A DNA stretch of 64,000 nt from Pristiophorus japonicus (Eukaryota): contig NC_091986.1 of NCBI RefSeq assembly GCF_044704955.1, positions 41,354,001 to 41,418,000 of the forward strand, in the 5' to 3' direction. A model generated the notes under the pieces. That model saw only the letters and a program-made list of their open reading frames with translations. It did not search any database and had not been told where the DNA came from. Numbering within the stretch: position 1 is the first letter of the stretch; the number at the start of each line of letters is the position of its first letter. Made by a program: the position numbers and the translations under genes. Below are positions 1 through 64,000 of this stretch, piece by piece.

Positions 1-425
1 TACTCATTGGAAGTCAGAAGAATGAGAGGTGATCTTATCGAAATGTATAAGATTATGAGGGGGCTTGACAAGGTGGATGCAGAGAGGATGTTTCCACTGA
101 TGAGGGAGACTAGAACTAGAGGGCATGATCTTAGAATAAGGGGCCGCCTATTTAAAACTGAGATGAGGAGAAATTTCTTCTCTCAGAGGGTTGTCAATCT
201 GTGGAATTCACTGCCTGAGAGAGCTGTGGAAGCTGGGACATTGAATAAATTTAGGGCAGAAATAGACAGTTTCTTAAACGATAAGGGGATAAGAGGTTAT
301 GGGGAGCGGGCGGGGAAGTGGAGCTGAGTCCATGATCAGATCAGCCATGATCTTATTGAATGGCGGAGCAGGCTCGAGGGGCAGTTTGGCCTACTCCTGC
401 TCCTATTTCTTATGTTCTTATGATC
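1..425 (+). mobile_element. CR1 LINE 3' end (ORF2 C-terminus, 3' UTR, microsatellite tail)
   Basis: ORF 7-327 reads RRMRGDLIE..TRGH..FFSQRVVNLWNSLP, the CR1 ORF2 C-terminus. It is followed by the 3' UTR and a TTATGTTC-type tail. Confidence 0.9.
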
Positions 426-888
426 TTCTGTTTGACCTTGAGCAACAGCTGGTAGGTTATTCACTGGTGGCTCAAGTACCTTTAAGAAGTTTATATCTCT
501 TATTTGTTGTACAAAAATTTCTATTTACAGAAACAATTCACATCAGAATTACTATATTTTTATTACTGTACACCACTACTAAAACTTACATAAACGCAAG
601 TGTTTCTATTATTTTAATCTACCTTTAAATGGACAAAATATGTATTTTATTGTTAACTACATTAAAGGAATATATCATAATATATTGGAAGAAATACTGT
701 TTATTTATTGCTGTTCATGGGCTCCATTATCTAGTTGCATTTATAATTTAAACACTCAGTCCTGCTCACCCCTCTGTACCACCAACTTCACTTTGCCCCT
801 CCTGGCCTGCTCTGCTCCAAGACCATCCTCCTACTCCTCCGAGAAATGCAGCCATCTAGAAACCACAAAGTGCCAGTTTCAAAATAAA

Positions 889-1050
889 TTACAACAACTT
901 GCATGTATACAGCGACTTTAACTTTGTAAAATGTCCCAAGGTGCTTCACAGGAACGTTACCAAACAGAATTTGACAACGAGCCATTTAAGGTGATATTAG
1001 GGATATTAAGACAGGTGACTAAAAGCTTGATTAAAAAAGGCAGGTTAGGT
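889..1050 (-). mobile_element. L2-type LINE 3' end fragment
   Basis: ACAACAACTTGCATGTATACAGCG...GTAAAATGTCCCAAGGTGCTTCACAGG is the reverse complement of the L2-like tail seen many times in the window. Confidence 0.7.
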
Positions 1051-1099
1051 AATCGTTCTTAAACCGCTAACTAATACATCAATGAATTGTTCCATTCTG

Positions 1100-1428
1100 C
1101 CATTCACACCCCATCTTGACTCATCTTTTGTTTCTTAACTTATTCCATTACCATCTCATTTTGTCCACCATCCCTTTTGTCTCTTAACCTCTTCTGCCTT
1201 CCACCCTATCACAGACTTTCCCTTTTGTTCTTTCCTCCCCTCCCCCTTTCATTGCCACTGTACTTCCTTAAGAATCTCTGTTACATCTCGAATTTTTCCA
1301 GTTCTGACGAAGGGTCACAGATCTGAAACACTAACTCTGTTTCTCTCCACAGATGCTGCTTGACCTGCTGAGATTTCCAGCATTTTCTGTTTTGATTTCA
1401 GATTCCAGCATCCGCAGTATTTTGCTTT
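1100..1428 (+). mobile_element. Penelope-like element terminal repeat fragment with minimal hammerhead motif
   Basis: CTGACGA-A-GGGTC-ACA-GATCT-GAAAC at 1304-1329, followed by CACAGATGCTGC..CTGCTGAG..CCAGCATTTTCTG. A homologous copy lies at 63105-63243. Confidence 0.65.
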
Positions 1429-1939
1429 TAAATGAATTGTTCCATCTTTGCGCCAAATTAATTTGCTCAATTTAATTTATTTATTCGTCGACATCGATTC
1501 CTCATTCCCACTATCAAATCTAAGGTCGCTAAATACTGAATTAAAATTAATAATTTATTGATTGCCACCATGAACCTACTGACCATCCATTAAATAACTC
1601 TCTTCTCGTTATATATTAATTTATTTAATTTTCCATGTTCAATTCATTGTCATGCTCCATTGTTTCCCTCACTTTCTCAAATCTGAAAATATAAAATGTA
1701 AATAATTCCAACATGTAAACAAACCACTGGGAGTTGGGCGTCATTACAACTCAACAAGATTACACAGCAGTTTCCATCATAAATGTGGACATGGGAATTT
1801 ATACTGGAAATATAAAAATAAGGACAGAATGTAAGAAATGACAACTGCATTACACCTGCGTCTCCTGGTCCAATCTTGTTTCATCTGAAGACTACCTTTG
1901 ATCTTGACTCCCTTTGGCCCAGATGCTGACTAGATTCCT

Positions 1940-2246
1940 GCAGCCTGCCAACCCTCCAAGATCTTTGTGCTCCTCCAGTTCTGGCCTATTGGGCATCCCC
2001 GATTTTAATCACTCCACCACTAGCAGCTATGCCTTAAGCTGATTCAGTCCCAGGCTCTGGAATTCCTTCCGTAAACCTCTCCGCCTTTAGGGCACTCCTT
2101 AAAACCCACCTCTGACCAAGCTTGTGTCACCTGCGCTAATATCTCCTAATAAGGTTCAGTGTCAAAGGTTATCTGATAACACTCCTGTGAAGAGCCTTGG
2201 GATGTTTTACTACATTAAAAACGCTATATAAATGCAAGTTGTTGTT
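1940..2246 (+). mobile_element. L2 LINE 3' end
   Basis: CTCTGGAATTCC..CTCCTTAAAACCCACCTC..GCTATATAAATGCAAGTTGTTGTT tail. Confidence 0.75.
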
Positions 2247-2329
2247 ATACCATAAGTGTGTTATGTACTAAGGATCCTGTCCTTTCAAAAGACCAAGTCA
2301 AAATTTCCCATGAGCTCTCTTAAAATCAC

Positions 2330-2414
2330 CTGCTCCTGAATGTCTTCAGGTGTTAAGCCCAAAGGAGGCATCTCAGCATAACGGTTATTGATAACATAGC
2401 GAGGTTCAAACACC
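2330..2414 (-). CDS. Putative internal coding exon of an unidentified minus-strand host gene (VFEPRYVINNRYAEMPPLGLTPEDIQEQ)
   Basis: Unique sequence with an open frame bounded by ccatAG| and CAG|GTGATT on the minus strand. An alternative acceptor lies at 2438. The protein was not recognised. Confidence 0.3.
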
Positions 2415-4249
2415 CTATGGGAATCCAGGTATATGTAGCTGCAGTTAATTTATTTACATTTCTCCAACCCCCCCACCCAAGATTGTTTTGCATTTGTAAT
2501 AAAGTGTGATGCATTTGAAAGCATGGAACAGTAGGCCATATAGCCCATCAAACCTACTCTTTGCACAGATCTACCCCAGAGATTCTGTCTCACCTATTTA
2601 ATCAAAGAAACTTGCAAATATCCCCTGATCTCCAAGGTAATTAGGTAAAATTGCCGCATATTCGCTCATGCTCACATCTCTGTTACTGAACCTTTTCCTG
2701 CTTCTTTCTACAGACACTCACTCTCGCCCTATCACACTCCCAATACTCCTCCAGCACAGCAACCAACGTGGCCCGCGGAATATCGGATTCCTCATAACCT
2801 TCAATTTCTTCACCAGCCAGATACTTATACAATTCCCTTTTAAGCCATTAATTGACAAAACATCTGATTTTGATGCGAGTCTTCGAAGGAAACATGGTAC
2901 CATCTAAGCCTCGCAATTCAAAGTCACTTAATTTAAGTTGCATAATAATTTATTTTAGCACTATTTATATTGTTTAATTTAAATTCAAATTATCGGATAA
3001 TTTAATTCTTTTTTAGTGCAAAGTGTGACTTTGACTTATTAGGCCCATTTATTTAAGTCCGAAGAAGTACAACTTCTTCTAATACAAAAACTGCTTTCAG
3101 TTCCAACAGGACCTTCTGTGAATCTGTAACATTACATTCTCAGCATCGTTGCAAAACCAACCATAATAAAGTTCAATGCATGACAATACGCCAAAGTAAT
3201 CACATACATACTCTACTTTTAATTACCAATTAAAACAAATCTTTGCATTTTCTTGGGTTTTCTGACTTATTACCAGTACTATAGTTGTCTGGCACACTAT
3301 TCCATGTTTGGATCAACAACTTCATTCTCAACTAAAAGCATTGTCACAATAGAAACCATTATTAAATTACTTTACTATAGTCAGTTACTGCATTATAACA
3401 AAGGATAGCAAGTAAAGCTCCTTACAAATTGACGGTGGGGGGAGTGATGGAGAGGGCGAGAAACTCTATTCTACAAAAAAGGTAGCTAAGCCTCCTCCAA
3501 TTATTCAGAGAATAAAATGTACCAACTCGTGGTACTCGGCCATGGTAACAAGGATGGCTCGCTGAGCAATGCATCTCAGTGGACTTCTCTTGCAGAACAG
3601 TAACACAGGAAAGCCGCTGAACTGAACTGGAGTCACCACATATTATTATTTTGACAAACTGCATAACACCTTGAACAGAAAGTTCAAGACTTTCTCTAAC
3701 TCCAGCTCTCCTACTGCATTGAGCTGGGAGGAGAGTTAAGGTTGTGCATTTTACTGTTGGCGTGCTACTACTAATCAATGCCAGCTCGGTGATCCATGCT
3801 GCTAATGCGGTTACCGAACACACAGCAAACACTGCACTTTGATGCCCCCATTATCTGCAATGTAAGATTTTGATACACATTACAAAGAAGGGATAAGTAC
3901 TTCTTCAAAATCGGTAAAATGACGAGTAAATTGAAGAAACTGCAAAACTGTATAGTGTATGAATTACCCTGACCACCAATTCCTCAATTGCTATGAGCCT
4001 TGAATTACCTTGAGTAGAAATTGGGGTGGCGGATACATGACAATCTCTTACTAGAAAAGAAACAGCCAATTTGCACGAAGACTCAGCACCGTATCATGGG
4101 ATTCACATTACATCACAAAAGTAAGAAAAATTAAATTAGTGCTGTTAAAAACTAAATAATCTTGAAGCAGAAGTCACCGAAAGCAGAATTACTAATTGTT
4201 TGTTAGTTAGTTTAGAGAATCAGAGTGACTATTTGTACTAGTTTTCTAT

Positions 4250-4480
4250 CCGTCCTTCTGCACATGTGCACATTGGACTCCATCCCCTTTTTGACCATGG
4301 GCCTCGATGCACAGTGCAACGTACAAGGAAGCCGGAAGTCAGAAGTGGGGCCATACAACGAGCCCGCGTGGAGCTGGAGAAACATTTTCTGCCGCTGGAG
4401 CCTGGAGCTGGATTTGCTTCCAGCTTTTGCATTATTTGGAATATTTTTGCGGCCTTCTGTGGGAGAGAAGGCATCGGAGC
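4250..4480. promoter_or_regulatory. Possible CpG-containing promoter or first exon
   Basis: Unique CpG-richer stretch with an ETS-like GCCGGAAGT motif (about 4331-4339) after AT-rich DNA. There is no direct transcript evidence. Confidence 0.25.
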
Positions 4481-5470
4481 GAGTGAGAGAAAGCCGGGGG
4501 AAGGAGATAGAGAGCTGGGGGGGGGAAGGAGGGAGAGAGAGCCGGAGGGGAAGGAGGGACGGAGGGAGAGAGAGAGAGAGCCGGAGCGAGNNNNNNNNNN
4601 NNNNNNNNNNNNNNNNNNNNNNNNNNNNNNNNNNNNNNNNNNNNNNNNNNNNNNNNNNNNNNNNNNNNNNNNNNNNNNNNNNNNNNNNNNNNNNNNNNNN
4701 NNNNNNNNNNNNNNNNNNNNNNNNNNNNNNNNNNNNNNNNNNNNNNNNNNNNNNNNNNNNNNNNNNNNNNNNNNNNNNNNNNNNNNNNNNGGGAGAGGAG
4801 AGGGATGGGGGGAGAGAGGATAGAGGGGAGAGAGGAGTGGGGGGCAGAGAGGAGAGGAGGGGGCGGAGAGGAGGAGGGGGGGAGGGAGAGGAGAGGGGGG
4901 GAGAGGAGAGGGTGGGGGTACAGGAGAGGGAGCGGGGGGAGAGGAGGGGGAGAGGGGAGGGGGAGAGAGGGGAGAGAGGAGGGGGGAGAGAGGAGAGGAG
5001 AGGGAGGGGGGAGAGAGGTGGAGGGTGAGAGAGGGGGGGTGAGAGAGGAGAGCAGAGAGAGAGAGGGGGGCCGGGGGGGAGTGGACCAGACCGGACCTGG
5101 GGGGGGGGGGGGAGCGGGAGGTGGAGCCAGAGTGGAGCGGGAGTTGTGGGGGCGGGGGGGCGGGGGAGAGCGGCAGGCAGCGGAGCGTGAGCTGAACGGG
5201 GTGGGCAGGGGAATGCGGGAGAGAGCCGGACCAGGAGCGGGAGCTGGAGCTGAGGGTAGGGGGGGGAGGCGGGAGTGAGCCGGACCGGGAGCGGGAGCTG
5301 GGGGGGGCAGTGGGGGGTGCGGGAGAGAGAGCTGGACCGGGAGTGGGAGCAGGGGGGAGGGGGGACGGGAGAGAGCCGGACCAGGAGTGGGAGCTAAAGG
5401 GAGGGTGATGTGGGAGAAAGCCAGGGGCAGGGTGGGACGGTGGGAGCCGGAGCAGGAGCTGAAGAGGAGG
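4480..5470. repeat. GA/G-rich low-complexity tract containing a 200-N assembly gap (4591-4790)
   Basis: Visible directly. Includes degenerate GAGAGCCGGACCAGGAGCGGGAGCT units. Confidence 0.95.
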
Positions 5471-5697
5471 GAGGTCCAGTCGATCTTCGCCACCCCAGTG
5501 AGCCCATTCAGCCAGGCCTAGGGGCGGCGTGCTTCGGGCCCCTCCCATACAGCCTCGGGCGCCTGGAGCTACTGCACATGTGCGCGCACTATAGCGGCAG
5601 AATACCAAGGTAAGTTTTAGGCGCGGTTTTTGAGTGCGAAAGTCAGGGGTGGCTTGCGGGGCTGTGCCGTTCTAGGCACGGCCCGAAACTTGACCCC
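5471..5697. mobile_element. Right arm of a non-autonomous PIF/Harbinger-like element
   Basis: GC-rich sequence ending in a TIR-like GAAACTTGACCCC that abuts and truncates the HARBI1-like ORF. Confidence 0.55.
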
Positions 5698-7514
5698 ATA
5701 CCCACCACGGGCCCTTTCCTGCGGTCTGGAGGGGGGCGTGGGCATGGTTGCACAGTCAGCCTGAATTTCTGGCCCTAAGTCAGCGTCCAGCCCCTCGTCC
5801 GCCTCTTCCTCTCTCTCCTGAGGTGGACCATCAGTCCCTTCTGGCAATTCTTGTCCCCTCCTGATAGCCAGGTTGAGCAGCATGGAGCACACGACCATGA
5901 ATTTAGCTACTTGCTCAGGGTTGTATTGTGGCTCCCCTCCTGAGTGCTCCAGGCATCTAAAGCGCTGCTTAAGTACAGTAATTGTTTTCTGGACCACATT
6001 GTGTATGTCTCTGTGGCTCTCGTTGTATCGCTTCTCGGCTTCGGTCTGGGTATCAGGCAGGTGGGTCATCAGCCAGATGGCTAGGCCATATCAGTTGTCA
6101 CCAAGCATCCTTGTCCTTGTGGCTGACTCTGAAACATGTCAGAGACAGCGCTCTCACGCAGGATGTGAGCCTTATCGAAGCTGCCCAGACATTTGGCATT
6201 CAGTGCCATTATTATCTGGTTGTGGTCAATAGCTAGTTGGACCTTCAGGGAGTGAAATCCTTTTCTGTTACGAAAAAGCTCTGGGTCCTGAGAAGGTGCC
6301 CGCATGGCGATGTGAGTACACTGTATTGCTCCCTGTACCTTGGGGAACTTAGCAATGCAGTAGAATGCTCCAGCCCTGTCAGTCTGAGCCTCCGTGGTCA
6401 TGGGGAAGCTGATAAAGTCCATCCTACGCACATACAGGGCCTCCGTAACCTGTCTAATGCAACGATGTGTGGCATGGTGAGACAGAGGGGGAATTTCGAC
6501 CACGGAGGCCCGAAAGGAACCGGACGCGTAGAACGACAGTGCCGCGGTGACCTTGACCTCGATGGACAGTGATGTCCTGATGGCAGGCTGTATATCTGCC
6601 CTGATGAGCTGCCATATATCAGTGATCACCACTTTGTGGAAGCGCAGTCTCCGAAGGCAGGTGCTCTTGGACACGTCGAGTTAAGACCTCTTCTCCCTGT
6701 AAGTGCAGGGTGTGTATGGTCTGGACCTCCTCCTCATTCTGGCACATCTTAGATTGGGCACATAATGGTGTGCATTAGATGTTGTGCCATTTGCACTCTG
6801 CAGCATCTGCGTATTAATCGATGCAGGCTGAGAAATGGCTGGCCCCATTCCAATGAAAGTATAATACCGATTGATCAGAAGCAATAATTTCCACACTAAA
6901 AAACACCAACAGTAAAACCCAATTGTCCACAGTCTGAAAAGATGCCTGTGAGATGGTTACTTCACCTGAGAAGAACTCCAGAGTCAAGCCAAACTCCTCC
7001 AAAGTTGAAGCAGCCATTTCAATGAAGCGACATGCAATTTGAAAAATGGCGCCCGCACTGCAGTGATTAGTTCAGAACAGTTCCACTTTTTCAGAGCGAT
7101 ATTTTGGGCGAGCGATATTGTGGGCGAGATGTGTGCAAGGTGGTGAAAGTGGCGCTGGGCGATATACTGGGCGCTAGTTTCGGCAAATTTGATCTTTATG
7201 ACAAAAAAAAGTGGGTGGTCAGTATTATTGAATCTCGGCGTTAATTACATGCGGAAAGTAACGCTGGCCGATATTATGGGCGTTGGTTTTGCCCATTCTG
7301 ATGATTCCGCCCAATAAAAGTGGGCGGGCGGTATTATTTTTTCCCGCCATTACGTACATGGCGAAAGTAATGCTCGGCGACAAGTGTCCAAAAAATGGCC
7401 GTCAGTTTCCATTTTGTGATAAATGGGCGATATCTGGGCATTACACCTCATTTCAGCGGTAAAATGGACATTAAGTGGGCGTTATGCATGCAAAAATAAT
7501 GGAAAATCTAGCCC
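5698..7514 (-). mobile_element. PIF/Harbinger DNA transposon, partial
   Basis: Contains transposase fragments, GGGCG-rich subterminal repeats (7080-7500) and a terminal GGAAAATCTAGCCC (reverse complement GGGCTAGATTTTCC). Confidence 0.85.
5700..6896 (-). pseudogene. HARBI1-like Harbinger transposase pseudogene
   Basis: ORF pieces RRLRF..KVTAALSFYASGSF..FPKVQGAIQCTHI..NRKGFHSL..YNESH..LKQRFRCL. There is a stop at 6681-6683 and a frameshift near 6075, and the catalytic GAID motif is changed to GAIQ. Confidence 0.9.
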
Positions 7515-8040
7515 ATAGAATTAACATCACAGAAAAAGGACATTCAGCCCAACTGGTCCATGCAGTCCTCCTCCCACCCCCCTTCATCTCACCCAATCAG
7601 CATAAACTTCTATTCCCACATGTATTGATCTCGCTTCCCCTTGGATGCATTTATGCTATTCACCTCATCCACTTCGTGTGGTAGCAAATTCCACATTCTT
7701 ACCACTCTCTGGGTAAAGACATTTCACTTGAATTCCCGATTGGATTTATTAGTGACTATCTTTTATTTATGGCCCCTAGTTTTGGTCTCCCTCACAAGTG
7801 GAAACATCGTCTCTGTATCTACTCTATCAAATCCTTTCATAATTTTAAAGACTTCTATTGAGTCACCCCTCATTTTCACTTTTCCGGAGAAATGAGGCAC
7901 AACCTGTTCAGTCTTTTCTGATCATTATAACCTTGCAGTTCTGGTATCATTCTTGTCAATCTTTTTTGCACCTTCTTCGGTGCATCTATATCCTTTTTGT
8001 AACATAGAGACCAGAACTGTGCACAGTACTCCAAGTGGTT
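7515..8040 (-). mobile_element. CR1 LINE 3' fragment, degraded
   Basis: Reverse-strand remnants of LEYCAQFWS..TQRVVRMWN with a CATAGAA tail. Confidence 0.75.
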
Positions 8041-8724
8041 AGCCATGTATCGAGTTATAGTATAGAGTTATAATTATATAGAATCCGTTGTTTCACAATC
8101 AATAATATAGCTATCCATTGTAAAAACTGATCACTTCCTGTGATTGATGTACTGCTGCACCACAGTCATTTATTTTTAAATTAAGTTTTAAGTCATGAAG
8201 ATTTATTAATGCAATCACATGTGTGCAACAAAGGTGTCCACGCTTTTCAGTGGCCGATCCCAATACCAGAAACGAAGCTGGTCCTTTCTCAAACAAATTG
8301 ATTCATTGTCAGCACTAAACATTGCACAATTCAGCTGTTTTAATCTCTTCCGTCCTAACACTTGCTGGTACAGTGCATTAAACAAGGGTTTTCATTTCTT
8401 TTTGGCATTTGTTGCAACATGGCCCTGAGATGCTCAAAGGTTTAATGAGTTCCTTTGTTAAAGTACGCTTCCAGAGGCTATTGGTTATTTAAGTAACTCA
8501 AGTGAGAAAGAATTTCTTTGGAAACAATAAATTTCTAATTCACTTCAGATAATTGGATTTCCACTCTACTGTTAAGTAACCTTTCCAATTAAAAAATCCA
8601 TTGGTTTTCAGTTCTCTGTAGGGTTTTTTACTGAATATAGCAGATGTATAGTTGAAACCAAAGGGTTTTTTTGTGTTTCATTGAAAATACTTATTAAACT
8701 GTTTGATAAAAGCTAGAAAATTAA

Positions 8725-8870
8725 CTGAGATTGATAGATTTTTGTTAAGCAAGTGTTTAAGGGTTACTAAACCAAGGCGGTCAGATGGAGTTAAGATACA
8801 AATCAGCCATGATCAAATTGAATGGCAGAACAGGCACGAGGGCTAAATGGCCTACTCCTGTTCCTATGTT
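8725..8870 (+). mobile_element. CR1 3' UTR fragment
   Basis: GAGATTGATAGATTTTTG..CAGCCATGATC..GGCCTACTCCTGTTCCTATG. Confidence 0.7.
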
Positions 8871-8874
8871 TTAT

Positions 8875-11800
8875 CATCGAATCATAGAAGTTTACAGCAC
8901 GGGAGAAGGTCATTTTGACCCATCGTGTCCACGCCAGCCTAATCCCACTTTCCAGCTCTAGGTCCATAACCCTGCAGGTTACGGCAATTCAAGTGCACAT
9001 CCAAGTACTTTTTAAATGTGGAGAGGGTTTCTGCCTCTACCACCCTTTCAGGCAGTGAGTTCCAGACCTCCACAACCCCCTGCGCGAAGAAATTTCCCCT
9101 CAAATCCCCTCTAAACCTTCTACCAATTACTTTAATTTTATGCCCCCTGGTTGTTGACCCCTCTGCTAAGGGAAATAGGCCTTTTCTATCCACTATATCT
9201 AGACCCCTCATAATCTTATACACCTCAGCCTCCTCTGTTCCAAGGAAAACAAACCCAGCCTATCCAATCTGTCCTCATAGCTAAGATTCTCCACTCCCGG
9301 CAACATCCTCGTAAATCTTCTCTGTATCCTCTCCAGTGCAATCACATCGTTCCTGTAATGCGGTGTCCAGAACTGCACGCAGTACTCCAGCTGTGGCCTA
9401 ACCAGTGTTTTATACAGTTCAAGCATAACCCACCTGCTCTTATATTCTATGCCTCAGCTAATAAAGGCAAGAATTCCGTATGTCTTCTTAAACACCTTAT
9501 CCACCTGGCCTGCTACCTTCAGGGATCTGTGGACATGCACTCCCAGGTCCCTTTGTTCTTCTAAACTTCTCAATGTCCTACCATTTAATGTGTATTCCTT
9601 TTCCTTGTTAGCCCTCCCCAAATGCATTACCTCACACTTCTCTGAATTAAATTCCATTTGCCACTGTTCTGCCCACCCGACCAGTTGATTGACATCTTCC
9701 TGCAGTCCGCAGCTTTCTTCTTCATTATCAACCACACAGCCTATTTTTGTATCATCTGCAAACTTCTTAATCATACCCCCTATATTCAAGTCGAGATCAT
9801 TGATGTATACCACAAAAAGCAAGGGACCTAGCACCGAGCCCTGCGAATCCCCACTGGAAACATCCTTCCAGTCACAAAAATATCCATTACCCTTTGCTTC
9901 CTGCGTCTGAGCCAATTTTGGATCCAAGTTGCCACTTTGCCCTGGATCCTATGGGCTTTTACTTTCGTGACCAGTCTGCCATGTGGGACCTTATCGAAAG
10001 CTTTGCTAAAATTCAAATACACTACATCATACATCGACCCTCCTGGTTACCTCTTCGAAAGATTCAATCAAGTTAGTCAGGTACGACCTTCCCTTAACAA
10101 ATCTGTGCTGACTGTCCCTGATTCATGCGTGTCTTTCTAAATGTAGATTTATCCTGTCCTTCAGGATTCTTCCAATAATTTCCCCACAACTGAGGTTAGG
10201 CTGACTGGCAAGTAATTACTCGGTCTATCCCTTTCTCACTTCTTAAACAAAGGTACAACATTAGCAGTCCTCCAGTCCTCTGGCACCATAGCTGAAGCCA
10301 GAGAGGATTGGAAAATGATGGTCAAAGCCTCTGCTATTTCCTCTTTTGCTTCGCTTAATAGCCTAGGATACATTTCAATCGGGCCTGAGGACTTATCCAC
10401 TTTCAAAGCTGCTAAACCCCTTAATACCTCTTCTCTCACTATGTTTATTTCATCTAATATTTCACACTCCTCCTCCTCCTCGATAGCAGTGTCTGCATCG
10501 CCCCTCTATTTTGTAAAAACAGACGCAAAGTATTCATTAAGAAACATACCCACATCTTCCGCCTCCACACACAGATTACCCTCATGGTCTTTAATAGGCC
10601 TACCCTTTCTTTAATTATTCTCTAAATATGCTCTTAATATATTTATAAAACATCTTTGGGTTTTCCTTGATTTTACTTGCCAAGAATTTTTCATGCTCTC
10701 TCCTTGCTTTCCTAATATCCCTTTTGATCTCACCCTGGACTTTCTATACTCCTCAGGAGATTCTGCAGTATTTAACCCTCAGTATCTGTCATAAGTTTCC
10801 CTTTTTTTCTTTATCCTACACTGTACATCTAGACATCCAGGGCTCTAGATTTGTTAGTCCCACTCTTTTTCTTTAAGGGTACATATTTGACCTGAATCCT
10901 GCAGATCTCCTCCTTGAATGCCTCCCACTGCTCTGACACTGATTTACCTTCAAGTAGCTGTTTCCAGTCCACTTTGGCTGAATCACTTCTCAGCTTAGCA
11001 AAGTTGGCTTTTCCCCAATTTAGAACTTTTATTCCTGTTCTAACCTTGTCCTTTTCCATAACTACCTTAAATCTAACTGAATTATGGTCACTGGCACCTA
11101 AATGCTCTCCCACTGATACCCCTTCCATCTGCCCTGCTTCATTCTCGAAAATTAAATCCAGAACCGCCCCCTCCCGTGTCGGGCTTGCTACACGCTGGCT
11201 AAAAAAGTTATCTTAAATGCATTTTAGGAATTCCGCACCCTCTAAACCCTTCACACTAATGTTGTCCTAGTTAATATTAGGATAGTTGAAATCCCCTACT
11301 ATTACTGCCCTATGGTTTTTGCACTTCTCAGAAATTTGCCTACATATTTGCTCTTCTATCTCCCTCTCACTGTTTGGGGGTCTATAGTACATGCCCAGCA
11401 GTGTGATCGCCCCTTTTTTATTTTTCGGTTCGATCTATATGACCTCGTTTGATGATCCCTCGAACATATCAGCCCTCCTTACAGCTGTAATAGTTTCTTC
11501 AATCAATACCGCGACCCTCCTCCCTTTTTACCCCTCTTTCTATCCCGTCTGAAAATCCTGTAACCAGGAATGTTAAGCTGCCATACCCACCCCTCTTTTA
11601 GCCATGTCTCTGTAATAGCTATAATATCATACTCCCAAGTGTCTACCTGTGCTCTCAGCTCATCTGCCTTATTCACCATACTCCTTGCATTAAAGTATAT
11701 ACCATTTAGTATAGCCAGATCTCCTTGTTGCCTACTTTCTAGCCCTTGTTTCCTTTGTCCTTCAAATTCACTTTCTACATTTTTGTTTTCCAATTCCAGC

Positions 11801-13450
11801 TTTACTCACCTCCCTACTGAATCTATTCTCAGGTTCCCATCCCCCTGCCAAGCTAGTTTAAAAGTTTAAACCCTCCCCAACAGCACTAGCAACGCCCCCG
11901 GCCCCCGCCCCCCAACAACGGGGATATTGATTCCGGCTTTGTTGAGGTGCAAACCCGTCCGGCTTGTACAGGTCCCACCTCCCCCAGAAGCAGTCCCAAT
12001 GCCTCAAGAATCTAAAGCCCTCCCTCCTGCACCATCTCTGCAGCCATGCGTTCATCTGCTCTATCCTCCTATTTCTGTACTCACCGGGAGTAATCCGGAG
12101 ATTACTACCTTTGAGGTCCTGCTTTTTAATCTCTCTCCTATTCCTTGTCATGTATCTCACACTACTGTATATAACTGTATCTTACCATGCTATACATGAC
12201 TATAACTAGAGATGACCTGTTACCACTAGCTTACCTTACCACCAGGATGCACTTGCAGGAGACACTGGATACCTGTCCCAGACAGGTATATAAGGACAGA
12301 TCTCAGGCAAGTGTGGCAGTCGAGAGCTGTGTAATAAAAGTGCAGGTCCTGAGTGACCTTGACTTCAGCATGTGCCTTGTGTGAGTTTATACTGCAGGGG
12401 CAGGATTTACATTGCTAAACTTTGCCTGAAGACTTCATCACTCTTTCTACCTATGTCATTGGTCCCAATATGGACCATGACCTCTGGCTGTTCACCCTCT
12501 CTCCCCAGAATGCCCTGCAGCTGCTCAGTGACATCCTTGACCCTGGTACAGGGAGGCAACATACCATCCTGGTGTCACATCTGTGGCCGCAGAAATGCCT
12601 GTCTGCTCCCCTGACTATTGAATCCCCTACCATTAAAGTTCTTCCATTCTACTTCCTCCCCCACTTGTGCAGCTAAGCCACCTGTGGTGCTGGCTGCACT
12701 CCCCAGAGGCACCATCGTCCCCACCGGTACTCAGAAGAGGATACCGGTTGGAGAGCGAGGAGGACTCAGGGAACTCCTGCACTACCTGCCTAGTGCTTAT
12801 CTTCTGTCTGCTTGTCACCCACTCCCTCTCTGCACTCTTAAGCTGCGGGGTAGCTATCTCCAGAAACGTGCTATCCACATAGCTCTCAGTCTCGCGGATG
12901 CACCGCAGTGACTCCAGCTGCTGCTCAAGCTCCAAAACGCGGAGCTCGAGTTGGTGCAGCTGGAGACACCTCCTGCACACATAGTTGTCCAGGTTGCTCA
13001 AAGCATCCAGGATTTCCCACATGCCACAGGATGTGCAATCCATGGGACTGAGCTGCCCTGCCATCCCTCTAGTTAGACTCGGAACTATCAAGCAGAAATA
13101 AACTCTAAACCTCAGCAAAACACACCCAGTCGCCAATCAGGAAACAGTTGATTTAATTAATTCGTTTTTTTAAGATAATAAGTAGCACTTATCTATTTAA
13201 TTGTAGCTCCTAACTTACACCAATGCCCAAGGTTTAAAAAAAAGAAAGAGAAATACTCACTAATCAACCGGCCAATTTCTTACCTGCTTGGCTGTGACAT
13301 CACACTTCGATTTTGATTCTTTTTATTTTTTGTCTCTTACTCTTGTCGCTGATGCAGCTAGTTCCTCCCAATCTGCGGCTCTCCCGCTGTGTGCCGCCTT
13401 TCCAAACCTCGCGCCCAGTCAGGTCTCGCGATGCTTGCTCCTCCCGATCT
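8875..13450 (-). mobile_element. Near full-length degraded CR1 LINE (ORF1 esterase and ORF2 APE-RT)
   Basis: ORF1 remnants (CTSCGMW..CRRCLQL, VGDSIVR) at 13136-11860. ORF2 remnants (YFNARS, ITETWL, SDHN, KAFDKVPH, FADDTK) at 11793-8939, with many stops and frameshifts. Confidence 0.92.
12146..12411 (+). mobile_element. Solo LTR of the Gypsy family at 35773-40478, inserted in CR1 ORF1
   Basis: TGTCATG...TTTACA termini with TATATAA and AATAAA. It is the reverse complement of the LTR at 40211-40478. TSD TTCCT/TTGCT (one mismatch). Confidence 0.9.
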
Positions 13451-13630
13451 GCCCGATTTATGATTTATTCCTGGGGCCAAAATCCTAAACTCCAATAACA
13501 ATAAAGGCGTATTTATAGAGCGCCTTTAATGTAATTCACAGGAACATTAATAAACAACATTTGAAACCGAACCACATAAAGAGATATTGGGACAGATGAC
13601 TAAAAGCTTGGTCAAAGAGGTAGGTTTAAT

Positions 13631-15385
13631 TTAGGGTGAATTTATAATGGGAAACAAAGAAATGGCAGACCAATTGAACAAATAACCTTCCGGAAATACT
13701 AGGGTCTAGCGAAAAGGAGGAACTGAAGGAAATCCTTAGTAGTCAGGAAATTGTGTTAGGGAAATTGATGGGATTGAAGGCCAATAAATACCCAGGGCCT
13801 GATAGGCTGCATCCCAGAGTACTTAAGGAAGTGGACCTAGAAATAGGGGATGCATTGGTGATCATTTTCTAACATTCTATTGACTCTGGATCAGTTCCTA
13901 TGGATTGGAGGGTAGCTAATGTAACCCCACTTTTTAAAAAAGGAGGGAGAGAGAAAACGGGGAATTATAAACCGGTTAGCCTGACGTCGGTGGTGGGGAA
14001 AATGTTGGAATCAATTATTAAAGATGAAATAGCAGCGCATTTAGAAAGCAGTGACAGGATCGGTCCAAGTCAGCATGGATTTATGAAAGGGAAGTCATGC
14101 TTGACAAATCTTCTAGAATTTTTTGAGGATGTAACTAGTAGAGTGGACAAGGGAGAACCAGTGGATGTGATGTATTTGGACTTTCAAAGGGCTTTTGACA
14201 AGGTCCCACACAAGAGATTAGTGTGCAAAATTAAAGCACATGGTATTGGGGGTAATGTATTGACGTGGATAGAGAACTGGTTGACAGACAGGAATCAGAG
14301 AGTCGGAATAAACGGGTCCTTTTCAGAATGGCAGGCAGTGACTGGATCAACAGTGCTGCAGGCTTCAGTGCTGGGACCCCAGCTATTTACAATATACATT
14401 AATGATTTAGATGAGGGAATTGAATGTAATATGTCCAAGTTTGCAGATGACACTGAGCTGGGTGGCGGTGTGAGCTGTGAGGAGGATGCTAACAGACTGC
14501 GGGGTGACTTGGACAAGTTCGGTGAGTGGGCAAATGCATGGCAGATGCAATATAATGTGGATAAATGTGAAGTTATCCATTTTGGTGGCAAAAACAGGAA
14601 GACAGAATATTATCTGAATGGTGACAGATTAGGAAAAGGGGAGGTGCAACGAGACCTGGGTGTCATGGTACATCAGTCATTAAAGTTTGGCATGTAGGTA
14701 CAGCAGGCGGTGAAGAAGGCAAATGGCATGTTGGCCTTCATAGCTAGAGGATTTGAATATAGGAGCAGAGAGGTTTTACTGCAGTTGTACAGAGCCTTGG
14801 TGAGGCCACACCTGGAATATTGTGTTCGGTTTTGGTTCCCATTAATCTGAGGAAGGACGTTCTTGCTATTGAGGGAGTACAGCGAAGGTTCACCAGATTG
14901 ATTCCTGGGATGGCAGGACTGACATATGAGGAGAGACTGGATCAACTGGGCTTGTATCCACTGGAGTTTAGAAGAATGAGAGGGGATCTCATAGAAACAT
15001 ATAAAATTCTGACGGGATTGGTCAGGTTAGAGGCAGGAAGAATGTTCCCGTTGCTAGGGAGTTCCAGAACCAGGGGTCATAGTCTAAGAATAAGGGGTAA
15101 GCTATTTAGGACCGAGATGAGGAGAAAGTTTTTCACTCAGACCGTGGTTAACCTGTGGAATTCTCTACCACAGAAAGTTGTTGAGGTCAGTTTGTTAGAT
15201 ATATTCAAAAGGGAGTTAGATATGGCCCTTACAGCCAAAGGGATCAAGGGGTATGGAGAGAAAGAAGGAAAGGGGTACTGAGGTTGAATGATCAGCCATG
15301 ATCTTATTGAATGGCGCAGTGCAGGCTTGAAGGGCCGAATGGCCTGTTCCTGCACCTAATTTCTTTGTTTCTATGTTTCTATGTT
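13631..15385 (+). mobile_element. 5'-truncated CR1 LINE (RT region), degraded
   Basis: ORFs 13900-14697 and 14820-15281 (PLFKKG, QHGF, YLDF..AFDKVPH, FADD) and a (TTCTATG)n tail. Confidence 0.92.
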
Positions 15386-15419
15386 AAGGAGCGTCCTAAA
15401 GGAGGAGAGAGGTAGAGAG

Positions 15420-15579
15420 CAATGTACCCGTTAAGCCGTGCGGCCACACAGTTCTGGAGGTCCCGCGCAGGCCACTCGGCGACTTTTAAGAGGAAAAAAC
15501 GCGCATGCATGGAAATTTGAATGGTCCACACAGCCCGTTAACAGGGCCTCGCACCCAAATAAAATTAGCAGGAACATTG
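15420..15579. mobile_element. Short MITE, probably hAT-like
   Basis: Imperfect TIRs CAATGTACC / GGAACATTG. It interrupts the L2. A related copy lies at 53888-54016. Confidence 0.6.
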
Positions 15580-16789
15580 AGAGAGAGGTTTAGGGAGGGA
15601 ATTCCAGAGCTGAGGTCCTTGGCAGCTGAAGGCATGGCCGCCAATGGTGGAGCGATTGAAATCAGGGATGCTCAAGAGGCCAGAATTAGAGGACGCAGAG
15701 ATCGCAGAGGGTTGTGAGGCTGGAGAAGGTTACAGAGATAGGGAGGGGCGAGGACATGGCGGGATTTGAAAACTCCCAAACTGAGACCTATCAAACTTTG
15801 GTGTATTGTTGCAAAAGAAAGTTTTAACAAAGTATCTAAAATTAATAGAACATCAAAAGGCTGCAAGAGGCAAATTAATGGGCTACTCTGAAAACTGAAT
15901 TCAACAACAAAAAATTGTTTGATGCATAGCCAAAGAGAAATCATTGTCCCAGAGAGAACTGAGGGTGGCCCATCTATTCCACTCCATCAACAATGATCTG
16001 ACTCCATGATTCAGGTAAGGTTTCTTTATTAACTCCACCAATAATACTTCACATCTTGCAGAGACAGCCAAAGCTAGCAAACTTTATTGTGTTGCATGCA
16101 TTGCAATAACATAGAGTGCCATTCCTTTACAGCATATGTAGATCTCATTAGTCCTGAATCACCTGCTTTTTAAAACATAAGTGTGGAATATTGCTTGATG
16201 GTTTAAATGTCTACAAAGTTGTTTTGTTTCTTGTTTTAGTTTTTATATCGTTCTTCAGTTTATATATAATCTGTGAATAATGCAAAGCCTTGTTCTTAAA
16301 GTTCCACAGATGACCCATTCTTGCAGACAGTCTGCAAAGACATCAACATAATTTGATTGGGGATGTGTAGGCACAGCAGTAGACTAAGTGGGTATGTAGG
16401 CATAGCAGCAGACTTTAAGCGGTTATTAATACATGGTATTATACTTTAACAAGCTGATAGCATTCCTCTGGGTGTTAAAGCCAGACTTGAAGATGGTGGC
16501 ATTTTCTAAACATGACTGGATGCATATAGGATGCTTGTGACGCATTCTAATGGGCACAGGTGGCACATATGGAAACCATATGGTTAAAAATGCTAGCAAA
16601 CTTGCATAAGTTATCGCTATGCTCATTTAACAGTTTCGAGTGCCCACTGTTTGAATTAAATATTTGAAAATGGACCATAAATGCTCAAGTTAGATAGTTA
16701 AAAGATATCACAGTGTACAACAGTAATGCAAATGATGGCTTGTCCAAATTGTTGTTTTTTAATTAACTAGCAAAAACCATTCCCCCACT

Positions 16790-17080
16790 GGCTTAATAGG
16801 TATTTTTGTTAGGCAAGGGTACTAAGGGTTATGAAACCAAGACGGGTAGATGGAGTTAAGATACAGATCAGCCGTGATCTCATGGAATGGCGGCACAGGT
16901 TGAGAGGCTGAATGGGCTCCTCCTGTTCCTAAGTTAAAGTATTACATAAGATCATAATTAGCTGCAGGAGTAGGTCATTCGGCCCCTCGAGCCTGCTCCA
17001 CCATTCAATTAAATTATGGCTGATCTTTGACCTCAACTCCACTTTCCTGCACTATCCCCATATCCCTTGATTCCTTTAAT
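16790..17080. mobile_element. Two tail-to-tail CR1 3' UTR fragments
   Basis: Plus-strand tail at 16790-16935 and minus-strand tail at 16943-17080. Confidence 0.7.
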
Positions 17081-17084
17081 AACA

Positions 17085-17364
17085 TGCTGGACTGAGCCAT
17101 ACAGCTCAGTAAGGTTCCAGGTTTGATCCTAGCTCTGTCCTAGCGCTGTATCTCAGTCAAAGCAATATTTGGAGTGCTATAACTGGCTTTAGTGTCCCTA
17201 GGTAAGGACGGCGGGGAAATTGGACATGGTGCCTCGCTCCTGATTCTTATCCAGTGACTTGTGCTATAAAGTCTTCCTGTGTAAAACTTTAAGTGAGGAA
17301 AGGATCGAGATTGTCTGCAGCACTCAGAGGTTGACGCATTAAGAATGGTTACTTGGGTGTGAGG
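17085..17364 (+). mobile_element. Possible old tRNA-derived SINE remnant
   Basis: B-box-like GGTTTGATCC near 17120 in otherwise degenerate sequence. Confidence 0.35.
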
Positions 17365-19576
17365 TCATCATCATAGGCAGTCCCTCGGAGTCGAGGAAGA
17401 CTTGCTTCCACTCTAAAAGTGAGTTCTCAGGTAATTGAGGAATCCAATGTGGGACCTACAGTCTCTGTCACAGGTGGGGCAGACAGTGGTTGAAGGAAAG
17501 GTTGGGTGGAGAGTCTGGGTTGATACACGCTCCTTCCGCTGTCCACGCTTGGTTTCTGCTTTTTCTCGGCGATGGGACTCAAGGTGCTCAGCGCCCTCCC
17601 TGATGTTCTTCCTCCACTTTGGGCGGTCGTGGGCCAGGGATTCCTAGGAGTTGGTGGGGGGTGGGAATGTTGCACTTTGTCAAGGAGGCTTTAAGGGTGT
17701 CCTTGAAGCGTTTCCTCTGCCCATCTGGGGCTCACCTGCTGTGTCGAAGCTCCGCATAGAGTTTTTGTTTTGGGAGTCTCGTGTCAGGCATGCGGACGAT
17801 GTGGCCCTCCCAACGGAGCGGATCAAGTGTGGTCAATGCTTCGATGCTGGGGATGTTGGCCTGAGGGAGATCACTGACGTTGGTGCATCTGTCCTGCCAA
17901 TGGATTTGCAGGATCTTGCAGAGGCAGCACTGGTGGTACTTCTCCAGTGTTTTGAGGTGTCTGCTGTATATAGTCATGTCTCTGAGCCATATAGGAGGGC
18001 AGATATCACTACTGCCCTGTAGACCATGAGTTTGGTGCCGGATTTGAGGTCCTGGTCTTCAAACACTCTCTTCCTCAGGCAACCGAAGGCTGCGCTGGTG
18101 CACTGAAGGCAGTGTTGGACCTTGTTGTCAATGTTTGCCCTTGCTGACAGTAGGCTCCTGAGGTATGGAAAATGGTCCATGTTGTCCAAGGCCTCGTCGT
18201 GGATTTTGATATTCGGGGGTCAGTGTTGTGTGGTGGGATCAGGTTGGTAGAGGACCTTTGTCTACGTTTAGCGTAAGGCCCATGCTTCCGTACGCCTCGG
18301 TGAAGGTGTTGACGATGGCTTGGAGTTTGGCCTCAGAGTGTGCGCGGATGCAAGCATCGTCTGCGTACTGTCGTTCAATGACAGAGGATGGGACGAACTT
18401 GGAGGCAGCGGAGGTTGAACAGATTCCCATCTGTTCTATAATTTAGCTCCACTCCGGCGGGGAGCCAGCTAAGGGTCAGATGTAGCATTGCAGCAAGGAA
18501 GATTGAAAAGAGCGTTGGTGCGATGATGCAGCCTTGCTTGACCTCAGTCCGGATGTGGATTGGGTCTGTGGTGGATCGATTGGTCAGGATCACGGCTTGC
18601 ATATCAGCGTGGAGCAGACGGAGGATGGTGACAAACTTTTGGGGACAGCCAAAACGGAGGAGGACACTCCATAATCCCTCATGGTTGACAGTGTCAAAGG
18701 CCTTTGTGAGGTCAAAGAAGGCCATGTACAAGGGTTGGTGCTGTTCACTGCATTTCTCTTGTAGTTGTCGCGCGGTGAAGATCATGACTGTTGCACCCCT
18801 TAGTGGACGGTATCTGCATTGTGACTCTGGGAGGAGCTCTTCAGCCATAGGGAGAAGACGATTGAGGAGGATTCTTGCAATGATTTTCCCTGTGGTCGAC
18901 AACAGGGAGATTCCTCTGTAGTTACCGCAGTCGGACTTGTCCCCTTTTTTGAAGGTGGTTACGATTATGGCATCCCTGAGATCTCCTGGCATGCTCTTCT
19001 CCTTCCAAATAAAGAGAAATGAGGTCATGTATTCGTGCCAAAAGTGCTTCTCCACCATGCTTTAGTGCTTCGGCGGAATTTCATTTGCTCCTGTTGCCTT
19101 GTTATTCTTCAGCTGATGGATGGCCTTTTCTACCTCGTGCCGGGCTGGGATGGTGGCAGGTAGCATGCTGCGGGATGGAGTTGAGGGCACTCGCGTCTTA
19201 GACAGAGTCTCGATTAAGGAGATCTTCGAAATGCTCCTTCCAACGGGCACTGACTGCCTCTGTCCTTGATGAGTACCTCACCGTTCTTGGCCAGCAGTGG
19301 GGTAGGGCCTTGGGTGCTTGGGCCATAGTGGTCTTGACTGCGCTGAAGAATCCACGCACGTCATGGTTGTCGGCTAACTGCGGAATCACCTGTGCTTTCT
19401 CCACCCACCATCTGTTTTTCAGGTCACTGTTTTTTTTGTTGGACCTCGCCCTTCAGCCGTCTGTAGAGCTACTTTCTTGTTCTCAAGTTGTGTTGCTGTT
19501 TTAAGTTTCAGAAATGCCTTGCACTTGTGGCTAACTAGCTCCTGGATCTCCTGGACGTTCTCGTCGAACCAGTCTT
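17365..19576 (-). mobile_element. RTE-clade (BovB-like) LINE, 5'-truncated and degraded
   Basis: Motifs KKGDKSDCGNYRGISLLS, AFFDLTKAFDTV, QYADD, LLYGSET and RLPKQ. (CAT)n tail at 17365. Confidence 0.92.
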
Positions 19577-19691
19577 GGTGTGAGGTAACGGAGGGTTGGT
19601 GCCATCTATTAGAACTACATCCCAGCCTTCAGGAGAGGAAAGGGGGGAGAGGGCAGAATAGTTCAAATTCAAAAAGAGATATGAATTAATG

Positions 19692-20043
19692 CAGAACCTA
19701 GGAACAGGAGGAGGCCATTCAGCCCATCGTGCCTGTCCCGCCATTCAATTAGATCACGGCTGATCTGTATCTTAACTCCATCTACCTGCCTTGGTTTCAT
19801 AACCCTTAATACCCTTGCCTAACAAAGATCGTATCAATCTCAGTTTTGAAATGTTCAATTGACCCCCAGCCTCACCAGCTTTTTGGTGGAGAAGTTCCAG
19901 ATTTCCACTACTCTTTGTGTGAAGAAGTGCTTCCTGACATCACCCCTGAACGGCCTGGCTCTAATTTTAAGGTTCTGCCCCCTTGTTCTGGACTCTCCCA
20001 CCAGAGGAAATAGTTTCTCTCCTATCTACCCTATGCACTCCTT
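19692..20043 (-). mobile_element. CR1 3' fragment, left half (continues at 49142-49225)
   Basis: Ends CTATCTACCCTATGCACTCCTT. The expected continuation CTTTAATCATCTTAAACACC..AGATCACCCCTT appears at 49142. Confidence 0.8.
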
Positions 20044-22101
20044 GGGGCCAAAATTCAGTGCCGACAGAAAGCTGGCGGTGTTACCGTCCTTTTCCCGCGG
20101 TTAGCGCCGCTATGGTTGCGGCAGCCAATGGATCCATATTCAACTTTTCTCCCCCAAAAAAGTCCTCCTGCGCTAATTGCCCTTCAAAACTGATAGTTTG
20201 CAGTGGTGTGGATGGGTTAATTGTGGCAGTATTCCCACAGGGAAATTCACCCTTAGGGTGATTTGTAGCCAACGAGCCAGCTGCTCCCTGGCCTTCTTAA
20301 AGGCTCGGGTTTTCAACTAGACCTTGAGGAGGAAAGGAGTTGTGTGCAAGGCTAGCTGGTGCTACTGTGGGAAGGAGGGCAACGCGATTTTCCGATGCTG
20401 AGCTGGAGTCCCTGATGCACGGGGTCGAGGGAAGGAGACGAGTCCTGTATCCAGATGCAGGGAGACCAACTCGCCAAGTCTTTAGTAATGCCTGGAGGGA
20501 GATCGCTGTAGAGGTGTCGGGTACCTCCTGTTATGTATGCAACCCTATGTAACCAGCATTCTACCGCCACCAGAGGGTGTACCTGTTGGAGTCCCAAGGG
20601 ATCCCAGCATCCCTTGGGAACACTGTATATAAGCAGGCCTCCAATGCTGTACCAGCACTCTGGAGTTAGAATAAAGAGACTAAGGTCACACTTACTCACG
20701 TCTACTGTACTCAATCACATTGCTTTATTCTGGACATAACAACTGGCGACGAGATAACGAATCATCACGCGAAAATGCAGAGAACTGTTGGTATCCTGGA
20801 GAAATTCTCAGAAGGGGACGATTGGGAGGCCTTCGTGGAGCGACTCGACCAATACTTACTTCATGGCCAACGAGCTGGAAGGGAGTGTGAACGCTGCCAA
20901 ACAAAGGGCGATCCTCCTCACTGTCTGCGGGGCAACAAACTATGGCCTCATGAAGAATCTTCTTGCTCCAGTGAAACCAACAACCAAATCGTATGAAGAA
21001 CTGTGTACACTGGTCCGGGAGCACCTAAATCCGAAGGAGAGTGTTCTGATGGCAAGGTATCGATTTTACACATGTCAACGGTCTGAAGGCCAGGAAGTGG
21101 CGAGCTACGTCGCCGAACTAAGGCGCCTTGCAGGACATTGCGAATTTGATGGATTCCTGGAGCAAATGCTAAGAGACTTTTTTGTGCTTAACATTGGCCA
21201 TGAGGTTATCCTTCGCAGACTGTTGAAACACCGAACCTGAGCAAAGCCATAACGATAGCCCAGGCATTTATGTCCACCAGCGATAACACCAAACAGATTT
21301 CGCAGCAGAAAGATGTTTTGGCAAGTATTGTACACAAAGTAACGTCGTTTTCAGGCAGGAATGCATATGACAGAACGTACATGCTTGCAGCTGCATGACC
21401 TCAGATGACCCAGAGTCCACCATCAAGCGTTAATGCGAGGCAGTCAACACCTTGTTGGTGCTGCGGAGGTGATCATCGAGCCCATCAATACCACTTCAAA
21501 CACTATGCGTGCAAAGGCTGTGGAACAATGGGACACCTCCAGCGAATGTGCAGACGAGCTACAAACCTAGCAAACTACCACATTGCAGAGGAAGACCGAT
21601 CCATGGCAGATCAAACTGAACTAGAGACTCGAACTGAGGAGGCAGAAGTGTACGGGGTACCACGAAATGTCCACCGATCATGTTAAAAGTTGAACTGAAC
21701 GGAATTCCAGTATCCATGGAATTGGACACGGGTGCGAGTCAGTCCATCATGAGCAAAAAGGCCTTTGACAGGCTGTGGTGCAACACGGCACACAGGCCCA
21801 AGCTGAGCCCCATTTACACCAAGCTGAGAACTTACACTAAAGAGCTGAACCCTGTAATTAGCAGCGCAGCAGTAAAAGTCTTCTATGATGGAGCAGTGCA
21901 TGAACTACTACTATGGATAGTACCAGAAGGTGGCCCCACACTGTTCGGCAGAAGCTGTCTGGGAAAAATCTGCTGGAACTGGGACGACATCCGAGTTCTT
22001 TTGTCCGTCGACGATGCCTCATGTGCCCAGGTTCTGAGCAAGTTTCCGTCATTTGAGCCAGGCATCGGAAGTTTCTCGGGGGCGAAGGTGCCGATCCACT
22101 T

Positions 22102-22649
22102 TGTAAAGTCCTCACCGGTTTGAGGTGCTCACCAATTAGTTTGCTGAGCTCTTCAAAGGTTTTGTCCGCCGGCTTTTCGGGTGTTAGTAGGATCTTCATG
22201 AGCGCGTAAGTCTTAGGTCCACAGCTGGTCAGCAGATTTGGACCTTCGTTTGTCAGCCACTGCATCTCCCAGCCATTCTTTCATGACAAAGCTTTGCTGG
22301 AGCCTCTCAATGAAATCGTCCCAGTCCTCACCAACACAGTACCGTTCCTCTGTGCTACCGGTGGCCATTCTCGTGGGTCGTTGATTCCCGTTTCTCGTCG
22401 AAAATGTAAAGTCCTTATTCAATGGAACAAAACCCACACGAGGCACATTCTATGGACAAGGTCACTCTATGACCTGAACCTTTATTCACAGGACCAAGAA
22501 GTGATGACCCTGCGTGGGACCTCCCTTTATATACCTGGATGACCAGGTAAGGAGTGTCTCCCACAAGTTCACCCCCTGTGGTCAAGGTGTGCATTGCTTA
22601 AGTATATACAGTATTGCAGTGGTGTTACATAGAGGTTACATACATGACA
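22102..22649 (-). mobile_element. Internally deleted Gypsy mini-element B
   Basis: TSD CACTT. Complete 5' LTR at 22405-22649, a PBS remnant and the gag N-terminus (MATGSTEERY..DFIERLQQSF), then only about 11 bp (TGTAAAGTCCT) of the 3' LTR end. Confidence 0.85.
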
Positions 22650-25600
22650 CACTTGATTCCCGGTGCACGACCCATCCACCAAAAGGCACGGGTGGTGCCA
22701 TATATGATGCGAAAGAAAGTAGAGATCGAGCTAGACAGGCTGCAACGAGAGGGCATCATCATGCCAGTTGAGTTCAACGAGTGAGCCAGTTTGATTATTC
22801 CGGTTCTCAAGGGTGATGGCCCAGTCAAAATTTGCGGGGACTATAAAGTAATGATTAACTGTTTTTTGCTGCAGGACTAGTATCCACTACCCAAGGCAGA
22901 CGACCTATTTGCGACGCTGGTAGGAGGAAAGACGTTCACCAAGATGACCTTGGCCTACATGGTGAAGGAGCTGGCGCAATCTTCGAAAGGCCTCACCTGC
23001 ATCAACACACACAAAGCTCTGTTCATCTACAATAGATGCCCGTTTGGGATTCGATCGGCCGCGGCTATTTTTCAAAGGAACAGGCAGAGTCTGCTAAAGT
23101 CGATTCCGCGCACCGTGGTTTTCCAGGACGACATACTGTTCACATCGAACACTTGCAGAACCTGGAAGAGGTTCTAAGTCAGCTCGATCATGTGGGACTC
23201 TGGTTGAAACGTTCAAAGTGTGTTTTCCTGGCACTAGAGGTCGAGTTCTTAGGGAAAAAAATCGCGGCAGATGGCATCAGACCCACCAACGCCAAACGGA
23301 GGCCATCAAGAACGTGCCGAGACTACAGAATGTGACGGAGCTGTGGTCGTTCCTGGGACTCCTCAATTATTTTGGTAATTTCCTGCCCGGGTTAAGCACC
23401 TTGCTAGAACCTCTACACGTGTTGCTACGCAAGGGAGATGACTGGGTATGGGGGAAATCACAAGAAACAGCTTTTGAGAAAACCCAAAATCTGTTATGTT
23501 ATGCTTGTCCTGTCTGATCCTTGTGATGTTTAGTGCTAGCTTGCGATGCGTCTTCGTACGGGGCCGGGTGTGTGTTACAACAAGCAAACGAATCGGGGAC
23601 ATTGCAACCGGTCACTTATACATCCAGGAGCTTGTCCAAGGCCGAAAGGGCCTACAGCATGATTGAAAAAAAAGCTCTGGCATGCGTTTACGGGGTAAAA
23701 AAAATGCATTAGTATCTGTTTGGGCTTAAGTTCGAGTTAGAAACTGACCATAAGCCGCTCATATCGCGATTATCAGAGAGCAAAGGAATCAATACCAATG
23801 CCTCTGCTCGCATCCAAAGATGGGCGCTCATGCTGTCTGCATATAACTATGTAATTTGCCACAGACCAGGCACAGAGAACTGCGCTGATGCCCTCAGTCG
23901 GCTACCATTGCCCACCAACAGGGTGGAAATGGCACAGCCTGCAGACTTGCTCTTGGTGATGGATGCAGTTGAAAATGAAAAGTCACCCGTTACGGCCCGC
24001 CAGACCAGGACCTGGACCAGCCAGGACCCTTTACTGTCCCTTGTAAAAAACTGTGTCCTCTATGGGAGCTGGTCCAGCATCCCAACGGAGATGCATGAAG
24101 AGATCAAGCCGTTCCAGCAGCGTAAAGATGAAATGTCTGTTAAGTCCTGACTCTAATGTACTGACTTACACGAGACACATGCTGAAGTCAAGGTCACTCA
24201 GGACCTGCACCTTTAATTCCAACTCTCCAGTGCTGCACTTGCCTGAGACCTCCCTTTATATACCTCAGTGGGACAGGTATGGAGTGTCTCTTGCAAGTGC
24301 ATCCTTGGTGGTAAGGTATGCTTATTGTTACAGGTCATATCCCATTACAGTCATGTATAGCATGGTAAGATACTGTTATATACAGTAATGTGAGATACAT
24401 GACATCACCCTCCACCAAGGTCTTATTGCCTTTATAGATTCAGTCTCTCAGGTGGTCTGCGCTCTCATGTGGAGCGTCTTAGTTGTGGTTCAGTTGTTTG
24501 CCTTGGTGCCTGTTTTTTGTTCTGTATGATTGCTGATATCTCGCCTGGGCTGTCCATTTCATTCGGTGTGATTGCTGGTATCGCGCCTGGGCTGTCTGTT
24601 GAGACTGCCCTTTCCTCAGGTTGTTCCACCTGTCTGTCCACCAGGTGTGGTGTGAGTTCCACATTGTAGTCTGCCTCTGGTTCTTCAGTGTTGTCAGTGA
24701 ATCTACTTTTTACTTGGTCTACATGCCTCCGGCAGGTTTGGCCATTCTCCATTTGTACAACCAGTAGCCTGTTTCCCTCTTTGTCTCTTACTGTCCCTGC
24801 AAGCCATTTGGGACCCTGGCCATAGTTTAGCACAAACACTTTGTCCCCTATCTCATTCCACCTCCCCCTCGAATTTCGGTCATGGTGCTCAGTTAGCTTT
24901 TGATGCTTAGCCTCAACAATTTCATGCATGTCTGGGAGGATTAACGAGAGCCTGGTCTTTAAGGTTCATTTCATCAATAGTTGCGCGGGGGGAACCCCAG
25001 TCAACGAATGCGCCAGCATCAGTCGCGACAGGTGGCCCTGCAGCGTGGGACCTTGGATTCTGAGCATGCCTTGTTTAATGATCTGCACTGCTCGCTCCAC
25101 CTGGCCATTGGAGGCCGGCTTGAAAGGTGCCGTCTTAACGTGATTTATACCGTGGTCAACTATAAAATCATGAAATTCTGCGCTGGTGAAGCACGGACCA
25201 TTATCACTGACCAATATGTCAGGAATGCCATGCGTTGCAAACATGGTTCTAAGACTCTCCACAGTGGTGGACGTGGTACTCGAGTTTAAAATGGTGCACT
25301 CGATCCATTTTGAAAATGCATCAACGACTACGAGGAACATTTTGCCCATGAATGGGCCCGCATAGTCTACATGTGCCCACGACCACGGTTTGGTGGGCCA
25401 GGGCCAGGGGCTTAGGGGGGCCTCCCTGGGGGCATTACTGAGTTGGGCACAAATGGTGCACCGATGGACGCAGAGCTCCAAGTCCGCATCAATGCCAGGC
25501 CACCAGACATGAGATCTGGCTATGGCCTTCATAAGGACGATCCCCGGGTGCTCCAGATGGAGCTGCCGGACAAACGCCTCCCTGCCTCGTAAGGGCATAA

Positions 25601-27430
25601 CTACTTGGCTGCCCTACATCAGGCAGTCTGCTTGTAGTGAGAGTTCATGCATGCGCCTATGGAAGGGTTTGACCTCCTCGGGGCAGGCATCGCGAGCCTC
25701 TGTCCAGTCACCGGTTAAAACACATCTTGTAACCAGAGATAATGTGGGGTCGCTGGTCGTCCAGGCTCTGATTTGGTGAGCCGTCATGGGCGAACCTGTG
25801 GATTCAAAGGCATTGATTGCCATGACCATCTCACAGTCCTGTTCGTCGGACCCTTCTGTGGTCGCCAGGGGTAGCCTGCTAAGCGCGTCGGCACAGTTGT
25901 CTGTGCCTGGTCTGTGCCTTATCGTGTAGTCGTAAGCCGCCAGCTATGAGTGCCCACCGCTGATTGTACGCCGAGGCGTTGCCGTTGATTACCTTGCACT
26001 CAGATAGTAGGGACATGAGGGGTTTGTGGTCGGTTTCTATCGCAAACTTGGCCCCGAAAAGGTATTGGTGCATCTTTTTGACACCGTACACGCAGGCGAG
26101 CGCCTCCTTCTCAACCATACCGTACCCGCACTCCGCCCGCAAAATTGACCTGGAGGCATAAGCAACGGGTTTCAATTTACCCGCATCATTGACGTGCTGT
26201 AAAATGCACCCGACCCCGTACGCTGACGCATCACACGTAAGGACTAACTTTTTACCTGGGTCAAAAAAGGCTAAAACATCTTGGAACATAGAAGGTTGTG
26301 TGCCTTATTGAAGGCGCGTTCTTGGGCGTCCCCCCAAAACCAATTGCACCCCTTTCTGAGTAGCACGTGGAGAGGCTCCAGCAGCGTGCTCAAGTTCTGC
26401 ATAAAGTTCCCAAAGTAATTGAGTAGCCCGAGAAAGGCGCGCAGTTCAGAGACATTCCGGGGCCTGGGTGCCAAGCGAAACGCTTAGGTTTTAGATTCGG
26501 TTGGGCGGATTCCATCAGCGGCAATCCTTCTGCCCAAAAATTCAACCTCAGGCGCGAGAAACAGACACTTGGATTTCTTAGCTCTTAGGCCTACCCGATC
26601 CAATCGACTTAGTACTTCCTCAAGATTGCGGAGATGAGAGTCGTTGGCCCTGCCCGTGATGAGTATGTCATCTTGAAACACAACCGTCCCCGGGATGGAC
26701 TTGAGCAGACTCTCCATGTTGCGCTAAAATATAGCAGCTGTCGACCTGATGCCGAATGGGCATCGATTGTACACAAAAAGGCCTCGATGTGTGTTGATGG
26801 TGGTGAGTAGCTTAGACTCTTCGGTCAGTTCTTGCGTCATCTACGCAGATGTGAGATCTAGTTTCGAGAAAAGTTTTCCTCCAGCCAATGTGGCAAATAG
26901 GTCCTCCGCTCTGGACAGCGGGTATTGGTCCTGTGGGGAGACTCTGTTTATGGTAGACTTGTAATCCCCACAGATTCGCACGGATCCATTAGGCTTCATG
27001 ACGGGGACGATGGGGCTTGCCCAGTCGCTGAATTCCACGGGAGAAATTATGCCTTCCCGCAGAAGCCGGTCCAGTTCGTTTTCAATCTTTTCCCTCATCA
27101 CATAAGGCACAACTCTCGCCTTGTGATGGACCGGTCTGGCATTCTGTGTGATGTAGATTCTAACTTTAGCCCCTTTGAAGGTGCCCACACCTGGCTGAAA
27201 GAGATGTTCAACTCAGCTTAGAACTGTTGAGCAGGAGGTCCATTCCTCTGACATCATGGCATGAACATCATCCCATTTCCAATTAAGTTCTGCTAGCCAG
27301 CTTCTCCCCAACAGGGCTGGGAGATCCCCGGGGACAATCCACAGGGAAAGTCGGTGCACCATCCCTTTGTGTGTGACTGAGAGCATGGTGCTGCCAAGGA
27401 CTGGGATGATTTCTTTAGTATAGATCCTTA

Positions 27431-27886
27431 GTCGGCGGCAGTCGGGAGCAGCATCGAGGAGTTGCGTGGAGAGGCCTATAAAAGGCACAGCAGGGAGTCC
27501 GGGGCCCAGCGTCGGCGGCAGTCGGGAGCAGCGTCGAGGAGGTGCGTGGAGAGGCCTATAAAAGGCACAGCAGGGAGTCCGGGGCCCAGCGTCGGCGGCA
27601 GTCGGGAGCAGCGTCGAGGAGGTGCGTGGAGAGGCCTATAAAAGGCACAGCAGGGAGTCCGGGGCCCAGTGTCGGCGGCAGTCGGGAGCAGCGTCGAGGA
27701 GGTGCGTGGAGAGGCCTATAAAAGGCACAGCAGGGAGTCCGGGGCCCAGCGTCGGCGGCAGTCGGGAGCAGCGTCGAGGAGGTGCGTGGTGAGGCCTATA
27801 AAAGGCACAGCAGGGAGTCCGGGGCCCAGCGTCGGCGGCAGTCGGGAGCAGCGTCGAGGAGGTGCGTGGAGAGGCCTATAAAAGGC
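27431..27886 (+). repeat. Tandem array of about 5.7 copies of an 80-bp GC-rich monomer, each with a TATAAAAG box (CR1 5' UTR)
   Basis: GTCGGCGGCAGTCGGGAGCAGC starts at 27431, 27511, 27591, 27671, 27751 and 27831. Confidence 0.97.
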
Positions 27887-28071
27887 GTGACTTGTGCAGC
27901 TACAGGGAGAAGGCAAAAAAGAAGTAGAAAGAAATCTAAAGGTGACGTCACAGCCAAGAGGGTAAGTGATTGGCTGGTGATTGGTGAGTAGTTTTTCTTT
28001 TTTCTCTTCTATAACAGTGAGTAACTTTTAACATTGTTATTGCCAATTTAAGTGTATCTAAGGGTTAAGTC

Positions 28072-29019
28072 ATGGCAGGAGAGCTCGGTCGGGTGTTATG
28101 CTCCTCTTGTACCATGTGGGAACTCAGGGACGACACCAGTGTCCCTGACGACTATATCTGCAGGAAGTGTATCCACCTCAAGCTCCTGACGGTCCGCGTT
28201 GCGGAGTTGGAGCTGAGGGTGGATTCACTCTGGAGCATCCACGATGCTGAGAATGACGTGAGTATCACGTGTAGCGAGTTGGTCGTACCGCAGGGAAAGG
28301 GTCCACAGCCAGATAGGGAATGGAAGACCAGCAGGAAGATCAGTGCAAGGAAGGTAGTGCAGGAGTCCCATGTGGTCATCCCCCTGAAAAACAGATACAC
28401 TGCTTTGGGTACTGTTGAGGGGGATGACTCATCGGGGGAGGGCAGCAGCAGCCAAGTTCATGGCACCATGGCTGGCACTGCTGCACAGGAGGGCAGGAAA
28501 AAAAGTGGGAGAGCAATAGTGATTGGGGATTCAACGGTGAGGGGAATAGATAGGCGTTTCTGCGGCCGCAACCGAGACTCCAGGATGGTATGTTGCCTCC
28601 CTTGTGCAAGGGTCAAGGATGTCTCGGAGCGGGTGCAGGACATTCTAAAAAGGGAGGGAGAACAGCCAGTTGTCGTGGTGCACATTGGTACCAACGACAT
28701 AGGTAAAAAAAGGGATGAGGTCCTACGAAACGAATTTAAGGAGCTAGGAGCTAAATTAAAAAGTAGGACCTCAAAAGTAGTAATCTCAGGATTGCTACCA
28801 GTGCCACGTGATAGTCAGAGTAGGAATCGCAGGATAGCGCAGATGAATACGTGGCTTGAGCAGTGGTGCAGCAGGGAGGAATTCAAATTCCTGGGGCATT
28901 GGAACCGGTTCTGGGGGAGTTGGGACCAGTACAAACCGGACGGTCTGCACCTGGGCAGGACCGGAACCAATGTCCATGGGGGAGTGTTTACTAGTGCTGT
29001 TGGGGAGGATTTAAACTAA
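28072..29019 (+). CDS. CR1 ORF1p (zinc finger/leucine zipper plus SGNH esterase), intact, 315 aa
   Basis: CSSC..CRKC, heptad leucines, GDS, HIGTND and DGLH motifs. Confidence 0.92.
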   Translation: MAGELGRVLCSSCTMWELRDDTSVPDDYICRKCIHLKLLTVRVAELELRVDSLWSIHDAENDVSITCSELVVPQGKGPQPDREWKTSRKISARKVVQESHVVIPLKNRYTALGTVEGDDSSGEGSSSQVHGTMAGTAAQEGRKKSGRAIVIGDSTVRGIDRRFCGRNRDSRMVCCLPCARVKDVSERVQDILKREGEQPVVVVHIGTNDIGKKRDEVLRNEFKELGAKLKSRTSKVVISGLLPVPRDSQSRNRRIAQMNTWLEQWCSREEFKFLGHWNRFWGSWDQYKPDGLHLGRTGTNVHGGVFTSAVGEDLN

Positions 29020-29096
29020 TATGGCAGGGGGATGGGAACCAATGCAGGGAGACAGAGGGAAACAAAAAGGAGACAAAAGCAAAAGACAGAAAGGAG

Positions 29097-32003
29097 ATGA
29101 GGAAAAGTGGAGGGCACAGAAACCCAAGGCAAAGAACAAAAAGGGCCACTGTACAGCAAAATTCTAAAAGGACAAAGGGTGTTAAAAAAACAAGCCTGAA
29201 GGCTTTGTGTCTTAATGCAAGGAGTATCCGCAATAAGGTGGATGAATTAACTGTGCAAATAGATGTTAACAAATATGATGTGATTGGGATTACGGAGACG
29301 TGGCTCCAGGATGATCAGGGCTGGGAACTCAACATCCAGGGGTATTCAACATTCAGGAAAGATAGAATAAAAGGAAAAGGAGGTGGGGTAGCATTGCTGG
29401 TTAAGGAGCAAATTAAGGCAATAGTTTGGAAGGACATTAGCTTGGATGATGTGGAATCTATATGGGTAGAGCTGCAGAATACCAAAGGGCAAAAAACGTT
29501 AGTGGGAGTTGTGTACTGACCTCCAAACAGTAGTAGTGATGTTGGGGAGGGCATCAAACATGAAATTAGGGGTGCGTGCAATAAAGGTGCAGCAGTTATA
29601 ATGGGTGACTTTAATATGCACATAGATTGGGTTAACCAAACTGGAAGCAATACGGTGGAGGAGGATTTCCTAGAGTGCATAAAGGATGGTTTTTTAGACC
29701 AATATGTCGAGGAACCAACTAGGGGGGAGGCCATCTTAGACTGGGTGTTGTGTAATGAGAGAGGATTAATTAACAATCTCGTTGTGCGAGGCCCCTTGGG
29801 GAAGAGTGACCATAATATGGTGGAATTCTGCATTAGGATGGAGAATGAAACAGTTAATTCAGAGACCATGGTCCAGAACTTAAAGAAGGGTAACTTTGAA
29901 GGTATGAGGCGTGAATTGGCTAGGATAGATTGGCGAATGATACTGAAGGGGTTCACTGTGGATGGGCAATGGCAGATATTTAGAGACCGCATGGATGAAC
30001 TACAACAATTGTACATTCCTGTCTGGCGTAAAAATAAAAAAGGGAAGGTGGCTCAACCGTGGCTATCAAGGGAAATCAGGGATAGCATTAAAGCCAAGGA
30101 AGTGGCATACAAATTGGCCAGAAATAGCAGCGAACCCGGGGACTGGGAGAAATTTAGAACTCAGCAGAGGAGGACAAAGGGTTTGATTAGGGCAGGGAAA
30201 ATGGAGTACGAGAAGAAGCTTGCAGGGAACATTAAGACGGATTGCAAAAGTTTCTATAGATATGTAAAGAGAAAAAGGTTAGTAAAGACAAACGTAGGTC
30301 CCCTGCAGTCAGAATCAGGGGAAGTCATAACGGGGAACAAAGAAATGGCGGACCAATTGAACAAGTACTTTGGTTCGGTATTCACTGAGGAGGACACAAA
30401 CAACCTTCCGGATATAAAAGGGGCCGGAGGGTCTAGTAAGGAGGAGGAACTGAGGGAAATCCTTATTAGTCGGGAAACTGTGTTGGGGAAATTGATGGGA
30501 TTGAAGGCCAATAAATCCCCAGGGCCTGATGGACTGCATCCCAGAGTACTTAAGGAGGTGGCCTTGGAAATAGTGGATGCATTGACAGTCATTTTCCAAC
30601 ATTCCATTGACTCTGGATCAGTTCCTATGGAGTGGAGGGTAGCCAATGTAACCCCACTTTTTAAAAAAGGAGGGAGAGAGAAAACAGGGAATTATAGACC
30701 GGTCAGCCTGACATCGGTAGTGGGTAAAATGATGGAATCAATTATTAAGGATGTCATAGCAGTGCATTTGGAAAGAGGTAATATGATAGGTCCAAGTCAA
30801 CATGGATTTGTGAAAGGGAAATCATGCTTGACAAATCTTCTGGAATTTTTTGAGGATGTTTCCAGTAAAGTGGACAAGGGAGAACCAGTTGATGTGGTAT
30901 ATTTGGACTTTCAGAAGGCTTTCGACAAGGTCCCACACAAGAAATTAATGTGCAAAGTTAAAGCACATGGGATTGGGGGTAGTGTGCTGACATGGATTGA
31001 GAACTGGTTGTCAGACAGGAAGCAAAGAGTAGGGGTAAATGGGGACTTTTCAGAATGGCAGGCAGTGACTAGTGGGGTACCGCAAGGTTCTGTGCTGGGG
31101 CCCCAGCTGTTTACACTGTACATTAATGATTTAGACGAGGGGATTAAATGTAGTATCTCCAAATTTGCGGATGACATTAAGTTGGGTGGCAGTGTGAGCT
31201 GCGAGGAGGATGCTATGAGGCTGCAGAGCGACTTAGATAGGTTAGGTGAGTGGACAAATGCATGGCAGATGAAGTATAATGTGGATAAATGTGAGGTTAT
31301 CCACTTTGGTGGTAAAAACAGAGAGACAGACTATTATCTGAATGGTGACAGATTAGGAAAAGGGAAGGTGCAAAGAGACCTGGGTGTCATGGTACATCAG
31401 TCATTGAAGGTTGGCATGCAGGTACGGCAGGCGGTTAAGAAAGCAAATGGCATGTTGGCCTTCATAGCGAGGGGATTTGAGTACAGGGGCAAGGAGGTGT
31501 TGCTACAATTGTACAGGGCCTTGGTGAGGCCACACCTGGAGTATTGTGTACAGTTTTGGTCTCCTAACCTGAGGAAGGACATTCTTGCTATTGAAGGAGT
31601 GCAGCGAAGGTTCACCAGACTGATTCCCGGGATGGCGGGACTGACCTATCAAGAAAGACTGGATCAACTGGGCTTGTATTCACTGGAGTTCAGAAGAATG
31701 AGAGGGGACCTCATAGAAATGTTTAAAATTCTGACGGGGTTAGACAGGTTAGATGCAGGAAGAATGTTCCCAATGTTGGGGAAGTCCAGAACCAGGGGAC
31801 ACAGTCTAAGGATAAGGGGGAAGCCATTTAGGACCGAGATGAGGAGGAATTTCTTCACCCAGAGAGTGGTGAACCTGTGGAATTCTCTACCACAGAAAGT
31901 TGTTGAGGCCAATTCACTAAATATATTCAAAAAGGAGTTAGATAAAGTCCTTACTACTAGGGGAATCAAGGGGTATGATGAGAAAGCAGGAATGGGATAC
32001 TGA
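29097..32003 (+). pseudogene. CR1 ORF2p (APE endonuclease and RT) with a single in-frame stop
   Basis: ORFs 29097-29519 and 29601-32003 share a frame. The TGA at 29517-29519 replaces the R of YRPP. Motifs NARS, TETW, GDFN, SDH and FADD are present. Confidence 0.92.
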
Positions 32004-35000
32004 AGTTGCATGTTCAGCCATGAACTCATTGAATGGCGGTGCAGGCTAGAAGGGCCGAATGGCCTACTTCTGCACCTATTTTCTATGTTTCTATGTTTCT
32101 AGTTTGGTGTCGATCTTTGTGAGTTTTGGTCTGTTGCTTTTGTGCGACCACAGCTGTTCAAATTGTTGAAGGCTCATGAGGGATTGACTGGCCCCCATGT
32201 CCATTTCCATGTTGACGGGTATCCCATTGAGTAGAACCCTCATCATAATTAGAGGCGTCTTGGTGTAAGAACAGTGGACATTGATCGTGTTAACCCGCTG
32301 TAGCTCGGCGTCCCATGCACTGTTCCAATCGTCTTCTGGTCCGCTTTCCGACCCTTCCGATTCATATACCAGCCGAGCTGCTGTTTTTCTGCACATGCGA
32401 GCCAGATGTCCTGTGTAGTTGCAGTTTCTGCAAACGGCATGCTGAAATCGACACACCCCGGTTGAGTGCCTTCCCCCACATCTCCAACACAGACCGTTTC
32501 CATTGTTTCCGAAGGATGAGCTGCGACTGGCTGATCTCCCTTGAGATTCTCTCAATCTATTGTTGATTGCTCGCATTGTGGGTTGATGAGGTGTGATCAG
32601 CCATTCATGTGGCCCTTGATTTTGATGGCTTCTGGCGGCACTGTCTGCTGTTGAAGGCCTGCTCTCCTGCCTTTGTCTGTGTGTGGGGGTAGCGGTTTGT
32701 TTCACAATGTGAACCCCTTGTTCCGATGCCTCGTTGGTTGTTGTACCCGAAGTATAGATCAGCCTCGTTTCTTCTTCGCCTGCCAAGAACGTCTGTGCGA
32801 CCAGTGCTGCTGCCTCTAGAGTCAAGTTCTTAGTCTCTATAAGCTTTCGGAATGTGCCAGCGTGGCCTATTCCTTCAATAAGAAAGTTTCTCAGTACTTC
32901 TCTCCTTAGTTCATCGGGGAACTGACATGAACTAGCCAGCCTCCGAAGTTCCGCCACGAAGTCGGGTATGCTTTGGCCCACACAGCGTCTGTAGTTGTAG
33001 AACCTGTGTCTGGCCATGTGTAGGCTGCTCGCTGGCTTCAGGTGGTCTCTCACCAGTGTGCTCAACTCCTCAAACAACTAGCTTGCTGGTTTCTCGGGTG
33101 CCAGCAGGTCTTTCATTAAAGCGTATGTTTTCGAGCCACAGCTGGTCAAAAGATGGGCTCTTCTCTTGTCTGCCTTATCGTCACCCAGCCAGTCTTTGGT
33201 CACAAAGCTTTGCTGGAGCCTTTCTATTAAGTCATCCCAATTGTCTCCAGCATAGTATTTCTCATCTGAGCTGTTGGTAGCCATTCTGTGGATTCTGTGA
33301 TCCCGTAATTCGTCGCCACTGTTAAGTCCTGATTCTAATGTACTGACTTACATGAGACACATGCTGAAGTCAAGGTCACTCAGGACCTGCACCTTTAATT
33401 CCAACTCTCCAGTGCTGCACTTGCCTGAGACCTCCCTTTATATACCTCGTGGGACAGGTATGGAGTGTCTCTTGCAAGTGCACCCCTGGTGGTAAGGTAT
33501 GCTTATTGTTACAAGTCATATCCAGTTACAGTCATGTATAGCATGGTAAGATACAGTTATATACAGTAATGTGAGATACATGACAATGTCCATACAGGCG
33601 GACTGTCTTTTGTGGGGTAATCGCGTGGTTTTACCCAAGAAAGGCAGGGAAATGTTCATACGCGACCTACACAGTACCCACCTAGGCATAGTAATGATGA
33701 AAGCTATAGCCAGATCCCATGTGTGGTGGCCCGGCATCGACTCAGATTTGGAGTCTTGCGTGCACCAATGCAACACTTGCTTTCAACTGAGCAATGTACC
33801 CAGGGAGGCACCGCTAAGTTTGTGGTCATGGCCCTCCAAACCGTGGTCTCGGATCCACGTTGACTTCGCTGGCCCGTTTCTTGGCAAAATGTTCTTGGTA
33901 GTTGTGGATGCTTATTCAAAGTGGATTGAGTGTGTAATAATGTCTGTAAGCACGTCCACTGCCACCATCGAAAACCTACGAGCCATGTTTGCCATGCACG
34001 GCCTGCCTGATGTCCTTGTCAGCGACAACGGGCCATGCTTCACCAGCGCTGAATTCAAGGAATTCATGACCTGCAATGGGATCAAGCATGTCACATCTGC
34101 CCCGTTCAAGCCCGCATCCAATGGCCAGGCAGAACGGGCAGTCCAAACCATCAAGCAAAGCTTGAAACGCATGTCAGAAGGCTCCCTGCAGACCCGAGTC
34201 CTGCTCAGCTACCGCACCAGACCCCACTCGCTCACTGGGGTTCCCCCAGCCGAGCTGCTCATGATAAGGGCATGCAAAACAAGGCTCTCTCTCGTCCACC
34301 CTGATCTCCAGGATCACGTCGAGGGCAGGCGGCATTAACAAAGCATATACCATGATCGCGCAAATTTGTCACGCGACGTGTATTTGTACTCAACTATAGA
34401 CATGGTCCCAAATGGCTTGCTGGCACTGTCATAGCCAAAGAAAGGAGTAGGTTGTTTCAGGTCAAACTCGCAAATAGACTAACTTGCAGAAAGCATTTGG
34501 ACCAAACCAAACTGCGATTCACAGACAGCCACGAGCAACCTGAAGAGGACACCACCAACTTTGACCCTCCGACACACACACAAGTGGCAACCGACATCAT
34601 GGCTGACCACGAAGCTGAACGCATCATCCCCAGCAGCCTAGCAAGACCAACTATGCAGCAGCCCAGCGAAGAACCAACCAACTCACCTGCACCTGCATTT
34701 GTACGGAGACGATCGACTAGGGAGCGCAAAGCCCCAGGTCGTCTCATCCTGTAAATAAGTTGACTTTGGAAGAGAGTGATGTTATGTATGCAACCCTATG
34801 TAACCAGCAGTCTATCGCCACCAGAGGGCATATCTGCTGGAGTCCTAACGGATCCCAGCATCCCTTGGAAGCACTGTATATAAGCAGGCCTCCCATGCTG
34901 TACCAGCACTCTGGAGTTAGAATAAAGAGACTAAGGTCACACTTACTCACGCCTACAGTACTCAATCACGTTACTTTATTCTGTACATAACACCTCCATC

Positions 35001-35772
35001 TATGATCAGGCGGCAACCCAATTTAGGAAAAGGCTGGACGATATCATTTGTTTGATGAAAGTGAATACCTGTTCTACCAAATACTCACCTTCCATCTGCG
35101 AATCTCTCCTTCATCCTTCTCTTATTTCCCACTTTCACTCTTTAGTCACTGACGCAGCATTTCATTGCTGAGGCCTATATATATTGTGTGTGCGAGTTTG
35201 CAATGGAAGCCCTCTCATCTCACATTTACAGCTGCATGTCACGGACACACAACCTAGGACGGTAGGGCCTCCTCGCCTTTCCTCTCCACACCCGGGGACC
35301 CTCTAATTTCGTGGCCAAGATGGATAAAAAGTTTTTCTACATACATCACAGAGGTATGTGCTGGGCCCCTATCATGCCAGCTGGATGAGCACCTTCTCCC
35401 TCTTCCTCATCATATTGTGGAGCCTCTGCAGGCTGCTGCTGGCAAGGCTCTGTTGTGTTCATACTCTATTTGTTTGTTACAGCTCACAGAACGGGCATTA
35501 GGACCCTGCGGGAGCTATTCACAGTTGCTGTAAACAAGCTAATTCAGGCTGGCTTGGAGACACCATTTTGGGTTGTTGTCTAAAGCACACGGTTTAAATT
35601 ACTTTTCTTCTGGCTCAGTTTGTCAGTTATTTACGCATACACAACATAATTTGGCGACAAGGATGATTCAATTAACCTTGCCTTTCCTCTCCACACCCGG
35701 GGACCCTCTAATTCTGTGGCCGAGATGGATAAAAGGTTTTTCTACATACATCACGGTGAGTGAGTTAGACAG

Positions 35773-38700
35773 TGTAAAGTCCTGTCCCTCACATGAGGCA
35801 CATGCTGAAGTCAAGGTCACTCAGGACCTGCACCTTTATTACACAGCTCTCAAATGCCACACTTGCCTGAGACTTGTCCCTATATATCTGTCTGGGACAG
35901 GTATCCAGTGTCTCCTGCAAGTGCACCCCTGGTGGTAAGGTAAGCTAGTGGTTACAGGTCATCTCTAGTTACAGTCATGTATAGCATGGTAAGATACAGT
36001 TATGGCCAGTAGTGTGAGATACATGACATCACCCTCCCCCAAGGTCTTACTGTCTTTATAGGTTCAGTCTCTCAGATGGTCTATGGTCTTGCGTGGAGCG
36101 TCTTAGTTGTTTGCCTTGGTGCCTGTTTTGCTTTCGGTGTGATTGCTGATATCTCGCCTGGGATGTCTGTTTCGTTCAGTATGATTGTTGGTGTCTGTTG
36201 GGATTGCCCTTTCCTCAGGTTGTTCCCTCTGTCTGTCCACCAGGTGTGGTGTGAGTTCCACATTGTAGTCTGCTTCTGGTTCAGCAGTGTTGTTGGTAAA
36301 TCTACTTTTGACTTGGTCTACATGCCTCCGGCAGGTTTGACCATTGTCCATTTGTACCACCAGTAGCCTGTTTCCTTCCTTGCCTGTTACTGTCCCTGCA
36401 AGCCATTTGGGACCCCTGCCATAGTTTAGCACAAACACTTTGTCCCCTATCTCATTCCACCTCCCCCTCAAATTTCGGTCATGGTACTCAGTTAGCTTAC
36501 GGCGCTTTACCTCAACGATTTCATGCATGTCTGGGAGGATTAATGAGAGCCTTGTCTTTAAGGTCCGTTTCATCAATAGTTGCCCGGGGGGAATTCCAGT
36601 CAATGAATGCAGACGAGATCTGTATGCCAGCAGCAGGCGCGACAGGCGGCCCTGCAGCGTGGGACCTTGGATTCTGAGCATGCATTGTTTAATGATCTGC
36701 ACTGCTCGCTCCACCTGGCCGTTGGAGGCCAGCTTGTACGGTGCCGTCCTAATGTGATTTATGCCGTGGTCACTCATAAAATCTTGGAATTCTGCGCTGG
36801 TGAAGCACGGACCATTATCACTGACCAATATGTCAGGAATGCCGTGCGTTGCGAACATGGTTCCAAGGCTCTCCACAGTGGTGGAGGTGGTGCTCAGGTT
36901 TAAAATGGTGCATTCGATCCACTTTGAAAATGCATCTACAACTACGAGGAACATTTTGCCCATGGATGGGCCCACATAGTCTACATGCATCCGCGACCAC
37001 GGTTTCGTGGGCCACGGCCAGGGGCTCAGGGGAGCCTCCCTGATGGCATTACTGAGTTGGGCACAAATAGTGCACCGTCGGATGCAGAGCTCCAAGTCCG
37101 CGTCAATGCCAGGCCACCAGACATGGGATTTGGCTATGGCCTTCATGAGAACGATCCTCGGGTGCTCGCGGTGGAGCTCCCGGACAAATGCCTCTCTGCC
37201 TTGCAGAGGCATGACTACTCGGCTGCCCCACATCAGGCAGTCTGCTTGTAGTGACAGCTCATGCATGCGCCTATGGAAAGGTTTGATCTCCTCGGGTCAG
37301 GCATCGCGAGCCTCTGCCCAGTCACCGGTTAAGACACAACTTTTTACTAGGGATAACGTGGGGTCGCTGGTCGTCCAGGCTCTGATTTGGTGAGCCGTCA
37401 TGGGCGAACCTGTGGACTCAAAGGCATTGATTGTCATGACCATCTCACAGTCCTGTTCGTCAGACCCTTCCGTGGTTGCCAGGGGTAGCCTGCTAAGCGC
37501 ATCGGCACAGTTGTCTGTGCCTGGTCTGTGCCTTATGGTGTAATCGTAAGAGGCCAGCATGAGTGCCCACTGTTGAATGCGCGCCGAGGCGTTGCCGTTT
37601 ATTGGCTTGCTCTCAGATAGTAGGGACGTGAGGGGCTTGTGGTCGGTTCGAATGCGAACTTGGCCCCGAAAAGGTATTGGTGCATCTTTTTGACACCATA
37701 CACGCACGCGAGCCATTCCGTACCCGCGCTCCACCCGCGAAAGTGACCTGGAGGCCTAAGCTATGGGTTGTAATTTACCCGCACTATTGACATGTTGTAA
37801 AACGCACCCGACCCCGTACGCTGACGCATCACATGTAAGAACTAGCTTTTTACCTGGATCAAAGAAAGCCAAAACACTGTTGGAACACAGAAGGTTGCGT
37901 GCCTTATTGAAGGCGCGTTCCTGGGCATCCCCCCAAAACCAATCACACCCCTTTCTGAGAGGCTCCAGCAGCGTGCTTAAGTTCTGCATAAAGTTCCCAA
38001 AGTAATTAAGTAGCCCGAGAAAGGCGCTCAGTTCTGAGACATTCCGGGGCCTGGGTGCCAGACGAATTGCTTCGGTTTTGGACTCTGTTGGGCGGATTCC
38101 ATCAGCAGCAATCCTTCTGCCCAAAAATTCAACCTCGAGGGCGAGAAACAGGCACTTGGATTTCTTAACTCTTACGCCTACCCGATCCGACTGCTTTAGT
38201 ACTTCTCCAAATTGCAGAGATGGGAGTCGGTGTCCCTGCCCGTGATAAGTATGGGCTCAAGTCCCCGGGATGGACTTGAGCAGACTCTCCATGTTGCGCT
38301 AAAATATAGCAGCTGCCGACCTGATGCCGTATGGGCATCGATTGTACATGAAAAGGCCTCGATGTGTGTTGATGGTGGTGAGTAGCTTAGACTCGTCGGT
38401 CAATTCTTGCGTCATATAAGCAGATGTGAGATCTAGTTTTGAGGAAAGTTTTCCTCCAGCCAATGTGGCAAATAAGTCCTCCACTCTGGGCAGCGGGTAT
38501 TGGTCTTGTAGGGAGACTCTGTTTATGGTAGATTTGTAGTCCCCACAGATTTGTACAGATCCATCAGGCTTCATGACTGGGACGATGGGACTTGCCCAGT
38601 CGCTAAATTCCACGGGTGAGATAATGCCTTTCCGCAGAAGCCTGTCCAGTTCATATTCAATCTTGTCCCTCATCACATAGAGCACAGCTCTTCCCTTGTG

Positions 38701-40478
38701 ATGGACCGGTCTGGCATCCTGTGTGATGTAGATTTTGACTTTAGCCCCTTTGAAGGTGCCCACACCTGGCTGAAAGAGATGTTCAAATCGACTTAGAACT
38801 GTTGAGCAGGAGGTCCGTTCCTCTGACGACATGGCGTGAACATCATCCCATTTCCAATTTAGTTTTGCCAGCCAGCTTCTCCCCAGCAGTGCTGGGAGAT
38901 CTCCGGGGATAATCCACAGCGGAAGTTGGTTCACTGTCCCTTTGTGTGTGACTGAGAGCATGGCGCTGCCAAGGACTGGGACGATTTCTTTGGTATAGGC
39001 CCTTAGTTTGGTGTCGACCCTTGTGAGCTTTGGTCTGTCTCTTTTGTGCGGCCACAGCTGTTCAAATTGTTGAGCGCTCATGAAAGATTGACTCGCTCCC
39101 TTATCCAGCTCCATGTTGACGGATATCCCGTTGAGTAGGACCCTCATCATTATTGGAGGCGTCTTGTTGTAAGAGCAGTGGTCATTGACCGTGTTGACCC
39201 ACTGTACATCGGTGTCCCGGGTACTGTCCCCACCATCTTCTGGTTCGCTTTCCGACCCTTCCGATTCGTATACCAGCCGAGCTGTCGTTTTTCTGCAGAT
39301 GCAGGCCAGATGCCCTGTATAGTCGCAGTTTCTGCAAACAGCATGCTGAAATCGACACTCCCTTGATGAGTGCCTTCCCCCACGTCTCCAGCACAGACAG
39401 CTTCCATTGTTTCCAAAGGATGAGCTGCATCTGGCTGATCTTTCTTGAGCTTCTCTCAGTTTGTAGTTGATTGTTTGCATTGTGGATTGATGAGGTGTGA
39501 ACGGCTGTTCATGTGGCCCTTGATGGCTTCTGGCGCCACTTCCTGCTATTGAGGGCCTGCTCTCCTGCCTTTGTCTGTGTGTGGGGCTTGTTTCACGCTG
39601 TGAACCCCTTGTTCTAATGTTTCGTTAGTTGTCGTACCCGCAATGTAGATCAACCTCGTTTCTTCTTCTCCTGCCAAGAATGTCTGTGCAACCAGTGCTG
39701 CTGCCTCTAGGGTCAATTTCTTGATCTCTATGAGCTTTTGGAATATGCCTGCGTGGCCTATTCCCTCAATAAAAAAGTCTCTCAGTACTTCTCTCCTTAG
39801 TTCATCGGAGAACTCACATAAGCTAGCCAACCTCCGAAGTTCCACCACGAAGTCGGGTATGCTCTGGCTCACACAGCGTCTGCAGTTGTAGAACCTGTGT
39901 CTGGCCATGTGTAGGCTGCTCGCTGGCTTCAGGTGGTCTCTTACCAGTGTGCTCAACTCTTCAAACGACTTGCTTGCTGGTTTCTCGGGTGCCAGCAGGT
40001 CCTTCATTAAGGCGTATGTTTTCGAGCCACAGCTGGTCAAGAGATGGGCTCTTCTCTTGTCTGCCTTATCGTCGCCTAACCAGACTTTGGTTACGAAGCT
40101 TTGCTGGAGCCTTTCTATAAAGTCCTCCCAATTATCTCCAGCATTGTATTTTTCATCTGAGCCGTTGGTCGCCATTCTGTGGATTCTGTAATCCTGTAAT
40201 TCGTCGCCATTGTAAAGTCCTGTCCCTGCAGTACAAACTCACACGAGGCACATGCTGAAGTCAAGGTCACTGAGGACCTGCACCTTTATTACACAGCTCT
40301 CGAATGCCACACTTGCCTGAGACTTGTCCTTATATATCTGTCTGGGACAGGTATCCAGTGTCTCCTGCAAGTGCAGCCCTGGTGGTCAGGTAAGCTAGTG
40401 GTTACAGGTCATCTCTAGTTACAGTCATGTATAACATGATAAGATACAGTTATGTACAGTAGTGTGAGATACATGACA
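35773..40478 (-). mobile_element. Ty3/Gypsy (Mag-like) LTR retrotransposon E, same family as C
   Basis: LTRs at 40211-40478 and 35773-36028, TSD GACAG and PBS TGGCGACGA. Gag-pol ORFs at 40175-36103 with frameshifts. Confidence 0.95.
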
Positions 40479-41005
40479 GACAGCGACAACGTAACACCAG
40501 CTCACCGTCGTGCAGTACTTATTCACTGCCTCGGCACCGAAGGCCAACGCATCTTTGGCCAAATCGAAGACACGGAGTCCTACGACAAATGGTAAGCGCC
40601 CTAGAGAACTATTTTGGGCCAAAGAAAAGTATCGTGATGGAGAGATACCAATTTCGTAAAAGAGGGCAAGGGAATGGTAAACCAATCAAACAGTATATCA
40701 TTTCATTAACTGAACTGGCCGCTACGTGTAACTTTGGAGAGGAAATGATCAGGGATCAAATTATTGAGAAAACAACGATCCCCCTCATTCGGGTATGCTT
40801 GCTAATGGAGGATGGCAAATTAACATTGGATAAAGCAACTAATTTGGCCATCCAAATCGAATCAGCGCTTTCCAATTCAAAAGCGATCAGATCCCCTGCT
40901 CCCCTTGTGCAGCAGACTGCAGCTACAGCCCACGTGCAAGGCGTGCGTCCAAAGTGGAAATCACAGCAGAGACTCAGGGCTAGTAATAAGCCACCCACTA
41001 TGGAT

Positions 41006-43197
41006 CATAGAAACATAGAACATAGAAAATAGGTGCAGGAGTAGGCCATTCGGCCCTTCGAGTCTGCACCGCCATTCAATGAGATCATGGCTGAACATGC
41101 AACTTCAGTACCCCATTCCTGCTTTCTCGCCATACCCCTTGATCCCCCTAGTAGTAAGGACTACATCTAACTCCTTTTTGAATATATTTAGTGAATTGGC
41201 CTCAACAACTTTCTGTGGTAGATAATTCCACAGGTTCACCACTCTCTGGGTGAAGATGTTTCTCCTCATCTCGGTCCTAAATGGCTTACCCCTTATCCTT
41301 AGACTGTGACCCCTGGTTCTGGACTTCCCCAACATTGGGAACATTCTTCCTGCATCTAACCTGTCTAAACCCGTCAGAATTTTAAACGTTTCTATGAGAT
41401 CCCCTCTTATTCTTCTGAACTCCAGTGAATACAAGTCCAGTTGATCCAGTCTTTCTTGATATGTCAGTCCCGCCATCCCGTGAATCAGTCTGGTGAACCT
41501 TCGCTGCATTCCCTCAATAGCAAGAATGTCCTTCCTCAAGTTAGGAGACCAAAACTGTACACAATACTCCAGGTGTGGCCTCACCAAGGCCCTGTACAAC
41601 TGTAGCAACACCTCCCTGCCCCTGTACTCAAATCCTCTCGCTATGAAGGCCAACATACCATTTGCCTTCTTAACCGCCTGCTGTACCTGCATGCCAACCT
41701 TCAATGACTGATGTACCATGACACCCAGGTCTCGTTGCACCTCCCTTTTTCCTAATCTGTCACCATTCAGATAATAGTCTGTCTCTCTGTTTTTACAACC
41801 AAAGTGGATAACCTCACATTTATCCACATTATACTTCATCTGCCATGCATTTGCCCACTTACCTAACCTATACAAGTCACTCTGCAGCCTCATAGCATCC
41901 TTCTCGCAGCTCACACTGCCACCCAACTTAGTGTCATCCGCAAATTTGGAGATACTGCATTTAATCCCCTCGTCTAAATCATTAATGTACAATGTAAACA
42001 GCTGGGACCCCAGCACAGAACCTTGCGGTACCCCATTAGTCACTGCCTGCCATTCTGAAAAGTACCCATTTACTCCTACTCTTTGCTTCCTGTCTGCCAA
42101 CCAGTTCTCAATCCATGTCAGCACGCTACCCCCAATCCCATGTGCTTTAACTTTGCACATTAATCTCCTGTGTGGGACCTTGTCGAAAGCCTTCTGAAAG
42201 TCCAAATGCACCACATCAACTGGTTCTCCCTTGTCCACTCTACTGGAAACATCCTCAAAAAATTCCAGAAGATTTGTCAAGCATGATTTCCCTTTCACAA
42301 ATCCATGCTGACTTGGACCTATCATGTCACCTCTTTCCAAATGCGCTGCTATGACATCCTTAATAATTGATTCCATCATTTTACCCACTACCGATGTCAG
42401 GCTGACCGGTCTATAATTCCCTGTTTTCTCTCTCCCTCCTTTTTTAAAAAGTGGGGTTACATTGACTACCCTCCACTCCATAGGAACTGATCCAGAGTCT
42501 ATGGAATGTTGGAAAATGACTGTCAATGCATCCGCTATTTCCAAGGCCACCTCCTTAAGTACTCTGGGATGCAGACCATCAGGCCCTGGGGATTTATCGG
42601 CCTTCAATCCCATTAATTTCCCCAACACAATTTCCCGACTAATAAAGATTTCCCTCAGTTCCTCCTTCTTACTAGACCCTCTGACCCTTTTTATATCCGG
42701 AAGGTTGTTTGTGTCCTCCTTAGTGAATACCGAACCAAAGTACTTGTTCAATTGGTCTGCCATTTCTTTGTTCCCAGTTATGACATCCCCTGATTCTGAC
42801 TGCAGGGCACCTACGTTTGTCTTTACTAACCTTTTTCTCTTTACATATACATAGAAGCTTTTGCAGTCTATTTTAATGTTCCCTGCAAGCTTCCTCTCGT
42901 ACTCCATTTTCCCTGCCCTAATCAAACCCTTTGTCCTCCTCTGCTGAGTTCTAAATTTCTCCCAGTCCCCGGGTTCACTTCTATTTCTGGCCAATTTGTA
43001 TGCCACTTCCTTGGCTTTAATACTATCCCTGATTTCCCTTGATAGCCACGATGGAGCCACCTTCCCTTTTTATTTTTATGCCAGACAGGGATGTACAATT
43101 GTTGTAGTTCATCCATGAGGTCTCTAAATGTCTGCCATTGCCCATCCACTGTCAACCCCTTAAGTATCATTCACCAATCTATCCTAGCCCATTCACG
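41006..43197 (-). mobile_element. 5'-truncated young CR1 LINE inserted in the gag of Gypsy D
   Basis: 651-aa RT ORF at 41105-43060, nearly identical to the CR1 at 29601-32003. CATAGAAA tail. Confidence 0.95.
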
Positions 43198-44723
43198 GGC
43201 CTAACTTCCACTGCTTTAACTGTGGGGACAAGTCACATTCAGCAAAGAGTCTTAACTGCCCTGCACGTGGGAAGAAATGCTCTGCATGTGGTAAAATGAA
43301 CCATGTTGCTCGTGTCTGTCGCTCATCGCAGCATATTCGACAAGTGGACAACCCCGATCGTGATAAACCCAATATGGTTTACACCGTTAATGACATTTAG
43401 CACATCGGTTCGGGCAAATTCAAGGACTGTGAGGTAAACATTGATGGCACGTCCTGCTGCCTCCTCATTGACCTTGGAGCCAAAGTTTCCATTTTGAGTG
43501 AGGCTGTGTACGAAACCTACTTCACGCACTGTCAACTGCAGCCCGCAACTTCCATTCTACATGCGTACTCCGACTCCAAAATTGAGGTACTTGGGGCCAT
43601 ATCAGTCCCGATATACTACAAGGACATAACATTGGAGAACTTTTCCTTTTATGTCACAAAGGAACAAAGCCTCATGGGTGTTGACCTTTTTGACAAGCTT
43701 GGGTTCAAAGTTTACGATCCAACGGACACACCTGTGTACATGGTGGACTTTGACAAGCAGTATCCCTCAATCTTCACAGGGTTTGGAGTGACAACAAAAT
43801 TCTGCCATCATCCCCATGTTGACCCTTCTGTCAAACCAGTTACGCAGCGACTTCGCTGTCTCCCATTCGCGGTTCACGAACAAGTATGCGCAGAATTAAC
43901 GTGATTCAAATCTCAGGGAATCATTGAGAGCTTCGACTCCTCACCCTGGATCTCAAACTTAGTCATTGCTTGGCATAAAAATGGGGAGATCCGCCTATGC
44001 ATCGACCTGAAAGAGGTCAATAAGGCCATCAACCCCGACAAGTACCCTCTTCCTACCATCGATAAATTGTCTTCAGAATTCCACGGCTCAACAGTTTTTA
44101 CGAAACTCGACATGCGCCACAGTTACCTGCAAATGTTCCTAGTGGAGGACAGCAAACCGCACACGACATTCACGACGCATGATGGTCTGTATCAGTGTTG
44201 ACACATGTCCTACAAACTATCTTCTGCACCAAGTGCATTTCAGAAGATTGTCACTACTATGGTAGCAGGCATAGAGAGAGCCCTCAATCTGCTTGACGAT
44301 ATCGTCATCCATGGACGGACAATGGAAGAACATGACCAGCGACTTCCCGCAGTTATGGCTCAACTTGCTACACATAACATTACACTTAATGCCGATAAGT
44401 GTATATTCGCTGCTGGAGAAATAAACTTTCTGGGCTACAGAGTCACAGCACAAGATGTCAAGCCAACACTTGACAACATTGACGCGATCCAGCGAATGCA
44501 GGAGGTACCAACATCAAAGAACTTTCATAATTCCTCGGCACTTGCAACTTCTATCTGAAGTTTGTCCCACACTACGCGCACGCTGCCGAACCACTTTGCA
44601 AGTTACTGCGCAAGGACATCCCTTGGGAATGGACAGATTCCCAGGCTCAGGCATTCAGCACACTTAAGGAGAAAATCACATCCCCTCCTATCCGAATGCA
44701 CTTCGATCCGAATGCCACTACGT

Positions 44724-45805
44724 CAGCATCATCATCATAGGCAGTCCCTCGAATCGAGGATGATTTGCTTCCACGCCAAAAAAGGATGAGTTCACAGGTG
44801 TTTCAATGAAGGACCTAATATTCCAGATCCCGAACTACATCTTGAAGGGTGGAAGGTGCCTGTGCGTGGATTTTGTTTTAACGTGTGGTGGCCGTTGCAC
44901 ACCAGCCACCACATGGGCTTGACAGAACTAGGTCTTGGTCCAGTGGCTAAGGATTAACCAGAACAACTAGAGACCAAGCTCTGCTGCACGGACCTAGTGC
45001 ACACACATATTGCAGTGTGGACTGGCCCGTGCTGCCCCTGGGCCCTCGCCTCTTCTGGGCCCTAAACTCACGCCTCTCCAGGGCCCCGATCACGTTCCTA
45101 TGAACTCTTGCTGCTCTTTGGCCCGACCTCCCCGCTCCTGCTGTACCTGCCCACACTGCAGTCAGCGACCTGGATTTGGGTGACGTCAAATCGAATCGCT
45201 CTCTTCGAAGCCGTCGCCCTCTTGCAGCAGCACGCCCTGCTCCCTGCATTGGCACGCCGCCACATGTTACTCCCTCTAATGGCCCCGGCCTACTTATGGT
45301 CTTGCAAGCCGGGACCGCACCAATTTCCGGACCGCTATTTGCCCTCTACATAACTGTCCGTGACAACTGCCCACATTGGTAGTGTCTTTAACATAGAAAA
45401 ATGTCCTAGTTCGTCATAGTTTGAGCTAATTTGAGCAGCAGGAGAAGGAATATGATGGGAGGAGGCTGAAAGTGCAGTTGAAAAGGTAGGGTTTGAGGAA
45501 GAGGAAGAGAGGGCGAGAGATCTGAAGTGGGGTAACAAGATGGACGAAGGTAGAATGAAGTGGGGTGGGTGGGGGATGCAAGGCTGGAGTATCTTACAGA
45601 GGTATGGAGTAGCGAGATCATGGTATGATTTGTAGATGAAACATAAGAATTAGGAGCAGGAGTAGGCCATATGGCCCCTCGAGCCTGCTCGGCCATTCAA
45701 TAATTTCATGGCTGATCTTCAACCTCAATTCCACATTCCCGCTCCCTATCCCCATATCCCTTGATTCTCTTAGTGCCCAGAAATCTAATGGCCCTGTTTC
45801 AGGGT
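44724..45805 (-). mobile_element. Composite non-autonomous retroposon with an RTE-type 3' tail
   Basis: 8-bp TSD CACTACGT (44716-44723 and 45806-45813). The tail CATCATCATAGGCAGTCCCTCGAATCGAGG is shared with local RTEs. The Gypsy frame HFDPNATT|YITTDAS rejoins across it. Confidence 0.85.
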
Positions 45806-47567
45806 CACTACGTACATCACCACGGATGCATCAGGCACCACCATGGGTGCTGTGCTCTCGCAGTGGATTGACAGCCTGGAATGGCCAGTCGCCTTTGCCT
45901 GTCGCATACTCCTGTCTGCAGAATGTAAATACTCTACAGGGGAACGCAAAGCACTCGCTTGCATCTCTGCATGTGCACGCTGGCACATCTACCTCTATGG
46001 CAGGAAATTTACCCACCGTTCAGATCACCAAGTGCTAACTAAGCTACTGGCTACAACTGTATCTGGGCACGGACCACTAGAATGAGCCGGTGGTCAGATC
46101 GCCTTCATCAGTATAACTTTGAAGTATCGTACGTCGCTGGTAGTCGCAACCACATAGCTGACATGCTCAGCCGCTCGACACCTGTTTCGGACCCTGGTGC
46201 TGACTTGTTCACAGATGATGACACATATGTCACGTCGATCATCACTCAGTCCATCAGAAACCTTGTTTCCGGTGACGAACTCAAAACCGAACACCAGCTA
46301 CGCTCCAGCATGTGTGCCACTTCCTCCAGTGGCCTAAGCAAATTCCGGAAGAGTTGAAAACATTCCACAGACTTTGCAATTAATTTTCCACTTGAAACGA
46401 AGGCTGCCTAGCTTGTGGTGATAGAGCAGTAATTCCCAAGTCACTTCAACAGTGCATTTTCATTAGCACACAGTGGACATCCTGACATTGTCCGCATGAA
46501 GCAGGGATGTCGTGATTCAGTATGGTGGCCTGGGATTGACACTCTCATTGAGGAGTTCGTCTCACACTGCGAAGCACGCAGTCTGAGTGAAAAGGCCACA
46601 AACATCCGACCAGCGCCAATGAAGCCCATTCCATGGCCACAAAGACCATAGCAACAACTTCAGTTGGATATCTTCGGTCCAGTTGAAGCAGCTCCACAGC
46701 ACCAGCGATTCCTTGTTGTAGTGCGTCACCTGCATTCCAAATGGCCAGAAATCGTTACAAGTTCAGTAACCTCATCAACAATCGTCACTATTCTGCAGCG
46801 TATGTTCACGAAGTGGAGCCTCCCAGAGGTCGTAATCACTGACAATGGACCACAGTTTGTGCCCGACCAGTTTGCCGATTTCCTCATATCGAGCATTGCC
46901 TTACTGCTCGGTACAATCCTCAAAGTAATAGAGGTGTTGAGCGTTTTAACCGTGTCATCAAAGAGGGTTTGAAAGCCAACCTCGCAGCAGGCCAAACATT
47001 CGATGAAGCAGTTCAGACCATTCTCCGCACATACCGTTCGACAAAGCACTCGTTAACGGGGAAGACATTCGCTGAGCTCATGATTGGGCGGAATTTTCGC
47101 TGGCTACTGGACATTCTCAAACCCCCAGCCAAACCTAGCACAAAGATAACCACACTCGCATCCCAGATTTCGGAACACCAATGAAAAGCATAGTCGTACA
47201 CTGACAAAACGACGTGCTCAAAAGCCCCAACTGAAGAACGGAGATTGGGTCAGAGTTAAGCGCCCAAACCGTAATCATAAGCTCGCATCTTCACTTTCGC
47301 CTCCAAAACAGATCGGACGAAAGTTCAGCCCTCACACCTACGAGTTCAATGATGGAACTCGATGGAACGCTCGTAGACTAATCTCAACTCACAGACCAGC
47401 AGTATGGCACAGAGGCACCATTCTGTTTACCAACCGAAAACCTCAATCAAACACCGCAAGCTCCATGCCAGTCTCAGCGTATCAAAACATGACCTGGCTA
47501 TCTCAAGTATTTTGTCTGTACATAGACTGTGGTTTCAAAAAGGGGGGAAATATGTTGTGTTCATACT

Positions 47568-48232
47568 GGCTCAGAAATTCCGGCCTCCCGGGTCCATACG
47601 GAGTGCGTACGGACCCGGGAAGGCATCGCAAAAGCCGGTTTTCAGCGCACAATGTGCATGCACTGAAAACCGGCTTTTCCGATCAAACAGGTCCTCTGCA
47701 TCTCGGGAGCAAGGACATTTGCAAGGGCAAGATTGCGGTATTTACCCATTTCTTGCCCAGCAAATGTCCTCAAAATTCTTGCGCAACACCTACTTTTACA
47801 GGCGTAAGAGTTTTAAAATACACAAAACATTTTAAAATAAAATTATAAAAACACATTTTATTATTAAAACCCTCCTCACTACGGTAAGTTTATTTTAAAC
47901 CATAATTAATTTTTTTTTAATCGGAAAAATGTTTTTTTTTATAATGCATAAATAACTAATTTAAATGAATAAAAATATGATGTATTTTTTTCTATTTTTT
48001 ATTAGAGTTTTGTGTTAGTTCCCATTATTATGAATGAGAACATACTTTACCTGGTTTGGCTGCCCAGAGCCATGTGACTGCAGCTTCAGCCCTGCACACG
48101 TCCTGATATGCACACGCTCTGACGCGCAGTCACTGGAGGCCTCAGGACCGGCAACTCGCGTTCGCGCAGCAGGAACATAAAAGTTTTTCCCTCGATCGCC
48201 CATGGGAAGCAGCCGACCAGGATTTCTGGGCC
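47568..48232. mobile_element. Harbinger-type MITE inside the 3' LTR of Gypsy D
   Basis: TIRs GGCTCAGAAATTCCGG / rc GGCCCAGAAATCCTGG, TSD ACT/AAT and an AT-rich core. It is absent from the 5' LTR. Confidence 0.88.
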
Positions 48233-50049
48233 AATCTATTTGTTTGTGACATAGCACAGTATGAGCATTAGGACCCTGCGGGAGCTATTCACAGTTGCTA
48301 TAAACAAGCTAGTTCAGGCTGGCTTGGAGACACCATTTTGTATAAAGCACACAGTTTAAGTTACTTTTCTCCTGGCTCAGTTTGTCAGTTATTTACGCGA
48401 ATACAACAGGCTCCTCGCCCACTATCTAGTGAGGGGAGTCAGCATACCTCACCCTCCTCCTCGGCCTCTCCCTGCTGTCCAGCCTCTGGACGTTGACGTC
48501 TGCAGACATCTGCAGGCCCCTCTACATGTTGGGCAGCCATGGCTGCTGCTTCCCTTGCCCGCTGCCTGAGGACTTGTTGGTGACAGCAATGCCTCCTCCT
48601 GCATGCCACCCTACCTCTGACAATGTGGAGCAGGCATTCCCCTGCCAACACTGAGCCCATTATGAGTGGAGGTACAACCCTCTGTGTAGCAGAGATTTAC
48701 TCACACCGGCCATGACTAATGAGAGACAGGGAAAACATTTTATCACTCAGCAAAAGTTTTCAGAATCCTGCTGCCGTTTTTGAAATGTTGCACAAAAATC
48801 TCCGATAAATTTTGATGCACAAAAGACCTCTTGGCAAACCAGCTGGCGCTCTCCCACTGCACTGACCCAAAAAGCTGGCGGGGGCACTGTCAGTAAAATG
48901 ACCGTCTTTTTTTAAACTGAAAATGGGTTCGGGGCGGAACTGCAGCGGTGCGCACTTTGATCGCGTCATCACTGCCGCAAGTCTGTCGATCGGGGCAGAG
49001 GTCCACACCACCACAAAACTTCCCGGGCCAAATTTCTGTCACGGCAGCCAGTTGACGGCAAAGCGGCAGCCACGGGATTCCGCCGCATGGCCGCCAGTTG
49101 TGGCGGTAACAGGTTTTACTGACACCTTAAATTTCAGCCCCCTTTAATCATCTTAAACACCTTAATTAGATCACCCCTTAATCTTCTGTACTTGAGGGAA
49201 TACAAGCCTAATCAATGCAACGAGAACAATTTAAGAAATACTTACTGGACCTTTAACCGTTAGCCAGTTAATCATTAATTTCTACAGTGTTATGCTCAAA
49301 TGTATTTTCATATTTTTAGGAAGGTTAGGGTTAATGTGCATTACATACCACGTATCACCCTGAACAGAAACGTTAAACTTACAATTGCTGAACAAGCCTG
49401 TGACTTCATCATGTCAAATATTTTTAAAATTCTGCTGCCATTTCCTCTTATGATCAAAGGTTGCTAATTAAATTTATATTTGGCAGTTAGTCCCTCGTAA
49501 GGCACAGTACTGTAACTCCACGAGAATCTGTTCTTACACTGGCTTAGATAGGCTCTCACACAAACTATACTTTATATCGTTTGGATGTTGCCAACAAACT
49601 GGATGTCTGTGATGGTCCTTGTATCATCCGTTTTCTTATTAATTTCTGTAATCGTTGTCAGTGAGTTATGACGATATGAAAGTGATTTCTCAATTATGTT
49701 GGTGTACAGTGTGACTGTGTTATGAATGAGAGCCCAATAAAGAAAGGTGTCAAATTGTACTACTCGTGTGACAATGATGGATGGTTACCACTTTCATTTC
49801 ATTCCGTTCCGGCTCTTAATTTTATGTCTGTTAATTCCAGTGGGCAAGAGCAACCCCTTGAGGACTGGAGCCATAATGCGGATAAGTTTGATATGATGGC
49901 CATCACAATCAGTATATTTTAACACAAAGAGATTATTTTGTTTGATGTAAGTTTAATTATGATCCCAATAAACTGGTAGCTTAATCCAGTTCCCAGAGAT
50001 GTTAACTTTACAGCATTTCTTTTGAGGCATTTTAAGTGGGGAATTAAGT

Positions 50050-51075
50050 AAAAGAAAGACTGGCATTTATATAGCGCCTTTCATGACCTCCGGACGTCCC
50101 AAAGTGCTTTACAGCCAATGAAGTACTTTTTGAAGTGTTGTAATGTAGGTAATGCGGCAGCTGATTTGCACACATTAAGATTCCACAAACAACATAATGA
50201 CCAGATAATCTGTTTTAGTGATATTAATTCAGGGATACATATTGGCTAGGACACCAGGGATAACTCCCCTGCTCTTCTTTGAAATAGTGCGAAGAGATCT
50301 TTTACATTCATCTAGAGGGGGCAGATAGGGCCTCAGTTTAACGTCTCATCAGAAAGATGGCACCTCTGACAGTGCAGCGCTCCCTCAGTACTCATCATCA
50401 TCACAGGCAGTTCCTCGGAATCGAGGAAGATTTGCTTCCACTCCCAAACTGAGTTCTTTGATGGCTGAACAGTCCGATACAAGAGCCACAGACCCTGTTA
50501 CAGGTGGGACAGACATTCGTCGAGGGAAGGGATCGGTGGGGCAGGTTTGCCGTGCTCTCCTTCCGCTGCCTGCGCTTGGCCTCTTCATGCTCTTTGCGTT
50601 GAGACTCGAAGAGCTCAGCGCCCTCCCGGGTGGATTTTCTCCACCTTGGGCGGTCTGCGGCCAGGTTCTCCCAGGTATCAGTGATGATGTCGCACTTTAC
50701 CAGGGAGGCTTTGAGGGTGTCCTTATAACGTTTCCGCTGTCCTCCTATGGCTTGTTTACCATGAAAGAGCTCCGCATAAAGCATTTGCTTAGGGAGTCTT
50801 GTATCTGGCGTGCGTACTATGTGGCCTGCCCAGCGAAGCTGATCGAGTGTGGTCAGTGCTTCAATACTGGGGATGTTAGCCTGGTCGAGGACACTGATGT
50901 TGGTGCGCCTGTCCTCCCAGGGGATTTGCAGGATCTTGTGGAGACATCGTTGGTGATATATCCCTCAGTACTGCACTGGAAGTGTCAGCCTGGATTTAGT
51001 TCTGAAGTCTCTGGAGTGAGACTTGGACCCACAACCTTCTGAATCAGAGGCAAAACTGCTACCCACTGAGCCATT
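50050..51075 (-). mobile_element. tRNA-headed Deu-domain SINE (SacSINE1-like) with L2-like tail, split by an RTE
   Basis: tRNA-like head TGGCTCAGTGGGTAG..GGTCCAAG on the minus strand at 51075-51020, Deu core GAGGTGCCATCTTTCTGATGAGACGTTAAAC, and an L2-like tail at 50050. Confidence 0.75.
50393..50960 (-). mobile_element. RTE LINE 3' fragment
   Basis: 12-bp TSD TCCCTCAGTACT, the motif GGQRKRYKDTLK with a C-terminal Cys/His motif, and a (CAT)n tail. Confidence 0.92.
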
Positions 51076-51184
51076 TTGGCAAATTATATATCTCAGGAGA
51101 CACATAGTGATCCACTACTTGCTCAGGTAGGGAACTATAAATGGATGACCAACTATTTGTAAAATGAAAACTGTAGTTCTTTTT

Positions 51185-53600
51185 ACATAAGGACATAAGG
51201 ACATAAGGACCAGGAGTAGGCCATCTAGCACCTCGAGCCTGCTCCGCCATTCAACAAGATCATGGCTGATCTGGCCGTGAACTCAGCTCCACTTACCCGC
51301 CCGCTCCCCATAACCCTCAATTCCCTTATTGGTTAAAAATTTATCTATCTGTGACTTGAATACATTCAATGAGCTAGCCTCAACTGCTTCCTTGGGCAGA
51401 GAATTCCACAGATTCACAACCCTCTGGGAGAAGAAATTCCTTCTCAACTCGGTTTTAAATTGGCTCCCCCGTATTTTGAGGCTGTGCCCCCTAGTTCTAG
51501 TCTCCCCGACCAGTGGAAACAACCTCTCTGGCTCTATCTTGTCTATCCCTTTCATTATTTTAAATGTTTCTATAAGATCACCCCTCATCCTTCTGAACTC
51601 CAACAAGTAAAGAAGACCCAGTCTACTCAATCTATCATCATAAGGTAACCCCCTCATCTCCGGAATCAGCCTAGTGAATCGTCTCTGTACCCCCTCTAAA
51701 GCTAGTATATCCTTCCTTCAGTAAGGTAACCAAAACTGCACGCAGTACTCCAGGTGCGGCCTCACCAATACCCTGTACAGTTGCAGAAGGACCTCCCTGC
51801 TTTTGTACTCCATCCCTCTCGCAATGAAGGCCAACATTCCATTCGCCTTCCTGATTACCTGCTGCACCTGCAAACTAACTTTTTGGGATTCATGCACAAG
51901 GACCCCCAGGTCCCTCTGCACCGCAGCATGTTGTAATTTCTCCCCATTCAAATAATATTCCCTTTTACTGTTTTTTTTCCCAAGGTGGATGACCTCACAC
52001 TTTCCGACATTGTATTCCATCTGCCAAACCTTAGCCCATTCGCTTAACCTATCTAAATCTCTTTGCAGCCTCTCTGTGTCCTCTACACAATCCGCTTTCC
52101 CACTAATCTTTGTGTCATCTGCAAATTTTGTTACACTACACTCTGTCCCCTCTTCCAGGTCATCTATGTATATTGTAAACAGTTGTGGTCCCAGCACCGA
52201 TCCCTGTGGCACACCACTAACCACCGATTTCCAACCCGAAAAGGATCCATTTATCCTGCTTTCTGTTAGCCAGCCAATTCTCTATCCATGCTAATACATT
52301 TCCACTGACTCCGCGTACCTTTATCTTCTGCAGTAACCTTTTGTGTGGCACCTTATCGAATGCCTTTTGAAAATCTAAATACACCACATCCATCGGTATA
52401 CCTCTATCCACCATGCTCGTTATATCCTCAAAGAATTCCAGTAAATTAGTTAAACATGATTTCCCCTTCATGAATCCATGCTGCGTCTGTTTGATTGCAC
52501 TATTCCTATCTAGATGTTCTGCTATTTCTTCCTTAATGATAGTTTCAAGCATTTTCCCCACGACAGATGTTAAACTAACCGGCCTATAGTTACCTGCCTT
52601 TTGTCTGCCCCCTTTTTTAAACAGAGGCGTTACATTAGCTGCTCTCCAATCCGCTGGTACCTCCCCAGAGTCCAGAGAATGTTGGTAGATTATAACGAAT
52701 GCATCTGCTATAACTTCCGCCATCTCTTTTAATACCCTGGGATGCATTTCATCAGGACCAGGGGACTTGTCTACCTTGAGTCCCATTAGCCTGTCCAGCA
52801 CTACCCCCCTAGTGATAGTGATTGTCTCAAGGTCCTCCCTTCCCACATTCCTGTGACCAGCAATTTCTGGCATGGTTTCTGTGTCTTCCACTGTGAAGAC
52901 TGAAGCAAAATAATTGTTTACGGTCTCAGCCATTTCCACATTTCCCATTATTAAATCCCCCTTCTCATCTTCTAAGGAAGGGACCAACATTTACTTTAGT
53001 CACTCTTTTCCATTTTATATATCTGTAAAAGCTTTTACTATCCGCTTTTATGTTTTGCGCAAGTTTACCTTCGTAATCTATCTTTCCTTTCTTTATTGCT
53101 TTCTTAGTCATTCTTTGCTGTCGTTTAAAATTTTCCCAATCTTCTATTTTCCCACTAACCTTGGCCACCTTATACGCATTGGTTTTTAATTTGATACTCT
53201 CCTTTATTTCCTTGGTTATCCACGGCTGGTTATCCCTTCTCTTACTGCCCTTCTTTTTCACTGGAATATATTTTTGTTGAGCACTATGAAAGAGCTCCTT
53301 AAAAGTCCTCCACTGTTCCTCAATTGTGCCACCATTTAGTCTGTGTTTCCAGTCTACTTTAGCCAACTCTGCCCTCATCCCACTGTAGTCCCCTTTGTTT
53401 AAGCATAGTACGCTCGTTTGAGACACTATTTCCTCACCCTCAATCTGTATTACAAATTCAACCATACTGTGATCACTCATTCCGAGAGGATCTTTTACTA
53501 GATCGTTTATTATTCCTGTCTCATTACACAGGACCAGATCGAAGATAGCTTGCTCCCTTGTAGGTTCTGTAACATACTGTTCTAAGAAACAATCCCGTAT
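51185..53600 (-). mobile_element. 5'-truncated CR1 LINE of another subfamily
   Basis: ORF2 pieces at 53480-51283 with frameshifts and a (CATAAGGA)3 tail. Confidence 0.93.
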
Positions 53601-53829
53601 ACAGAGAACCCAATTGTAAGCAGGAAGGGTGTATGTTTATGTCTGTTGGAGACTAAGAATGGTAAAACCAAATATACAGTGCCAAAGAATGAGATCTTCA
53701 AGAGAAAAACCTTGGAATGTTCCAAAGGGATTGGCCAGAAGCTACCTCTGATGGCCTGACTTGTTGAGGACTTTAGGAAATTGTGCAGAATTGTGGGGTC
53801 TGCAGGGCGGTAAGGAATGTAGCACTTTT

Positions 53830-54165
53830 GCATCCCTCCATGGCTTCACCCCTCCCTATCTCTGTAACCTCCTCCAGCCCCCACAATCAGTGTTCCCTTT
53901 AAGCTGCATGGCCGTGCAGCACTTTGGAGATCCCGCGCTGCCGGTGTGACGGCTTTTCAATTGAAAAAAACACGCATGTGTAGAAGGACCGCGCTGCCCA
54001 AAAGAAAGTTACATTGCTATTGGTAGGAGCTTGCTGTGCACAAATTGTCTGCCTTGTTTCCTACATTACAGCAGTGACTACACTTCATGAACTACTTTAT
54101 TGGCTGTAAAGTACTTTGGGACATCCTGAGGTTGTGAAAGGTGCTCTATAAATGCAGGTCTTTTT
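53830..54165 (+). mobile_element. L2/SINE 3' fragments with a hAT-like MITE at 53888-54016
   Basis: LHGFTPPYLCNLLQP remnant, CAGTGTTCCC..GTTACATTG ends and a CTATAAATGCAGGTCTTT tail. Confidence 0.6.
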
Positions 54166-55319
54166 ACCAGAGGAACTGGGCACTGGATAATGGCTCAGTG
54201 TTCACTGGTGCAGAATTTGCTACCTTTATGGACTGGAATTAAGCATACCCTGGTTTCCCCTCCCCTACTGCATTACGTTGTCTCAAATGTATCTGCAGAA
54301 AGGTTTATGTAGAGATGTAAATAAGTGCACCTTAAGGAAATACCAAATTCTGACCAGACGAAAACACATTTTTTATGCAACGTTCCTGCCAATGTTTCTG
54401 CCGACTTACAGAACCACCTGCTCTCCCACTGAACTGTTTTGTAAAGTGCTAGGTTAGCACACTTACAGCCGACTTGACCAGTGTTCGTGGAAGCAACGCT
54501 GAATATGACACGTTTCAAGGGAATTGGATATATAAAGGAAACGGTTGCAGGGCTATGGGGAAAGAGCAGGGAGGGGGCCAAATTGGATAGCTCTTTCAAA
54601 GAACTCTCAGTGCACGATGAGCCGAATGGCCTCATTCTGTCCTGTATGATTCGAGGTTTAACTGAACCAAAAGAGACATTTCCTTAAGTATGACGTGTGT
54701 AAACTGGTGATTCTGTATCCGTTTTCCAGCTGTTCAATCTAATCTCGCCCATCAGTCATATTGCAACTGAAATATTCCTGCACCACCTCCAACCTCACAC
54801 AATTCCCAACTTCTGTAGTTAGTGAAGATCAGGCATATTTTTCAGCTCCAAGTCTTATACCAAATATTTTGTTATCAGCCTCCGCTTTCTATTTTTGGCT
54901 CCTCGCCCCACTCTTGTCAGTCTATGGATCTGAGCAAAGGAGAAAGCAAGTAACAGGCTGACCCAGATCTTTAGATGTATCCCTTTGATTCTACTTTTTT
55001 GTCGTTTTAAAACAAGTTCCCGCTGCCCACCTGATCTTCAACTACTTATGTCCAGGTGTCCAGGTAGTAAGATGAGCTTTAGATCATGCTCCGAGTGTAG
55101 TTTCCGGAAGACGACAGACGCTGTCAAAGTGGAATTCGGAATTTGCTGTTGAGGCGGAGGTTAGTAATAACCGATTAGTCTCTGGTAAAACAAGTGTTTG
55201 ATTTTAAGTGTTAATAATTCGTCAACATTGACGTTCTGTATGTGTTAACTACCTATCCAAAAAAAGATTGATGTCTTTATTTGCTTTTGTTTACTAATCA
55301 AGTGAGGAGCATCCTAGAG

Positions 55320-56060
55320 GCCAAGGACAACCAAGGCTGCTCTTCTCCGTGACTTACTTCTTCCTCAAAGCCATTTCTCCCACCGTTTCCACCCTTATTT
55401 CCAATACAAAAGATGAATACCTCATGGAGTTCTTCATCTCCAAGATTGAGGTCATCCCTACAGCTTGCTCTGCCACTACCTTCCCACCCTTTTCTCTTGC
55501 TCCCAACCTCCCCATTCTCCTGTCCATTCTAACCCTGATCGGTAAGTTTGAGCTCATCCAAAACTCTGCTGCCTGTATCCTAACTCGCATCAAGTCCCAT
55601 TCACTCCACTCATTGACCAACTTTGGCTCCTAGTCCATCGACACCTCAATTAAAAAAATTCATCCTTGTTTTCAAATTGACATTGTTAATGACTCTTTTT
55701 CTTCATGCATTGTCCCTCTCCTTTTCACAACCATTATCATTGCCCCTTCCTCAAAAGTCACCGTTGATCCATCTGTCTTTTCTAACTACTATCCAATCTC
55801 CAACATCTCTTTCCCCTCTAGTCTCTTTCAACATGTTGTTGCCTCCCAGCTCCATTAGCATCTTTCCCAAACCTGACTCGATTCCCTCCAGTCTGGCTTC
55901 AGGATTCTTCTCACTGCACTGGAAAAGTCATGAATTACATCTTTGATCCATTTCCTCTTCCAATATCTGCATATTGCCCATTGGCAACACCATCCTCTAG
56001 CGTGGGATCAACTGCCATATGTATGCTAAAGACAGCCAACTGTAACTCTCCATTGTTCCT
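55320..56060 (+). mobile_element. Highly degraded L2 ORF2 fragments
   Basis: Remnants EFFISKIE, ELIQNSAACILTR and QSGFR. Confidence 0.6.
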
Positions 56061-56446
56061 CTCAATTTCACGACCACCTCAGATTGCCTATAGATCCACA
56101 GAGGTTTATAATACCGAAAGATGTCATTTAGGCTTTTGCTAGAGCAATGCAAAACTAATCCCACTGCTCCGTTCACTCCCATAGCCTTAAATCTTTTCCT
56201 TCTTCAAATATTTATCAAAGTATTCCATGTTCCAAAAGCCCTCAGTGTAAAGAAATTTCTCCTAACCTCTCTCCGCACTGTTAGTGACAATTTTACATTC
56301 AAAGACTCCTTATCATTGACTTCCCAGCCAGAAGAAATAGTCTTTCCCTGTTCATGTTATCAAAACTTTTCATTATTTTAAAATCTCTATTAAATTTCTT
56401 CTTAATCTTCTCTGCTGCAGTGGAAATTGTCCTAATACCTCATGTG

Positions 56447-57935
56447 TCATAGAAACATAGAAAATAGGTGCAGGAGCAGGCCATTCGGCCCTTCGAGCCT
56501 GCACTGCCATTCAGTATGATCATGGCCGATCATTCAATCTCAGTACCCCACCTCAGCCTTCTCTCCATACCCCCTGATCCCTTTAGCCAAAAGGGCCACA
56601 TCTAACTCCCTTTTGAATATGTCCAACAAACTGGACTCCACAAGTTCACAACTCTCTGGGTGGAAAAGTTTCTCCTCATCTCGGTCCTATATGGCTTACC
56701 CCTTATCCTTAGACTGTGTCCCCTGGTTCTGGACTTCCCCAACATCGGAAACATTCTTCCTCATCTAACCTGTCCAGTCCCGTCAGAATTTTATATGTTT
56801 CTAAGATGATTCCCTCTCATTCTTCTAAATTCCAGTGAGTATAAGCCTAGCCGATCCAGTCTTTCCTCATATGTCAGTCCTGCCATCCTGAGAATCAGTC
56901 TGGTGAACCTTCGCTGCACTCCCTCAATAGCAAGCACATCCTTCCTCAGATTAGGAAACCAAAACTGCACACAATACTCAAGGTGTGGTCTCACCAAGGC
57001 CCTGTACAACTCCAGTAAGACCTCCCTGCTCCTATACTCAAATCCCCTCGCTATGAAGGCCAGCATGCCATTTGCTTTCTTTACTGCCTGCTCTACCTGC
57101 ATGCCTACCTTCAATGACTGATGTACCATGATACCCAGGTCTCATTGCACCTCCCCTTTTACTAATCTGTCACCATTCAGATAATAATCTGCCTTCCTGT
57201 TTTTGCCACCAAAGTGGATAACCTCACATTTATCCACATTATACTGCATCTAACATGCATTTGCCCATTCACCTAACCTGTCCAAGTCCCCCTGCAGCCT
57301 CTTAGCATCATCCTCGCAGCTCGCACTCCCACCCAGCTTAGTGTCATCTGCAAACTTGGAAATATTACATTCAATTCCTTTGTCTAAATTATTAATGTCA
57401 TCATCATCATAGGCAGTCCCTCGGAATCGAGGAAGACTTGCTTCCACTCCCAAAGTGAGTTCTCTGGTGGCTGAACAGTCCAATACAAGAGCCACAGGTG
57501 GGACAGACATTTGTCGAGGAAAGGGGTGGATGGGGCTGGTTTGCCGCGCGCTCCTCATGCTGTCTGCGCTTGACCTCTTCACGCTCTTTGCGTTGAGACT
57601 CGAAGATGCACCTCGGGCGGTCTTCGGCCAGGGTCTCCCAGGTGTCACTTTACCAGGAAGGCTTTGAGGGTGTCCTTGTAACGCTTCCGCTGCCCACCTT
57701 TCGCTTGTTTACCATGAAGGAGCTCCGCATAAGGGAGTCTCGTATCTGGCATGCGAATTATGTGGCCTGCCCAGCGAAGCTGATCGAGTGTGGTCAGTGC
57801 TTCGATACTGGGGATGTATATTCATTAATCATTAATGTATATTGTAAATAGCTGGGGTCCCAGCACTGAACCCTGCGGCATCCCACTAGTAACTGCCTGC
57901 CCACTCTTTGCTTCCTGTCTGCCAACCATTTCTCT
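56447..57935 (-). mobile_element. CR1 3' portion with a nested RTE fragment at 57399-57816
   Basis: FADDTKL and [13 protein letters not shown] motifs. The RTE piece is flanked by an ATTAATGT duplication. Confidence 0.88.
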
Positions 57936-58484
57936 ATCTCCTCAGTACTATATTTTCCCATCCCTGGTATCACCCTGATGAATCTATACTCTCTATGGCT
58001 TTAATGTCCTTTCTATAAAGGAGCATCCAAAACTTTACATAATACTCTTAAGCCTAGTCTAGCCAGTCTTTTGTACAAATTGATCACCATTGTTTTACTG
58101 TTACTCTTATGCCCCTATTTATAAAGAAAAAGAACTTGCATTTATATAGTGCCGTTCACATCCTCAGGACATCCCAAAGTTCTTCACAACCAATGATGTA
58201 CTTTTGGAGTGTAGTCACTGCTGTAATTTGGGCAGCCAATTGTGCACAGCAAGATCCCATAAACAACAATGGCTTAAATGATCAGATAAATGAGGTGAAT
58301 TTCCATTGGCTCCCAATCACCCATCATCATTTTGGATGAAGAGCCACAGAAACCCCAGAAATAATGATTTGCGGTGTACGAACTGATGGGTTTTGTTGAA
58401 GGAAAACATTCTAATAATTAATTCCATTGCCATCTGAATATCCTAATCAACAGACTTCAACCCCTGTGTTTTTTCTTGTTGCAG

Positions 58485-58524
58485 GAAGAAGACAGTTTGT
58501 GTACAAAATTGAAGTACAGTAACA
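58485..58524 (+). CDS. Possible small upstream exon of the deaminase gene (EEDSLCTKLKY..)
   Basis: Strong acceptor TTTTTTCTTGTTGCAG|. The donor is uncertain; several weak phase-1 GT sites are compatible with the next exon. Confidence 0.3.
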
Positions 58525-58646
58525 GTAATTCCATAAGTGGTCGAGGACCATTGCTGTTCAGGCTGCTATTGCCCCACCTCCTGAATTCATTATAAATTGG
58601 ATATAGTCAATGATTTTGTTGAACTAGCTCTTCCTATCCTTCCTAG

Positions 58647-59248
58647 AAACAACCTTAAAGTCTGTAGATTTAATTACTGAAGGCAAAATGCCTTTGTACT
58701 TGAGACAACAAGTGGCTAAAAGTATCTTCTATGAGGGATTTGATACTAATACAAAACCACACTTCACTTTACTTTGCTTCCTACTGAAGCAAAACAACAA
58801 CATATTATTTGACCTGTGGGGCTACGCTATGAATAATCTAAAGGGAAACCATGCAGAAGAATTAGTCATAAATAAAATGGAAAACTATTTAGTGGAAAAT
58901 ATTTCTCCCAATACAGAAAAATACACGGTTACCTATTATCTTTCTTATAACCCTTGTGATCACTGCTGTTGCCGTATAATAGATTTCCATGAAAAATTCA
59001 AGAACAAAATTAACATGAGCATAAAGGTGTCAAGAAAATACTATCTTCAAGATCGCAATGTCCAGCATTCCCTGGGGGATCTTTCGAAGAGAGATATTTC
59101 CATTAAGGTGATGGATGGAAAGGATTTTGCCGAGTGCTATTATTTGTTTGTGGAGGATGGTCACACAGCAGCCTTCGAACCATGGCATGATTTGGATGAA
59201 TATTATGAGTGCTTCTCAAAAGAACTGGCGAATCTCTTGGACCTTCCG
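58647..59248 (+). CDS. AID/APOBEC-family zinc-dependent cytidine deaminase, catalytic exon (NAD1-like/APOBEC1-like)
   Basis: Uninterrupted frame with TLLCF (beta1), WGYAMN, NHAEE (HxE), VTYYLSYNPCDHC (PCxxC), SRKYY (loop 7), IKVMDGKDFAECYYLFV and FEPW. Acceptor TTCCTATCCTTCCTAG| at 58646, in-frame ATG at 58688, and likely donor CCG|GTACAT at 59248. Confidence 0.9.
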
Positions 59249-59407
59249 GTACATGTAAAACATTACATATTATATAGAATAGCTGTGTATATGAGTCATG
59301 AAAGGCAAGCAAGTGGGGATGGAGTAGACAGAGAAAGGTGGGGGGTGGGGGGCGTGTTGGAGAGGTAACTGTTGGAAACACAAAGAAATGAGGAAAGGCA
59401 AGAGTGT

Positions 59408-59635
59408 AGGAAACAACAACTTACATTTATATAGCACCTTTAACATAGTAAAATGTCCAGAGGCACTTCACAGACGCGTTATCAGACAGACATTTGACAC
59501 CAAGCCATATAAGGAGATATTAGGACAGGTGACCAAAAGCTCGGTCAAAGAGGTAGGTTTTAAGGAGCAACATAAAAGAGGAGGTAGAGGCAGAGAGATT
59601 TAGGAAGGGAAATCCAGAGCTTGGGCCCTAGACAA
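59408..59635 (-). mobile_element. L2 3' end
   Basis: AACAACAACTTACATTTATATAGCACC..GGTCAAAGAGGTAGGTTTTAAGGAG. Confidence 0.75.
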
Positions 59636-59999
59636 AAGGTGTGAGTGTATGGTGAGAGGAAAGGATTAATAGGAGGGAAAGAGGGACTAAAAGGGTGGGT
59701 AGGTAGGGTGGGTTGAGTTATTGATAAAAGCCTAAATCCAGAATCTATCAGGTTGTTATAACAAGGTGATCACAAATTCTGCTTGGATCATGTTTCAAAC
59801 ATTGTACTGCTTTCTTATGGGCCTACATAAGATTTGATTGCTTTTGGGTTAATGTATGACTTTTGTTTTCTCATCTGTTCAAAATCCCAAATTGTGCAGA
59901 ATAGACCTTCTGAATTAACCAATTAAATCAGATGGCTGCAAAATTGAAAGCATTTGAAAAAAGTCACATAAACCTTTTCTTGTTCTCTAATTTGCTCAG

Positions 60000-60048
60000 A
60001 GTGAAGAAACGGAAGCTGATGGTGAAGTCCGAAATAGAGTGAACTCAG
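60000..60048 (+). CDS. Putative downstream exon of the deaminase gene (SEETEADGEVRNRVNS)
   Basis: Polypyrimidine acceptor CTTTTCTTGTTCTCTAATTTGCTCAG| and donor CAG|GTGAGA. Open in phase 0, matching the 59248 donor. Confidence 0.55.
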
Positions 60049-60408
60049 GTGAGAAGATTGCTTATATCACTCAGTAACCTTGTGATAACACAAAGCTACA
60101 CCTATCAGAACTTTTACTCAAAAATATTTTCAATATAGGCATTTCAAATTAATATATTTTTTCTTCAATTATAACATTATTTTTTCCTCTCTTGCCCACC
60201 TGGCCATTCTTACACCCACTAGCATCATTCCCAACTAGACAACACTCTTCAGTTTCTGCCAATGTTGCTCTTGCTCTTGTCTCGAAGGTTTTCTTGTGGA
60301 CCTCCACATAGGATGGCCATGGCCATTCATAATATAATTAGAGTCCTAAACCTAGAAAATTCTAGCACGGGGGGTGGGAGGGAGAAGAATGGAATTAATA
60401 CTTTTGAA

Positions 60409-60715
60409 GGTGTCAGCTGTGGTTCCGTGGGTTGCGCTCGCTTCTGAGTTGGAAGATTGTGGGTTCAAGTCACACTCCAGAGACTTGAACACAAAATGTA
60501 GGCTGACACTCCCAGTGCAGTACTAAGGGAGTGGTGCACTGTTGGAGGTGCCATCTTTCAGATGAGATGTTAAACCAAAGCCGTTTGCCCTCTCAGGTGG
60601 ATGTAATACATCTCATGGGCACGATTTCAAAGAGCAGCAGCTCATTTTCTGGCCAACATTTATCCCTCAACCAACATCACTAAAAAAACATGATCTAGTC
60701 ATTAATCTCACTGCT
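60409..60715 (+). mobile_element. tRNA-headed Deu-domain SINE (SacSINE1-like)
   Basis: GGTTCAAGTC B box and CAGTGCAGTACTAAGGGAG..GGAGGTGCCATCTTTCAGATGAGATGTTAAAC core. Confidence 0.75.
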
Positions 60716-61540
60716 TGGCCATGAAGGGATTTGTAAACAAGGATGAGAATTTTGAAATCGACGCATTGCTTAACCGGGAGCCATTGTAGGTCAGTGAGTG
60801 CAGGGGTGATGGGTGAGCAGGACCTGGCGCGAGTTAGGACATGAGCTGCCAAGTTTAGGATGACCTCAAGTTTACGTAGGGTAGAATGTGGCAGGCCAGC
60901 CAGGAGAGCTTTGAAGTAGTCAATTCTAGAGTTAACAAAGGCATGGATGAGGGTTTCAGTAGCAAATGAGCTGAGGCCGGGGCGGAGACGGACAATGTTA
61001 TGGAGGTGGAAATAGGCAGTTTTAGTTATATGGCCGGAAGCTCATTTCGGGGTCAAATATGACGCCTAGGTTGCAAACAGTCTGGTTCAATCTCAGACAG
61101 ATGCTAGGAAGAGGGAAGGAGTCGGTGGCTAGGGAACGCAGTTTGTGATGGGGATCAAATAAAATGGCTCCAGTCTTCCCAATATTTAATTGGAGAACAT
61201 TTCTGCTCATCCAGTACTGGATGTCGGACAAGCAGTCTGACAATTAAGAGACCGTGGAGGGGTCGAGAGAAGTGGTGAGGTAGAGCTAGGTGTCGTCAGT
61301 GTACATGTGGAAACTGACACCATGTTTTCAGATGATGTCGCCAAGGGGCAGCATATAGATGAGAAATAGGAGAACTTTCATTTATATAATGCCTTTAATG
61401 TAGTAAAACATCCCAAGGAGCGTTATCAAACAAAATTTGACACTGAGCCACATAAGGAGATATTAGGACAGGTGGCCAAAAGTTTGGTCAAAGAGGTAGG
61501 TTTAAAGGAGGGTCTTAGAGAGGTAGCAGGTAGAGAGGTG
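60716..61540 (-). mobile_element. L2 ORF2 and 3' end fragments
   Basis: YTDD, CLSDIQYWMSRN.LQLN..KT, NLGVIFD and PITPAL.DL.WLPV remnants. Confidence 0.85.
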
Positions 61541-61939
61541 TTGGTGTGGTGGTGCCGACCTGGTGCACCATGTGCAGCCAGGGTGTACAGCATCAAATGA
61601 AGTAAATCTGGCCATGGTGAGGCCATTCTGGACTCCTGGGCAGCAATGTGGTCAGGTGTTGATGCCCTCTGTCTTGTGCAGCATCATTTGATTGCGGAGA
61701 AGGTTGGTATTGTTGCTGGTGCTGCTGGTGCTGATTGTGGTAGGATTCTGAGGACCATGGTGAGAGAGTATAAAGGGCACCCATGCTGTCAATAGTGAGA
61801 GGTAATGAGATCTGACTTGATGGAGACTGTTGTAAAGTCTTGCAGCATGGTAAATCTGCTGTGGAAATGCAGTGAGGAACAGCGTGTGGCTGAGGGAAGA
61901 TATCTCTGTAAGATGGGAGCTTTTACTTTACATTTGAAG

Positions 61940-62007
61940 CTGTCAACTCAACAGCTGATTCAATGGCCACTGAAATCCCGTCTCAGCTTGACAGACCTGG
62001 TCCATGA
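61940..62007 (+). CDS. Possible terminal coding exon of the deaminase gene (AVNSTADSMATEIPSQLDRPGP*)
   Basis: Acceptor TTTTACTTTACATTTGAAG|, open in phase 1, stop at 62005-62007. A strong donor AAG|GTAAGC follows at 62046. Confidence 0.35.
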
Positions 62008-62279
62008 CCAGTGTGGATCCCGTTGATGAGCTGTCAAATGCAAAAGGTAAGCTGAAAATAATTCTTGGAGGCTCTAAAGATGCCACTAATGACCTGAATT
62101 GGGTCCGTTGCCGCTGTGTGTCGGGTCTGCTCTGCGCTGACAGACCCGACTTTGGGAAATGTGAGTGGTGGCAAATCCACAGTTCCGACCCGCTGCATAG
62201 AAAAAACTTTCCCACCTGTCACATTCCCACCCGTCACCCCCATCCCTCCCCCACGCACACAAAATTCCAACCAGAGTCT

Positions 62280-62835
62280 ACACAATAGAAGTAGGCCATT
62301 AGTATCAACTGGTCCATGCTGCCGTTTATTCTCTACTCATACCTGTCCCCATCTCTCTTCAGCTAATCCAATCAACATATCCTACATGCATATACAGCTT
62401 CCCCTGAAAGACATCCATGCTATTCACCTATTTCACATTCTCACCACTCTCTGTGTAAAGTTTCTCTTGAATTTCCTATTGAATTTATTAGTGACCATCT
62501 TATATTTATGGCCCCTAGTTTAGGTCTCCCCACAAATGGAAACATCTTCTCTATGTCTACCCTATCAAACAGAATTTTAAAGACCTCTATTAGGTTACTC
62601 CTCAGCCTTCTCTTTTCTAGAGAAATGAGACCCAGCCTGTATAGCCTTTCCTGATCATTATAACCTCTGTTCTGGTATCATCTTTGTAAATATTTTTTGC
62701 ACCTTTTCCAGTGCCTCTATATCCTTTTTATAATATGGAAACCAGAACTGTTCACATTACTCTAAGTGTGGTCTAACCAAGATTCGATACAAGTTTAGCA
62801 TAACGTCTTGGCTTTTCAATTCTATCCCTCTCGAA
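62280..62835 (-). mobile_element. CR1 3' fragment, degraded
   Basis: Remnants of LVRPHLE.CEQFW and TQRVVRM on the minus strand. Confidence 0.75.
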
Positions 62836-63104
62836 TCAGACAATCTCCAATTGATGTGCAGAGGCCTGTTATATCACAGGATATCTGTACAATCTATGAT
62901 GGCTTCAAATGCCTGATAAACCTGTTGATAAATGATGTTGCCTTTTAAGGGGGTGCATGCTGAACACATCAGTGCAGACCTTTTGCAGATACAGTGCTTT
63001 AATCATCTTTAACTTAACATGTCACCTCACTGGTGAGGCATTGATAAACAAAGTGAACAAATGCTGGTATGAGACAATGGCTAGATACTGCCGATGGTTG
63101 AAAT

Positions 63105-63243
63105 CTGAAACAAACAGAAAATCCTGGAGGCACTCATCAGGTCAGGCAGCATCTGTGGAGTGAGAAATGGAGTTAACGTTTCAGGTCGATTACCTTTCAT
63201 CAAAACTAGAAAACGTTAGAGATGTAACAGGTTTTAAGCAAGA
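63105..63243 (-). mobile_element. Penelope-like terminal fragment with hammerhead-like motif
   Basis: The reverse complement reads TTGATGA-A-AGGT-AATCG-ACCT-GAAACGTTAAC. Homologous to 1270-1400. Confidence 0.65.
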
Positions 63244-63249
63244 CGCCTC

Positions 63250-63785
63250 CTTCTTGCTTCCACACTAATATGAGTTCTCAGGTGATTGATAAGACCAATG
63301 CGAGATCTATAGTCTCTGTCACAGGTGAGGCAGGTGGTGGTTTAAGGGACGGGTGGGTGGGGTGCTTGGGTTGTCATGCGTTCCTTCCGCTGTTTGCGTT
63401 TGGCTTCCGCGTGCCCCCGCCGAAGAGACTGTAGGTGTTCGGCGTCTTTCCCAATGCTTCCCCTCCACTTTGAGCGGTCTTGGGCCAGGAATTCCCAGGT
63501 GTCAGTGGGGATGTTTCACTTTTTCAAAGAGGCTTTGAGAGTGTCCTCTGCGTTTCCTCTGCCCACCTGGGACTCGTTTGCCGTGTCGGAGCTCTGAGTA
63601 GAGCGCTTGTTTTAGGAGTCTAGTATCGGGCATCGGAGCTGATCGAGCGTGGTCACTGTTTCGATGCTGGGGATGTTGGCCTGAGCGAGAACACGGACAT
63701 GGTCCATGTCTCTGAAGCATATAGGAGGGCGGGTATCACTACTGCTCTGTCGACCATGAGCTTGGTGCCAGGTTTGAGATCCTTG
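63250..63785 (-). mobile_element. RTE 3' fragment, degraded
   Basis: MPDTRLLKQALYSELRHGKR.PGGQRKR remnant. Confidence 0.8.
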
Positions 63786-64000
63786 GCCCCTCGATGCTTC
63801 TCCGCCATTCAATAAGATCATGGCTGATCTGATCTTGGGCTCAGCTCCATTTGCCTGCCCATTCCCCATAACCCTTCACTCCCTTATTGCTCAAAAATCT
63901 ATCTCCACCTTTATTATATTCAATGACCCAGCCTCCACAGCTCTCTGGGGCAGAGAATTCCACAGATTTACAACCCTCTGAGAGAAGAAATTCCTCCTCA
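63786..64000 (-). mobile_element. CR1 3' end fragment
   Basis: Reverse complement of RNFFSQRVVNLWNSLP plus 3' UTR. Confidence 0.85.

Follow-up and report, generated by a model that had tools for sequence, protein, structure and literature searches.

The window analysed here, a stretch of 64,000 nucleotides from the genome of the sawshark Pristiophorus japonicus (contig NC_091986.1 of assembly GCF_044704955.1, positions 41,354,001 to 41,418,000 of the forward strand), contains towards its end a long open exon encoding a deaminase of the AID/APOBEC type. An earlier note, made from the letters of the sequence, had proposed that this exon is intact and possibly NAD1-like. The locus raises the question of which deaminase family the gene belongs to, and of whether it is a working gene or one of the many relics of its neighbourhood. 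All coordinates given below are positions in the window.

The candidate family has been described under several names. NAD1 has been listed for ray-finned fishes, coelacanth, amphibians, lizards and marsupials, a listing from which sharks are absent (Krishnan et al., 2018); earlier reviews, including a 2013 paper, had placed the origin of APOBEC5 (A5) in amphibians, and it was the 2018 study that widened APOBEC5/NAD1 to ray-finned fish. An origin of A5 in the jawed-vertebrate ancestor has been claimed in a preprint, the A5 accessions of which are all from bony vertebrates (Tian et al., 2025); its Supplementary Table 1 assigns accessions from the Tasmanian devil, bichir, reedfish, arowana, Komodo dragon and paddlefish to A5, and the ghost shark is entered only under A2 and A4. 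The marsupial UA2 gene has been equated with APOBEC5 (Ito et al., 2020), and we infer that NAD1, APOBEC5 and UA2 are one family, the inclusion of NAD1 following from the common phyletic pattern and members. No report of a chondrichthyan NAD1 or A5 was found in the open-access literature.

Gene structure, transcription and surroundings

On the forward strand, an open frame spans from 58628 to a stop at 59368 and includes an ORF with an ATG (58688–59368, +), of which codons 1–187 (58688–59248) terminate at a GT splice donor. In three runs of one study (X9–X11), contigs identical to the window join 59248 to 60000, removing a GT..AG intron of 751 nt (59249–59999, +), and the unique parts of this intron have zero contig depth in the spliced runs. 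Because of this joint and the lack of depth in the unique intron sequence, the contigs derive from spliced RNA. The sawshark gene is transcribed and spliced; the transcripts that the earlier note had proposed to look for are thus present, and its placement of the 3′ end of the exon at 59248 is confirmed. Consisting of assembled contigs, this RNA evidence speaks to presence and splicing only, and neither to expression level nor to tissue.

The 5′ end of the exon had been placed at 58647, a position that is ruled out by contigs running across it unbroken. In X10 and X11, contigs begin, end or branch at 58483/58484, right after the acceptor ttgcAG, and in the third run one contig extends further upstream of this point. 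Since contigs cross 58647 and break directly after the acceptor, the exon starts at approximately 58485. The main exon of the sawshark APOBEC5/NAD1 gene (58485–59248, +), as delimited by the acceptor, the contigs and the joint from 59248 to 60000, therefore comprises a 5′ UTR (58485–58687, +; contigs and the acceptor ending at 58484) and a coding part of residues 1–187 (58688–59248, +), which holds the complete deaminase domain according to the ORF, Pfam, the match to the database protein P0003, AlphaFold2 and Foldseek.

The next coding exon (60000–60048, +) contributes residues 188–203 and one further base; it matches P0003 exactly, its acceptor and donor can be read directly and it is present in the spliced contigs. 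Its residues form the beginning of a disordered tail. Residues 1–203 encoded in the window are identical to P0003, which corresponds to UniRef UPI00398F7583, a P. japonicus protein of 270 amino acids publicly named 'APOBEC-3H-like isoform X1'. Residues 204–270 of this protein have no match anywhere within the 64 kb window, so that one or more terminal exons must follow after position 64000, and these tail residues are known from the database protein alone.

A second database isoform, X2 (P0002), consists of a 10-residue alternative N-terminus followed by a match to 58982–59248. The coding part of its alternative first exon (MDKRFFYIHH; 35725–35755, +), located as a 100% tblastn match with a readable ATG and GT donor, is spliced into an internal AG acceptor at 58980–58981 (+), giving a product without the catalytic centre. 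In X9, X10 and X11, contigs start or branch at 58981, which fits additional use of this internal acceptor. The ATG and first ten codons of isoform X2 are provided by the second copy of a 79 nt direct repeat, the two copies of which (35271–35349 and 35676–35754) are 94% identical and lie 405 nt apart.

The first intron or upstream region of the deaminase gene is full of LINE and LTR retroelements, with five reverse-transcriptase ORFs [13900–14697 (+), 18375–19058 (−), 29601–32003 (+), 41105–43060 (−) and 52217–52990 (−)] and two integrase ORFs [33571–34338 (+) and 36103–37266 (−)]. The earlier description of decayed surroundings can be kept in so far as it refers to this material, and is made specific by its identification as LINE and LTR retroelement ORFs. 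In such a neighbourhood the exon might itself be a transcribed pseudogene or a decaying relic, given the LINE and LTR debris all around it and an isoform X2 that begins in a repeat-derived exon. This is highly improbable, as the frame is open over 187 + 16 codons with canonical splice sites, and as both a hexanchiform shark, at 68% identity, and a chimaera, at 45–49% over the domain, have intact counterparts that keep all of the catalytic residues.

Some features of the window and of the RNA contigs stand apart from the gene itself. In run X1, which stems from a related organism, only intron and exon-3 sequence is covered, at 93–96% identity. In each of the four runs, that of the other organism included, a repeat at approximately 59376–59620 in the intron reaches contig word depths between some tens of thousands and about 180,000; it is probably a SINE-like element common to sharks. 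An ORF resembling a GDSL lipase/esterase (28072–29019, +), located just upstream of the 800-residue reverse-transcriptase ORF at 29601–32003, looks like the esterase-type ORF1 of a CR1/L2-like LINE. A run of 200 N at 4591–4790 marks an assembly gap or a masked stretch.

Deaminase domain and active site

The motifs read in the translation are LRQQVAKSIFYEGFD, WGYAMNN, HAEE, SYNPCDHCC, SRKYY and ISIKVM..F..C...FV....FEPW, and include every motif quoted in the earlier note. The zinc-binding and catalytic motif of the AID/APOBEC superfamily, H-x-E ... P-C-x(2-5)-C, is represented by HAE at residues 55–57 (58850–58858, +), with the zinc ligand H55, A56 and the catalytic E57, and by PCDHC at residues 89–93 (58952–58966, +), in which P89 is followed by the two zinc-ligand cysteines C90 and C93; both were read directly from the translation. 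Eleven deaminase-clan models of Pfam match the protein, the best with an E value of 6e-38. As the matches reach this value and the quoted motifs are all present, the ORF is not a chance ORF, and the proposal of an intact AID/APOBEC-like deaminase exon is borne out. Solved chains of APOBEC3G, 3F and 3H, APOBEC2 and AID match the query at E values from 1e-28 to 1e-12.

An AlphaFold2 model based on a 73-sequence alignment has pLDDT values above 90 for residues 1–185 and of 34–69 in the tail. The predicted model displays the five-strand, six-helix APOBEC deaminase fold of the superfamily, and a Foldseek search with it returned APOBEC3F/C, AID and APOBEC3A/B/G at a probability of 1.00 and TM scores of 0.79–0.86 (normalised to single-domain targets). 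The nearest solved folds are APOBEC3 domains of the Z2 type (APOBEC3F and APOBEC3C; PDB entries 4iou, 3vow and 5hx5), with a Foldseek E value of 1e-17 and TM scores of up to 0.85 (target-normalised), and with which the model shares the zinc centre and a well aligned C-terminal helix segment. In contrast to this structural proximity, the identity to these domains is 23–30%, they fall in another clade of the tree and the sawshark protein has a tyrosine in place of the tryptophan of SWSPC. Since APOBEC3 is confined to placental mammals, the public names 'APOBEC-3H-like' and 'APOBEC-3C-like' are misleading. AID resembles the sawshark protein in its fold (r.m.s.d. of 2.0–2.4 Å) and in a G-Y-x-x-N element ahead of H-x-E, but differs from it in sequence (24–27% identity) and in the AID-type C-terminus, which the sawshark protein does not have.

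In a 15-sequence A5 alignment, the residues H55, A56, E57, P89, C90 and C93, as well as T27, N49 and Y118, are invariant. Y87 of the sawshark protein sits where SWSPC has its tryptophan, a position that is aromatic in 14 of the 15 sequences. T27, N49 and Y118, and also Y87, presumably correspond to residues lining the cytosine pocket in the structures of AID and of APOBEC3A bound to DNA.

Family assignment

Comparison with Pfam models, which had been suggested as a means of classifying the protein, places it securely in the superfamily and leaves the choice of family to other methods. The sawshark protein scores 131.1 bits on the APOBEC2 model, above the 125.9 bits on NAD1 (PF18778; cut-off of 27), and 60 bits on APOBEC4. 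The A5 proteins of bichir, Komodo dragon and arowana also score higher on APOBEC2 than on NAD1, and salmon AID reaches about 200 bits on both models. Because the models treat established A5 proteins and AID in the same way, the top match to APOBEC2 is non-discriminating; the Pfam/NCBIfam clan models cannot separate the AID/APOBEC families.

Among 1.8 billion cluster representatives searched exhaustively with HMMER, the best matches include a protein from the sevengill shark Heptranchias perlo (XP_067842678; 68% identity). They further include a coelacanth protein with two domains, Callorhinchus milii A0A4W3GN99 (45–49% identity over the domain), Tasmanian devil XP_003765824 and proteins from gar, bichir, arowana, Komodo dragon and paddlefish. 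This list reproduces the phyletic pattern given for NAD1 by Krishnan et al. (2018).

Trees were calculated with IQ-TREE (LG+C20+F+G4, 74 domains) and FastTree (173 domains), with APOBEC4 sequences left out and with the outgroup clades labelled via solved structures (the P0117 group as APOBEC2, with 226 bits to 2nyt, P0080 as AID and P0083 as APOBEC1). In the IQ-TREE phylogeny the proteins of the sawshark, H. perlo and C. milii form a clade with a support of 100/99, which lies inside a 25-row APOBEC5 clade, likewise supported at 100/99, with a stem length of 0.84. The latter clade contains the published A5 accessions, as established by cross-checking, and its subclades of cartilaginous fish, ray-finned fish, coelacanth and tetrapods match the species tree; FastTree agrees with the placement. 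The NAD1-like identity proposed earlier is upheld by this position and by the presence of the tail motifs described below.

The N-terminus had previously been likened to that of APOBEC1. This affinity is not supported by the A5 alignment, in which the segment conforms to a common APOBEC5 N-terminal consensus, MPLxLxKxLxExxFYxxFNN, nor by the tree, in which clades other than APOBEC1 lie nearer.

A grouping with shark AID, APOBEC2 or APOBEC4 had been named, before any tree was calculated, as the outcome that would remove the novelty. Approximately unbiased (AU) tests reject the first two of these unions, that of the cartilaginous-fish trio with APOBEC2 at a ΔlnL of 63.9 (p = 4.9e-5) and that with AID at a ΔlnL of 90.4 (p = 2.2e-7). 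That the gene is shark APOBEC2, AID or APOBEC4 after rapid evolution, as an orthologue or as a duplicate, is exceedingly improbable. APOBEC2, which occurs in cartilaginous fish, does give the highest Pfam score, but the SSSPC and WEEPE signatures of the APOBEC2 clade are missing from the sawshark protein, which scores 60–67 bits against solved APOBEC2 compared with 226 bits for a true APOBEC2. APOBEC4 is ancient in jawed vertebrates and, like the sawshark protein, has a long disordered C-terminus, and A5 has been placed nearest to A4 by distance (Tian et al., 2025), the tree presented here being one without A4. On the APOBEC4 Pfam model, which served for this comparison, the 60 bits of the sawshark protein are fewer than those of AID and APOBEC1. 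Moreover, the protein nests with accessions that the tree of the preprint separates from the A2 and A4 of the ghost shark.

A further alternative takes the cartilaginous-fish genes for a separate chondrichthyan lineage of ancient paralogues that forms the sister group of APOBEC5. In the IQ-TREE phylogeny the A5 clade begins with a polytomy, and the identity of the sawshark protein to bony-vertebrate A5 is 28–36%, both of which would be compatible with such a paralogue. We nevertheless consider it very unlikely, since the A5 subclades match the species tree, the architecture of one domain plus a tail and both tail motifs are common to A5, and a second A5-like protein of these sharks was absent from the results of the homologue searches.

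The best explanation is therefore that the exon encodes the catalytic domain of the P. japonicus orthologue of APOBEC5 (NAD1/UA2), a 270-residue deaminase with a disordered tail, a reading to which we assign a probability of roughly 0.82. The gene is intact, transcribed and spliced, and its product is a member of the APOBEC5 clade with the fold and catalytic residues of a deaminase. Because A5 is carried by three species of cartilaginous fish, one of them a holocephalan, the family dates to the gnathostome ancestor, in agreement with the dating that the earlier note had made conditional on a chondrichthyan member. The lineages of the sawshark, the sevengill shark and the chimaera split hundreds of millions of years ago, and the intact ORFs and invariant catalytic residues in all three would indirectly indicate constraint on the gene.

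What is new in this assignment is the explicit attribution of cartilaginous-fish genes to APOBEC5/NAD1, which provides the first direct evidence for an age reaching back to the jawed-vertebrate ancestor; the sawshark gene and its sevengill and chimaera counterparts supply the cartilaginous-fish evidence that had been missing for this least-studied of the vertebrate AID/APOBEC families. The gene model was already public, and the APOBEC5 family and the DNA mutator function of its marsupial members were already known, so that the degree of novelty attributed to the locus at the outset was overstated; the result is incremental and does not reveal a new kind of system.

C-terminal tail, activity and distribution

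The sawshark protein shares with the other members of the family, for which Tasmanian devil XP_003765824 may serve as a reference, a single N-terminal domain followed by a disordered tail, and a spacing of conserved elements that can be written HAE-x3-[LI]-x24-SxxPC-xx-C-x6-F-x17-Y-x10-L-xx-L-x3-xx-x4-M. Compared with the published consensus of the A5 Z-domain, HAEx3Lx24SxSPCxxCx6Fx17Yx10LxxLx3GVx4M (residues more than 80% conserved), all spacings are kept, as are eight of the 11 conserved elements beyond the core; the substitutions are isoleucine for leucine, SYNPC for SxSPC and DI for GV. Many accepted A5 members also miss the strict pattern.

The C-terminus of A5 has been described as disordered, with conserved PxK and KRKL motifs (Tian et al., 2025), and the sawshark tail, of which residues 204–270 are encoded beyond the window, conforms to this description. 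It contains TPKK, TPEK and a terminal RRMLFK, which line up with the TPxK and VKRKLF motifs found elsewhere in the A5 family, RRMLF standing in place of the KRKLF of bony vertebrates; the tail of Heptranchias has TPKK, TPRK and a terminal RRTLFK. In a full-length alignment the shark motifs are in register with those of marsupial, frog, lizard and fish A5, and the tail, ending in a basic-x-L-F motif, is thus as old as the A5 enzyme. In a set of 194 proteins, the pair of TPxK and RRxLF-type motifs was found in 21 of the 45 members of the A5 clade, the other A5 models being mostly truncated, and in one of the 149 proteins outside it, this one being an A5 fragment.

The 270-residue protein combines a zinc-dependent domain of the polynucleotide cytidine deaminase type at its N-terminus (residues 1–185) with a tail bearing two TPxK sites and a terminal RRxLF. 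H55, C90 and C93 are predicted to hold a zinc-bound hydroxide and E57 to shuttle a proton, in a reaction like that of APOBEC3 and AID, by which cytosine in single-stranded DNA, or possibly RNA, would be converted to uracil. A5 proteins of the opossum and the Tasmanian devil have been reported to increase rifampicin-resistance mutation in E. coli and to restrict HIV-1 modestly, and it is because of these findings that deamination of single-stranded DNA is proposed here. Its most likely function would be C-to-U deamination of single-stranded DNA aimed at restricting retroviruses or retroelements; that the sawshark protein is enzymatically active is suggested by the ability of its marsupial orthologues to mutate E. 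coli DNA.

It is also conceivable, if unlikely, that a true APOBEC5-clade gene encodes here a protein that is inactive as a deaminase and binds nucleic acid or protein partners, as proposed for APOBEC2 and APOBEC4, for which reviews give no activity although their motifs are intact. The change from SWSPC to SYNPC and the altered loop 7 could point in this direction, as could the transcription of isoform X2, which is cut short at its N-terminus and lacks the catalytic centre. On the other hand, the zinc ligands, the catalytic glutamate, T27, N49 and Y118 are invariant throughout the aligned A5 proteins, the marsupial members are DNA mutators and the predicted model can be superposed on APOBEC3 and AID domains that are active. 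As a putatively active A5 enzyme, the sawshark protein is a very divergent single-domain deaminase and a candidate for base-editor work as well as for assays of the sequence contexts that it prefers, which may differ from those of its relatives given the altered loops 1 and 7, as the earlier note had suggested.

Judged from its motifs, the APOBEC5 tail looks like a cyclin–CDK docking and phosphorylation module, with two TPxK sites and, at the very end, [KR]RxLF, an arrangement kept from sharks to marsupials. With its weakened basic cluster, the shark RRxLF is a poorer example of a classical nuclear localisation signal, but would still constitute an RxL cyclin-docking motif. If the tail does have this role, the cell cycle would control when the A5 DNA mutator can act.

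Word-indexed homologue searches, for which the protein itself and a profile of 15 sequences served as queries, and HMMER found no further A5 proteins of sharks or rays. The restriction of A5 in the searched collections to squalomorph sharks and a chimaera hints at patchy retention, or may reflect annotation gaps. The propositions that the tail is a cyclin–CDK module and, separately, that A5 was perhaps lost in galeomorph sharks and rays are speculative, and we give them rather little credence.

Other deaminases encountered in the searches lie at the margins of this family or beyond it. A coelacanth protein of 344 amino acids (P0004; Latimeria chalumnae H3B7Z9) comprises two tandem APOBEC5-type domains, and is either a real double-domain A5 or the product of neighbouring genes fused in annotation. 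Sturgeon deaminases (P0078, P0093 and P0081; for example Huso huso KAK6468578) form a well supported clade, as do pipefish deaminases (P0097, P0021, P0041 and P0072), which have at least two domains per protein; in the IQ-TREE phylogeny both clades fall outside APOBEC5, APOBEC2, AID, APOBEC1 and APOBEC3.
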